In this document: positions 1-32,000 of the stretch, piece by piece | Layout: every line of letters starts with the position of its first letter | Numbering within the stretch: position 1 is the stretch's first letter | Source: Alkanindiges illinoisensis DSM 15370 | GTDB taxonomy: Bacteria; Pseudomonadota; Gammaproteobacteria; Pseudomonadales; Moraxellaceae | Length of the DNA stretch: 32,000 nt | Assembly: GCF_000619845.1 (NCBI RefSeq) | Contig: NZ_KK211037.1 | Span: 90,001-122,000 of the forward strand | Direction of reading: 5' to 3' | Program-made: the position numbers and the translations under genes | The notes under the pieces: generated by a model | Seen by the model: only the letters and a program-made list of their open reading frames with translations | Told to the model about the DNA's origin: nothing | Database searches by the model: none

Positions 1-269
1 CTCTCAGGATTTATTATTCAGGTTCAGTGCAACAGATATTAAAACCCCAGCAGCAAAAAATATAGTGACATGGCTGCTGGTAATATTCAAAATCCGGAAG
101 CATCGTTTTTAGGCCATAGGCGGCATTCTTTGCCAATTACATGCAGTATTATTGATAAATGCGTCTTTTAGCTGCAAAGTTTCAATATAGGAATTTAATA
201 ATAAAAATAACCGCACTTAGATTCGATGTTAGAAAATGAGAAAAAGAGGCGCTTAAAAAGTACAAATAG

Positions 270-292
270 CAAAAAAGCGACCTAGGCCGCTT
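270..292 (-). terminator. possible rho-independent terminator downstream of the ytjA-like gene
   Basis: The minus-strand RNA reads AGCGG-CCUAGG-UCGCU (short 5-bp stem including one G-U pair) followed by UUUUUUG. The stem is weak. Confidence 0.35.
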
Positions 293-363
293 CTTTGTCT
301 GGTTCACTTGATCATGTAAGACATAATCACAAAAACCTTTTGTTTTTACAGGGAATCTGCGGG

Positions 364-525
364 TTAAGGCATTCTGCCACGGCTAACAAAGGCCACCACA
401 GCCAGAATAATAGCCACAACCAGGAAGATGATAGCAAAGTCTTGAGACAGACCGGCTACACCACCGAAACCTAACAAGCTTGCAATTAAGGCGATAACTG
501 CAAAAATGATTGCCCAACGAAACAT
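364..525 (-). CDS. ytjA: UPF0391/DUF1328 small membrane protein (YtjA-like), 53 aa
   Basis: Absent from the ORF track because it is under 60 aa. Hand translation of the minus strand gives [53 protein letters not shown]. This closely resembles E. coli YtjA as I recall it ([22 protein letters not shown]...). A GGAGA Shine-Dalgarno sits 7 nt upstream of the ATG. Confidence 0.8.
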
Positions 526-827
526 GATGAATTCTCCATTTATAAAATTTGTTTTTTTAATATAAGCGCTTAAAAAAATTGGGCTGTTTATTTTGTGTTC
601 GGTTTTACACGCTTATGTTGCGCTTTGAAATAAACAGAAACATCCTGAATTTCTAAATAATTATTTTTATTATCAATGAATTAATTAAAATAATGGTTGA
701 GCTAACCGTGAAACAAAGCTTACAGGAGGTGAACACTTTGGGACAGCCGTTTGCACAGCTTAACCCAACTAAAATAGTCCACCCACTGATATACTGCTGA
801 GCTTATCAGTTTTGTATCTAAATATGA

Positions 828-1472
828 CTAATTCTTTGCGTTAGGCTTATGGTTTGGCCAGTACTGGCGCAGCATTTCCAGCACCGCAGGCAACATGCTA
901 ATGCCAATAATGGCAAAAATGACGTAGGTAAAGTTATCCTTGATTACCGGCAAATTGCCAAAAAAGTAACCCAGCCACACAAATGACAGAATCCATGCAG
1001 CACCGCCAATCACGTTAAACATTAAAAAACGTGAATACTGCATGTGGCTAACCCCGGCAATAAAAGGGGCAAAGGTGCGGATAATTGGCAGGAAGCGGGC
1101 AAAAATAATGGTCTTGCCGCCATGTTTTTCAAAAAATGACTGGGTTTTTAGCAAATGGTCGCGCTTGATAAAACGCAGGTTCATGCTAAACACACGCGGG
1201 CCAATGTAGCGGCCAATCTGGTAATTAAGAGAGTCCCCCATCACCGCAGCAACAAATAACAGGATGCTGAGCAGTACCGGGTCCATTGCACCAGTAGCAG
1301 CAATTGCACCAGCTGCAAACAGCAGGCTGTCACCGGGAAGAAGTGGCATAACCACCAGGCCGGTTTCCACAAAAATAATCAAAAACAGGATGGCATACAC
1401 CCAGGTGCCGTAATCACGAACAAATTCAAGCAGGTGCTGGTCAACATGCAGGATAAAATCAATCAGTTCCAT
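828..1472 (-). CDS. DedA/SNARE-associated family inner-membrane protein
   Basis: 214-aa multi-pass hydrophobic ORF with DedA-type signature stretches (LPGDSLLFAAG; GGKTIIFARFLPIIRTFAPFIAG). Confidence 0.85.
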   Translation of the reverse strand: MELIDFILHVDQHLLEFVRDYGTWVYAILFLIIFVETGLVVMPLLPGDSLLFAAGAIAATGAMDPVLLSILLFVAAVMGDSLNYQIGRYIGPRVFSMNLRFIKRDHLLKTQSFFEKHGGKTIIFARFLPIIRTFAPFIAGVSHMQYSRFLMFNVIGGAAWILSFVWLGYFFGNLPVIKDNFTYVIFAIIGISMLPAVLEMLRQYWPNHKPNAKN

Positions 1473-1672
1473 TCAGGCGGCATCAGGTAAAATTTGCATC
1501 AGATGCTAGCAATAGTCTGCCGGACTGTCATTAACTTGTCTGGGGGAATACAAAATAAATAAGACTGGCTTAATCCTGAGCACAGTTAAGATTTAAGCCG
1601 GACAGGAAAATCAGTGATTAGTAAATGTTTTAAGAGTCTGATTATTGAGTAAAGATAAATCGAATCAACTAG

Positions 1673-2356
1673 CTATAAATCACGATTGGCCATGTGGCGT
1701 GAACCGGCAATGATCATGTGAATCATGTCCACGGTCTGGGTCAGGATGCGGTTCTGGCTGTCGCTATCTTGTTCCATGGCATTGGCACCCATGGCAAACA
1801 CCAGCCGGGTAATGGCCTTGGCCACCAGCTCGGGCGCATACAACTGGTTGCCATGCAATTGTTCCAGCCGTACCAAATCTTCTTTAAGCTCAGTTTCAAA
1901 AAAGCAGAGCTGCTGTTCCACGGCCTGCTTGAAGGCTGCCGAGCCAACTTTTCCCTCACGCAATAACAGCGGCAGGTTGCCTTGTTCTAGCCGCAACTGT
2001 TCCATGAATACTTCCATGGAGCTTTGCACCACGCTGCGCTCACGCGAAGCACGTTGCCGTGCTGTGCCAATAATGCTGCGTAAGGCACTGCCAGCCTGTT
2101 CAATCAGGGCAATGGCCAGTTCATCAATATCCCGAAAATGCCGGTAAAAACTGTTGGGCGCAATGCCTGCTTCCCGTGCCACTTCGCGCAGGCTTAGGGT
2201 CGATACGCTGCGATGCGGACCTAGCAGTTTTAAGGCCGCCTCAATGATTTCTGCCCGGCTGATCGTCACCCGCCGCCCTTGTGGAGCACGGTTTTCCAGA
2301 TCAGCACCAGTAGTTGCAGCAGCAGGCAATGGCATAAATGACGGGTTATTTAACAA
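1673..2356 (-). CDS. fabR: TetR-family repressor, FabR/DesT-like (unsaturated fatty-acid regulator)
   Basis: The HTH region [37 protein letters not shown]...ARQR is near-identical in pattern to E. coli FabR ([37 protein letters not shown]...ARQR, recalled). It is divergent from a reductase-desaturase operon. The start is uncertain: TTG at 2356 or ATG at 2335. Confidence 0.8.
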   Translation of the reverse strand: [227 protein letters not shown]

Positions 2357-2392
2357 GACGGTTTCATTATAAAGACAAAAAACCGGAAAAGA

Positions 2393-2424
2393 TAATATAC
2401 AAGTGTCTATACATCTGTATAATA
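2393..2424 (+). promoter_or_regulatory. candidate FabR/DesT operator overlapping a TATAAT -10 for the reductase-desaturase operon
   Basis: ATATACAAGTGTCTATACATCTGTATAAT lies in the divergent intergenic region. It shares the TACAAGTGT core with the boxes at 20289-20363. It contains the near-palindrome TATACA-TC-TGTATA and a TATAAT hexamer about 35 nt upstream of the ATG at 2458. Confidence 0.45.
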
Positions 2425-2457
2425 ACTAGCCTGCATTCAATTGATCAAGGTTTTGCC

Positions 2458-3645
2458 ATGCTTAACAGCCAGCCTGCTTCACCAGATATCTTGCCGTCAA
2501 GTTCCGGTGACTCAAGGGCCGGGTTAGCGCTATGGCAACGCTTGCGTGGCTTTGCTGATATTGCCATGGATCCTAATGTGGTGAATTTCTGGGTCAGCAA
2601 GCTTAATCCATTGTGGTCGCTGGATCAGCCCATGGCCAGAATTGTGGGTCGTGAGGAAGCTGCCAGTAAGAGTGTGACATTGATCCTAAAACCCAACCGT
2701 CATGTGGTGATACCGCAGGCTGGCCAGCATATTAGTGTAGCTACCGAAATTAATGGGGTGCGTGTTGCACGCAGTTATAGTACCAGTCTGGTGCCTGAGC
2801 AGCCCGGCTTGCTGGCCATTACTGTCAAGCAGGTAGAAGGCGGACGCTTGAGTAACTGGCTATGCTTGCAAGCGCGTGAAGGCGATGTGTTGTATCTGGG
2901 CCAGCCGTTTGGCGATTTTCAATGGCCTGCATTACAACAGCCTGTATTACTGCTGGCAGCGGGCAGCGGCATTACCCCCATGATTAGCCTGCTGCGCCAA
3001 TATGCCCGGCAAGCGGCCAAAGGCGGGCTATTTCCCAGCAAACAGACCGTACAACTGCATTACTGGGTGCGCCGCCGTGAAGAAGCCTGCTTTATTGAGG
3101 AATTACTGGCCCTGCCCAAAATTCAGCCCAATTTTTCCCTGCATTTGTATTTGACCCAGCAAGATCATACCCAGCAAGAGCCAACCCAATCGTATGAGCG
3201 TAGTGGCCGGATTGAGGCCAGCCAGTTTGCCCAGCAGGAAGACCTGAAAAATAGCCATGTGCTGGCTTGTGGCCCGGCAGGGTTTGTTCGTAGCGCGCAG
3301 GAAATCCTGCAAGCCCAGGTGGCGTCGTTTCAGGCCGAAGCCTTTTCGCCGCCGCAAATCTCTACGGATGCGGAGGCCACAGGTTGCAGCACCGTACAAA
3401 TTACCCTGCAACAGCAACAACGCATTTTAACCGTGCCTGTCGGCCAATCCATTCTGGCCGCGCTGGAAGCAGAAGGCATCAATCATCCCAGCGGTTGTCG
3501 TATGGGTCTGTGCAACACCTGTGCCTGCCATAAGGTTTCTGGCAGCACCCAGCACCTGATTTCTGGTGAATCCCAGCATGATGAAAATCCGGCCTTGCGC
3601 GTGTGTGTGAGTAGGGCAAGCAGTGATCTGGTACTGGACATTTAA
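2458..3645 (+). CDS. ferredoxin-NAD(P)H reductase-type oxidoreductase (FAD/NAD-binding domain plus C-terminal plant-type 2Fe-2S); electron donor for the adjacent desaturase (DesC-like)
   Basis: Motifs present are RSYS (FAD binding), GSGITPM (NAD binding) and C-terminal CRMGLCNTCAC (2Fe-2S). The tracked ORF starts at 2338, but that extension would overlap the divergent TetR gene start and run across the intergenic promoter/operator region. ATG 2458 (MLNSQP...) is the likely start. Confidence 0.85.
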   Translation: MLNSQPASPDILPSSSGDSRAGLALWQRLRGFADIAMDPNVVNFWVSKLNPLWSLDQPMARIVGREEAASKSVTLILKPNRHVVIPQAGQHISVATEINGVRVARSYSTSLVPEQPGLLAITVKQVEGGRLSNWLCLQAREGDVLYLGQPFGDFQWPALQQPVLLLAAGSGITPMISLLRQYARQAAKGGLFPSKQTVQLHYWVRRREEACFIEELLALPKIQPNFSLHLYLTQQDHTQQEPTQSYERSGRIEASQFAQQEDLKNSHVLACGPAGFVRSAQEILQAQVASFQAEAFSPPQISTDAEATGCSTVQITLQQQQRILTVPVGQSILAALEAEGINHPSGCRMGLCNTCACHKVSGSTQHLISGESQHDENPALRVCVSRASSDLVLDI

Positions 3646-3713
3646 GCTATTGCTGTACCTTGGCCAAAAAGATTGCAACACATTAAACCGAATAGAAAAG
3701 AGGACACCGTGCC

Positions 3714-4838
3714 ATGTTATTAAAAAAGCCCAAGTTCAAGTTACCTAAGGGCCAAAAGAGCCGTTCTTTAAATGCAGCCGAGCTGGACATGCTGGCAGCG
3801 GAACTGGATGTCTTGCGCGCGCAAACTCTGACTGATCTGGGCGAGGGCGATGCCAAATATATCCGCAAGATTGTGGCTTCTGTGCGTTATACCGCCATGG
3901 CCGGGCGTGGCTTGTTATTTCTGGGCTGGTTTCCACCGGCATGGCTGGCTGGCACCACCCTGCTGGGTATTGCCAAGATTCTGGAAAATATGGAATTGGC
4001 GCATAACGTGATGCATGGTCAGTATGACTGGATGAATGATCCGGCCTTGCAGGGCAAAAGCTACGAGTGGGATACCGTGGGCACCAGCGACAACTGGCGT
4101 AAAACCCATAATTTCAAGCATCACACCTATACCAATGTCAAAGGCATGGATGACGATGTGGGCTATGGCTTGCTGCGTATTTTTCCCGAGCAGCGCTGGC
4201 ACCCGTTTTATCTGGGACAGCCACTGTATGCAATGACGCTGGCCATGCTGTTTCAGTGGGGCGTTGCGATTCAGGACCTTGAAATTGGTAAATACCTGCA
4301 AGGCCGCATGAGCAAGCAGGAGTTTATGGCGCGCTGGCAGCCCACCCGGCAAAAGATTACCCGACAACTGTTGAAGGACTATGTCTTTTTTCCAGTAATT
4401 GCTGGGCCGTCATTTTTACCGGTATTTCTGGGTAACCTCGCGGCCAATGGCATGCGTAACCTGTGGACATTCAGTATTATTTTTTGTGGTCACTTTACTG
4501 AAGATGCAGAGATTTTCCCTAAGTCCGTGCTGGAAAATGAAAGCCGGGGTCACTGGTATTATCGCCAGATTCGTGGCTCAAGCAATTTAAGCGGCGGCAA
4601 ACTGCTGCATTTGCTGTCCGGTAATTTAAGCCACCAGATTGAGCATCACCTGTTTCCGGACATTCCGGCACATCGTTATGCTGAGCTTGCGCCTAAAGTT
4701 CAGGAAATTTGTGAGCGCTATGGCATTCATTACAATACCGGCAGCTTTCGCAAGCAGTTTGGTCAGGTGCTGTGGCGGATTGTGCGACACAGCTTGCCCA
4801 GCCAGCCGAAAATGGCACAGGTGGTGAAGGCGGTTTAA
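3714..4838 (+). CDS. membrane fatty-acid desaturase (acyl-CoA/acyl-lipid delta-9 type, DesB-like)
   Basis: 374 aa with three histidine boxes (HNVMHG, HNFKHHTYTN, HQIEHHLFP) and hydrophobic segments. It lies immediately downstream of its reductase. Confidence 0.9.
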   Translation: MLLKKPKFKLPKGQKSRSLNAAELDMLAAELDVLRAQTLTDLGEGDAKYIRKIVASVRYTAMAGRGLLFLGWFPPAWLAGTTLLGIAKILENMELAHNVMHGQYDWMNDPALQGKSYEWDTVGTSDNWRKTHNFKHHTYTNVKGMDDDVGYGLLRIFPEQRWHPFYLGQPLYAMTLAMLFQWGVAIQDLEIGKYLQGRMSKQEFMARWQPTRQKITRQLLKDYVFFPVIAGPSFLPVFLGNLAANGMRNLWTFSIIFCGHFTEDAEIFPKSVLENESRGHWYYRQIRGSSNLSGGKLLHLLSGNLSHQIEHHLFPDIPAHRYAELAPKVQEICERYGIHYNTGSFRKQFGQVLWRIVRHSLPSQPKMAQVVKAV

Positions 4839-4855
4839 GAAAATAATAAGAAATA

Positions 4856-4895
4856 AAAAGGGCAAGAAACTATCTTGCCCTTTTCTTTCTTTTTT
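4856..4895. terminator. bidirectional rho-independent terminator between convergent genes
   Basis: Perfect stem GGGCAAGA / TCTTGCCC with loop AACTA. It is flanked by an A-run upstream and TTTTCTTTCTTTTTT downstream. Confidence 0.75.
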
Positions 4896-4903
4896 ATGAC
4901 AGC

Positions 4904-5530
4904 TCAAGGGCTTTGTTTCTGCTGACTCAGTTCATTGAGAACATAGCCATCGACCATTGCAATTAATCCATTGACCAATTCATCAAAGCTAAAACCTACC
5001 GGGACGTTTTCTGTTAAATACTTGAGCACTGTAAATATTCCTGCATTGGCAAAAATATACAACATCACTGGCATATTTCTTAGTTGCATCAGTTCAGGAT
5101 GATTCACCACATAATTAAAAGTGAGCTGGCTTAATACCATAATAATCTGGTTAATTTCAGGCTGGGTCGACTGATCAAAAATCACATTTTCCTTGAGCCA
5201 TTTAATATACATCCCATCTTTTAGCTCAAATAGTTCCTTGAGTGAATTCAGGATTTGGCGAATGACCTCAGCCCGCGACATACTTTTAAAATCATAGTTG
5301 GGCTGGTTTAAAACCCGGATGACATCCTGGGTAAAGTGCGTTCGCATGGCATTAAAAATATCGTCTTTATTATTAAAATAATCATAAATCGAACTGGTAC
5401 TGACCCCACTGATTTCCGCAATTTTCTGAATCGTGGTGGCTGCTGCACCATAACGACTTACACAGATAAATCCTGCTTCAATCACGGCATTCACCGTATT
5501 TTTGGCGCGTTGCTGAACAGGCTGCTTCAT
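4904..5530 (-). CDS. TetR/AcrR-family transcriptional regulator
   Basis: The N-terminal HTH reads TTIQKIAEISGVSTSSIYDYFNNKDDIF. The tracked ORF extends to 5620, but ATG 5530 (MKQPVQQRAKNTV...) gives the normal TetR N-terminal spacing. Confidence 0.8.
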   Translation of the reverse strand: MKQPVQQRAKNTVNAVIEAGFICVSRYGAAATTIQKIAEISGVSTSSIYDYFNNKDDIFNAMRTHFTQDVIRVLNQPNYDFKSMSRAEVIRQILNSLKELFELKDGMYIKWLKENVIFDQSTQPEINQIIMVLSQLTFNYVVNHPELMQLRNMPVMLYIFANAGIFTVLKYLTENVPVGFSFDELVNGLIAMVDGYVLNELSQQKQSP

Positions 5531-5583
5531 AGTCACGATTCCAATATGATCCAAAATAGTTACGACTAAAATCCGACTTTTAA

Positions 5584-5599
5584 CCGATAATTTTATCGG
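5584..5599. promoter_or_regulatory. inverted repeat, candidate TetR operator
   Basis: CCGATA-ATTT-TATCGG lies in the 140-bp divergent intergenic region between the TetR gene and the hydrolase gene. Confidence 0.3.
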
Positions 5600-5671
5600 A
5601 TAAATATAGGTTGTATGCACTATTCGTGCAAGGGCTTAAAGCGCTGATTTGCGCTATTGGGAGGATATAAG

Positions 5672-6574
5672 ATGACAACGCACCTGAAAAATCAGCCTAT
5701 TGGCAGTACGTTTAAAAACAGCAGACTCGGTTCAAACCAGATTCCGGTACGTCATATGCAATTTGTGTTTGCTGACGATTTTCCTGTGAACTTTGCTTTT
5801 AACAATGCACTGACGACCTCGGTTTTTGTGGCGCTATCTGCGGTATTTCCATCGGGTGAGCGCTTTTTTATGGATTCAATTCGCTATTTTAGGGATCACA
5901 TCACGGATGACGCACTGAAACAGCAGATTGCCGGTTTTATTGGCCAAGAAGCCATGCATGGCAGGGAGCATGACCGGTTTAACAAGGCATTAATCAAAAA
6001 AGGGTTTGATGTTGAAATTGGTGTGAAAAGTATTACCAGAGGATTAGGGCTGCTTAGAAAATTAACGCCTGTTCAGCAACTGGCCTGTACCGTGGTCATG
6101 GAACATGCTACGGCGCATCTGGCAATCCAGTGGTTGAGTCATGCTGACCTAAACCGGCTCAGTGATCCTAAAACCCTGGCCATGTGGCAGTGGCATGCGC
6201 TCGAAGAACTGGAGCATAAAACGGTTAGTTATGATGTGTATAAAATACTGGATGAAGATAAATGGATTACCCGTTTTATTGCCGTATGTGCGGTCATGGG
6301 TGTGGTAATTCCTGTCAGCATCTATGCAGCCATAGTGATTGCCTATAAACATGGCAGTCACAAGAACCGTAAGGAATTTATTCAGGGATTAAAACTGCTT
6401 TTTGGGCAGGATGGTTTTTTACGGCCCTTAATCACCAAGGCACCTGATTTCCTTAAAAAAGACTTTAATCCGAGAAATGACGATACAGAACAGTTAGAGC
6501 AAGTTTGGAAAGAAAAACTTTTGGGGCCAAATGGCATCATCAATGAGTTTTACATGAATAAGCTGGCAAGCTAA
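5672..6574 (+). CDS. predicted metal-dependent hydrolase (PF10118-like)
   Basis: Contains QEAMHGREHDRFN and HALEELEHKTVSYDVY motifs typical of that family, plus a C-proximal hydrophobic segment. GGAGGA lies 6 nt upstream of ATG 5672 (the tracked ORF begins at TTG 5657). Confidence 0.7.
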   Translation: MTTHLKNQPIGSTFKNSRLGSNQIPVRHMQFVFADDFPVNFAFNNALTTSVFVALSAVFPSGERFFMDSIRYFRDHITDDALKQQIAGFIGQEAMHGREHDRFNKALIKKGFDVEIGVKSITRGLGLLRKLTPVQQLACTVVMEHATAHLAIQWLSHADLNRLSDPKTLAMWQWHALEELEHKTVSYDVYKILDEDKWITRFIAVCAVMGVVIPVSIYAAIVIAYKHGSHKNRKEFIQGLKLLFGQDGFLRPLITKAPDFLKKDFNPRNDDTEQLEQVWKEKLLGPNGIINEFYMNKLAS

Positions 6575-6588
6575 CAATAATAAACTGG

Positions 6589-6627
6589 CCTGTAGCGCAT
6601 GAAGTGATATGCGCTACAGGATTTTTT
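6589..6627. terminator. bidirectional rho-independent terminator
   Basis: 12-bp perfect stem CCTGTAGCGCAT / ATGCGCTACAGG with loop GAAGTGAT, then ATTTTTT. It sits between convergent genes. Confidence 0.75.
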
Positions 6628-7879
6628 AAAACCCCGTAAACGCAAAATCCACACCGGGTTTTTGCCCAGCCATAATATCAGCCAATGCCCGGCCAGAACC
6701 GCAGGCATGCGTCCAGCCCAGCGTGCCGTGGCCTGTATCCAGAAACAGGTTAGCAATTTTTGAGCGGCCAATATACGGTACATTGGATGGTGTGGCAGGG
6801 CGCAAACCCGTCCAGTATTGCACCCGGTTTATATCGACTGCATCGGGAAATAGCTGTAATACCCGGCGGGTTATGGCTTTGCAGCGCACTTCATTGAGCT
6901 CGGTACTATAGCCGTTAAGTTCCGCAGTGCCTGCCACCCGTAAGCGATCACCCAGCCGTGAAAACACCAGCTTGAATTCATCATCGGTCAGGCTAACACT
7001 AGGTGCTTTGTCTGCTTGAAGAATGGGGAAGGTGGCTGAATATCCCTTGGCTGGATAGATCAGTAAATCCACGCCCAGCGGTTTAACCAGTTGCGGGCTA
7101 TAACTGCCCAGCGCCAGCACATAATTGTCAGCCGTTAAGATTTGTTCACCCTGTGCATCCTGCACCCTAACGCCAGTAACCTGCTGGCCATCCGTCATAA
7201 GACCCAGAATGGTGGTGTTATACAAAAACTGCACGCCTTGTTCAGCGCATAGATGTGCCAGATTCTGGGTAAACTGATGCGCATCGCCAGATTCATCGGC
7301 AGCGGTATAGGTGGCACCAGCAATCTGATGCTGAATGGAAACTAAAGCAGGCTCTAGAGCAATCGCTTCCTGTGCACTAATCACATGGCGGTCACAGCCA
7401 AATTCACGCATGATTTTAGCGGGTTCGAGAGCTGCTTCAAATTCCTGTTCACTGGTATAAAAATGCAAAATGCCTTTGCTTAACTCATCATAATGAAGGC
7501 CGGTATCACGCCGTAACTGTTGCAGACTGGCCCGTGAATAGGTGCCCAGATTAACAATTTGAATAATATTATGCCGGGTTCGCTCCGGTGTACATTCCCT
7601 TAAAAACTGCATGCCCCAGCGCCATTGCAACAGGTCAGCGCGCAGGCGGAATAATAACGGTGCGTCCTCTTTCATGAGCCATTGAAGTACTTTTTTGGGT
7701 GCACCCGGATTGGCCCACGGTTCGGCATGCGACACTGAGATCTGGCCGCCATTGGCAAACGAGGTTTCAAGGCCAGCCCCGGCTTGTCGCTCAATCACCA
7801 CAACCTCAAAGCCTTTTTGCCTTAAAAACCAGGCTGCTGTTATGCCAATAACACCCGCGCCCAACACAATGATTTTCAT
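6626..7879 (-). CDS. dadA: D-amino-acid dehydrogenase (FAD-dependent)
   Basis: 417 aa. The N-terminal GxGxxG motif (MKIIVLGAGVIGITAAWFL) and collinear similarity along the whole length to E. coli DadA as recalled (LETSFANGGQIS, FGSYS, TGHGTLGWT) support the call. Confidence 0.85.
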   Translation of the reverse strand: MKIIVLGAGVIGITAAWFLRQKGFEVVVIERQAGAGLETSFANGGQISVSHAEPWANPGAPKKVLQWLMKEDAPLLFRLRADLLQWRWGMQFLRECTPERTRHNIIQIVNLGTYSRASLQQLRRDTGLHYDELSKGILHFYTSEQEFEAALEPAKIMREFGCDRHVISAQEAIALEPALVSIQHQIAGATYTAADESGDAHQFTQNLAHLCAEQGVQFLYNTTILGLMTDGQQVTGVRVQDAQGEQILTADNYVLALGSYSPQLVKPLGVDLLIYPAKGYSATFPILQADKAPSVSLTDDEFKLVFSRLGDRLRVAGTAELNGYSTELNEVRCKAITRRVLQLFPDAVDINRVQYWTGLRPATPSNVPYIGRSKIANLFLDTGHGTLGWTHACGSGRALADIMAGQKPGVDFAFTGF

Positions 7880-8048
7880 CAGTTTGCCCTCTTATCAATA
7901 ATGTATGGCAGGCATAAATCATTATTCAGACATCAATTAGATGTAGCATGAAACAGGCCAATACAATGCTGTGGGACTGCTGCTTTTGGTAATGCTTTGT
8001 GCGTGGTGCGCAAATGATGTACCAAGCCTTCGCGTCATCCAATAAAAA

Positions 8049-8057
8049 TGCTAGAAT
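8049..8057 (+). promoter_or_regulatory. possible extended -10 element (TGcTAGAAT) for guaA
   Basis: TGCTAGAAT lies about 40 nt upstream of the guaA ATG. No convincing -35 was found. Confidence 0.3.
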
Positions 8058-8096
8058 AACGCGCTAAATTTTTCCTTTTATTTGAAGCCGCCTGCC

Positions 8097-9698
8097 ATGA
8101 CTGCTAATCAGCCCAATGCTCAAATTAATGCGCAAATCAACACGTCCATCACTGGCGACCGTATCCTTATTCTGGATTTTGGCTCGCAATACAGCCAGCT
8201 GATTGCCCGTCGTGTGCGCGAAGCCGGCGTGTATTCAGAAATGTACGCCTATGACATGTCTGAGGCCGACATTCGTGCCTTTGCGCCAAGCGGCATTATC
8301 CTGTCTGGCGGGCCGGAAAGTACCACAGTTGAGGGCAGCCCGCGTGCGCCAGAGGTGGTGTTTAATCTGGGCGTGCCGGTACTGGGGATTTGCTATGGCA
8401 TGCAAACCATGGCCATGCAACTGGGCGGTGATGTGCAGTCCAGCGACTTTCAGGAATTTGGCCGTGCCGATGTGATCCATGAGTTCCCGGATCGCCTGTT
8501 TGCCGGAATTGAAGATGCACCCAAGCAACTGCGCGTGTGGATGAGCCACGGTGACAAGGTAGTTGCGTTGCCAGAAGGCTTTAAGATCAGTGCCAGCACG
8601 CCAAGCTGCCCGATTGCCGCCATGAGTGATGAAACCCGCAATTTTTATGGCGTACAGTTCCATCCGGAAGTGACCCATACCCTGCAGGGTGAGGCGCTGA
8701 TTTCACGCTTTGTGCATGGCATTTGTGGCTGCGGTAATTTATGGACACCGGAACACATTATTGACTTGCGTGTCGAGCAGCTACGTGAACAAATTGGTGA
8801 GGAAAAAGTCCTGCTGGGCCTGTCGGGTGGCGTGGATTCCTCAGTCGTGGCGGCGCTGCTGCATAAGGCGATTGGTGACCAGCTCACCTGTGTGTTTGTG
8901 GATAATGGCTTGCTGCGCCTGCATGAAGGTGATCAGGTCATGCAGATGTTTGCCGAAAATATGGGTATTCGCGTCATCCGTGCTGATGCCGAACAACGCT
9001 TCCTGTCTGCACTGGCAGGTGAAGTAGACCCAGAGAAAAAGCGCAAGATTATTGGCCGCGAGTTTATTGAGGTGTTTACCGAAGAAGCGCGCAAGCTGGA
9101 AGGCGTCAAGTTTCTGGCCCAAGGCACCATTTATCCTGACGTGATTGAATCAGCAGCCAGTAAGCAGGGCAAGGCGCATGTGATCAAGTCGCATCATAAT
9201 GTGGGCGGCTTGCCGGATGATCTGGCCTTTGATCTGGTTGAGCCATTGCGCGACCTGTTTAAGGATGAGGTACGCAAGCTGGGCACGACATTAGGCTTGC
9301 CACACAGCATGATCTACCGTCATCCGTTCCCGGGCCCGGGCCTTGGCGTGCGTATTTTGGGGGAAGTGAAAAAGGAATATGCCGACATCCTGCGCCGTGC
9401 CGATGACATCTTTATGCAGGAGCTACGCACCAGTGGCTGGTATGACAAAACTGCACAGGCCTTTGCGGTTTTCCAGCCGGTAAAATCGGTGGGTGTGGTG
9501 GGTGATGGCCGTCGTTATGCGTGGGTGATTGCGCTGCGTGCGGTAGAAACCGTGGACTTTATGACTGCGCGTTTTGCCCATTTACCGTATGATCTGGTGG
9601 AAACCATTTCTAATCGTATTATGAATGAAATCAAGGAAGTATCGCGCGTGGTATATGACGTAAGCAGTAAGCCACCAGCAACAATTGAATGGGAGTGA
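8097..9698 (+). CDS. guaA: GMP synthase (glutamine-hydrolysing)
   Basis: Full-length collinear match to GuaA. It has the GATase domain ([28 protein letters not shown]), the ATP-PPase SGGVDSS motif and the C-terminal dimerisation domain ending [11 protein letters not shown] 8097 is preferred to the tracked TTG 8082. Confidence 0.95.
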
Positions 9699-9960
9699 GC
9701 TAGGGATTTCAAAATACATCGTATTTTGCCTAGCGAACGCCAAAGGCTATGCCTGCGGCAGTGGGATTTCACGGAGCACTGCTCCGTGCCAGTTTTACGC
9801 CAAGAGCTATGCTCGCGGCAGTAGGATTTCAAAATGCAATTCATTTTGCTGATTTTACGCCCTTGCGGTGCAATGCACCTCATATGTCCGCGGCAGCACT
9901 GGGATTTCAAGACGCACCGCGTCTTGCCTAGCGAACGCGCGCCCTATGTGATGAGGGCAT
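9699..9960 (+). repeat. tandem array of four structured repeat units (60, 60, 78 and about 60 bp)
   Basis: Units start at 9703, 9763, 9823 and 9901 with (G/A)GGATTTCA. Each then has an 8-bp stem with a 3-nt loop (U3: 7-bp stem, 5-nt loop): CAAAATAC-ATC-GTATTTTG, CACGGAGC-ACT-GCTCCGTG, CAAAATG-CAATT-CATTTTG, CAAGACGC-ACC-GCGTCTTG. A conserved GCC...ACGC segment follows, then a second small hairpin (AGGC-TAT-GCCT, GAGC-TAT-GCTC, GGTGC-AAT-GCACC, GCCCT-ATGTGATG-AGGGC) and, in units 1-3, GCGGCAG. Confidence 0.85.
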
Positions 9961-9984
9961 AATTGGTTTCTGGAATTCTCTCAA

Positions 9985-10022
9985 ATAAAGAAGGATGCGT
10001 ATGCGCCCTTCTTTATGATTTT
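9985..10022 (+). terminator. hairpin / probable terminator closing the guaA-repeat region
   Basis: 10-bp stem ATAAAGAAGG / CCTTCTTTAT enclosing an inner GCG/CGC helix, followed by GATTTTA (weak U-tract). Confidence 0.5.
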
Positions 10023-10076
10023 AGAGTATTGGGTAGCTGAGCTTATTTTCAGCTCTTATTAGATAGAAGAGCTCAG

Positions 10077-10712
10077 ATGATTGATATTTCTAATATAAAT
10101 TACAATTTGTTGGCCGCAGTTTATAAGATTACAGCAAATAACCTTCAAATTTTTTCAGCAGAGGGATGGAAAAGTCAATTCCGTAGTGAATTACTACTTG
10201 CCTCTGATCAATTGCAACTTGGCTTCTGGAGTGATGTTGATTTAATAGTCATATCGCAAGAGAATTATCTTTTTGCTTATCAAGCTTTTGCTCGTTCACA
10301 GGCTCTTATTTTATCTATGAAAGCTGTAGAGGATTTATCGGCATGGAAATACATGGGCTTAGAGTGGTCTGAGTCTTATGACACGCATGTTCTAAAAGAA
10401 GCAAGCTCTTTAATTACTAAACATTTTGAAAGAGTTAATAAATTTCCTTATAAGCGTGATAGTTGGATAAAGATAATTAATATTCTTATAGATAAAAACA
10501 GAGGTTTTAATATTCAGTCAATTTGGGGAGAACGTTTATATTATAATGCTGAAGATCAGTTTTTTTATAATTCAAAGGCAATTAAAATGCCTTGGTATGA
10601 TATTGAATATATGGAATTAAGTTTAGATGCTTTAACAGATAAAGAGTTAAAAGAAATTGATCTGGAAGTTATTATTCCAAGTTATGCAGTACATCTCCGA
10701 ACTCAAAATTGA
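10077..10712 (+). CDS. hypothetical protein (AT-rich orphan, no family recognised)
   Basis: A 211-aa ORF with no competing ORF on the other strand. It is visibly much more AT-rich than the neighbouring genes. I see no signal peptide or TM segment. Confidence 0.6.
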   Translation: MIDISNINYNLLAAVYKITANNLQIFSAEGWKSQFRSELLLASDQLQLGFWSDVDLIVISQENYLFAYQAFARSQALILSMKAVEDLSAWKYMGLEWSESYDTHVLKEASSLITKHFERVNKFPYKRDSWIKIINILIDKNRGFNIQSIWGERLYYNAEDQFFYNSKAIKMPWYDIEYMELSLDALTDKELKEIDLEVIIPSYAVHLRTQN

Positions 10713-10751
10713 ACATTTATCTATTAGCCAGCGTATTAAGCTTTGTTAAAC

Positions 10752-10949
10752 CTACTTGTGTAATGATTTATCACATACCCGACATTCCAATATCATCCCA
10801 AGCATCTTTGCACGCCCTTCAGCAGTGATCACCCACGGACGATTTTGCCACGGTGGATTATGCCGAACATGCTGCTGATGCCCACAGGCTAGTTCTACCA
10901 CCCAATGGAGTTCGTCATCCTGATGAAAACCGGTAATTGCTTGTTGCAT
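10752..10949 (-). CDS. DUF3565 domain-containing protein
   Basis: ITGFHQDDELHWVVELACGHQQHVRHNPPWQNRPWV matches the DUF3565 signature as recalled. AAGGA lies 5 nt upstream of ATG 10949 (the tracked ORF extends to 11003). Confidence 0.75.
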   Translation of the reverse strand: MQQAITGFHQDDELHWVVELACGHQQHVRHNPPWQNRPWVITAEGRAKMLGMILECRVCDKSLHK

Positions 10950-11011
10950 CCTATTCCTTTTATTTATGTGATATAAAATAAACATCCCATTATAAAACTT
11001 CACTAATTGTC

Positions 11012-11287
11012 ATGCCCGCTATCGTCCGTCATATTCTGGTCAAAACCCGTGAACAGGCTGAACAGCTTAAAGTCCAACTGGCGAATGGCGCCGATTTTGC
11101 CAAACTGGCCAAGCAGCACTCGACTTGCAATTCTGCAAAAAAAGGTGGTGAGCTGGGTGAAATTAAAAAAGGCCAGTTGGTAAAACCTATTGATACAGTG
11201 GTGTTTTCCAAGCCTGAAAAAGTAATCCATGGCCCGATTAAAAGCCAGTTTGGTTTTCATCTGGTCGAAATCAAGTTTCGTTATTAA
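11012..11287 (+). CDS. ppiC: parvulin-type peptidyl-prolyl cis-trans isomerase C
   Basis: 91 aa, collinear with E. coli PpiC (HILVK..., NGADFAKLAKQHS.C.SAKKGGELGE..., QFGFHL). Confidence 0.9.
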   Translation: MPAIVRHILVKTREQAEQLKVQLANGADFAKLAKQHSTCNSAKKGGELGEIKKGQLVKPIDTVVFSKPEKVIHGPIKSQFGFHLVEIKFRY

Positions 11288-11312
11288 TCTTCTTATTTTA
11301 ATCATTCAAAAC

Positions 11313-11345
11313 AAAAAGCATGGGCTAAAACCCATGCTTTTTGTG
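11313..11345. terminator. bidirectional rho-independent terminator
   Basis: Stem AAAAAGCATGGG / CCCATGCTTTTT with loop CTAAAA. It lies between ppiC (+) and the small minus-strand gene. Confidence 0.75.
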
Positions 11346-11360
11346 TCTTGCAAAAATTCA

Positions 11361-11549
11361 CTATCGACGTGATTGCTGATAGTTATTGTGGTTGGTTTGA
11401 CCGCCTTCTGGCCCCTGACCTTTATTACGCTGGTCACGCGTACTTTGATTGCGGTTGTCCTGGTCATTACCACCATGATCCTGTACCAGCTGGCCGTTCA
11501 CTTGTTTTACATTATGACCGCCTGCAGGCTGGTTTTGCTTGTGAGACAT
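11361..11549 (-). CDS. small hydrophilic Gln/Asn/Gly-rich protein (62 aa), hydrophilin or stress-protein-like
   Basis: Strong GGAGGA Shine-Dalgarno 5 nt upstream of the ATG, and a terminator directly downstream. Sequence: MSHKQNQPAGGHNVKQVNGQLVQDHGGNDQDNRNQSTRDQRNKGQGPEGGQTNHNNYQQSRR. The two overlapping plus-strand ORFs lack such signals. Confidence 0.55.
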   Translation of the reverse strand: MSHKQNQPAGGHNVKQVNGQLVQDHGGNDQDNRNQSTRDQRNKGQGPEGGQTNHNNYQQSRR

Positions 11550-11742
11550 CGTGTTCCTCCATATGCTGAGTTGATGATTTCACCCTAAAGCAAACTGGCG
11601 CTGCTGGCTGTTAAGAAATGCTGTGTTTTTAATGTTTATGTAATTGCAGGCGGTACGGTGGGTAAAACCCGCTACACTTTAGGCAGATTTTTTTAGTCCT
11701 AAATTCCTGTTTGGGATTTATCTGCGCTTATGAGGAACCTCT

Positions 11743-12741
11743 ATGTCGGTTTTGTCATCCTGCAAATATTCGATTCTGGATCTGGCACCTATCCGTGATG
11801 ATAGTAATGCAGTCACAGCCCTTAAAAACTCACTGGCGCTGGCACAGCATGCTGAACAACTGGGCTATACCCGTTTTTGGGTGGCCGAGCACCACAACAT
11901 GGATGGCATTGCCAGTTCGGCCACAGCAGTATTGATTGGTTATCTGGCGGCCAATACTCACAGCATTCGCGTGGGCTCCGGTGGCGTGATGCTACCCAAT
12001 CATTCACCGCTGGTGGTGGCTGAGCAATTTGGCACGCTGGCCACGTTGTATCCCAACCGGATTGATCTGGGGCTGGGCCGCGCGCCGGGCGCTGATCAAT
12101 ATACGGCGCGGGCCTTGCGTCGTAATCATCTGGAAACTGCTGAAGAATTTCCAGAGGATGTCAGCATGATTCAGTCCCTGCTGGGCGAGCCACAACCCGA
12201 CCAGCGCATTAAGGCAGTGCCGGGGCAGGGTACGCATGTGCCACTCTGGCTATTGGGTTCCAGCCTGTTTAGTGCGCAACTGGCAGCCGCTAAAGGTTTG
12301 CCGTATGCCTTTGCCTCGCACTTTGCACCACGCTTTATGATGGATGCCATCAAGCTATACCGGGAAAATTTTCAGCCGTCTGCGGTACTGGACAAGCCAT
12401 ATGTGATGCTAGGCGTACCATTGATTGCAGCCGATACCGATGCACAGGCCGATTATCTAGCCACCAGTTTGTACCAGCGCATTTTAAACCTGATGCAGGG
12501 CAAGAGTATTAAAAGCCAGCCGCCAACCCGGCAGATGCGTGAATTAAATCCGCACGAACAAGCCAGCTTAAATAGTTTTTTAGGCATGGCCGCCATTGGT
12601 GGGCCAGAGAAAATCAGGCAGCGACTTACAGATATTGTGCAGCAAACCAAGGCTGACGAATTGATTTTTACTGGTGATTTATATGATTTTGAGGATCGCT
12701 TAAGAAGTTTTGAAATCGTGGCTGAGTTGTTTCAGCAATAA
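11743..12741 (+). CDS. LLM-class (luciferase-like) flavin-dependent oxidoreductase, YhbW-like
   Basis: The N-terminal pattern LDLAPI...[27 protein letters not shown]...[42 protein letters not shown] is typical of this group. GAGGA lies 6 nt upstream of the ATG. Confidence 0.85.
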
Positions 12742-12755
12742 AATTTCAGGGCGAT

Positions 12756-12796
12756 GAAAAAGCCACGCCTGATTGAAACCGGCGTGGCTTTTTTAT
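12756..12796. terminator. bidirectional rho-independent terminator
   Basis: Stem AGCCACGCC / GGCGTGGCT flanked by AAAAA and TTTTTT. It lies between convergent genes. Confidence 0.8.
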
Positions 12797-12828
12797 TGCT
12801 GTAGCATGGCAGTTTTTGATGCCAGTGT

Positions 12829-14175
12829 TTAAATCATCTTCTTAAAGATTTTGGAGTTGCGCTGATAGTTATACAGCGCTTGCCGGGCATTGGGCAGTGC
12901 TTCAACGGGTACTGGCTCAAAGCCCTGTTCAATAAACCAGTGTGCGGTGCGCGTGGTGAGCACAAATAAATCATGGATGCCTTTGCTGCGTGCCTTGGCT
13001 TCCAGATAATCCAGTAACTCGGCACCCCGGTTGCCACTACGGTAGTTGGGATGCACTGCGACACAGGCAATTTCTGCAGCATGCACTTCATCACCCGTGG
13101 TTGGAATCGGATACATGGCGGCACAACCCACAATCATGCCGTCGCGTTCAATCACGGCAAACTTGTCAATCTCGGTTTCCAGCCGTTCCCGCGAGCGATA
13201 CACCAGAATGCCTTCTTCTTCCAGTGGGCGCAGCAGTTCAATCAGGCCTACCACATCGTCAATATCAGCCGTGCGGATTTCTTCATACGGATCATGGCTA
13301 ATCAGTGTGCCAGAACCATCACGGGTAAACAGTTCCTGTAACAGCGCGCCATCACGCGCATAGGAAATGATATGCACGCGGCGCACACCACCGCGGCAGG
13401 CATCCGCAGCGCCTTTCATATGCAGTAGCAGTTCGCTGTCCAGTGGCTTATTGCGCAGGTATTGTTCCACTTCATTAGGGATTAATTCACGCAGCAGGCG
13501 GTCATCATCATCGCTAATGCCTTCTTTTTCACCCAGAAAAATTAGCTTGTCGGCTTTGAGCGCAATGGCAGTTTTAACCGCTACTTCTTCCCCGAGCAGG
13601 TTGAATACTTCACCGGTGGTGGAGTAACCAGTTGGCCCAAGCACAATAATATTGCGGTTGGCCAGACTTTTTTGCAGCGCATCCACATCCACCGAACGCA
13701 CTTCACCGGTGAGCTGGTAATCCACACCATCGCGCACGCCATACGGACGCGCCGTGACAAAATTACCGGACACCGCATCAATACGCGCGCCATACATAGG
13801 AGAATTCGCCAGTCCCATCGACAGCAGCGCTTCAATTTCCAGACGAATAGAACCCACGGCATCCAGCACGCAGCGCAGGGCTTCACGGGTGGTAATGCGC
13901 AAGTCATTATGAAATGGGGTTTCCAGATTGTATTCAATCAGGTTTTCATTGATTTGCGGACGCGCACCATGTACCAGAATCAGGCGAATGCCCAGTGAGT
14001 GCAGCAGGGCAATATCATGGATAATGTTGCGAAAGTTCTCATGGTTTACTGCTTCGCCACCAAACATCAGCACAAAGGTTTTATCACGATGGGCATTGAT
14101 ATAGGGCGCAGAGTTACGGAACCAGTGAACGTATTGTTCTGTCATGGTGTCTGGACACAAAAATTCGTCTGTCAT
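12829..14175 (-). CDS. argA: amino-acid N-acetyltransferase (N-acetylglutamate synthase)
   Basis: Collinear with E. coli ArgA (FR.S.PYINAHR.KTFV.MFGGEA, LHSLGIRL.LVHGARPQI, C-terminal GNAT with ACVAVHP.YR). The start is uncertain: ATG 14175, ATG 14145 or TTG 14193. Confidence 0.9.
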   Translation of the reverse strand: MTDEFLCPDTMTEQYVHWFRNSAPYINAHRDKTFVLMFGGEAVNHENFRNIIHDIALLHSLGIRLILVHGARPQINENLIEYNLETPFHNDLRITTREALRCVLDAVGSIRLEIEALLSMGLANSPMYGARIDAVSGNFVTARPYGVRDGVDYQLTGEVRSVDVDALQKSLANRNIIVLGPTGYSTTGEVFNLLGEEVAVKTAIALKADKLIFLGEKEGISDDDDRLLRELIPNEVEQYLRNKPLDSELLLHMKGAADACRGGVRRVHIISYARDGALLQELFTRDGSGTLISHDPYEEIRTADIDDVVGLIELLRPLEEEGILVYRSRERLETEIDKFAVIERDGMIVGCAAMYPIPTTGDEVHAAEIACVAVHPNYRSGNRGAELLDYLEAKARSKGIHDLFVLTTRTAHWFIEQGFEPVPVEALPNARQALYNYQRNSKIFKKMI

Positions 14176-14304
14176 GGTTAAAACAAAGCTCAAAGGGAAC
14201 TGTTAGTTGCTTTTTATAGTAGCATAAACATAACGCATAATTCGTGAGCGGGAATGACTTTAAAAATTACATGCTATAAGTCAAAAACCTGTTGATGACG
14301 GAAA

Positions 14305-14913
14305 TTACTGCTTCCACAATTTCAATTTGTTTTTTGCTTGAGTTACTCCTTGTAAGGCAGCTCTTTCACACCAATAACGCACCTGTTGCTGGTCTTGGGT
14401 CAGTCCATCATCAAATAGCAAGCATAATTTTTCTTGAGAGTAGGCATCGCCTTGTGCTGCGGCTTTCTCATACCAGAATGCTGCCTGCTGGTGGTTTTGC
14501 GCCACGCCGTATCCGTGAAAGTAAGAATGGGCAACTTCAGCTTGAGCTGTTGCGCTACCTTGCTCTGCCGCTGCCATATACAATGGAAATGCCAGTTCAT
14601 ATAGCCCTACGTTATGAAGCTCCCATGCTTCTCTTTCTAATTGTTCGACTTGATCTTTGACGATTGGTGAAAGTTGTTGTACTGGCAGATCTGCGTAAAG
14701 AACTTTACCGGTTAATAGCTCTGTATCATTGAAAGAGAGGTTCAATTTGGGGAGTACTGCTCTGGATGGATCATTGTCGACAATTAAATGATTTCTTTGT
14801 AGATTTAGTTCTTCAGCATAGGCTGAGCTAAACCAGCTAAATAGCAATATAATAAAAAAGTGCAGTATGGCTAGCCTGTTTTTCAAGCGTACTGTTTTAT
14901 CAAATCTTTGCAT
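14305..14913 (-). CDS. secreted Sel1-repeat (TPR-like) protein
   Basis: Signal peptide ending SSAYA-EE. The C-terminal half has Sel1-type repeats (AAEQGSATAQAEVAHSYFHGYGVAQNHQQAAFWYEKAAAQGDAYSQ...). The start overlaps the argE stop by 14 nt. Confidence 0.8.
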   Translation of the reverse strand: MQRFDKTVRLKNRLAILHFFIILLFSWFSSAYAEELNLQRNHLIVDNDPSRAVLPKLNLSFNDTELLTGKVLYADLPVQQLSPIVKDQVEQLEREAWELHNVGLYELAFPLYMAAAEQGSATAQAEVAHSYFHGYGVAQNHQQAAFWYEKAAAQGDAYSQEKLCLLFDDGLTQDQQQVRYWCERAALQGVTQAKNKLKLWKQ

Positions 14914-16066
14914 GACCCTGAACGCAATAGTAATGAATCAACTGGTTTAATAATAACAGCATGGGTGAGATATTTTTAATCTCAAGATATTCATCCGGCT
15001 GGTGTGCCTGTTCAATATTACCCGGCCCCAGAATCACGGTATCCATATTCTGCGCCCGAAAATACGGCGCTTCTGTACCAAATGATACCGCCCCGGCAGT
15101 TTCTCCCAGCAGGCCTTCAATTTTTTGTACAAACGGTGAGTTGGCCGGGGTTTCAGCCGCACCGGAACCTGCGGTGGCGGGTTCATACAGCATGCTAACG
15201 CCAAACTGCTGTTCAATCCCTTTAAGCAGGTGACGAATATCAGCGCGAATATTTTCAATTTCCATGCCGGGCAGTGGCCGCACATCAAACTGCAATTCAC
15301 ACAGGCCACAAATGCGGTTGGGATTGTCACCGCCATGAATACAACCCAGATTCAGGGTGGGATAAGGTACTGGAAACAGCGGCTGTTGGATTTTTTTTAG
15401 GCTGGTACGAAACTGTTGCAGGCGGTTGACCACTTCATGCATGGCATCAATGGCATTGCGGCCCAGTTCGGGATCGCTGGAATGACCGGACTTGCCGGTA
15501 ATTACCACACGTTCCAGCATCACCCCCTTGTGCAGGCGCGCAGGCTTTAGGTTGGTGGGTTCACCAATTAGCACAAAACGTCCCTGTCCTTTGGATTGTT
15601 CCATCAGGGCGCGGGCACCAGCCATTGAGGTTTCTTCATCACAGGTGGCAATCACAATCAGCGGTGCCCGAAAGGGCGTCTTGGCATAATTGGCCACCGC
15701 ATCCAGAATCAGGGCAAAAAAGCCTTTCATGTCGGCCATGCCCAGTCCATACAGCTTGCCATCACGTTCTGTCATTTTAAATGGGTCGTTATGCCACAGG
15801 TTTTGATCAAACGGCACCGTGTCCGAATGGCCAGCCAGCACCAGCCCGCCGCGTGCTTGCGGATCAGTTCCGGCACGAACGGCAATCAGGTTGGCCTTGC
15901 CGGGCGCAACCGGCATGATTTCGCAACCGAAACCGGCACTTTCAAACCAGTTTGCCAGTGTTTCAATCACCGGCACATTCGACATGTCCTGCTCCGGCAT
16001 GGTGCAGGCAATACTGGGAATGGCGGTTAGCTCGGCAAGCTGCTGGCGTAAGCGCGGTTTTATCAT
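14900..16066 (-). CDS. argE: acetylornithine deacetylase
   Basis: Collinear with E. coli ArgE (LAGHSDTVPFD, DGKLYGLGMADMKGFFA, ATCDEETSMAGAR, GKSGHSSDP, PYPTLNLG.IHGGD..NRIC, GPG.IEQAHQPDEYLE). ATG 16066 is preferred to the tracked TTG 16087. Confidence 0.9.
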   Translation of the reverse strand: MIKPRLRQQLAELTAIPSIACTMPEQDMSNVPVIETLANWFESAGFGCEIMPVAPGKANLIAVRAGTDPQARGGLVLAGHSDTVPFDQNLWHNDPFKMTERDGKLYGLGMADMKGFFALILDAVANYAKTPFRAPLIVIATCDEETSMAGARALMEQSKGQGRFVLIGEPTNLKPARLHKGVMLERVVITGKSGHSSDPELGRNAIDAMHEVVNRLQQFRTSLKKIQQPLFPVPYPTLNLGCIHGGDNPNRICGLCELQFDVRPLPGMEIENIRADIRHLLKGIEQQFGVSMLYEPATAGSGAAETPANSPFVQKIEGLLGETAGAVSFGTEAPYFRAQNMDTVILGPGNIEQAHQPDEYLEIKNISPMLLLLNQLIHYYCVQGHAKI

Positions 16067-16286
16067 AGGAGCAGGGTTTCCTTGCAAATACAGATTATTT
16101 AAGCATTACAAATTAATGGGTGCGCTCATCAAAGCGTTATTTCATGAGCAGCTTGCAACAGACTGGTTAGCCAACAAGGCTAAAAGCAAGATTAAGGTTT
16201 TATCATGTTTTACAGGCCTTGTGAAAACACAGCCTGAAAAAAACTGAATTCACCTATCTGTACTGGCCCGTTTTTTACTGGCTGGC

Positions 16287-17042
16287 TTAAGGTTGCTGGG
16301 CATCGACTGATTCACCGCTCACACCACGGCTGTCCGGTCCCATCAGGTACAGGTAAGCCGACATAATACTGTCTGGTGTGGCCACCATTTGCGGATTTTC
16401 CTGCGGGTAAGCATCAGCGCGCATACTGGTACGGGTAGCACCGGGGTTTATACAGTTAAAGCGGATGGCCGGGTTACTGGCGAATTCGGCAGCAAAAATG
16501 GTGCTTAAGGCTTCCACCCCAAATTTAGACACGCTATAGGCACCCCATTCGGCGCGTGCAGTACGACCGACGCCGCTACTGGTGAATATGACGCTGGCAT
16601 CCTGCGATTGTTTCAGGAGTGGCAGCAGCGACTGGGTCAGTAAAAACGGCGCTCGCAGGTTCACATTCATTACTTCATCCCAGGTTTGTACATCGTATTG
16701 CTCCAGTGCAATGCGATGCCCCAGAATGCCAGCATTGTGCAAAATGCCATCCAGACGGCCAAACTGGTTTTGCAGGGTGGTCACCAGTTGTGAATATTCC
16801 AGCTCCGAAGTGCTGGCCAAATGTAGTGGCAAAATAGCGGGTTTGGCGCCACCAGCCTGTTCTATCTGGTCATAAACGGCTTCGAGTTTGGAAATGGTAC
16901 GGCCATGTAGCACCACGGTTGCGCCGTGGCGGGCATAGGTGAGAGCAGCACTTTTGCCAATGCCATCCCCGGCTCCCGTAACCAGAATAACCCGGTTTTT
17001 AAGCAGGTCGGTACGGGGCTGATAATGTTTTAGGTCAATCAT
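16287..17042 (-). CDS. yciK: SDR-family oxidoreductase YciK
   Basis: HYQP..DLLKNRVILVTGAGDGIG..AALTYARHGATV.L.GR is collinear with E. coli YciK. It sits downstream of ubiG-HAD as in Pseudomonas. Confidence 0.85.
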   Translation of the reverse strand: MIDLKHYQPRTDLLKNRVILVTGAGDGIGKSAALTYARHGATVVLHGRTISKLEAVYDQIEQAGGAKPAILPLHLASTSELEYSQLVTTLQNQFGRLDGILHNAGILGHRIALEQYDVQTWDEVMNVNLRAPFLLTQSLLPLLKQSQDASVIFTSSGVGRTARAEWGAYSVSKFGVEALSTIFAAEFASNPAIRFNCINPGATRTSMRADAYPQENPQMVATPDSIMSAYLYLMGPDSRGVSGESVDAQQP

Positions 17043-17152
17043 AGCTTCCTCTTATTTATTCATTAATAATTATGAAAGGGATCAACAGTCTATGCGCTAG
17101 CAGTACAAGAGCAATGGTTTATTCGCCTTGCGGTTAAATTCTATAATGCAGA

Positions 17153-17860
17153 TTAGCCCTGTTCTGTGAGTAAATGGTGAGCCGATTGATGGATTAATTC
17201 AATTAATTCATCAACATTGTAGACAATATGATTGGCATGCCATGCGTCAAGATCATCCCTGTGATCAGGTGGTAAATAGCCATATGCTGCTAATACAGTC
17301 GGCATTCCTGCTGCACGTCCGGCCTCAATATCGCGCGGGTGGTCGCCCACATAAATAATTTGTTCCGGTGCTAAGCCAAGCTGACTGGCGGCCAGTAACA
17401 TGGGTTCAGGATCAGGTTTGGTGCGGCTCACATCATCAGGACACACCAGCACCTGACAGCGTTCAGTTAAATTCAGGGCAGCCAGTAATGATTCACTCAG
17501 GCTGCGGGGCTTGTTGGTGACAATACCCCACGGCAGACCCAGTTCATCCAGTGCGCTTAATAATGCTTCCATTTGTGGGAATAGGCAGGTATCCACCGCA
17601 ATATTCTGGGCATAAATGTCCAGAAACTGCTGGCGTATCTTTAGCAGCTGCGGGCTATTTAGCTCAAGATCAGGATAAATCAGGTTGACCATTGCCCGTG
17701 CCCCTTCAGACACTTGCGCACGGATCAGGTCATCTGTTGGAACCTGAATTTGTGCCTGTTCACACATCAGGCGAATAATGCGGATAAAATCCGGGGCAGT
17801 GTCAATTAGGGTGCCATCAAGGTCAAACAGGACGGCACGTAGCGGCTGTTGCAAGCTCAT
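17153..17860 (-). CDS. HAD-superfamily phosphatase (phosphoglycolate phosphatase Gph / MurNAc-6-P phosphatase MupP-like)
   Basis: Contains FDLDGTLIDT (motif I), VTNK (motif II) and YVGDHPRDIEAG (motif III/IV). Its ATG directly abuts the ubiG stop (TAAATG). Confidence 0.8.
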   Translation of the reverse strand: MSLQQPLRAVLFDLDGTLIDTAPDFIRIIRLMCEQAQIQVPTDDLIRAQVSEGARAMVNLIYPDLELNSPQLLKIRQQFLDIYAQNIAVDTCLFPQMEALLSALDELGLPWGIVTNKPRSLSESLLAALNLTERCQVLVCPDDVSRTKPDPEPMLLAASQLGLAPEQIIYVGDHPRDIEAGRAAGMPTVLAAYGYLPPDHRDDLDAWHANHIVYNVDELIELIHQSAHHLLTEQG

Positions 17861-18613
17861 TTAAGCAGGCCTCCGCGTATGCACCATATAATTGACATCC
17901 ACATTGGGCGCCAGCCAGTAATATTTGGTCAGCGGGTTGTAGTGCAGGCCAATGATGTGGTCGTAGCTTAAGCCTGCCTGACGGATATAGGATGCCAGCT
18001 CGGATGGGCGAATAAACTTTTTAAAGTCATGCGTGCCACGCGGTAGCAAACGCAGCACGTATTCAGCGCCAATGATGGCAAATAAATAAGCCTTGGGGTT
18101 GCGGTTGATGGTGGAAAAAAACACGTGACCACCTGGCTTGACCAGATCAAAGCAGGCCTGCACCACGGCGGCTGGATCAGGCACATGCTCCAGCATTTCC
18201 ATGCAGGTCACAATGTCGTATTGTCCGGCTTGCTCGGCAGCCAGTTGCTCTACGGGGACGCGGCGATAAGTAATATTGGTGACATTTTCCTGTTCGGCAT
18301 GCAGCTTGGCCACCGCTAGAGGGGCTTCTGCCATGTCAACACCCAGCACCTCTGCACCACGGCGTGCCATGGACTCAGCCAGAATGCCGCCGCCACAGCC
18401 CACATCAACAATTTTCTTGCCGCTAATGCCATTGCCGTGTTCACTAATCCAGTTCAGGCGCAATGGATTAATCTGGTGCAGGGGATAGAACTCGGAGTTT
18501 GGTGTGGTATCCCACCATTTTGCAGCCAGTGCATCAAATTTGGCAATTTCCTGTGTATCCACATTGGCAGCTGGCCCGTTTGTAGGGGACCCATTTGTAG
18601 AGGCCATAGTCAC
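17861..18613 (-). CDS. ubiG: bifunctional 3-demethylubiquinol 3-O-methyltransferase / 2-polyprenyl-6-hydroxyphenol methylase
   Basis: Contains [10 protein letters not shown]...[13 protein letters not shown], the SAM motif [12 protein letters not shown] and [10 protein letters not shown]. It is collinear with UbiG. Confidence 0.92.
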
Positions 18614-18826
18614 AACATTCCAAAAGTTAATTTAAAGTATTTTTGCAACATGATTCATTGCAGGCGCTATCACGCTGGTAGGCCTTGCATGTGCTGATTG
18701 TAAACCAGCATAATCGCTAACATTGAATAAAAACAGTGACCTTGTGCAAAAGTTCACAGAATCCACATATACTATCCCACAAGATGTTTTACCATTTACT
18801 AAAATTTTTATACACGCACAGGACGT

Positions 18827-19480
18827 ATGATCAAGATGAAACATTTGGTTTTAAGTGCAATGACCGTATCTGTAATGGCTATGTCTGGTTTGGCTAATGC
18901 TGCTGAACCGTTTGTAGCAGGCAAGGATTACACCGTACTGTCTAATCCGGGCAAAGTGGAAAAACCCGGCATGATTGAGGTACGTGAGTTCTTCTGGTAT
19001 GGGTGCCCGCATTGCTACCGTCTGGAACCTTATGTGGCATCATGGCTGGCCAGTAAGCCTGCCAACATTAACTTTGTGCGCAGCCCGGCGGCCATGAATC
19101 CGGTATGGGAACAAAATGCCCGTGGCTATTATGCAGTTGACCTGATGGGCCTGACCAATAAAGTCCATAAACCCCTGTTTGATGCCATTCACCAGAAAAA
19201 CCAGCGCCTGTTTGACCAGAAATCACTAGCGAATTTCTATCAGGGCTATGGCGTTGACAGCAACAAGTTTAATGCCATGTTTAACTCGTTTGCAGTTTCT
19301 GGCAAGATTGCCCAGTCCAAGCAACTGGCTCAGGCCTACCAGCTGGATGGTGTTCCCGCCTTGGTTGTCAACGGCAAGTATGTGGTGAAAGGTGAAGACC
19401 AGAAAGTGATTCAGGTGGTGAATTACCTGATCAATAAAGAACGTGCACTGGTGAAAAAGCCAGCACCTGCCAAAAAATAA
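18827..19480 (+). CDS. dsbA: thiol:disulfide interchange protein DsbA
   Basis: Signal peptide (...SGLANA-AEP), CPHC active site in FFWYGCPHCY, and GVPALVVNGKY near the C-terminus. The start may be ATG 18836 instead. Confidence 0.9.
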   Translation: MIKMKHLVLSAMTVSVMAMSGLANAAEPFVAGKDYTVLSNPGKVEKPGMIEVREFFWYGCPHCYRLEPYVASWLASKPANINFVRSPAAMNPVWEQNARGYYAVDLMGLTNKVHKPLFDAIHQKNQRLFDQKSLANFYQGYGVDSNKFNAMFNSFAVSGKIAQSKQLAQAYQLDGVPALVVNGKYVVKGEDQKVIQVVNYLINKERALVKKPAPAKK

Positions 19481-19496
19481 GCTGTTTTCAACGCAT

Positions 19497-19527
19497 AAAA
19501 AAGCCTCAACTGTTTGAGGCTTTTTTT
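19497..19527. terminator. bidirectional rho-independent terminator
   Basis: AAAAAA-GCCTCAA-CTGT-TTGAGGC-TTTTTTT between convergent dsbA and the TetR gene. Confidence 0.8.
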
Positions 19528-19561
19528 ACGGCTGTTTGTTTTAACTATACAAAGGCTAGAC

Positions 19562-20218
19562 TCAGGACTTGTCGCCAGCTTCACTATTCCAGTTGGAAAT
19601 GCCACGGAACATCAGTTGCGCCTGCTTGGTGGTGTTTTGAATCAGTTGTTCACGCTGTTCTGCTAACGTGGCTGGGTTATTTTTTTCTGGCAAATTCAGC
19701 CAGGTCATGGCCCAGGAAAACGACATATTAATCAAAATCGACGACATGATCTGCAAGTCCTGCGTGGCACCAACATGCTCAAAGGCAGGCAGTTTTTTCA
19801 GGTCTTCAGCCAGATCATCCACAAAAAAATGAATTTCACGCGCAATGGCATCACGCACGACCGATGAGCCACCCCAGCGCTCGCCAATCAGGAATAGCCA
19901 GTGCCGTGCGGACTGGTCAACGGCAGTAAAAAACCGTTCAATACTGAGCCGGGTTTTGGAACCTGCCTTAACGGTATATCCCTCACGCAGGCTGCGCAAC
20001 AGATGATGCAGGCTAATCGACACCTGATCCACCAGATCATTGCCCAGCTCATCCATATCCTGAAAATGCCGGTAAAACGCGGTGGGAACAAGGCCAGCCT
20101 CACGCGCCACTTCGCGCAGACTGATCGTGCTAAAGGAACGTCCAGAGGTGCTTAAGGTCAGGGCCGCTTCCAGCAGGGCTTGACGGCTTTGTTGCTTGCG
20201 TTCGTCTCTGATCGACAT
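19562..20218 (-). CDS. TetR-family repressor, second FabR/DesT-like paralog
   Basis: [37 protein letters not shown] shows the same FabR-type HTH pattern as the 1673-2356 gene. It is divergent from a second reductase-desaturase operon. Confidence 0.8.
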   Translation of the reverse strand: [218 protein letters not shown]

Positions 20219-20286
20219 TCAGACAGACCAAAAAAACTGATGAGGCAACAAGTTTAACAAAAAAAATAAACTTCTTTATAAAAATT

Positions 20287-20365
20287 CAGTGTACAGGTGT
20301 TGACTCAAATCTAAAAAACGCTATATTAGTGTACAAGTGTTCACAATACTAACAAGTGTTCACTA
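20287..20365 (+). promoter_or_regulatory. sigma70-like promoter overlapped by three FabR-type operator boxes
   Basis: The boxes are GTGTACAGGTGTTGAC (20289-20304), GTGTACAAGTGTTCAC (20329-20344) and ACTAACAAGTGTTCAC (20348-20363). TTGACT (20300-20305), a 16-nt spacer and TATATT (20322-20327) sit inside or between the boxes. The box resembles the E. coli FabR site core GCGTACACGTGTTAGC as I recall it. Confidence 0.55.
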
Positions 20366-20437
20366 ACGTAGCAAACTGCCAAATACGTGAATACATCCAG
20401 AACACCAACATCAGAAGATAAGCAAGAGGGCCGCATC

Positions 20438-21463
20438 ATGTTACAGACCAGCAATTACAAGCCACACTGGATTCGCGAAGACTTTGTTGATTTTGTACTG
20501 GCCAAGGTGAATCCGATGTGGACCCTGCGTCGTACCATGGCACGCATTGAAAGCATTGAACCGATTGCTGATGGCATGATCAAGCTGACCTTGCGTACCA
20601 ATAACAAATTTAATCAGTACCAGCCCGGCCAGTTTGTCATGGTAACTGTGCGGATTGACGGAGTGCAGCATCAACGTGCCTATAGTCTGGTGAGCCATCC
20701 TGGCGATTCAACCATTGTGCTGGGGATTAAAAAGCAGGGCCGTGTGTCCAACTATCTGGCCAATGATGCGCGTGCGGGTGATGTGCTGGAAATTACCCCT
20801 GCCATGGGTGAATTTACCTTAAAAAAACATGATCATCCGGTGTTGCTGATTTCTGCGGGCAGTGGCATTACTCCCATGATTCCATTGGCGAGACAAGCGC
20901 TTGAACGCTCTAAACTGCCGGTTACCCTGATTTATTATTCCCGTGATCCGGCATTCCGTGCCGAGCTGGAAGCACTGGCGGCCAAGCATTCCCATTTCAA
21001 TTTGCACATTATTGTGGACAGTGCCGACAAGCCAGCCTTTTTTGATGAAGACACGCTGGATCAGCTGTGTGTTGATGCCAAATACCGCGAAACCTATGTC
21101 TGTGCCGCACCCGGCCTGATGAAAGCCACCCGCCAGATCTGGCAAAAACGTGGCTGGAGTGCGCAACTGACTCAGGAAAGCTTTTTACCCGTTACCGTGA
21201 GTGATGATGCACAAGCGGTTCCGGTGAATTTCCGCCGCAGCATGCAGGAATTTGAGGGCCGTGGCAACCTGCTGGCCAGTGCCGAAGCAGCAGGTTTAAA
21301 ACCATCATTTGGCTGCCGCATGGGCATTTGCAATACCTGCGTGTGTACCAAAGTCAGTGGTGCCGTAAAGAATCAGCTGACTGGCGAAATTAATGACCAG
21401 AACAATGTGCAAATTAAGTTATGTGTGAGCGAAGCGGTCAGCCCTGTTGAAATTGACCTGTAA
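20438..21463 (+). CDS. ferredoxin-NAD(P)H reductase-type oxidoreductase with C-terminal 2Fe-2S (paralog of 2458-3645)
   Basis: Contains RAYS, GSGITPM and CRMGICNTCVC motifs. ATG 20438 is preceded by AGAGGG; the tracked GTG 20387 start is less likely. Confidence 0.85.
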   Translation: MLQTSNYKPHWIREDFVDFVLAKVNPMWTLRRTMARIESIEPIADGMIKLTLRTNNKFNQYQPGQFVMVTVRIDGVQHQRAYSLVSHPGDSTIVLGIKKQGRVSNYLANDARAGDVLEITPAMGEFTLKKHDHPVLLISAGSGITPMIPLARQALERSKLPVTLIYYSRDPAFRAELEALAAKHSHFNLHIIVDSADKPAFFDEDTLDQLCVDAKYRETYVCAAPGLMKATRQIWQKRGWSAQLTQESFLPVTVSDDAQAVPVNFRRSMQEFEGRGNLLASAEAAGLKPSFGCRMGICNTCVCTKVSGAVKNQLTGEINDQNNVQIKLCVSEAVSPVEIDL

Positions 21464-21506
21464 GCCAGCCCTTTAAAACGCAAACCAATATATTGAGTAA
21501 AAGATC

Positions 21507-22670
21507 ATGAATAGCATTAATTATGACGCTGTAAAAGCCGCAAAAAGCAAAAGCCGTGCATTAAGCTTTGATGAGATTCAGGAATTTGGCCGTAAGATCG
21601 ATGCCATTCGTGCCGAGACCATGGCCAAGATTGGCAAGGAAGATTCCGACTATATCTACAAGGTGCGTAACTTTGTACGCTACACCGAAATTGCCTCACG
21701 CGGCATGCTGATGTTTGGTGGCTGGATTCCACCGGTCTGGTTGCTGGGTACAGCCATGCTGGGTGTGTCTAAAATTGTTGAAAATATGGAACTGGGTCAT
21801 AACGTGATGCACGGCCAGTTTGACTGGCTCAATGATCCCACCTTAAACGGTGCCAACTATGACTGGGATACCGTGTGTACTGGTGAAGATTGGAAATACA
21901 CTCATAATTATATGCACCACACTTATACCAATGTACTGGGCAAGGATCATGATATTGGTTATGGCGTGATGCGCATGACCCGTGAGCAGGAATGGGAGCC
22001 GCGTTTCCTGTTTAATGTGCCCATGGGTATTTTCTTATCAACCGGTTTTGAATGGTTACTAGCCTTGCAACGTCTGGAACTGGAACAGGTGCTGTTTAAG
22101 GGTACTAAAACCTGGAAAGAAGTGTATGTACAATCTAAAAACCTGCGCAAAAAAATGTTGCGTCAGTTTGGCAAGGATTATGTATTGTTCCCGCTGATTG
22201 CTGGACCCATGTTCCTGCCGGTCATTGCAGGTAATTTTGTCGCCAACCTGATTCGTAATTACTGGGCATCTGCGGTGATTTACTGTGGACACTTCACTGA
22301 AGATGCCGAAATGCTTGAAGATAATACCGCCAATGAAACCAAGGCCGAATGGTATTTGCGCCAGATTCGTGGCTCAAGCAACTTTACCGGCGGCAAGATC
22401 ATTCACTTCATGAGCGGTAACTTAAGCCACCAGATTGAACACCATCTGTTCCCGGATGTGCCTGCCAACCGTTATCAGGAAATGGCACCTAAAGTCCGTG
22501 CCGTGTGTGAAGAGTATGGCCAGAACTACAACTCAGCCAGCTTTGCCAAGCAGTTTGCCAGCGTGTGGGTACGTTTGGCTGAGCATTCACTGCCTGACCA
22601 GATGGTTGATAAAATCAAGGCTACTCGTGCCAAGCTGTCACTGAAGAACCTGTTTGCCCGCGCTGCTTAA
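21507..22670 (+). CDS. membrane fatty-acid desaturase (paralog of 3714-4838)
   Basis: 387 aa with His boxes HNVMHG, HNYMHHTYTN and HQIEHHLFP. Long blocks are shared with the first desaturase (ENMEL.HNVMHGQ.DW.NDP, YCGHFTEDAE, RQIRGSSN..GGK..H..SGNLSHQIEHHLFPD.PA.RY). Confidence 0.9.
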   Translation: MNSINYDAVKAAKSKSRALSFDEIQEFGRKIDAIRAETMAKIGKEDSDYIYKVRNFVRYTEIASRGMLMFGGWIPPVWLLGTAMLGVSKIVENMELGHNVMHGQFDWLNDPTLNGANYDWDTVCTGEDWKYTHNYMHHTYTNVLGKDHDIGYGVMRMTREQEWEPRFLFNVPMGIFLSTGFEWLLALQRLELEQVLFKGTKTWKEVYVQSKNLRKKMLRQFGKDYVLFPLIAGPMFLPVIAGNFVANLIRNYWASAVIYCGHFTEDAEMLEDNTANETKAEWYLRQIRGSSNFTGGKIIHFMSGNLSHQIEHHLFPDVPANRYQEMAPKVRAVCEEYGQNYNSASFAKQFASVWVRLAEHSLPDQMVDKIKATRAKLSLKNLFARAA

Positions 22671-22702
22671 ATTGATTTAAACATTCGCGTCAAACCTGCA
22701 AG

Positions 22703-22738
22703 AAACCCTGTACCAGTTCATGGTTGCAGGGTTTTTTA
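22703..22738 (+). terminator. rho-independent terminator of the desaturase operon
   Basis: AAACCCTG...CAGGGTTT outer stem with an inner ACCA/TGGT helix, followed by TTTT. Confidence 0.65.
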
Positions 22739-22947
22739 ACATCTGGCTGATTAGATAAGATAATTAAATAATAACTAAGTTAGCTGAGTAGGCTGGTAAT
22801 GAATTAAAGAAATCAAACCCGATGAATAAAACAAAATTATAAAAAATGAATAAACCGGATTATTACTGTAGTGTCATCTTGGGTTGATACCATAGAGCAG
22901 TAAGCGCATTAGATCACGTTTGAGATTATCATCTTGTTTTGATGTGC

Positions 22948-22956
22948 TGTTATAAT
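22948..22956 (+). promoter_or_regulatory. possible extended -10 promoter element (TGtTATAAT) for rph
   Basis: TGTTATAAT lies 36 nt upstream of the rph ATG in a long AT-rich intergenic region. AAGGA RBS at the gene start. Confidence 0.3.
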
Positions 22957-22991
22957 GCCTCTTAAAATTTAACGCCAGCCAAGGAAATCCT

Positions 22992-23708
22992 ATGCGCTTT
23001 GACCAACGCAGTAACGATCAATTAAGACCTGTAACGTTTACCCGTCAATATACACGTTATGCTGAAGGCGCTGTGCTGGTTGAGTTTGGCAACACCAAGG
23101 TGCTGTGTACGGCCAGTGTAGAAAGCAGCGTTCCACGTTTCCTAAAAGGTACTGGCCAAGGCTGGATTACTGCCGAATACGGCATGTTGCCGCGCTCTAC
23201 CCATACCCGCAATGACCGGGAAGCTGCGCGTGGCAAGCAATCTGGCCGCACACAGGAAATTCAGCGCCTGATTGGCCGTAGCCTGCGCGCGATGGTTGAC
23301 CTCAAAAAACTGGGTGAAAATACCATTACCATTGATTGTGATGTATTGCAGGCTGATGGCGGCACCCGTACAGCAGCCATTACGGGTGGCGCGGTAGCAC
23401 TGGTTGATGCATTGACTGCATTGCAGGCACAAAAAAAACTGAAAAGTGACCCGCTAAAAGGTCTGGTGGCAGCGATTTCTGTGGGCATGTATCAGGGTGA
23501 AGCCTTGCTGGACTTGTGCTACGAAGAAGATTCCAAGTGTGAAACCGATCTAAACGTGGTGATGACCCAATCTGGTGAATTTATTGAATTGCAGGGCACT
23601 GCCGAGAGCAAGCCCTTTAACCGCGCGCAATGCAACCAGATGCTGGAACTGGCTGAAAAAGGAATTGCCGAGCTGATTCTGGCGCAGCAAAAAGCACTGG
23701 GCTGGTAA
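22992..23708 (+). CDS. rph: ribonuclease PH
   Basis: 238 aa. MR.D.R...QLRPV.F.R.Y...[18 protein letters not shown]...[46 protein letters not shown] is the canonical RNase PH sequence. Confidence 0.95.
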
Positions 23709-23801
23709 GTCTGGTAAGTGCTGTCCTGGTGAACCTTGTCTTGATGAGCACTGTTTTGATAAATATGGCGCTAGCTTAAAGCTTAACCGGAAATTAAAAA
23801 A

Positions 23802-23828
23802 GGCGAGAATTATCTCGTCTTTTTTTAT
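23802..23828 (+). terminator. rho-independent terminator after rph
   Basis: GGCGAGA-ATTA-TCTCGTC (7 bp, one G-U pair) followed by eight T residues. Confidence 0.75.
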
Positions 23829-23994
23829 GTTGCAAAACTTTCAGGGTAGACCGTCACAAAACTCATGCACAGGTGGGTAAAAACTGTTTTATGGTCAATT
23901 TATGAGATGCTGATCTTCAATTGTTAATATGAAGCGACCCTATAAAAACGGGTGGACTGGCCGTATGGCTTTAAGCCACCTGACGGAGAAATCC

Positions 23995-25146
23995 ATGCTT
24001 AAGCGTACAACCTTAACCCTGCTCATGGCTGGCCTGATGGCGAGTTTGGCGGCCTGCAATAATTCGTCCAATAGTGTGGCTGCGGAAGCTGCCCCTGTCG
24101 TGGACAGCAAAACCAGCTTTAGCAGCCGCAAAGTGGCTCAGTTTAATGAACCGTGGGCCATGAGCTTTTTGCCGGACGGCCGCTTACTGGTCACTGAAAA
24201 AAAAGGCCAGTTAAAGCTTTATGATATAAAAACTGGAAAAACCGGCAGCATTACTGGCGTCCCGCAAGTGGCTTATGGCGGACAAGGTGGTCTTGGCGAC
24301 ATAGTGCTACATCCGGATTTTGCCAAAAACGGACTGGTATATTTAAGTTATGCTGAAAGTGGTACAGGCGGCAAAGGCGCAGTAGTAGCACGCGGTAAGC
24401 TAGCACTGAACAACACGGGTGGCGGCCAGTTATCCGAGCTGCAAGTCATCTGGCGGCAAGTGCCCAAGGTCTCAGGCGATGGACATTTTGGCCACCGCAT
24501 TGCTTTTGATCAAAGCGGCCTGCTGTGGATTTCCTCTGGCGAACGGCAAAAGTTTGATCCCGCGCAGGATATGCGCAGCAATCTGGGCAAAATCATCCGG
24601 CTTAAGGATGATGGCAGCATCCCGGCAGATAACCCATTTGCCAGTCAGGGCGGCGTGGCGGCGCAGGTCTGGAGCCTTGGCCATCGTAATCCACTGGGAC
24701 TGGCCTTTAATGCCAAAGGTGAACTGTGGGAAATTGAAATGGGTCCCAAGGGCGGTGATGAACTCAACCTGATTGAAAAAGCCCAGAATTATGGCTATCC
24801 GCTGGTTTCTAACGGCGATCATTATGATGGCACGCCCATTCCTGACCACGACACCCGGCCTGAATTCAAGGCACCTGCCGTGAGCTGGTCTCCGGTGATT
24901 TCACCCTCCAGCCTGATGTTTTACAGCGGTAACCAGTTTCCAGCCTGGAAAAATAATGCCTTTGTTGGGGGCTTATCCTCAGAGGCGCTTATCCGCATTG
25001 AATTTAATGGCAACAGGACATATGAGGCTGAACGCTTTGATATGGGCGCACGTATTCGTGAAGTAGAACAAGGCCCGGATGGGTCAATCTGGTTGCTGGA
25101 AGATGGGCCAAATGCCAACTTACTGCAACTCCAGCCTAAAACATAG
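23995..25146 (+). CDS. PQQ-dependent soluble sugar (aldose/sorbosone) dehydrogenase, lipoprotein (YliI-like)
   Basis: Lipobox MLKRTTLTLLMAGLMASLAAC. Beta-propeller family motifs are present (PWAMSFLPDGRLLVTEK.G, GGLGDIVLHPDF, HFGHRIAFD, GKIIRL..DGSIPADNPF, WSLGHRNPLGLAF, GPKGGDELN, NYGYP). GGAGA lies 5 nt upstream of ATG 23995 (the tracked ORF starts at 23929). Confidence 0.85.
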   Translation: MLKRTTLTLLMAGLMASLAACNNSSNSVAAEAAPVVDSKTSFSSRKVAQFNEPWAMSFLPDGRLLVTEKKGQLKLYDIKTGKTGSITGVPQVAYGGQGGLGDIVLHPDFAKNGLVYLSYAESGTGGKGAVVARGKLALNNTGGGQLSELQVIWRQVPKVSGDGHFGHRIAFDQSGLLWISSGERQKFDPAQDMRSNLGKIIRLKDDGSIPADNPFASQGGVAAQVWSLGHRNPLGLAFNAKGELWEIEMGPKGGDELNLIEKAQNYGYPLVSNGDHYDGTPIPDHDTRPEFKAPAVSWSPVISPSSLMFYSGNQFPAWKNNAFVGGLSSEALIRIEFNGNRTYEAERFDMGARIREVEQGPDGSIWLLEDGPNANLLQLQPKT

Positions 25147-25170
25147 CGGCTTAAGTTTGATGGGCCGCTA
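25144..25170. terminator. hairpin between convergent genes (weak terminator candidate)
   Basis: TAGCGGC-13 nt-GCCGCTA. There is only a poor U-tract on either strand. Confidence 0.3.
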
Positions 25171-25223
25171 CCCTGCATTAGTCTGATTGAGTGTGGCGGC
25201 TTAAAAATATCGTTAAAGCTGGT

Positions 25224-25856
25224 TTAAGCAGTTGCTTTCACATGCTGCAAGAACTGCTGGGTTGGGGTTTGAAAATAAATATCAAAACTGGCACTCACTG
25301 TTTGATCTGCCTGACTGAATTTTTTAAAAATGGTCGTGAGCGGCGCAATATAAGTATTCATCCACTCACTTGTAGAGCGACATTGCTGCGGATTGCGTAA
25401 ACTTTGCTGCAAATGTATAAGCTCCTGATAAATTGGGCTGATGTCCTCATTAAATACGAATAATTCCATGGTCATCGGGTCGATTGCATTGACCACAATA
25501 TCTTCTGCAAATCTGCCCACCGTCTTTAGGCGAATGCCTGAACCAGTAAAACAAGAATAAAGCAGCCGGGTTTTTTCAAGTTGTGCATGCTCACCAATCT
25601 CCAGACGCCTTGCATCACAGGCATCACGCAATAATGCAGGTAATTGCTGAGGATTATTACTTTGTTGAAAAGATTTAAAAATTCGTTCAAGTGTAAGGCT
25701 TTCACCCGTACCAGTTATTATGCCCTGCTGCCAGAAACGGATTTTTTGTAAGGTATCGGCATGGCGACTCTCAGCCAAACTGTTTTCAATTGTCATGCGA
25801 TTGTCGGCAGCCACTACTACACTGTCTTCAAGCTGGATTGCAATAATAAAAGTCAT
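25224..25856 (-). CDS. hypothetical protein with proteasome-beta/HslV-like (Ntn-hydrolase) N-terminal signature
   Basis: A 210-aa ORF whose sequence from residue 2 is TFIIAIQLEDSVVVAADNRMTIEN...LQKIRFW..GIITGTGESLTLERIFKSF...FTGSG. It aligns by eye to Thermoplasma beta ([24 protein letters not shown]...KKLFQI) and HslV ([21 protein letters not shown]...KKVRRL...[20 protein letters not shown]...IGSGG). Confidence 0.55.
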   Translation of the reverse strand: MTFIIAIQLEDSVVVAADNRMTIENSLAESRHADTLQKIRFWQQGIITGTGESLTLERIFKSFQQSNNPQQLPALLRDACDARRLEIGEHAQLEKTRLLYSCFTGSGIRLKTVGRFAEDIVVNAIDPMTMELFVFNEDISPIYQELIHLQQSLRNPQQCRSTSEWMNTYIAPLTTIFKKFSQADQTVSASFDIYFQTPTQQFLQHVKATA

Positions 25857-25885
25857 TTGGTAAAAATTCAGAGTTTGGTTAGAAT
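25857..25885 (+). promoter_or_regulatory. candidate sigma70 promoter for the VgrG-tail/toxin/immunity operon
   Basis: TTGGTA (25857-25862), a 17-nt spacer and TAGAAT (25880-25885), about 50 nt upstream of ATG 25934. Confidence 0.35.
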
Positions 25886-25933
25886 GCGAACTAATTTGAA
25901 TAATGCATCATAATTAAAGATAAGGCCAATAAG

Positions 25934-26377
25934 ATGAATCAACAGCCAGCCTTCAATAGTTTGGAGATTGCCACGCCTGTATTAAGTGCAGGCGGCTCAC
26001 AAGTCAAAATCAGTGCTAAAGGCATTGAAGTGATTACTGGCGGCAAGTTTGAAGCCAAAGCCGGGCAGCATCAGTTTTTGGGCGGGGAGAAAATTGATAT
26101 TAGCGTACCAGTATTACCGAAATTTCAGAATAAAAACTGGATTGCTCTGGAGCATCTGGATGCAGATAACCGGCCATTTGCTAATCTGGGCTATAAAATA
26201 TTCTTTGAAAATAATCAGACGATAGAGGGCAAACTTGATCAGCAAGGTAAGGCTTATCATGAAAATGTGCCGGAGCAAGCCATAAAAGTAGAATATGAGG
26301 AAAATACCACAATTAAAGATGAGCCTTGGGATACTTATGATTCTGTACTGGCTCAACTGAATAAGTTTGAAAAATAA
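25934..26377 (+). CDS. stand-alone VgrG C-terminal fragment-like protein with small beta-rich tail domain
   Basis: Residues about 15-63 (VLSAGGSQVKISAKGIEVITGGKFEAKAGQHQFLGGEKIDISVPVLP) read like the last repeat of the VgrG beta-helix/DUF2345 region (compare GGAYLKLEGGNIEL..PG.F.VKA..H.F.GP). The tail contains GYKIFFENNQTIEGKLDQQGKAY, a motif typical of cargo-binding extensions. An in-frame stop at 25901 shows there is no longer vgrG reading frame upstream. Confidence 0.65.
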   Translation: MNQQPAFNSLEIATPVLSAGGSQVKISAKGIEVITGGKFEAKAGQHQFLGGEKIDISVPVLPKFQNKNWIALEHLDADNRPFANLGYKIFFENNQTIEGKLDQQGKAYHENVPEQAIKVEYEENTTIKDEPWDTYDSVLAQLNKFEK

Positions 26378-26401
26378 AATGATTAGTAAAGTGATTACAA
26401 A

Positions 26402-27946
26402 ATGACAGATTTTTTACCCTCAAAGAAAGACTTATTAAATGCATTAGCTTCTATTGCCGCACCTGTTAATAAAGCAATTCAAAAAGGTCAGGAAACGCTT
26501 GAGGATATTGCTGAATGGTTATGGGTAGTTATTCAGGGAGATTTTGCCGAGGAACAAAGCACTGCACAAATTGCCACAGGGACAGTTATTTCAATGATTC
26601 CCTTTGTGGATCAGATCTGTGATGTACGTGATCTTTGTGCGAATTGCATGAAAATTAAGGAAGATATTAATAATCCTTGGGTATGGGTTGGTTTAATCCT
26701 CACCTTAATTGGTTTATTTCCTGTTTTGGGTTCACTGTTTAAAGGCATTTTTAAAGTCATTCTGGCACCTGTGCGCCGTTTTATGCTGCGGCCTGCTACC
26801 AAAGCGCTTCAGTTTACAGGGGGCAATATTTATAAAATGGCTGAACCCGCCATTGAAAGCGGAATTACCGAGCTAAATAAATTTCTAGCCCGTCCAGCTG
26901 TTAAAAAAGCTATTAAAAGTAAAGGCATTACGAATATTTATAAATCCATTGCAACTAAAATTCGTGAAGTAAAAGCAGTTATTTCTACAAAAGAGTTGCT
27001 AAGTGTTTTTGACAAATTACTGGGTTATCTTAAGGAAACCGTTAATTTTATAGATAAATATGCCAGTCGCGGGGTGGGGATTAAAGCAAAAAATATGCTG
27101 AAAGACGTGGTTGAGATAAGAAATCTAGCCAATCAAAAGCTGGGTACATTTTTAAAACCAATACAAGATTTTTTAGAAAAGCTGGCAATCAGAATAGATA
27201 GGGAAAGTGATCAGGCTTTTAAAGCAACGACGAACGTGAGGAATTTGACGCAGTTTAGAAGAGTTTCCGAAGCCGAAGAGTTAGCAGCATTTAGAAAGAA
27301 TAAACCAAATTGGGTATATAAAAAGGTGAAAGGACGTACGTTACCTTTTGAACCCGCAAAAGTAAATCCTAAAACAGCAGTGACACCTTTTCATCCTGAT
27401 CTTAGTGATACGCAGCCTGCTTTAAAAAGCGGTTATGAGCATCCTTTAAAAAGCAAGTACAACACCTTTGCTGAAGGTTTAATTAAGGATAGAGTGTTTC
27501 ACGAAGGTGAAGTTTTGGTAAGAGTTGTAGCACCAGGAAATTTAGATAACAGTATTTGCTGGATGAGAAAATCCGAGTTTTTAAAATTAAAAAGTCGTGA
27601 AGAATGGCGTGATAAATTTGCGGTTTGGGCGAAGTGGAACACGAATGGTGAGTACCTTGAATACACGGTACCTAAAGGAAAAAAGCTTTATGCATGGGAA
27701 GGCCCCGCTGCCTCTCAGCAAGAGGCTGAATTTTATTTAAGAGGTGGTGGCATACAAATTGTTTTAGACCCAGATGACCTTATTTCATCGGGCTTAAGTA
27801 AACGTAAATTAACCGGTTGGGGCTATGGTACAGACTCGTCGATTGGTGAATTCTCCGTGGTTGGTGTGCCTACATTACAGACCAATCTAGGAGATTATAG
27901 TTTGGCTCCGCGCTTAGAGCATAAACCTCAGACTACAGGACATTAA
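26402..27946 (+). CDS. putative T6SS-associated effector/toxin of unassigned family (N-terminal conserved motif plus TM segment, Lys-rich helical middle, C-terminal toxin-like domain)
   Basis: 514 aa. The N-terminal region reads WLWVVIQGDFAEEQSTAQIATGTVISMIPFVDQICDVRDLCAN and is followed by the hydrophobic WVWVGLILTLIGLFPVLGSLFKGIFKVIL (about aa 93-120). The C-terminal domain (about aa 355-470) contains GEVLVRVV...WAKWN...YLEYTVPKGKKLYAWEGPAASQ...GGGIQIVLDPDDL. Its position after a VgrG-like gene and before a tightly coupled small gene supports the call. Confidence 0.55.
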   Translation: MTDFLPSKKDLLNALASIAAPVNKAIQKGQETLEDIAEWLWVVIQGDFAEEQSTAQIATGTVISMIPFVDQICDVRDLCANCMKIKEDINNPWVWVGLILTLIGLFPVLGSLFKGIFKVILAPVRRFMLRPATKALQFTGGNIYKMAEPAIESGITELNKFLARPAVKKAIKSKGITNIYKSIATKIREVKAVISTKELLSVFDKLLGYLKETVNFIDKYASRGVGIKAKNMLKDVVEIRNLANQKLGTFLKPIQDFLEKLAIRIDRESDQAFKATTNVRNLTQFRRVSEAEELAAFRKNKPNWVYKKVKGRTLPFEPAKVNPKTAVTPFHPDLSDTQPALKSGYEHPLKSKYNTFAEGLIKDRVFHEGEVLVRVVAPGNLDNSICWMRKSEFLKLKSREEWRDKFAVWAKWNTNGEYLEYTVPKGKKLYAWEGPAASQQEAEFYLRGGGIQIVLDPDDLISSGLSKRKLTGWGYGTDSSIGEFSVVGVPTLQTNLGDYSLAPRLEHKPQTTGH

Positions 27947-27951
27947 AAACA

Positions 27952-28905
27952 ATGAAAAATTATAGCATTAACCCGAAAGAAGCCTATTTATTAGAGCAGT
28001 TTAGTTCCCTACAGTTTTTTGAAACCATGCGAAATAACTATCATCTTTTTTTAGATGGTTTGGAAGAGTTATTTGAAATTTATATGCATAACTTACCTTA
28101 TAATTTACGAGATTTACCATTACCAGAACAGGCTGATATTAACTGGGGTGGGACTGTCTTGCCGAATTTGCGCGGTACTATGGATCGGATTAATTATGCG
28201 TATGCCAAAATCAAAGCAGGCGATTTTACTTATTTAGATTGTGTTGGAGAGATTCGTTCCAATGATAAAGGTTTAAGTGAGTTTTCTCCGCACTGGATGG
28301 ATGATTTACCCACAGATAAGGTTTGGCAAACTTTTGATTATTATTCGAAAGCAAAGCAGTATGCTTCGATTATTGAATATACATATCCCACATCTTGGAA
28401 GAAAGACTTCCTTGCTAAAGAATTCCCCAGTTTAAGTCTATTTAGTAATATTGATATAGAGTTGCCAGCCTCCTATCCAATTTATCGCATTAATCCTGAG
28501 ATAAAAATTAAAACAGGAGAAAAAGTAGTTCAAAAAGGTATATATATCTGTGAAGAATTAGACATGGGCTTAACATTTATTGCATTTAGTCCGGAGAAAG
28601 ATAATGGTTTAGCACCTGAATACACTCGTCGAAATTCTGAGACGGGTGAAAATATGTACTTTGAAACTATGTGGACTTTGGTTGAACGAATTGCCGATGA
28701 AGGGGGATCTACTGAAACTATTCAGGCTGAAAACTTAAAAGGTTTTGGCGGAGAGATTTGCCCATACTCAGGCCAGTGGTGGAGTCCTGCTAATCAATCA
28801 GAAAAACGTTATTTTGAGCAAGGTGATACTTTTCCTAAACTGAAAAACAATTTCTGGGGTAAAACCATTTGGTATCTGGAAGTGACCAATCAGATTAAAG
28901 ATTAA
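27952..28905 (+). CDS. putative cognate immunity protein (cytoplasmic; C-terminus reminiscent of Imm72-type domains)
   Basis: The start is 5 nt after the upstream stop. There is no signal peptide or TM segment. The C-terminal GEICPYSGQWWSPANQSEKRYFEQGDTFPKLKNNFWGKTIWYLE has the conserved Cys/Trp/GxxxW pattern I associate with polymorphic-toxin immunity domains. This is from recall and is unverified. Confidence 0.5.
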   Translation: MKNYSINPKEAYLLEQFSSLQFFETMRNNYHLFLDGLEELFEIYMHNLPYNLRDLPLPEQADINWGGTVLPNLRGTMDRINYAYAKIKAGDFTYLDCVGEIRSNDKGLSEFSPHWMDDLPTDKVWQTFDYYSKAKQYASIIEYTYPTSWKKDFLAKEFPSLSLFSNIDIELPASYPIYRINPEIKIKTGEKVVQKGIYICEELDMGLTFIAFSPEKDNGLAPEYTRRNSETGENMYFETMWTLVERIADEGGSTETIQAENLKGFGGEICPYSGQWWSPANQSEKRYFEQGDTFPKLKNNFWGKTIWYLEVTNQIKD

Positions 28906-28950
28906 AGAGCAGAATATCCAACTATCTCAAAAACTAATAAAAGGAATATC

Positions 28951-29562
28951 ATGACCAATATCGCATTGTTTGATTTTGATGGCACCATCACGCAGAGCGA
29001 TACATTTACACCGTTTATTTATACAGTGGTCAATCCCAAGCGACTCAGATGGGGCAAGCTAGTATTATTGCCTTATATCTTGGGATACAAACTGGGACTT
29101 TTATCAGGTTCAGTAATCAGGTCAAAAATCTTTAAATTTGGATTTCAGGGAGCTGATGCTGCGCTGTTACGCAAAGCCGGCCTTGAGTATAGCCAGAATG
29201 ATCTGCCACAAGTGCTTCGCCCGAATGCTATGCAGCAGATTAACTGGCACTTGGCGCAAGGCGATAAAATTGTAGTGGTTTCTGCGTCAATGGATGTGTA
29301 TTTAAAGCCTTGGTGTAAATTACATGGGCTGGATTTGATTTGCAGCGAAATAGAAGAAAACCACGGTATGTTGACAGGGATGTATAAGCATCAAGATTGT
29401 AGTGGCATCATCAAGAAAAACAGAATACTTGAAAAATATGACCTCTCTGATTTTGAAGAGGTCTATGTTTATGGCGATACCATTGAGGACAGGGAAATGC
29501 TGTCACTGGGCAGCAAACGGTTTTATCAATGGCAAGAAGTAGGCAATGATTTTTTTGTCTGA
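28951..29562 (+). CDS. HAD-IB family hydrolase/phosphatase
   Basis: Contains FDFDGTIT (motif I), VVVSAS (motif II) and YGDTIEDREML (motif IV), with a cap insertion typical of subfamily IB. AAGGA RBS. Confidence 0.8.
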   Translation: MTNIALFDFDGTITQSDTFTPFIYTVVNPKRLRWGKLVLLPYILGYKLGLLSGSVIRSKIFKFGFQGADAALLRKAGLEYSQNDLPQVLRPNAMQQINWHLAQGDKIVVVSASMDVYLKPWCKLHGLDLICSEIEENHGMLTGMYKHQDCSGIIKKNRILEKYDLSDFEEVYVYGDTIEDREMLSLGSKRFYQWQEVGNDFFV

Positions 29563-29614
29563 AATATAGAATAAACGCAGGCTGGGCATTGTACCCAGCA
29601 GGTTCATGCGTAAC

Positions 29615-30523
<909 letters not shown>

Positions 30524-30614
30524 TTATACATAATTCAAGCGTTAAAAAACTCGCCAAGAATCGCCAAACAAGTATATAGTAAGCGTTCAAGGATCGATAA
30601 CTGTATTAGTGTGT

Positions 30615-32000
30615 ATGGCCATGAGTAGTCAAAATCAGATACCGAGCGGATCTGCAATATTGCTGCGCTTTAGTGACATATTGCGCCCTCAAGTGCTTGC
30701 ATATTTTCAAACCAGATTTCAGTCGTTTCTTGCTGAGCTGCCTTCCTATCTGATGACAGCATGTGAAGGAATACCTGATGGTCAGCAACAGGCCTATCTG
30801 GACATTATTGTATTATTGCGCCATCGCCGTGATGAGATCAATAGTCAGGTTACCGGGCTGTTCAATGAAAAATGGCAAAACTTCCAGCAACTGGCGCATC
30901 AGCCTCAGGAGCAAGGCACGCCTGCGCCTGTCATGTCGCTGGATTCCATTGCACTGGTAGGTTCTGACGAGCTTGAACTGAATGTTGTTATCGAAACCTT
31001 ATCCACCCGTTTGCTGCATCAGGCCGATCAGGTTATTACTGATGCCTTTAACCGCCTGAGCGCTTTGCTGCCTGCCCTGAAATATGCTGACCAGTTGCCT
31101 TTTCATCCCAAGGTCTTATTACACTTGGTGCCGGAGTGCTTTGGTGACAATAACCTGACCATCCTGCAAAAAACTGTCTTGCTGCGGCAGTTTGCCACGC
31201 TGTTGGACATGCGCGAAGTAACTGCCCTGGTGAGTAATGCACTGGAGCAGGCGCAAATACCTGTGCCGGTTGTTGCTACCCGGGTGAGTGATGACAGTAG
31301 CTTTATTGAGGAAGAAGAACCCGATCTGGTGGATGTGCTACGTGATATCCGTGACCTGAACCAGAAAAATGCAGGTAGCGGCTCGGCAGATGGCAGTGGT
31401 AATGGCAATACCAGCGGGCAGGTGACTGAACTTAATACCGATCCGAATTCACCGTTGCTGCAAACCACCACCACAGGTGGCATTGTGGTTGATCCGGCGC
31501 GTCTGGTGCAACAGGCTCAGCATTTTGCCCAGATTAGCCAAAGTGTGGCCAGTGTACCCTTAATGCCACAAAACATTTTTCCGCTGGCGCAGGAACAACT
31601 AATTGCCACCACCGAGCTGATGACCCGCCTGAGCAAGTTGCAGGACATCCAGCCGCTCACGCCAGTGGCCGTGAATGCCGATATTCCTTCCGTGGCTGAA
31701 GTACGTGAGCACATTCGCGGACAATTGCAAAATGATGAAGACACCGTTGAGCTGATTGGCCAGAAAGACACCGATATCATCAATCTGGTATCGGCCATGT
31801 TTGACTATATTCTGGATGATCAGGATTTGCCGACGGCCATGAAGGCACTGATCGGTCGCTTGCAGATTCCCATGCTGAAAGTTGCCTTGCTGGATGACCA
31901 GTTTTTCAAGACTGAAAAACATCCGGCCCGCTTGCTGCTCAATAGTCTGGCCAAGGCCGGGGTAGGCTGGGATGAAAAAGCACCCGCATCGGACATTCTC
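30615..32000 (+). CDS. DUF1631 family protein (5' part; continues beyond the window)
   Basis: Not in the ORF track because it is open at the window edge. Hand translation from ATG 30615 is uninterrupted for 462 codons. It ends ...DLPTAMKALIGRLQIPMLKVALLDDQFFKTEKHPARLLLNSLAKAG, the hallmark DUF1631 motif. It neighbours nadC divergently, as in Pseudomonas. Confidence 0.8.
   Translation, partial: MAMSSQNQIPSGSAILLRFSDILRPQVLAYFQTRFQSFLAELPSYLMTACEGIPDGQQQAYLDIIVLLRHRRDEINSQVTGLFNEKWQNFQQLAHQPQEQGTPAPVMSLDSIALVGSDELELNVVIETLSTRLLHQADQVITDAFNRLSALLPALKYADQLPFHPKVLLHLVPECFGDNNLTILQKTVLLRQFATLLDMREVTALVSNALEQAQIPVPVVATRVSDDSSFIEEEEPDLVDVLRDIRDLNQKNAGSGSADGSGNGNTSGQVTELNTDPNSPLLQTTTTGGIVVDPARLVQQAQHFAQISQSVASVPLMPQNIFPLAQEQLIATTELMTRLSKLQDIQPLTPVAVNADIPSVAEVREHIRGQLQNDEDTVELIGQKDTDIINLVSAMFDYILDDQDLPTAMKALIGRLQIPMLKVALLDDQFFKTEKHPARLLLNSLAKAGVGWDEKAPASDIL

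Follow-up and report, generated by a model that had tools for sequence, protein, structure and literature searches.

A proteasome-like Thr hydrolase gene adjoins swappable VgrG-tip cargo modules of the T6SS

The window analysed here is a stretch of 32,000 nucleotides from Alkanindiges illinoisensis DSM 15370 (contig NZ_KK211037.1, positions 90,001 to 122,000). Within it, a minus-strand gene for a small proteasome-like Ntn protein lies back to back with a gene encoding the end of a VgrG spike (mini-VgrG), which is followed by genes for a putative effector and a putative immunity protein:

25224 to 25856, minus strand: proteasome-like Ntn gene, 210 aa (supported by the ORF, AF2, Foldseek and 56 homolog clusters)
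25857 to 25933, no strand: divergent intergenic region between the Ntn gene and the mini-VgrG gene, 77 bp
25934 to 26377, plus strand: mini-VgrG, 147 aa, with an 18-aa leader, a beta-helix tip handle and a TTR-like domain (PF10106, 6SJL)
25988 to 26089, plus strand: handle AGGSQVKISAKGIEVITGGKFEAKAGQHQFLGGEK, aa 19-52, the last VgrG beta-helix rungs (found in 15 of 17 Ntn-linked partners)
26092 to 28931, plus strand: swappable cassette of TTR-like domain, effector and immunity gene (by comparison with locus L001)
26402 to 27946, plus strand: putative T6SS effector, 514 aa (by its position after the VgrG module; no family match)
27952 to 28905, plus strand: putative cognate immunity protein, 317 aa (NF041834, T6SS immunity TaeI family)

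The 210-aa product is predicted to begin MTFIIAIQLEDSVVVAADNRMTIEN. Read on the minus strand, bases 25854-25856 of the window ('cat') give ATG and bases 25851-25853 ('agt') give ACT, a Thr codon, which bears out the original prediction of a Met-Thr start with no propeptide. An exhaustive phmmer search recovered 56 representative clusters at E ≤ 1e-3, nearly all of which pair residue 1 with residue 1; the reading frame is therefore genuine rather than a chance ORF. Conservation was counted in an alignment of 40 homologs, most of them 21-40 % identical to the window protein.

The AF2 model of the Ntn protein (pLDDT 89.3, pTM 0.87) has its elements in the order S-S-S-S-S-S-H1-H2-S-S-S-S-H3-H4-S-S and, together with the Foldseek matches, displays the four-layer alpha-beta-beta-alpha Ntn fold with S1-S10 and H1-H4. 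When the model was searched against the PDB with Foldseek, 589 matches were returned at E ≤ 1e-3, the top ones being 20S beta subunits and Anbu (probability 1.0, TM 0.55-0.65, 210-235 aligned columns). The best 20S beta match reached E 1e-8, and the Anbu structures 5NYG and 5NYW were among the best structural matches, with TMq of 0.62-0.65. Similarly, phage proteasome-beta/HslV-like proteins ranked first in a Foldseek search of BFVD. As modelled, the protein thus has the proteasome-beta/Anbu/HslV fold across its full length. This is the outcome that the original prediction had sought from a structure search; its description of the C-terminal half as not recognisably proteasome-like did not survive at the fold level, where H3, H4 and the two terminal strands all match.

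Sequence profiles placed the N-terminal strands in the same register at scores below their cutoffs. PF00227 matched aa 4-39 of the window protein on profile positions 7-42 (E 0.0093) with 16.1 bits, under the gathering cutoff of 22.4 and so outside the curated profile, and TIGR03634 matched aa 2-59 on positions 2-56 (E 5.7e-4) with 19.5 bits against a cutoff of 224. Sub-threshold PF00227 matches were also present in 7 of the 13 family members checked. In every sub-threshold proteasome-beta profile alignment and every alignment to a PDB beta subunit, Thr2 pairs with the mature Thr1, in agreement with the predicted strand-turn-strand correspondence. When the family profile was aligned by hhalign to single sequences of Thermoplasma beta and E. 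coli HslV, the register was right at probabilities of 20 % and 6 %, respectively, and these alignments served residue correspondence only. The match to the HslV family of PHROGs was weak (E 0.12). A match of aa 93-153 to PDB 5IR0, 'ORF19' (E 0.044), was treated as chance. PADLOC returned nothing and PHROGs returned only matches with E of at least 0.036; a role in a defence system or in a phage is therefore unsupported.

The residues expected of a proteasome-type active site were located by alignment:

25851 to 25853, minus strand: codon of Thr2, the predicted N-terminal nucleophile (Thr1 once Met is removed); T in 35 and S in 3 of 40 homologs
25803 to 25805, minus strand: codon of Asp18 (proteasome Asp17), aligned to Asp17/Glu17; invariant in 40 of 40
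25743 to 25745, minus strand: codon of Lys38 (proteasome Lys33), aligned to Lys33; invariant in 40 of 40
25704 to 25706, minus strand: codon of Gly51 in the motif G49-x-G51-E52 (Gly47 oxyanion-hole region); invariant in 40 of 40
25293 to 25307, minus strand: codons of D184...S188 at the end of H4; D in 34 and S or T in all 40

The two apparent exceptions at position 2 are variants of the MT start: P0039 begins MT, and the DNA of P0057 reads ATG ACT ATG. After correction of such start-call and alignment artefacts, position 2 is Thr or Ser throughout the 40 sequences. Asp18, Lys38 and Gly51 are the sole invariant columns of 210, and they persist though pairwise identity among the Ntn proteins drops to 15-25 %. 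Position 52 is E or D in 36 of the 40 homologs, and a low-probability hhalign alignment pairs 'ITG-TGESL' of the Ntn family with 'IAGLVGDAQ' of Thermoplasma beta. As predicted, Lys38 takes the place of the catalytic Lys33 behind a short insertion, the S3/S4 loop ahead of it being about 5 residues longer than in proteasome beta. The pair D184...S188, which follows helix 162-183 and precedes strand 191-196 in the AF2 model, is probably the equivalent of Asp166/Ser169, judged from its modelled position and its conservation. The TGSG at aa 104-107, proposed at the outset as the conserved G-S-G, is not its counterpart, because homologs replace it by FTNEG, TTGTG, LSDRS, YSENG and others and because the model places it in the hairpin joining strands 97-104 and 107-116. 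No conserved Ser precedes H3, and no equivalent of Ser129 or the G-S-G is conserved. The loss of the N-terminal Thr, Asp18 or Lys38 among homologs, named in advance as grounds for abandoning the assignment, was not seen. The fold and the conservation of catalytic residues support the reading of the gene as a divergent proteasome homolog, whose product is probably an active enzyme related to the proteasome and HslV.

On the other side of the 77-bp intergenic region, PF10106 (DUF2345) matches mini-VgrG at E 8e-7, with aa 16-51 on positions 115-150 of a 151-position profile. In a Foldseek search, the mini-VgrG model matched 6SJL best (the VgrG spike in complex with Tle1, E 2e-3) and then sandwiches of the CnaB/SdrD-B type; as the pLDDT of this model is low (66), only the sandwich at 69-121 and the 6SJL match were relied on. 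Homologs of mini-VgrG are all 84-253 aa long, and their handle follows the consensus AGGSQ...KAGQH..GG. In 9 of the 17 partners the protein begins exactly at the motif, as M-A(G/A/S)G (the hyphen marks the boundary ahead of the motif), an AGGSQ-type start, and 6 others bear leaders of 13-23 aa that end right before AGGSQ. The partners of L019 and L022 lack the whole handle or part of it, and that of L031 joins the handle to a DUF4123 adaptor in place of the TTR-like domain. Longer vgrG remnants contain the motif as ...LT-AGGSQ, and a true IS-truncated vgrG remnant is present in L026. In the Ntn-linked cases, we do not regard mini-VgrG as a product of contig ends or as a pseudogene cut short by an IS, since their ORFs are intact and often start M-AGGSQ. 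We note that conservation of the handle could stem from gene conversion with a functional vgrG and not from selection on the small protein.

Among the 17 lineages with readable context, the Ntn gene adjoins a VgrG-tip partner in 16 (the window with L001-3, L004, L005, L006, L009, L010, L013, L014, L019, L021, L022, L024, L027, L029, L030 and L031), and the genes on its other flank vary between lineages. The two genes are co-directional in L021; in 15 other divergent loci they are spaced by 41-104 bp (L024 by coordinates). The reverse test agrees, in that the mini-VgrG P0085, picked by its own homology, has an Ntn gene 76 bp off. P0062 (L017), the most divergent member of the family, is found in an island with integrase, AlpA and primase genes that lacks a VgrG. 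By adjacency, the Ntn gene is a T6SS accessory gene, which is a working class and not a curated family. The original prediction had called the gene stand-alone, and this stands in part: no AAA+, hslU or Anbu-operon gene lies beside it in the window or the other gene-annotated loci, save a 213-aa AAA family ATPase on the L030 plasmid, the only AAA gene among those loci, but the toxin module next door is a conserved partner, namely a VgrG C-terminal module with T6SS cargo. The divergent arrangement with that module was described correctly. Within the 77 bp, a promoter and terminator scan gave one sigma70-like site on the plus strand (25857-25885), not above shuffled sequences, and no terminator; the divergent intergenic regions of the lineages, all simply AT-rich, share no conserved operator or motif.

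Comparison of related loci revealed how the cargo varies. DNA homology with A. illinoisensis ends at window position 26091, right after the handle. Relative to L001, identity of the window is 92 % up to 26091 and 93.7 % from 28932 onwards; between these points L001 carries an unrelated cassette, made up of a 135-aa partner C-terminus followed by proteins of 222 aa and 158 aa. The GC content of the swappable cassette is 36-40 %, against 46-54 % in its flanks. Between Alkanindiges strains, then, cargo has been exchanged exactly behind the VgrG handle. The 514-aa effector candidate, which has no Pfam or NCBIfam match, is 76 % identical to a protein of Acinetobacter sp. RF14B whose gene lies 3' of a vgrG truncated by an IS, and the 317-aa immunity candidate is 63 % identical to its RF14B counterpart; the NF041834 match to the latter candidate (E 1.2e-9) covers its C-terminal 54 aa and falls under the curated cutoff. 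Across modules, toxin families include VRR-NUC, Ntox15, Tox-REase-5, LysM/VanY, lysozyme-like and zincin, immunity families include TsiV, PoNi, LprI and TaeI, and the adaptor is DUF4123. The module is also found on three complete Acinetobacter plasmids and on one contig with a relaxase.

The favoured reading, to which we assign a joint probability of about one half, is that the Ntn protein is a competent, divergent hydrolase of the proteasome/HslV kind that serves as an accessory of a mobile T6SS module and acts as a handle-specific peptidase or transpeptidase. The fold, the conserved catalytic residues, the gene linkage, the swapping of cargo behind the handle and the carriage on plasmids are observations; its catalytic activity, substrate, chemistry and purpose we infer as follows. 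Methionine aminopeptidase would expose Thr2 as the nucleophile, and Asp18, Lys38 and Gly51 would provide a catalytic apparatus of the Asp17/Lys33/Gly47 type. The module is laid out as Ntn gene, short intergenic region, VgrG C-terminal module (handle plus TTR-like domain or DUF4123), effector and immunity gene, and recombination exchanges the cargo behind the handle while the Ntn gene and the handle remain together. The handle is taken as the focus of the module because the recombination junction lies directly behind it and because partners start M-AGGSQ or have leaders that end there. The enzyme may thus be a sequence-specific peptidase or transpeptidase with the conserved handle as its substrate, and it might either remove the leader that precedes AGGSQ in the separately encoded module or cleave the resident VgrG, or join it anew, at the AGGSQ motif. 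By either route, a portable tip-plus-cargo module would be mounted on the host spike. A separate observation counters the handle as substrate: in folded VgrG it is buried in an intertwined trimeric beta-helix, giving poor access to a protease.

Several other explanations of the pairing were weighed. A protease for quality control or regulation, degrading unloaded mini-VgrG or effector or limiting their levels with no part in mounting cargo, would account for the conserved catalytic residues and for the tight divergent pairing, which suggests co-regulation; the model also retains all four of the helices that make proteasome ring contacts, compatible with a degradative particle like those of HslV or BPH. 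We nevertheless hold this to be unlikely, as no unfoldase accompanies the gene, a mobile cargo module has no evident need of its own degradative protease, and the effectors are wholly different between islands, so that any shared degron would have to sit in the handle or the TTR part. Alternatively, the enzyme might be a ligase of the connectase type that cuts the resident full-length VgrG at ...(L)T-AGGSQ... and passes the Thr1-linked intermediate to the free AGGSQ N-terminus of the partner; a tip from a plasmid or island, with its TTR domain and effector, would in this way be joined covalently to the host spike. In favour of this, connectase, itself homologous to the proteasome, recombines proteins at a conserved motif (PMC7980362). 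Moreover, 9 of 17 partners begin at the motif and the leaders of others end at the same point, longer vgrG remnants hold ...LT-AGGSQ internally, and plasmid-borne modules have to use a foreign T6SS. However, connectase is without H1/H2 and carries two inserted helices in the S3/S4 connection (PMC8665760), whereas the Ntn family has H1/H2 and, at residues 24-37, only a short low-confidence loop or strand in the AF2 model. The AGGSQ motif is also buried in the folded VgrG trimer, and the weak matches to the connectase family PF09894 (4 of 13 members, best E 0.064) are not significant and lie at chance level. A covalent graft of this kind is accordingly rated as improbable.

We also judge it improbable that the Ntn protein works as BPH and Anbu are assumed to, as a general proteasome-like protease that needs no ATP, and that it has no tie to the T6SS, one ancestral junction having hitch-hiked since. 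Such a role would fit the divergent member P0062 outside any T6SS context, and Fuchs et al. 2021, describing 22 new proteasome homologs, saw a functional context for none of them. Hitch-hiking is nonetheless disfavoured by the divergence that the Ntn-partner adjacency spans: the two genes are neighbours in 16 of the 17 lineages even where Ntn identity has dropped to 15-25 % and the flanks are unrelated, both on chromosomes and on plasmids, and they have stayed so through the co-directional rearrangement in L021. Finally, the genomic position resembles that of T6SS adaptors such as DUF4123, DUF1795 and DUF2169, and the protein might on this ground bind the VgrG-tip module without any catalysis, as an adaptor, chaperone or scaffold. 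We consider this very improbable, given that invariance is confined to the catalytic residues, which is unexpected for a pseudo-enzyme, and that L031 has a bona fide DUF4123 adaptor besides its Ntn gene.

The linkage bears on two fields. To our knowledge, no physiological role has been assigned to the bacterial proteasome homologs that lack an ATPase partner (Anbu, BPH and the subfamilies of Fuchs et al.), and literature searches for a link between VgrG or the T6SS and proteasome homologs gave nothing relevant. The linkage described here is a first functional context for an orphan protease family, recurrent and testable, and it supplies candidates for the substrate and for the site of cleavage or ligation. 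In the T6SS field, it points to an undescribed class of mobile cargo, in which a VgrG tip with an effector-binding domain and an effector/immunity pair travel with a dedicated Thr-hydrolase, and it leads one to ask how the T6SS is loaded with a spike fragment whose gene is separate from that of VgrG. If the ligase reading were true, a plasmid or island would need no complete VgrG of its own to equip a resident T6SS with new toxins. Should the enzyme turn out to be a motif-specific peptidase or ligase, it would interest biotechnology as well, as connectase does.

Among known systems, the 20S proteasome beta subunit (PF00227, MEROPS T1) shares the alpha-beta-beta-alpha fold over the full length, the in-register N-terminal strands and equivalents of Thr1, Asp17, Lys33 and Gly47. 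In contrast to it, the Ntn family, at about 12-15 % identity and under the Pfam gathering score, has no propeptide, alpha subunit, conserved G-S-G/Ser129 or C-terminal H5. HslV (ClpQ) is likewise bacterial and has a Met-Thr start without a long propeptide and a compact four-helix core. HslV belongs to a heat-shock operon, whereas the Ntn genes reside in T6SS cargo islands and plasmids, in loci without hslU (the window and the others surveyed), and give no significant match to an HslV profile. Like the Ntn family, Anbu and BPH are proteasome homologs of bacteria that have no AAA+ unfoldase dedicated to them. The Anbu operon partners are ATP-grasp, alpha-E and transglutaminase-like genes; these Pfam families are absent among the Ntn neighbours at all loci, where VgrG-tip modules stand instead, and neither the long C-terminal coiled-coil helix of Anbu nor the acidic pore loop of BPH is seen in the Ntn family.

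Connectase (MJ0548, PF09894) shares the proteasome fold, acts on one motif of its partner and can swap what comes after it. Its second substrate was made by expressing M-PGA..., from which MetAP takes off the Met (PMC7980362), and the Ntn partners that start with M plus the remainder of the motif parallel these engineered substrates. Unlike connectase, which is archaeal and has a two-helix S3/S4 lid, the Ntn model has helices 53-66 and 69-87 and no lid, and the sequence similarity is at chance level. Similar in description are GPH (gammaproteobacterial) and DPH, two of the 22 new subfamilies of Fuchs, Alva and Lupas (2021, PMC8665760): both are small, uncharacterised, Proteobacteria-restricted proteasome homologs with conserved Thr/Asp/Lys/Gly, and the Ntn family may be one of these catalogued orphans. 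The GPH accession WP_152342571.1 and the DPH accession WP_074989469.1 were absent among the accessions of 20 Ntn family clusters, and the strong T6SS context found here contrasts with the lack of informative genomic context reported for the subfamilies (PMC8665760). On the partner's side, the nearest systems are the TTR recruitment domain of EAEC VgrG1-Tle1 (6SJL) and the DUF4123/Tap-1 adaptors. The partner gene copies the end of the VgrG needle together with a TTR-like domain, L031 combines the handle with DUF4123, and effector and immunity genes come next. In contrast to the VgrG of 6SJL, the partner is a separate protein of 66-240 aa, free of the gp27/gp5 body and always accompanied by the Ntn gene.

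The ORF studied here (the Ntn gene) lies beside a gene for a stand-alone VgrG C-terminal module (mini-VgrG, or the partner). The features of the window that matter for what follows are these.

25224-25856, minus strand: Ntn gene, 210 aa, N-terminus MTFIIAIQLEDSVVVAADNRMTIEN
25856-25854, minus strand: initiator ATG of the Ntn gene, read from the window DNA
25853-25851, minus strand: Thr2 codon of the Ntn gene, read from the window DNA
25934-26377, divergent from the Ntn gene and 77 bp away: mini-VgrG, 147 aa
26402-27946, downstream of mini-VgrG: putative effector, 514 aa

Thr thus directly follows the initiator Met, and the neighbouring module is divergent, both as first predicted. Sequence comparison shows the ORF to be a genuine gene. 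In an exhaustive HMMER search against 1.84 billion representative proteins, 56 homolog clusters reached E<=1e-3, nearly all aligned from residue 1 to residue 1, and a word-indexed search found 13 closer relatives in Alkanindiges, one Moraxellaceae MAG and Acinetobacter, the nearest genome being Alkanindiges illinoisensis (89% protein identity, ~92% for DNA), which assigns the window to an Alkanindiges-like member of the Moraxellaceae. Taken on its own, the sequence evidence for proteasome kinship is weak, though consistent. For example, the match to PF00227 (Proteasome; E 0.0093, aa 4-39 to profile 7-42) scored 16.1 bits against a 22.4-bit cutoff and was sub-threshold, as were matches in 7 of the 13 close homologs, and TIGR03634 (archaeal beta) matched aa 2-59 to profile 2-56 at E 5.7e-4. 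A 40-sequence profile run against all PDB sequences gave 34 matches (best E 0.004); 31 were proteasome beta subunits, with Thr2 on position 1 of the mature chains, and the others were a centromere protein, a ribose-5-phosphate isomerase and a tRNA methyltransferase.

Structure prediction settles the predicted fold as proteasome-type Ntn, and this assignment of fold and family is very probably correct. The AlphaFold2 model (13-sequence alignment; pLDDT 89.3, pTM 0.87) runs six strands, H1, H2, four strands, H3, H4 and two strands, and Foldseek against the PDB recovered the Ntn-hydrolase fold with 589 matches at E<=1e-3. The best 50 of these are all 20S beta or Anbu (probability 1.0, TM 0.54-0.65) and span 210-235 aligned columns, the full length of the protein, so that the C-terminal half, which the original prediction had called not recognisably proteasome-like, is proteasome-like at the fold level. 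Among viral models the best matches were phage proteins labelled 'proteasome beta', 'HslV' and 'Ntn hydrolase'. A marginal match of the sequence profile to PDB 5IR0, 'Uncharacterized protein ORF19' (E 0.044; aa 93-153, strand region and H3), is probably due to chance.

Conservation was assessed over 40 full-length members, whose identity to the query spans 21-89% and in 35 cases is <=40%. The sole invariant columns among the 210 are D18, K38 and G51, which line up with Asp17, Lys33 and the Gly47 region of canonical beta subunits; K38 is the Lys that had been proposed as catalytic. Thr occupies position 2 in 35 sequences, in line with the original prediction, and is replaced by Ser in three; of the two apparent exceptions P0039 begins MT and P0057 has a miscalled start (its DNA, ATG ACT ATG ATT, reads M-T-M-I-V). 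Position 52 is E or D in 36/40, S101 is S/T in 39/40, D184 is kept in 34/40 and S188 is S/T in all 40. Since D184...S188 comes between H4 and the penultimate strand, the place that Asp166...Ser169 takes in proteasomes, we infer that the two are equivalent. The TGSG motif (aa 104-107), once suggested as the G-S-G counterpart, is variable among homologs and situated in a beta-hairpin, which rules it out; no G-S-G/Ser129 counterpart is evident in the alignment or the model. Because exactly the catalytic set is conserved at 15-25% overall identity, the family sequences argue for an active enzyme rather than a pseudo-enzyme. Methionine aminopeptidase readily removes an initiator Met that precedes Thr, and the protein therefore needs no propeptide.

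The enzyme had been described as standing alone. As regards ATPases this holds: the surroundings of the Ntn gene, in the window as in the other gene-annotated loci, contain neither AAA+/hslU nor Anbu-operon genes, bar plasmid locus L030, where one 213-aa 'AAA family ATPase' is the sole AAA gene among annotated Ntn loci. In other respects it does not hold: among all family members with retrievable context, in about 17 lineages, the Ntn homolog adjoins a VgrG-tip partner in 16/17, adjacency being counted if the partner bears the handle motif (the handle being its last VgrG beta-helix rungs, AGGSQ...KAGQH) or at least its TTR-like part. What had been termed a toxin module is a conserved partner of the enzyme. 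In the NCBI annotation the Ntn genes appear as 'hypothetical protein', and one partner is called 'type IV secretion protein Rhs'.

Loci of the Ntn family and their content
Window, L001-L003 (Alkanindiges / Moraxellaceae): Ntn homolog adjoins partner
L004 (A. geminorum): Ntn homolog adjoins partner
L005 (A. guerrae): Ntn homolog adjoins partner
L006-8 (A. gerneri): Ntn-partner pair; VRR-NUC effector, two TsiV genes
L009, L013, L019, L022: Ntn homolog adjoins partner
L010-12: Ntn-partner pair; lysozyme/pesticin-like effector and LprI
L014-16: Ntn-partner pair; VRR-NUC-like effector and TsiV
L021: co-directional order Ntn, mini-VgrG, zincin, lipoprotein
L024: Ntn-partner pair, found starting from the partner; PoNi x2 and TsiV
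L027-28 (contig with relaxase and MobC): Ntn-partner pair; LysM/VanY peptidoglycan hydrolase
L029 (plasmid pB18-6, A. indicus, NZ_CP044461.1): Ntn homolog adjoins partner
L030 (plasmid p94-2-p2, A. indicus, NZ_CP041288.1): Ntn-partner pair; Ntox15 toxin and GAD-like protein
L031 (82-kb A. oleivorans plasmid, NZ_CP110255.1): Ntn-partner pair; 66-aa handle, DUF4123 adaptor, Tox-REase-5

The one exception, P0062 (L017 2573-4672, a metagenome contig), is the most divergent member (E 1.6e-4). It lies in a tyrosine-integrase/AlpA/primase (P4-like) island without VgrG, flanked by a 202-aa multi-TM protein and an FRG-domain protein, and it retains T2, D18, K38 and G51, with G-Y replacing G-E; it may be a separate functional branch. 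The far-side neighbours of the Ntn gene vary in every lineage (GSDH, rph, TetR, NMO/FtsK, DsbA, relaxase, rep), and the moving unit is therefore Ntn, mini-VgrG and cargo, the last comprising the TTR-like domain, effector and immunity genes. A comparison of window 23709-25248 with L003 8607-8710, from the Moraxellaceae MAG, shows that the glucose/sorbosone dehydrogenase gene (GSDH, 23929-25146) between rph and the Ntn gene is absent from the latter, where ~100 bp separate the two. Mini-VgrG T6SS cargo modules also occur on small Acinetobacter plasmids (L029, L030, L031), and one stands beside a relaxase/MobC pair (L027 2075-5141).

The match of mini-VgrG to the VgrG DUF2345 domain (E 8e-7) is confined to the final 36 positions of that domain, and relatives of mini-VgrG are all small (84-253 aa) and frequently annotated 'VgrG, partial'. 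The AlphaFold2 model of mini-VgrG is confident for a beta-sandwich at residues 69-121; its N-terminus is modelled poorly, as is to be expected when the protein is part of an intertwined trimer. The best PDB match of the model is 6SJL (E 2e-3, probability 1.0), the Tle1-binding C-terminus of the EAEC VgrG spike (Tle1 being an effector), followed by CnaB/SdrD-B-type sandwiches. Based on these structural matches and the DUF2345-end match, mini-VgrG is predicted to be free-standing VgrG tip rungs plus a TTR-like effector-recruiting domain. The handle motif is A-G-G-S-Q-[IV]-x-I-x3-G-I-T-x-I-T-x3-F-x2-K-A-G-Q-H-x-F-x-G-G. In 9/17 the initiator Met is followed exactly by A(G/A/S)G(S/T)(Q/R/E), all three plasmid copies beginning MAGGSQIII, and 6/17 carry 13-23-aa leaders that end right before AGGSQ. 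The window leader, MNQQPAFNSLEIATPVLS, still resembles the preceding VgrG strand, ...IEITATKKIVLT, of longer remnants. The L022 partner retains only MAG+KFEVKAGQH of the handle, and the L019 partner lacks it altogether.

Comparison of the window with A. illinoisensis NFYY 23406 (L001) reveals a cassette swap by recombination at the handle. Identity is 92% over 22931-26091, which takes in the Ntn gene, the intergenic DNA and codons 1-52 of mini-VgrG (...KAGQHQFLGGEK); the sequences are then unrelated up to 28932, where 93.7% identity resumes. The junctions are sharp: one directly follows the handle, and the other lies a little ahead of the HAD-hydrolase gene (28951). Between them (window 26092-28931, L001 6305-7766) C-terminal domain, effector and immunity are all replaced: in L001 the TTR-like domain is another one, the effector has 222 aa, and the immunity protein is membrane-anchored and 158 aa long. 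The Ntn gene travels with the handle, not with the cargo. In the window no Pfam or NCBIfam family matches the putative effector of 514 aa (a hydrophobic stretch, WVWVGLILTLIGLFPVLGSLFKGIFKVIL, lies near residues 90-120), and the C-terminus of a 317-aa protein downstream of mini-VgrG matches the T6SS immunity family TaeI (E 1.2e-9). This pair recurs in Acinetobacter sp. RF14B (76% and 63% identity; L026, SMTB01000109.1, 1-725) behind a 204-codon vgrG 3' remnant, apparently IS-truncated, with a transposase start reading outward at the contig end; the window cargo is therefore normally carried on a true vgrG. The flanks have a GC content of 46-54%, compared with 42% for the Ntn gene and 36-40% over 25800-29400 (mini-VgrG, cargo and the beginning of the HAD gene), consistent with an island acquired from a lower-GC (Acinetobacter-like) source.

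A functional link of the enzyme to the T6SS is likely. As the common element of otherwise unrelated islands, the handle is the most economical candidate substrate or binding site, although its being the substrate is only a tentative and somewhat doubtful suggestion. We propose, with a probability of about 0.5, that the Ntn protein would mature the tip module, or mount it, as a Thr1 peptidase or transpeptidase specific for the motif; it might remove the leader or, alternatively, cut or re-join VgrG immediately before AGGSQ. A less likely variant of this proposal would be a connectase-type ligase acting at the handle motif. Connectase, itself a proteasome homolog, recognises a conserved motif at which it recombines proteins; to obtain its second substrate one can express 'M + motif remainder', from which MetAP takes off the Met (PMC7980362). 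The natural partner starts, Met followed by AGGSQ, are strikingly parallel; however, the Ntn family retains helices H1/H2, which connectase has lost, and lacks the S3/S4 lid, and AGGSQ is buried within folded VgrG. Three rivals compete with the peptidase or transpeptidase proposal. The enzyme may serve the module as a quality-control protease; it may be a general protease, unrelated to the module and kept beside it by linkage, against which the pairing in nearly every lineage speaks; or it may be a non-catalytic adaptor, against which the conserved catalytic set speaks.

A 2021 survey by Fuchs, Alva and Lupas described 22 subfamilies of proteasome homologs as new, among them the Gammaproteobacterial Proteasome Homolog (GPH) and the proteobacterial Divergent Proteasome Homolog (DPH), and reported no informative gene context for them (PMC8665760). 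The Ntn family may be one of these, such as GPH or DPH; a comparison by accession gave no match between its clusters and the subfamily representatives. In the literature searched, nothing connects VgrG or T6SS with a proteasome homolog. The searched passages of Acinetobacter T6SS locus surveys describe vgrG genes that are orphan or truncated, as well as DUF2345 fragments in PAAR proteins, with no Ntn-type gene beside them. The original prediction of a divergent proteasome-beta/HslV-like Thr1 hydrolase without an ATPase was right in substance. The fold is a known one, and the family represents a variant of it that is either new or, at most, recently catalogued. Neither the T6SS context of the family nor the VgrG-tip cargo module that stands alone appears to have been described, and the more interesting result is that the neighbouring module is a conserved partner.

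Follow-up and report, generated by a model that had tools for sequence, protein, structure and literature searches.

The window, a stretch of 32,000 nucleotides from Alkanindiges illinoisensis DSM 15370, probably carries a T6SS cargo module at 25224–28935, in which a conserved two-gene platform is combined with a mini-VgrG tail, an NADase-like effector and a candidate immunity protein (Table 1). As the initial annotation described, ORF1, ORF2 and ORF3 lie on one strand, spaced by 24 nt and then by 5 nt. A promoter-like element, TTGGTA-17-TAGAAT, had been placed ahead of them; the sequence is present (25857–25885) in a region that is near-invariant in six loci, although the match by itself is not significant, five promoter-like sites being observed in the region against 13.1 expected from shuffles. 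The 77-nt intergenic region, including both hexamers, AAGG and the ATG, is conserved in this way across six Alkanindiges-type loci whose coding DNA is 8–22% divergent and whose flanking coding DNA is less conserved; it has no Rfam match. The AT-richness first judged by eye is borne out by a GC content of 37.3% in the exchangeable cassette, compared with 47.9% in the remaining window and 43.0% in the lowest of the other same-sized windows of the stretch.

Table 1. Features of the module and its surroundings (positions in the window)
Feature	Position	Strand	Description
Ntn/proteasome-beta-like gene	25224-25856	-	210 aa; divergent partner of mini-VgrG
Divergent intergenic region	25857-25933	.	77 nt; promoter-like element and ORF1 ribosome-binding region
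ORF1, mini-VgrG	25934-26377	+	147 aa; last beta-helix strands and TTR-like effector-binding tail
ORF1 platform part	25934-26091	+	codons 1-52, DUF2345 end at aa 16-51; left homology arm
Exchangeable cassette	26092-28935	+	ORF1 tail, ORF2, ORF3
ORF2, VgrG-linked cargo effector	26402-27946	+	514 aa
ORF2 N-terminal conserved domain	26492-26773	+	aa 31-124, hydrophobic helix pair aa 91-124
ORF2 C-terminal toxin domain, Tse6/TNT-like (predicted)	27434-27841	+	aa ~345-480
ORF3, candidate cytoplasmic immunity protein	27952-28905	+	317 aa
ORF3 C-terminal module	28720-28881	+	aa 257-310; common to TaeI immunity family
HAD-IB hydrolase gene	28951-29562	+	right flank; sister-genome homology back from about 28932

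The proposal that ORF1 begins with the end of a VgrG spike now has a profile match behind it: residues 16–51 fit the final 36 positions of the Pfam model DUF2345 (E 8e-7; 29.4 bits, slightly below the cut-off of 30.7), and ORF1 is colinear with VgrG C-termini. The corresponding part of full-length VgrGs, their last ~143 residues, takes in the final part of the beta-helix together with a TTR-like tail; identity to ORF1 is 60% for A. vivianii VgrG (794–936 of 941, against aa 8–147) and 41% for Ralstonia VgrG (785–903 of 917). Both of these VgrGs are encoded directly upstream of ORF2 homologues. An ORF1 profile also matches residues 719–836 of the 841 in EAEC VgrG1 (6SJL/6SK0; E 0.0076), that is, the last beta-helix strands and TTR-like domain of a protein whose effector gene, Tle1, likewise lies directly downstream. 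Unlike EAEC VgrG1, ORF1 lacks the gp27/gp5 spike body and is a separately transcribed 147-aa protein, and ORF2 is unrelated to Tle1. Between lineages with the truncated state in common, dN/dS is 0.12–0.21 for ORF1 and 0.15–0.22 for its N-terminal part; values for comparison are 0.135 (ORF2), 0.149 (ORF3) and 0.10 (the neighbouring GSDH gene). The truncated architecture, with intact ORFs, is found at more than 60 loci in two genera and on a plasmid. The mini-VgrG is evidently a 5′-truncated vgrG maintained under purifying selection, and the initial reading of it as an orphan does not hold, the minigene being a conserved platform rather than a one-off.

That reading had also overlooked the constant partner of the minigene, the divergent 210-aa gene upstream. 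Its product is 33–38% identical (E 2e-39) to that of a gene of 214–240 aa beside the Acinetobacter ‘MAGGSQ’ minigenes, and M1, T2, D18, K38, G49/G51, S101, D184 and S188 are invariant in the family, one member of which is named ‘Ntn hydrolase family protein’ by NCBI. The Met-Thr start, Asp18 and Lys38 recall HslV, BPH, Anbu, Connectase and ‘GPH’ (Fuchs et al. 2021, PMC8665760), as do weak matches to Pfam Proteasome (E 0.009), the NCBIfam archaeal proteasome beta profile (E 6e-4) and the Connectase N-domain (E 0.06–0.13); unlike those proteins, it stays below the curated family cut-offs throughout. The 210-aa protein looks, if weakly, like an Ntn/proteasome-type enzyme. No informative genomic context was reported for the new proteasome-homologue families of Fuchs et al. 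2021 (PMC8665760). At all 49 metagenome loci that could be tested, a divergent mini-VgrG lies 60–96 nt from the Ntn-like gene, on which the scan itself was seeded. Beside the 11 minigenes of Acinetobacter genomes the gene is intact in nine cases and reduced to remnants in two (L029 and L030); it is absent from all 16 loci with a full-length vgrG.

It is conceivable, if somewhat unlikely, that the Ntn-like gene stands beside the mini-VgrG by inherited synteny only and has a separate cellular job. Both genera belong to the Moraxellaceae, so the adjacent pair could be a matter of common descent, and the Ntn assignment is weak. However, the outer neighbours of the pair vary among species and genera, and the pair is also found on a 14-kb plasmid. 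The complete count in the Ntn-seeded scan speaks against synteny alone, as do the two minigene loci that retain Ntn-like remnants only and the lineage of L007, L008 and L011, in which the Ntn-like gene is split and the effector is broken too.

In the sister Alkanindiges loci L009 and L024 the flanks are 92–94% identical to the window and the whole cassette is replaced by unrelated DNA, which supports the horizontal acquisition suggested by the initial annotation. On the left, 92% identity to both loci ends at 26091, at ORF1 codon 52/53; the conserved DUF2345 segment ends at the same point. On the right, the junction lies just upstream of the next housekeeping gene. Tail, effector and immunity genes evidently move as a single cassette. 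Other minigene cassettes carry Ntox15 with Tdi1-like immunity, GH19, LysM, DUF2515 and DUF4123 adaptors, which is classic T6SS cargo. In L022, orphan fragments broken by an IS are accompanied by spare immunity genes.

A short carrier piece before variable toxin and immunity genes, with exchange breakpoints at the conserved/variable boundary, is also known from orphan cdiA-CT/cdiI and rhs-CT modules and from sequential effector displacement in V. cholerae auxiliary clusters (PMC5361080). The minigene might similarly be a recombination reservoir, its beta-helix segment acting as a homology arm by which tail, effector and immunity are moved into a full-length vgrG elsewhere and its product having no role, but we regard this as improbable. 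It would account for a left breakpoint exactly at the end of the DUF2345 segment, for identical N-terminal parts that bear at least four unrelated tails, and for the presence of the same tails on full-length VgrGs of other species. Yet the ORF1 fragment has a conserved start codon and promoter-like element, both normally absent from orphan modules, and, again unlike these, it shows purifying selection on its protein sequence, occupies a fixed locus away from a full-length carrier and has a constant enzyme-like partner, which a reservoir would leave unexplained. The N-terminal parts of minigenes are moreover a sequence type of their own (IIINKxGIxIITPxKFE), distinct from that of full-length VgrGs of the same genus (IKLNGSGIFPTTGGKFE).

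Judged from its homologues, ORF2 is a member of a large unnamed effector family that is co-inherited with the ORF1-type tail. The conserved N-terminus and TM segment noted at the outset are both recovered: nothing else in the family is as well conserved as the former, where about 30 residues are invariant, and hydropathy gives one strongly hydrophobic stretch at aa 91–124. An ORF2-type N-domain also heads the Ntox15 DNase effector of A. kanungonis (42% identity over 95 aa), and for this reason it appears to act like a delivery module; a putative role in loading and membrane translocation is proposed for aa 31–124. By description, the 500–502 aa subtype of the family, which is vgrG-linked, resembles Tse19-AB of A. 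baumannii, a predicted effector of 502 aa with no conserved domains (Lewis et al. 2019, PMC6833914).

Profile and sequence searches of Pfam and PDB gave no match for ORF2, and its C-terminal domain had been described as placeable in no named toxin family. Fold comparison and the TNT matches of its relatives now place it as Tse6/TNT-like. AF2 pLDDT is about 80–96 across the domain, and the sole confident Foldseek matches were the toxin chains of P. aeruginosa Tse6 (4zv4_C, 4zv4_D and 4zv0_A; probability 0.96–0.99, TM on target 0.39–0.50, E = 0.1 with whole-protein ORF2 as query), no other exceeding probability 0.3. A profile of the domain retrieved 476 proteins of many lengths at E<=1e-3, including fusions to PAAR, DUF4280, Hcp, PT-TG and DUF6861; three relatives weakly match Pfam TNT, with E 4e-4 for one and around 0.09 for the other two, which are domain-only sequences. 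Residues R374, W387, W402, R403, G449 and Q452 are invariant in distant relatives, and we take this R...WR...GGxxQ pattern to resemble the R757/R780/Q822 set of M. tuberculosis TNT, which like Tse6 is an NAD(P)+ glycohydrolase toxin. Tse6–Tsi6 also has in common with the module N-terminal hydrophobic helices and a cytoplasmic immunity protein; unlike Tse6 and TNT, ORF2 has no sequence-level match, PAAR domain or Eag chaperone gene. The domain is, at a weak level, a predicted NADase-type toxin.

ORF2 could instead act as a pore-forming or depolarising toxin through its hydrophobic N-domain, with no NADase in the C-domain. The strength of the hydrophobic helix pair, the conservation of the N-domain and the weak scores of the enzymatic assignment would fit, but this is distinctly improbable given that the N-domain also occurs on the Ntox15 DNase effector, that the C-domain is found by itself on carriers with PAAR, DUF4280 or Hcp, as is typical of toxin domains, and that the soluble, cytoplasmic ORF3 co-varies with the C-domain.

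ORF3 remains the candidate cytoplasmic immunity protein, lacking, as noted earlier, any export signal (neither signal peptide nor TM segment); hydropathy found no hydrophobic stretch in it or in ORF1. The effector–immunity arrangement first proposed also recurs elsewhere, with ORF3 homologues trailing ORF2 homologues in one to three tandem copies and their type tracking that of the toxin domain. Where the toxin domain is 76–80% identical to that of ORF2, the adjoining immunity gene is 66–75% identical; at 47–51%, the adjoining gene is 39–44% identical in L011, L016 and L021, and in L012, L013 and L018 the reported copy, at 42–69%, lies farther downstream. Unlike Tsi6, ORF3 (AF2 pLDDT 86) has no significant PDB match by sequence or by fold of the model. 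At its C-terminus, aa 257–310 match positions 229–280 of the 282 in NCBIfam NF041834 (E 1.2e-9), the C-terminal end of TaeI, which is the protein that gives immunity to the DNase TafE (PMC9973263). Membership of the TaeI family was ruled out, since ORF3 scores 38 bits against a cut-off of 450. TafE itself (Tde2-AB, an Ntox15 DNase of A. baumannii) is, like ORF2, a VgrG-linked cargo effector, VgrG-dependent and of about 530 aa, but with a different toxin domain.

The linkage to T6SS is clearest in other genomes. The ORF1-type tail occurs at ten Acinetobacter loci, on an intact VgrG of 937–951 aa in eight and cut by a contig end in two, with ORF2 and ORF3 homologues behind it in all ten. ORF2 homologues also follow full-length VgrG in an A. 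vivianii locus and a MAG locus, and the Ralstonia trio lies inside a T6SS core cluster, adjoining VipA/B, SciN, VasE and DotU. In the window, as initially annotated, no T6SS core gene, PAAR or adaptor was found among 24 scanned flanking ORFs (GMP synthase, desaturases, RNase PH context, GSDH, HAD, nadC and similar; outside the scan were, for example, 22992–23708 and two after 31100), and a genome scan of Alkanindiges found minigenes but no full-length vgrG. Support for a T6SS in this genome comes from one genus-level sentence (PMC6838775). A. brisouii, listed as without a T6SS main cluster (PMC6838775), holds an intact module, so the module may be independent of T6SS.

That the locus is a decaying relic, a vgrG island that lost its 5′ 2.4 kb, leaving ORF1 over and ORF2–ORF3 kept for immunity or addiction, would suit a window without full-length vgrG or T6SS genes, the joint breakage in L007, L008 and L011 and the view of Lewis et al. 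2019 (PMC6833914; minigenes were outside the scope of that study) that a short vgrG has no function, but is very improbable given the housekeeping-like dN/dS of ORF1, its conserved start codon, RBS and promoter-like element, the number and spread of intact truncated loci, and the retention of the truncated 5′ part through cassette exchanges.

In the T6SS cargo module favoured here, the ORF1 tail would bind ORF2, by analogy with the TTR domain of EAEC VgrG1 and Tle1. The hydrophobic N-terminal domain of ORF2 would serve in loading and then in crossing the inner membrane of the target, where the Tse6/TNT-like C-domain would hydrolyse NAD(P)+ in the cytoplasm; inside the producer, ORF3 would bind and block this domain. 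Against this reading, a free tail would be expected to compete with VgrG–effector loading, not to promote it. For the step from a spike-less tail to the T6SS, the Ntn/proteasome-like partner would be the obvious candidate. In the literature searched no description of the mini-VgrG/Ntn-like pairing was found. What is new is a swappable cassette, together with a conserved mini-VgrG platform that has a protease-like partner.

ORF1, the first of three co-directional ORFs, is a 5'-truncated vgrG minigene whose product is the C-terminal end of a VgrG protein. In a full-length VgrG a gp27-like (Phage_GPD) and a gp5 OB-fold (Phage_base_V) domain precede the DUF2345 beta-helix; among these spike domains only the DUF2345 end is present in ORF1, and 77 nt upstream lies a directly divergent gene. 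Residues 16-51 match positions 115-150 of the 151 in DUF2345 (PF10106; Pfam E 8e-7), a match limited to the last 36 profile positions and scoring 29.4 bits, below the gathering threshold of 30.7. The full-length relatives (917-954 aa) carry all spike domains. Residues 8-147 of ORF1 are 60% identical, without notable gaps, to the C-terminus of A. vivianii VgrG (794-936 of 941 aa), and identity to residues 785-903 of the 917-aa Ralstonia pseudosolanacearum VgrG is 41%; the effector-specific tails of genuine VgrGs are homologues of the ORF1 tail. Among solved structures, a profile built from ORF1 and VgrG tails has a single significant match, EAEC VgrG1 (6SJL/6SK0), at residues 719-836 of 841 (E 0.0076), a stretch which comprises the beta-helix end and the transthyretin-like domain holding the Tle1 effector. 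The DUF2345 end, the alignments to VgrG C-termini and the EAEC VgrG1 match together back the initial annotation, in which ORF1 was a last spike rung with a beta-rich cargo-binding tail. Between lineages with the common truncated state, dN/dS for ORF1 is 0.12-0.21, with head and tail both constrained; comparison values are 0.135 for ORF2, 0.149 for ORF3 and 0.10 for the neighbouring GSDH gene. Judged by substitution pattern, the minigene is maintained and not decaying. An A. nosocomialis 'orphan VgrG' paper (PMC11253628) was rejected as a precedent, its subject not being minigenes.

All three ORFs, separated by gaps of 24 and 5 nt, lie exactly where they were first placed, and so does the promoter-like element TTGGTA-17-TAGAAT. 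The promoter match is not significant alone, consensus matches being fewer in the region than in shuffled sequence, and it is its conservation across relatives which counts. The 77-nt intergenic region between ORF1 and the divergent gene is better conserved than the surrounding coding DNA; an Rfam scan of this conserved leader gave no structured-RNA match. The AT-richness earlier judged by eye is borne out by calculation, the exchangeable part of the segment having 37.3% GC against 47.9% in the remaining window and 43.0% in the lowest of any other cassette-sized stretch. Among the 24 flanking ORFs scanned there is, as first noted, no T6SS core, PAAR or adaptor gene, all being ordinary housekeeping genes; the scan left out a few ORFs, including 22992-23708. 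Terminator-like hairpins inside the toxin-domain coding region of ORF2 are probably chance matches, since their count is below shuffle expectation. A second low-GC patch elsewhere in the window may be another small acquired island, and two paralogous gene sets probably serve alkane or fatty-acid oxidation, which is in keeping with a hydrocarbon-degrading host.

Clustered at 90% identity, the relatives of ORF2 number more than 600, in Acinetobacter, Psychrobacter, Ralstonia, Cupriavidus, Luteimonas and others. Each is annotated 'hypothetical' and carries no Pfam domain; the family is unnamed, lacks a Pfam model and is as uncharacterised as had been claimed. In A. vivianii a full-length VgrG is followed by an ORF2 homologue and three tandem ORF3-like genes, and in Ralstonia the VgrG/ORF2/ORF3-type trio adjoins VipA/VipB, SciN, VasE and DotU. 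An ORF1-seeded genome scan recovered ten Acinetobacter loci with an ORF1-type tail, which ends an intact 937-951 aa VgrG in eight and belongs to a vgrG cut by a contig end in two. Homologues of ORF2 and ORF3 recur together behind VgrG in all ten, consistent with the effector-immunity arrangement first proposed. ORF2 homologues thus lie directly downstream of vgrG and are co-inherited with the VgrG tail, as cargo effectors are; in the window itself the preceding vgrG is the truncated minigene. At locus L022 the full-length VgrG/effector/immunity trio is followed by fragments which are a typical graveyard of successive effector displacement.

The conserved N-terminal motif and TM segment first noticed in ORF2 correspond to an extremely conserved domain (aa ~31-124; WxWxxxxGDF...SMxPxVDQxxDxRD...) which ends in a hydrophobic helix pair (aa 91-124) and is followed by a long helical linker. 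The same domain heads an Ntox15 DNase effector of A. kanungonis (42% over 95 aa), and for this reason it is taken to behave as a delivery module. The C-terminal domain is compact alpha/beta (model pLDDT ~80-96). Its only high-probability structural matches in Foldseek are three Tse6 NADase toxin-domain chains (prob 0.96-0.99, TM on target 0.39-0.50), with an E of only 0.1 because the query was the whole 514-aa model. A toxin-domain profile retrieves 476 proteins at E<=1e-3, and 93 diverse relatives include fusions to PAAR (PAAR_motif), DUF4280, Hcp (T6SS_HCP), PT-TG, DUF6861 and Ntox3-containing proteins, the occurrence on different delivery modules that is typical of a polymorphic toxin. Across distant relatives only R374, W387, W402, R403, G449 and Q452 are invariant; the R/R/GGxxQ pattern (R374, R403, Q452) is similar to the TNT catalytic set. 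Pfam TNT (PF14021) and Ntox46 gave no match in ORF2 and 22 close homologues, and TNT matches occur in one of the 93 relatives, a distant one (E 4e-4), and in two of 38 domain-only sequences (E ~0.09). Searches of PDB and Pfam with full-length ORF2, a C-domain profile and a 38-sequence profile returned chance-level matches only (tau, adseverin, geosmin synthase).

The C-terminal domain, which could at first not be placed in a named toxin family, gives no Pfam TNT match in ORF2 itself, but Foldseek points to Tse6. Because of this candidate fold match, the TNT-matching relatives and the invariant residues, the domain is predicted, on weak scores, to hydrolyse NAD(P)+ in the target's cytoplasm as a Tse6/TNT-like glycohydrolase, an activity to which about even odds are given. 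The predicted structure of ORF3, proposed for the same fold check, had no significant PDB neighbour. Its model (pLDDT 86) comprises a helical bundle and a beta domain and matched generic helical bundles only (pectin methylesterase inhibitor, prob 0.97, E 0.12; Cas12 noise), so no fold was assigned.

Members of the ORF3 family lie directly 3' of the effector gene, often in tandem arrays, and there is partial co-variation between the type of toxin and that of immunity protein. Where the toxin domain is 76-80% identical to that of ORF2, the adjacent immunity gene reaches 66-75%; at toxin-domain identities of 47-51% it is at 39-44% in three loci, and in three others an immunity copy at 42-69% is found further downstream. 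ORF3 has neither signal peptide nor TM segment, in agreement with the absence of an export signal first reported. Over its final ~55 residues it matches the C-terminal end of the TaeI family (NCBIfam NF041834, E 1e-9), whose namesake confers immunity to the TafE DNase (PMC9973263); ORF3 scores 38.1 bits against a whole-protein threshold of 450 and is not a member. The idea that this shared C-terminal module recognises the common effector N-domain was dropped, as the A. kanungonis Ntox15 immunity protein (GAD-like and Tdi1_C) has no similarity to ORF3. The ORF3 homologues P0160, P0168, P0176 and P0178 are 453-518 aa long, 140-200 residues above the usual 305-320 aa, and could be fusions or mis-called starts. 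By homology and linkage, ORF2-ORF3 would constitute a new, uncharacterised effector-immunity pair with a predicted activity; Tse19-AB (502 aa, without domains, function unknown; PMC6833914) may be the closest literature entry to ORF2.

The chromosomal site, bordered by RNase PH, GSDH and the 210-aa gene to the left and by HAD and nadC to the right, was recovered from relatives. In L024 and L009 the flanks are 92-94% identical and unrelated DNA takes the place of window positions 26092 to ~28932. The left breakpoint, 26091, is at ORF1 codon 52/53, the end of the DUF2345 segment. On the right, homology begins again at the HAD ribosome-binding site, and no repeats or att-like sites were seen at this junction. 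The minigene head, MNQQ...AGGSQ...KFEAKAGQHQFLGG, carries at least four unrelated tails, and the ORF1 tail/ORF2/ORF3 cassette is exchangeable. The protein P0137 was rejected as a second A. illinoisensis minigene locus, since it belongs to L024, where this chromosomal site carries another cassette. The HAD-IB hydrolase gene is intact (203 aa) in the window, L024 and L007 and is split into two short ORFs in three other loci; the damage may be collateral of cassette exchange at the right junction.

Coordinates of features in the window and of homologous loci from genomes and metagenomes
Feature or locus	Source	Coordinates	Description
ORF1 (mini-VgrG)	window	25934-26377 (+)	147 aa
ORF2	window	26402-27946 (+)	514 aa, candidate effector
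ORF3	window	27952-28905 (+)	317 aa, candidate immunity protein
Ntn-like gene	window	25224-25856 (-)	210 aa, divergent to ORF1
Cassette	window	26092-28935	ORF1 tail, ORF2, ORF3
Hairpins	window	27710-27729	terminator-like
Low-GC patch	window	10001-11000	34.3% GC
211-aa ORF in patch	window	10077-10712	no Pfam match; between GMP synthase and luciferase-like monooxygenase
Paralogous sets	window	1673-4838; 19562-22670	each TetR regulator, FAD/NAD/2Fe-2S oxidoreductase, fatty-acid desaturase-family protein
L010	A. hydrocarboniclasticus H1		cassette as in window, ~83% DNA identity
L003-L006	metagenome contigs		cassette as in window; L003, L004 ~83%; second immunity gene in L003
L007, L008, L011	MAG lineage		minigene retained, effector disrupted; C-half and immunity gene of other subtype
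L024	A. illinoisensis NFYY 23406		different tail, 222-aa and 158-aa ORFs
L009	MAG		different tail, 283-, 174- and 158-aa ORFs
Split HAD-IB gene	L003	11950-12446	two short ORFs
Split HAD-IB gene	L009	10617-11228	two short ORFs
Split HAD-IB gene	L010	12987-13223	two short ORFs
L022 fragments	MAG Proteobacteria JAEWKT010000049.1	13294-16988	105-aa C-terminal toxin piece, 323-aa spare immunity gene, 154-aa N-terminal effector piece, transposase-like ORFs
L107	A. indicus plasmid pB18-6, NZ_CP044461.1	2294-5398	Ntn-like gene, 235-aa mini-VgrG, two cargo ORFs
L106	A. brisouii GCA_000964015.1, JZRE01000009.1	38633-51355	Ntn-like gene, 156-aa mini-VgrG, 470-aa GH19 effector, two small ORFs

Acinetobacter has a 214-240 aa homologue of the divergent 210-aa gene, with 33-38% identity (E 2e-39). 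At nine Acinetobacter genome loci this Ntn-like gene is placed divergently to a minigene starting M-AGGSQIIINK, 60-100 nt upstream of it, and remnants of it occur at two further minigene loci; it is found at none of 16 loci with full-length vgrG (one frameshifted). A metagenome scan seeded with the 210-aa family, not with VgrG, gave 50 loci; a divergent minigene is present in every one of the 49 with enough upstream sequence, and ten or more tail types occur among these minigenes. The cargo of other platform loci (Ntox15 with Tdi1-like immunity, GH19, LysM, DUF2515) is the standard T6SS repertoire, and DUF4123 adaptors follow 66-aa short-tail minigenes. The pair is also present on the 14-kb RepM plasmid pB18-6, where the mini-VgrG is annotated 'type IV secretion protein Rhs', and this shows the platform to be mobile; the Ntn-like gene occurs on two further Acinetobacter plasmids (H12, H13). 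In L007, L008 and L011 (Moraxellaceae MAG SECL01000037.1 and a Logan contig) the 147-aa minigene is intact, but the Ntn-like gene is split (84-90 and 119 aa) and the effector is either broken (147 and 363 aa) or not called; Ntn-like gene and effector appear to have decayed together.

In the Ntn-like family M1-T2, D18, K38, G49/G51, S101, D184 and S188 are invariant. The nucleophile-type Thr (M1-T2), D18 and K38 (Asp17/Lys33-type), as in Ntn hydrolases, are constant in 11 sequences from two genera at 32-38% identity. Against Pfam Proteasome the 210-aa protein scores 16.1 bits, below the cut-off of 22.4; weak matches to Proteasome and Connectase_N occur in three and two of the 11 members, and the family matches proteasome beta6 in PDB at E 0.3. 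The name 'Ntn hydrolase family protein' is given to one member in an NCBI record. A published survey of further proteasome homologues described a gammaproteobacterial family, 'GPH' (WP_152342571.1), and reported no informative genomic contexts (PMC8665760); GPH may be the family of the 210-aa protein. A literature search found no paper linking the Ntn-like gene to VgrG and no description of such a platform, which, on the comparison of loci, would be a new form of T6SS cargo-locus organisation.

The overall initial interpretation, a horizontally acquired cargo module, is supported and can be sharpened by the homology, linkage, cassette exchange, selection and pairing observed. On this basis a model is proposed in which the ORF1 tail would bind ORF2, the ORF2 N-domain would serve loading and membrane crossing, its C-domain would deplete NAD(P)+ and ORF3 would neutralise ORF2. 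Four roles may be considered for the mini-VgrG. It may be a trans-acting adaptor, capping or joining a resident spike, or a substrate of the Ntn-like enzyme, processed or, in a connectase-like manner, grafted onto full-length VgrG; these two options agree best with the conserved expression signals, selection and the constant partner. For grafting, a connectase-like enzyme would cut full-length VgrG at the conserved ...AGGSQ... and ligate the minigene-encoded segment, and Acinetobacter minigenes begin exactly M-AGGSQ; this specific reaction is considered improbable. If it did occur, one spike body could be re-equipped with plasmid- or cassette-borne effector-specific tails. In a weaker version the enzyme could process or mature the mini-VgrG into a stackable adaptor which caps the spike. 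A recombination reservoir is the third option. The fourth, a T6SS-independent role, bears on A. brisouii, whose module is intact in a species listed among Acinetobacter without a T6SS main cluster (PMC6838775) and is therefore a relic or T6SS-independent; for Alkanindiges the same source makes a statement on T6SS at genus level only.

The predicted NADase activity and its named candidate catalytic residues make a large unnamed effector family directly testable. Surveys of T6SS effectors miss mini-VgrG modules because loci are found through the full VgrG domain. The combination of an expressed-looking, 5'-truncated vgrG with a protease- or ligase-like gene recurs at over 60 loci, comprises ten or more tail types and also occurs on a small plasmid. 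If the pair is functional, it would represent a new coupling of cargo to spike, or a means of spike-tip exchange, and would provide the first functional context for an orphan family of bacterial proteasome homologues.

Follow-up and report, generated by a model that had tools for sequence, protein, structure and literature searches.

A candidate type VI secretion effector of Alkanindiges illinoisensis with a predicted TNT-like NAD(P)+ glycohydrolase domain

Genes and features of the locus

The window, a 32,000-nucleotide stretch of an Alkanindiges illinoisensis contig, carries a three-gene unit coding for the C-terminal remnant of a VgrG, a 514-aa effector and a putative cytoplasmic immunity protein, the features of which are collected in Table 1. 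A preliminary description of this DNA had pointed to 27464-27811 as a possible TNT-like, NAD-targeting toxin domain at the end of the 514-aa protein. Translated in frame, this segment reads TFAEGLIKDRVFHEGEVLVRVV...GGGIQIVLDPDDLISSGLSKRKL and lies within the ORF at 26402..27946 (+), and since R374 is encoded by codon 27521-27523 and Q452 by codon 27755-27757, the residue numbering given there is correct. A promoter consensus scan returned fewer sites in the region than in shuffled sequence, and the site at 25857..25885 was kept for its position alone.

Table 1. Features of the effector locus, with positions counted from the first letter of the window.
Feature	Position	Strand	Basis or remark
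Promoter-like site TTGGTA-17-TAGAAT	25857..25885	+	Consensus scan, weak; upstream of the three-gene unit
VgrG C-terminal remnant, 147-aa ORF	25934..26377	+	End of DUF2345 plus C-terminal extension
Effector ORF	26402..27946	+	514 aa; identical to WP_026472243.1, 'hypothetical protein', Alkanindiges illinoisensis
N-terminal all-helical region, residues 1-273	26402..27220	+	Full-length AF2 model
Linker, residues 274-349	27221..27448	+	Length and sequence vary, indels in alignment A1
Predicted TNT-like NAD(P)+ glycohydrolase toxin domain, residues ~350-480	27449..27841	+	AF2 models, Foldseek
R374 codon, invariant Arg on beta-strand	27521..27523	+	124/124
W402-R403 codons, invariant pair on helix 399-406	27605..27610	+	124/124 each
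Q439 codon, near-invariant Gln, predicted cleft base	27716..27718	+	118/123
G448-G449-G-I-Q452, putative glycine cradle and invariant Gln	27743..27757	+	Conservation, model strand
C-terminal tail, residues 481-514	27842..27943	+	pLDDT <50 in both models
Putative cytoplasmic immunity protein, 317 aa	27952..28905	+	Start 5 nt past the effector stop
Immunity N-terminal module, residues ~24-142	28021..28377	+	Accompanies the toxin domain (iterated profile, BLASTP)
Immunity C-terminal element, residues 257-310	28720..28881	+	NCBIfam NF041834 match, common to TaeI

The gene order recurs among the relatives, with a VgrG homolog ending just upstream of the effector in 62 of the 63 loci whose flanks are long enough, and with an immunity homolog directly downstream in 83 of 84, often as tandem paralogs. 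In Ralstonia the effector sits within a type VI secretion system (T6SS) cluster, and the relatives include one Hcp-fused and one PAAR-fused protein. This linkage to vgrG, hcp and PAAR, together with the downstream immunity gene, is that of a T6SS effector-immunity pair. VgrG gene and effector are direct neighbours, with no other gene in between, in the window and in the homologous loci L001 and L004. The 147-aa ORF of the window covers only the end of DUF2345 (positions 115-150 of 151, E 8.3e-7, Pfam) and corresponds by alignment to residues 808-938 of the VgrG of L001, which is 938 aa long; it is also found intact in L005 and L062. As the upstream VgrG is here reduced to this remnant, delivery of the present effector copy is uncertain. 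It should be mentioned that the VgrG-tail gene is intact in three Alkanindiges/Moraxellaceae genomes, and that the neighbouring effector has diverged to 53% identity.

Concerning the parts of the effector outside its toxin domain, the N-terminal region is modelled as helices spanning residues 8 to 273 with a pLDDT of mostly 85-95. It harbors the most conserved stretch of the whole protein (W39...K118, by invariant columns in the full-length family) and a hydrophobic segment of about 30 residues (~93-124), for which the Kyte-Doolittle average exceeds 1.4 when centred on residues 100-115. Pfam contains no family for this region, yielding only weak DUF4112 matches, and neither a PAAR domain nor Rhs/YD repeats were found in the 514-aa protein, which has a helical N-terminus instead. 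Foldseek searches with the full-length model are dominated by non-specific helical matches (formin FH2, 14-3-3), and are uninformative on the N-terminal region. In the linker, pLDDT is low at residues 274-284, and residues 300-350 form little secondary structure. An invariant T471-x-W473-G-Y475 is found in the toxin-domain part shortly before the tail, which is disordered in both models and carries a conserved G488-x-P490-x-L492.

Relatives and conserved residues of the C-terminal domain

No sequence-profile match to Pfam, NCBIfam or PDB was obtained for the 514-aa protein, which therefore is not a Pfam TNT member in the strict sense; PF14021 matches neither the whole protein nor residues 333-514, even at E<=1. 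Candidates that emerged from the whole-protein searches of Pfam, NCBIfam and PDB sequences (H-NS, PorH, small terminase and Spc25) were rejected as chance-level matches, and the same applies to adseverin and tau, obtained when a close-family profile of the C-terminal domain was compared with PDB sequences. A broad profile of the domain gave no matches to PDB sequences at all, so that sequence searches at this level do not reveal the NADase link. A single relative, P0248, which matches the domain profile at E 2e-15, is also the only one of the 124 relatives scanned to match PF14021 (residues 109-197 to profile positions 2-76 of 88, E 3.8e-4), its 21.3 bits being below the gathering score of 27 bits. 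Members with a 'PGGGxQ' motif had been considered as carriers of this match and were discarded when halving the set led to P0248; a search for close relatives of the latter, made in the hope of reaching TNT neighbours annotated by Pfam, found no protein other than P0248. The TNT (PF14021) likeness put forward in the preliminary description holds for the predicted fold, the order of conserved residues and this relative, but not for a profile match of the window protein itself.

With the domain profile, 494 cluster representatives at 50% identity were found, and 138 stretches encoding relatives turned up among 185,579 scanned species-representative genomes. The domain is distributed in a modular way: of 165 matched stretches, 146 have it at most 40 residues from the C-terminus, and it is preceded by PAAR, DUF4280, PT-TG, Hcp, DUF6861 or PG-binding N-termini, Rhs being absent from the 25 most frequent families when 124 relatives were surveyed with Pfam. 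Homologs spanning the whole protein come from Acinetobacter, Psychrobacter, Ralstonia, Cupriavidus, Luteimonas, Massilia and Enterobacter, among others, and the hosts of relatives also include the Luteimonas/Lysobacter group and several Enterobacterales (Enterobacter, Serratia, Pantoea, Rahnella). Every source-named protein found with the domain bears the label 'hypothetical'.

To describe residue conservation, 124 diverse copies of the domain, each from a separate 50%-identity cluster, were compared. The order of elements previously noted, that is G369-x-x-L-x-R374, an aromatic stretch (W402/R403/W409/W412), Y418-x-x-Y421-x-V-P-x-G426, G434-P-A-A-x-Q439 and G448-G449-G-x-Q452, is found in the window protein, and its conservation across these copies shows that it is more than chance. 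R374, W402 and R403 are present in 124/124 copies and Q452 in 122/122, always as Gln and never Glu, followed by G448 (121/123), G449 (120/122) and Q439 (118/123); hence, R374 and Q452, the two residues chosen beforehand for mutagenesis, are invariant in the wider family. The proposed GGGxQ motif is better written GGxxQ, as its third glycine varies (G/A/R/S/Y/W), and the D-L-hydrophobic tail is conserved in the close full-length family but not beyond. In the models, R374 sits in strand 371-376, W402-R403 on helix 399-406 and Q452 just past the start of strand 451-455.

In TNT, the DRxG motif (D756-R757-x-G759) contains an Arg essential for NAD+ hydrolysis, the QRxL motif contributes R780, located on a helix and salt-bridged to D756, and a glycine cradle (811-822) ends in Q822 (PMC6398120), a strictly conserved Gln being the one residue common to all TNT-type NADases (PMC10539506). 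The family described here presents two invariant Arg, conserved glycines and a terminal Gln in matching order and at similar spacing, with 29 positions from R374 to R403 vs 23 in TNT and the same G-to-Q spacing of 4 before Q452 as in TNT (G818...Q822); by order and spacing, it thus appears to possess both the glycine cradle and the strictly conserved Gln. The motifs themselves are not literally there, although the conserved Arg/Gly/Gln order is: DRxG is replaced by (Y/V)RV, in the context L-(Y/V)-R-V-(V/I) with no preceding Asp and no following Gly, and QRxL by WRxxF, in the context W-R-x-x-F-A-V, for which no acidic partner like D756 was identified. In addition, the family carries its own invariant W402/W412/N413 set. 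The spacing Q439..G448/G449..Q452 also resembles Q1440..G1446..Q1452 of Rhs1-CT, a putative equivalence read from spacing and not from superposition. As no residue-level superposition was obtained, the correspondence of R374 with R757, and of Q452 with Q822/Q1452, is inferred from order, spacing and secondary structure. With this reading, we propose R374 as the counterpart of TNT R757, contacting the NAD+ phosphate, a role taken from TNT mutagenesis (PMC6398120), R403 as a putative counterpart of R780, and Q452 as the candidate catalytic-site glutamine.

Predicted fold and probable chemistry

The AF2 model of residues 345-514 shows a pLDDT of about 85 across 345-475, and the toxin domain reaches about 90 in the full-length model. 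The order of secondary structure elements in both, a1-b1-b2-b3-a2-a3-b4-b5...b7, agrees with the description of Rhs1-CT, in which alpha2 and alpha3 connect beta3 to beta4 (PMC10539506); the predicted domain thus shows the helix placement (a2 and a3 between b3 and b4) of the TNT-type 'palm' fold, which is built on a twisted antiparallel sheet. When the 345-514 model was compared with the PDB using Foldseek, eight of the 50 listed matches, which extend to E 1.7, had a probability of at least 0.93, and each of them is a TNT-like NAD(P)+ glycohydrolase. The preliminary description had proposed such a comparison, and the outcome speaks in favour of its interpretation. The best is Serratia Rhs1-CT/Tne3 (6XTD_A, E 8.8e-5, TM 0.61 on target), followed by the Aspergillus NADase (8PMS/8PMR/6YGF, E 2e-3 to 8e-3), Tse6 (4ZV4/4ZV0, E 1e-2 to 2e-2, probability 0.98-0.99, TM 0.52 on target) and the Fusarium NADase (8R15, E 2.5e-2). 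The next match falls to a probability of 0.06, and those beyond the eight are noise; neither Mtb TNT (4QLP) nor Tne2 (6B12) is among the 50 listed. With the full-length model Tse6 is the sole high-probability match (0.97), and the BFVD viral library, used as a control, gave no significant match. Some caution is needed, since E-values and TM-scores (0.3-0.6) are moderate and derive from a predicted structure.

The top match, 6XTD, is the Rhs1-CT NADase of Serratia marcescens Db10, for which the name 'Tne3' has been proposed (Hagan et al. 2023, PMC10539506). Since it is an NADase, and not the Photorhabdus ADP-ribosyltransferase Tre23, the best match reads as NADase-like rather than ART-like. Both domains align over 116 columns with an rmsd of 3.3 and share the secondary-structure order and a late-strand Gln after Gly and an earlier Gln, but identity in the structural alignment is only 20% and no sequence-profile similarity was detected. 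For Tse6 identity is even lower (11-12%), while PF14021 is represented among the structural matches by its fungal members (E 2e-3 to 2.5e-2).

In view of these models and of the gene context, the 514-aa protein is probably a T6SS effector with an NAD(P)+-degrading, TNT-like C-terminal domain, and the earlier interpretation of this domain as a TNT-like NADase is supported as far as computation reaches. Residues 350-480 would bind NAD+ and NADP+ in the 'palm' and hydrolyse the nicotinamide-ribose bond, and the resulting cofactor depletion would lead to growth arrest; TNT-type NADases in general act on these oxidised forms and not on NADH or NADPH. R374 on its strand and R403 on its helix may hold the pyrophosphate and the active-site architecture, with the G448-G449 cradle lying beneath the substrate and Q452 positioning the nicotinamide ribose.

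ADP-ribosyltransferases also use NAD+, their targets being proteins or nucleic acids of the attacked cell; Tre1, for example, modifies FtsZ and Tre23 modifies 23S rRNA. Their NAD+-binding split beta-sheet is distantly related to that of TNT-like NADases, the order of the motifs suits them too, with Arg on b1 and Gln/Glu on a late strand, and Tne5 is an NADase despite an ART-type beta-sheet arrangement, unlike Tne1-Tne4, so that fold does not fix chemistry, and the NADase activity of the present domain is itself a prediction. However, the 50 PDB matches listed for the domain model contain no ADP-ribosyltransferase, the position of the expected catalytic Glu (R-S-E, H-Y-E) is occupied by Gln in every copy, as in TNT-type NADases, and neither an ExE nor an STS-like motif is conserved in the toxin-domain copies, all of which makes a transferase unlikely. 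Consumption of NAD(P)+ towards another product, such as a cyclic ADP-ribose isomer or a base-exchange product, toxic or signalling by itself and not through depletion, we regard as quite improbable: such cyclic products are made from NAD+ by CD38-type ADP-ribosyl cyclases and the Pantoea ARC toxin, which have other folds, and the computed evidence does not tell products apart, but the characterised TNT-like members (TNT, AfNADase, Tse6, Tne2, Rhs1-CT) are all plain NAD(P)+ glycohydrolases. Two further departures from the main reading, taken jointly, have little probability as well: either the domain makes a distinct product or transfers ADP-ribose, as the missing DRxG and QRxL and the W402/W412/N413 set could suggest, or the 147-aa VgrG tail is a stand-alone adaptor linking this effector to a VgrG encoded elsewhere, as its intact state in three genomes, next to an effector so diverged, could suggest.

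NAD(P)+-degrading toxins rank with the most potent interbacterial weapons, and five T6SS NADase families, Tne1-Tne5, have been recognised so far. If the NADase reading is true, the present domain would make a sixth, and by its predicted activity it likely represents a family of T6SS NADase effector domains that is new and has no name yet. It is invisible to Pfam and NCBIfam, and naming it would help to annotate the T6SS arsenals of clinically and agriculturally relevant genera. It would also offer a compact test case for which residues TNT-type catalysis needs besides the single conserved Gln.

Delivery and immunity

Rhs1-CT is delivered by a T6SS, works in the cytoplasm and is paired with a soluble immunity protein whose gene lies downstream; the window effector would resemble it on these three points, but differs in architecture. 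Rhs1-CT forms the C-terminal end of a PAAR-Rhs cage protein, and in Tne3, Tne4 and Tne5 the toxin is a C-terminal extension of the Rhs cage, whereas here the domain lies on a 514-aa stand-alone cargo with a helical N-terminus of its own. Pseudomonas aeruginosa Tse6 (Tne1) resembles it in combining hydrophobic N-terminal segments with a C-terminal NAD(P)+ glycohydrolase that targets the cytoplasm, but has an N-terminal PAAR and depends on an Eag chaperone; the window protein lacks a PAAR, and no gene is found between vgrG and effector here or in L001 and L004. Compared with CpnT (Mtb), exported through ESX and the outer membrane, or with the secreted fungal enzymes, delivery here would be by T6SS. 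The N-terminal ~270 residues, helical and partly hydrophobic, may load the effector onto the spike and, after delivery to the periplasm of a rival, help the C-terminal domain to cross the inner membrane, by analogy with Tse6. A VgrG-linked cargo whose conserved N-terminus looks membrane-active, instead of a PAAR or Rhs fusion, would make a compact test case for inner-membrane crossing by a non-PAAR effector.

That this N-terminal region is itself the killing part, as a membrane disrupter or pore former, with the C-terminal domain as a non-enzymatic binding or regulatory module, is very improbable: residues 39-118 are the most conserved in the full-length family and include much of the hydrophobic segment, and a very weak resemblance to the alpha-pore-forming toxins AhlB/SmhB was seen (full-length Foldseek, probability <=0.1), but these matches are at noise level, the C-terminal domain recurs after unrelated N-termini (PAAR, PT-TG, DUF6861, PG-binding) with absolutely conserved polar residues, and the immunity protein is soluble, whereas those known for membrane-targeting T6SS toxins are membrane or periplasmic proteins.

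Concerning immunity to the predicted NADase, the claim that the downstream gene is signal-less was borne out, since the 317-aa protein has no signal peptide, transmembrane or hydrophobic segment (maximum 19-residue Kyte-Doolittle average 0.9). In an iterated profile search its N-terminal module matches stand-alone proteins of 137 and 138 aa, encoded after a PAAR-type toxin (L085, E 5e-12) and after a DUF6861-type toxin (L087, E 4e-11), and pairwise BLASTP with the L085 protein gives E 5e-6. Thus, of the immunity protein it is this module that accompanies the toxin domain rather than the effector N-terminal region, and this further argues against a pore former. Located in the cytoplasm, the protein would shield the producer, possibly by plugging the active-site cleft with its N-terminal ~140-residue module. 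In the pairs with Tsi6, Tni2 and RhsI1, the cleft receives a basic residue from an immunity loop (K62, R153 and H131, respectively).

No similarity was detected between the immunity protein and solved-structure chains, the PDB set including RhsI1, or Tsi6, the immunity protein of Tse6. The Imm72 proteins encoded beside the Hcp-fused relative were considered as kin and rejected, with no BLASTP similarity and a weak iterated-profile match (E about 1e-5). The 317-aa protein is a new two-module type. In its C-terminal element, residues 257-310 match positions 229-280 of 282 of NF041834 (NCBIfam, E 1.2e-9), far below the family cut-off; this element is shared by TaeI, which confers immunity to the DNase effector TafE in Acinetobacter baumannii (PMC9973263).

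Predicted fold and conserved residues of the putative toxin domain

The effector has the same sequence (100% identity) as WP_026472243.1, which is annotated as a "hypothetical protein" in Alkanindiges illinoisensis. Profile scans of Pfam and NCBIfam assign it to no family, and neither a sequence search with the protein nor searches with profiles of its C-terminal domain, built from a close-family alignment (A2) and a broad-family one (A6), found a match among PDB sequences. For structure prediction we used A2, which aligns residues 345-514 with 34 homologs. The resulting model has a mean pLDDT of 74.5, about 85 over residues 345-475, with the last ~40 residues disordered. Foldseek comparison against 350,542 PDB chains returned eight matches with a probability of at least 0.93, all eight being TNT-like NAD(P)+ glycohydrolases, while the ninth match drops to 0.06; the TNT-type similarity for which the preliminary description had advised this check is thus supported. 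The best match is 6XTD_A (E 8.8e-5; rmsd 3.3 over 116 columns; TM 0.61 on target), the Rhs1-CT NADase of Serratia marcescens Db10, proposed as "Tne3" (PMC10539506), followed by the Aspergillus fumigatus NADase (8PMS/8PMR/6YGF, E 1.8e-3 to 7.7e-3), Tse6 (4ZV4_D and 4ZV0_A, E 1.1e-2 and 2.0e-2, the latter with TM 0.52 on target) and Fusarium NADase I (8R15, E 2.5e-2). The full-length model (pLDDT 80.9, ~90 for the toxin domain) has Tse6 as its sole high-probability match (0.97), and a viral structure library gave no significant Foldseek match. The modeled order of elements, i.e. helix, three strands, two helices and four to five strands, is in accord with the palm domain of Rhs1-CT, where alpha2 and alpha3 connect beta3 with beta4 (PMC10539506).

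Searching the A2 profile against 1.84 billion cluster representatives yielded 494 proteins at E<=1e-3, with the domain at most 40 residues from the C-terminus in 146 of 165 matched stretches (149 proteins among the matches listed). The segment TFAEGLIKDRVFHEGEVLVRVV...GGGIQIVLDPDDLISSGLSKRKL indeed shows the motif order and the R374 and Q452 numbering described from sequence. Among 124 near-complete, mutually diverse domain copies, R374, W402 and R403 are each present in 124/124, Q452 in 122/122, G434 in 123/124, G448 in 121/123, G449 in 120/122 and Q439 in 118/123. Of the originally noted GGGxQ, the first two Gly and the Gln stand, while the third Gly is variable, and the motif is therefore GGxxQ.

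Critical residues in TNT are F727, DRxG (whose R757 binds the NAD+ phosphates), QRxL (R780), Q822 and a glycine cradle in loop 811-822 (PMC6398120). Across TNT-type NADases one Gln, Q1452 in Rhs1-CT, which positions the nicotinamide ribose, is the sole strictly conserved residue (Hagan et al., PMC10539506). Here R374 (strand), R403 (helix), G448-G449 and Q452 (strand) follow the TNT order with similar spacing: 29 residues between the two Arg (23 in TNT), 45 from the second Arg to the cradle Gly (38) and 4 from there to the Gln (4). Likewise, Q439..G448/G449..Q452 mirrors Q1440..G1446..Q1452 of Rhs1-CT. We infer the equivalence of these residues to those of TNT and Rhs1-CT from order, spacing and secondary structure. 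The literal DRxG and QRxL of TNT are absent from the domain, which has (Y/V)RV and WRxxF instead. That the domain is an ADP-ribosyltransferase is unlikely, since the key position is always Gln and never Glu, and no such structure is among the PDB matches listed by Foldseek.

A sequence bridge to TNT is provided by the Pfam scan of 124 relatives, where a single protein, P0248, matches PF14021 (residues 109-197 against positions 2-76 of 88) at E 3.8e-4, its 21.3 bits falling short of the gathering score of 27. Our domain profile hits almost the same stretch (residues 102-192, E 2e-15), which includes the R, WR and GGxxQ of P0248. By chance, ~0.05 hits of this strength are expected for 124 proteins and all Pfam families together; one specifically to PF14021, over the toxin-domain region, is much less likely still.

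Modularity, putative immunity protein and proposed identity

A Pfam census of the 124 relatives, with further scans, places the domain behind PAAR (P0237), DUF4280, PT-TG pre-toxin (P0236), Hcp (P0259), DUF6861 (P0180, P0174) and peptidoglycan-binding domains (P0246). Behind the PAAR-type toxin and the DUF6861-type toxin comes, in each case, a small protein (137-138 residues) that matches the first ~140 residues of the 317-aa immunity family (E 5e-12 and 4e-11 with an iterated profile; E 5e-6 in pairwise BLASTP for the PAAR-type protein), and this company of domain and immunity module is what is expected if the C-terminal domain is toxic. As anticipated in the preliminary description, the 317-aa protein is signal-less, with neither hydrophobic segment nor signal peptide. 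It has no Pfam family and no sequence match to a solved structure, and its sequence looks two-part, with a module at ~24-142 and an element at 257-310. The latter 54 residues are similar to the C-terminal end of TaeI, which confers immunity to the A. baumannii DNase TafE (PMC9973263); the match to NF041834 has E 1.2e-9 and lies far under the cut-off. As TafE is unrelated, this element looks generic rather than toxin-specific.

Fold, conserved residues, the PF14021 bridge and modularity with the immunity module make a predicted NAD(P)+ glycohydrolase toxin the best-supported and probable reading of the domain. A different NAD-derived product is improbable, and least probable is pore formation by the N-terminus with the C-terminus inert, against which stand the soluble immunity protein, the modular C-terminal domain and the pairing of the two. 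Recognised T6SS NADase families are Tne1 (Tse6), Tne2, Tne3 and Tne4 (Serratia Rhs1-CTs) and Tne5. The domain resembles them on every computational criterion applied, its activity being predicted, but is a non-member of Pfam TNT by sequence and, in the effector, is borne by neither PAAR nor Rhs. A literature search found no paper describing the family of this domain. We would class the predicted NADase domain as a further family within a known effector type, useful for annotation and not surprising in principle.

In one locus (L086, 5001-10374), P0259 (766 aa) fuses Hcp to the whole effector, i.e. helical N-terminal region and toxin domain, and is followed by three tandem Imm72 (PF15584) proteins of 324-325 aa that match the window immunity family weakly, over the central part (E ~1e-5). 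Two to six tandem immunity paralogs plus orphan C-terminal fragments occur downstream of the effector in many loci (e.g. L007, L009, L011, L012, L067, L084), and four carry a second effector copy (L023, L032, L041, L051); this is typical immunity-array growth.

Effector family, N-terminal region and gene context

Full-length homologs (475-515 aa, identity down to ~40%) are common in Moraxellaceae (Acinetobacter, Psychrobacter), Burkholderiales (Ralstonia, Cupriavidus, Massilia), Rhodocyclales, the Luteimonas/Lysobacter group and some Enterobacterales, every named one annotated as hypothetical. The family is conserved over its entire length; a variable linker joins two conserved blocks, one N-terminal (W39 to K118) and very highly conserved, the other C-terminal (T355 to Y475). 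Against the counterpart in a Moraxellaceae MAG (L062, 3442-4933), a rough global alignment gives 61% identity for the N-terminal 300 residues and ~35% for the C-terminal domain; from this pair, divergence appears to be faster at the toxin end than at the delivery end, a pattern known from polymorphic toxins. Although both models leave the C-terminal tail disordered, it holds invariant residues (T471-x-W473-G-Y475, G488-x-P490-x-L492), and the shorter relatives P0248 and P0237 terminate directly after a T-G-W motif.

Residues 1-273 are all-helical in the full-length model, include one strongly hydrophobic ~30-residue stretch (~93-124) and gave no meaningful Foldseek match. Residues 39-125 follow the pattern W-x-W-x-V-x-x-G-D-F ... 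S-M-x-P-x-V-D-Q-x-C-D-x-R-D ... G-x-x-P-x-x-G-S-L-x-K-G. By eye, S-M-I-P-F-V-D-Q-I-C-D-V-R-D resembles I-P-V-V-G-D...R-D of the Hcp-fused P0259, and presumably recalls the Pfam PT-TG pre-toxin consensus. The short relative P0236 matches PT-TG; the effector N-terminus gives weak DUF4112 matches. By analogy with Tse6, this region may serve spike loading and toxin passage through the target inner membrane.

Features of the effector locus
Feature	Position	Strand	Remarks
210-aa ORF	25224-25856	-	divergent from effector unit; weak N-terminal proteasome beta-subunit matches (PF00227 E 0.0098; TIGR03634 E 9e-4)
VgrG-tail ORF, 147 aa	25934-26377	+	DUF2345 positions 115-150 of 151, E 8.3e-7
Effector ORF, 514 aa	26402..27946	+	begins 24 nt after 147-aa ORF
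Residues 39-125	26516-26776	+	most conserved stretch of full-length family
Translated segment of C-terminal domain	27464-27811	+	in frame, within effector ORF
R374 codon	27521-27523	+	
Q452 codon	27755-27757	+	
C-terminal tail, residues 471-514	27812-27943	+	
Immunity protein ORF, 317 aa	27952-28905	+	5 nt past effector stop
nadC	29615-30499	-	TIGR00078, E 6.7e-95

The effector gene is the middle of a tight three-gene unit. Across 84 related loci, a homolog of the 317-aa protein lies directly downstream in 83, frequently as tandem paralogs; where flanking DNA is sufficient (63 loci), the effector is closely preceded by the end of a VgrG homolog in 62. In Ralstonia a complete T6SS cluster surrounds vgrG, effector and immunity gene. 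This synteny, together with the lack of hydrophobic segment and signal peptide in the 317-aa protein, is typical of a cargo effector linked to VgrG and paired with a putative cytoplasmic immunity protein.

This genome has its upstream VgrG reduced to the last 147 residues, the spike end, which correspond to 808-938 in a VgrG of 938 residues, and delivery of this copy of the effector is uncertain. The ORF recurs intact, start context (..KANKMNQQ..) included, in Alkanindiges hydrocarboniclasticus (L005, 5533-5976; 87.8% identity) and the Moraxellaceae MAG (2987-3430; 79.6%), in the latter beside an effector only 52.8% identical to that of the window. Either a remnant that has been conserved or an adaptor acting on its own may account for this tail.

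On the opposite strand, nadC lies two genes beyond the effector-immunity pair in the downstream direction; it is the de novo NAD biosynthesis gene for carboxylating nicotinate-nucleotide diphosphorylase. Its adjacency to a putative NADase-immunity pair is probably a coincidence, because the gene tables of Acinetobacter (L001-L003) and Ralstonia (L004) show different neighbours.
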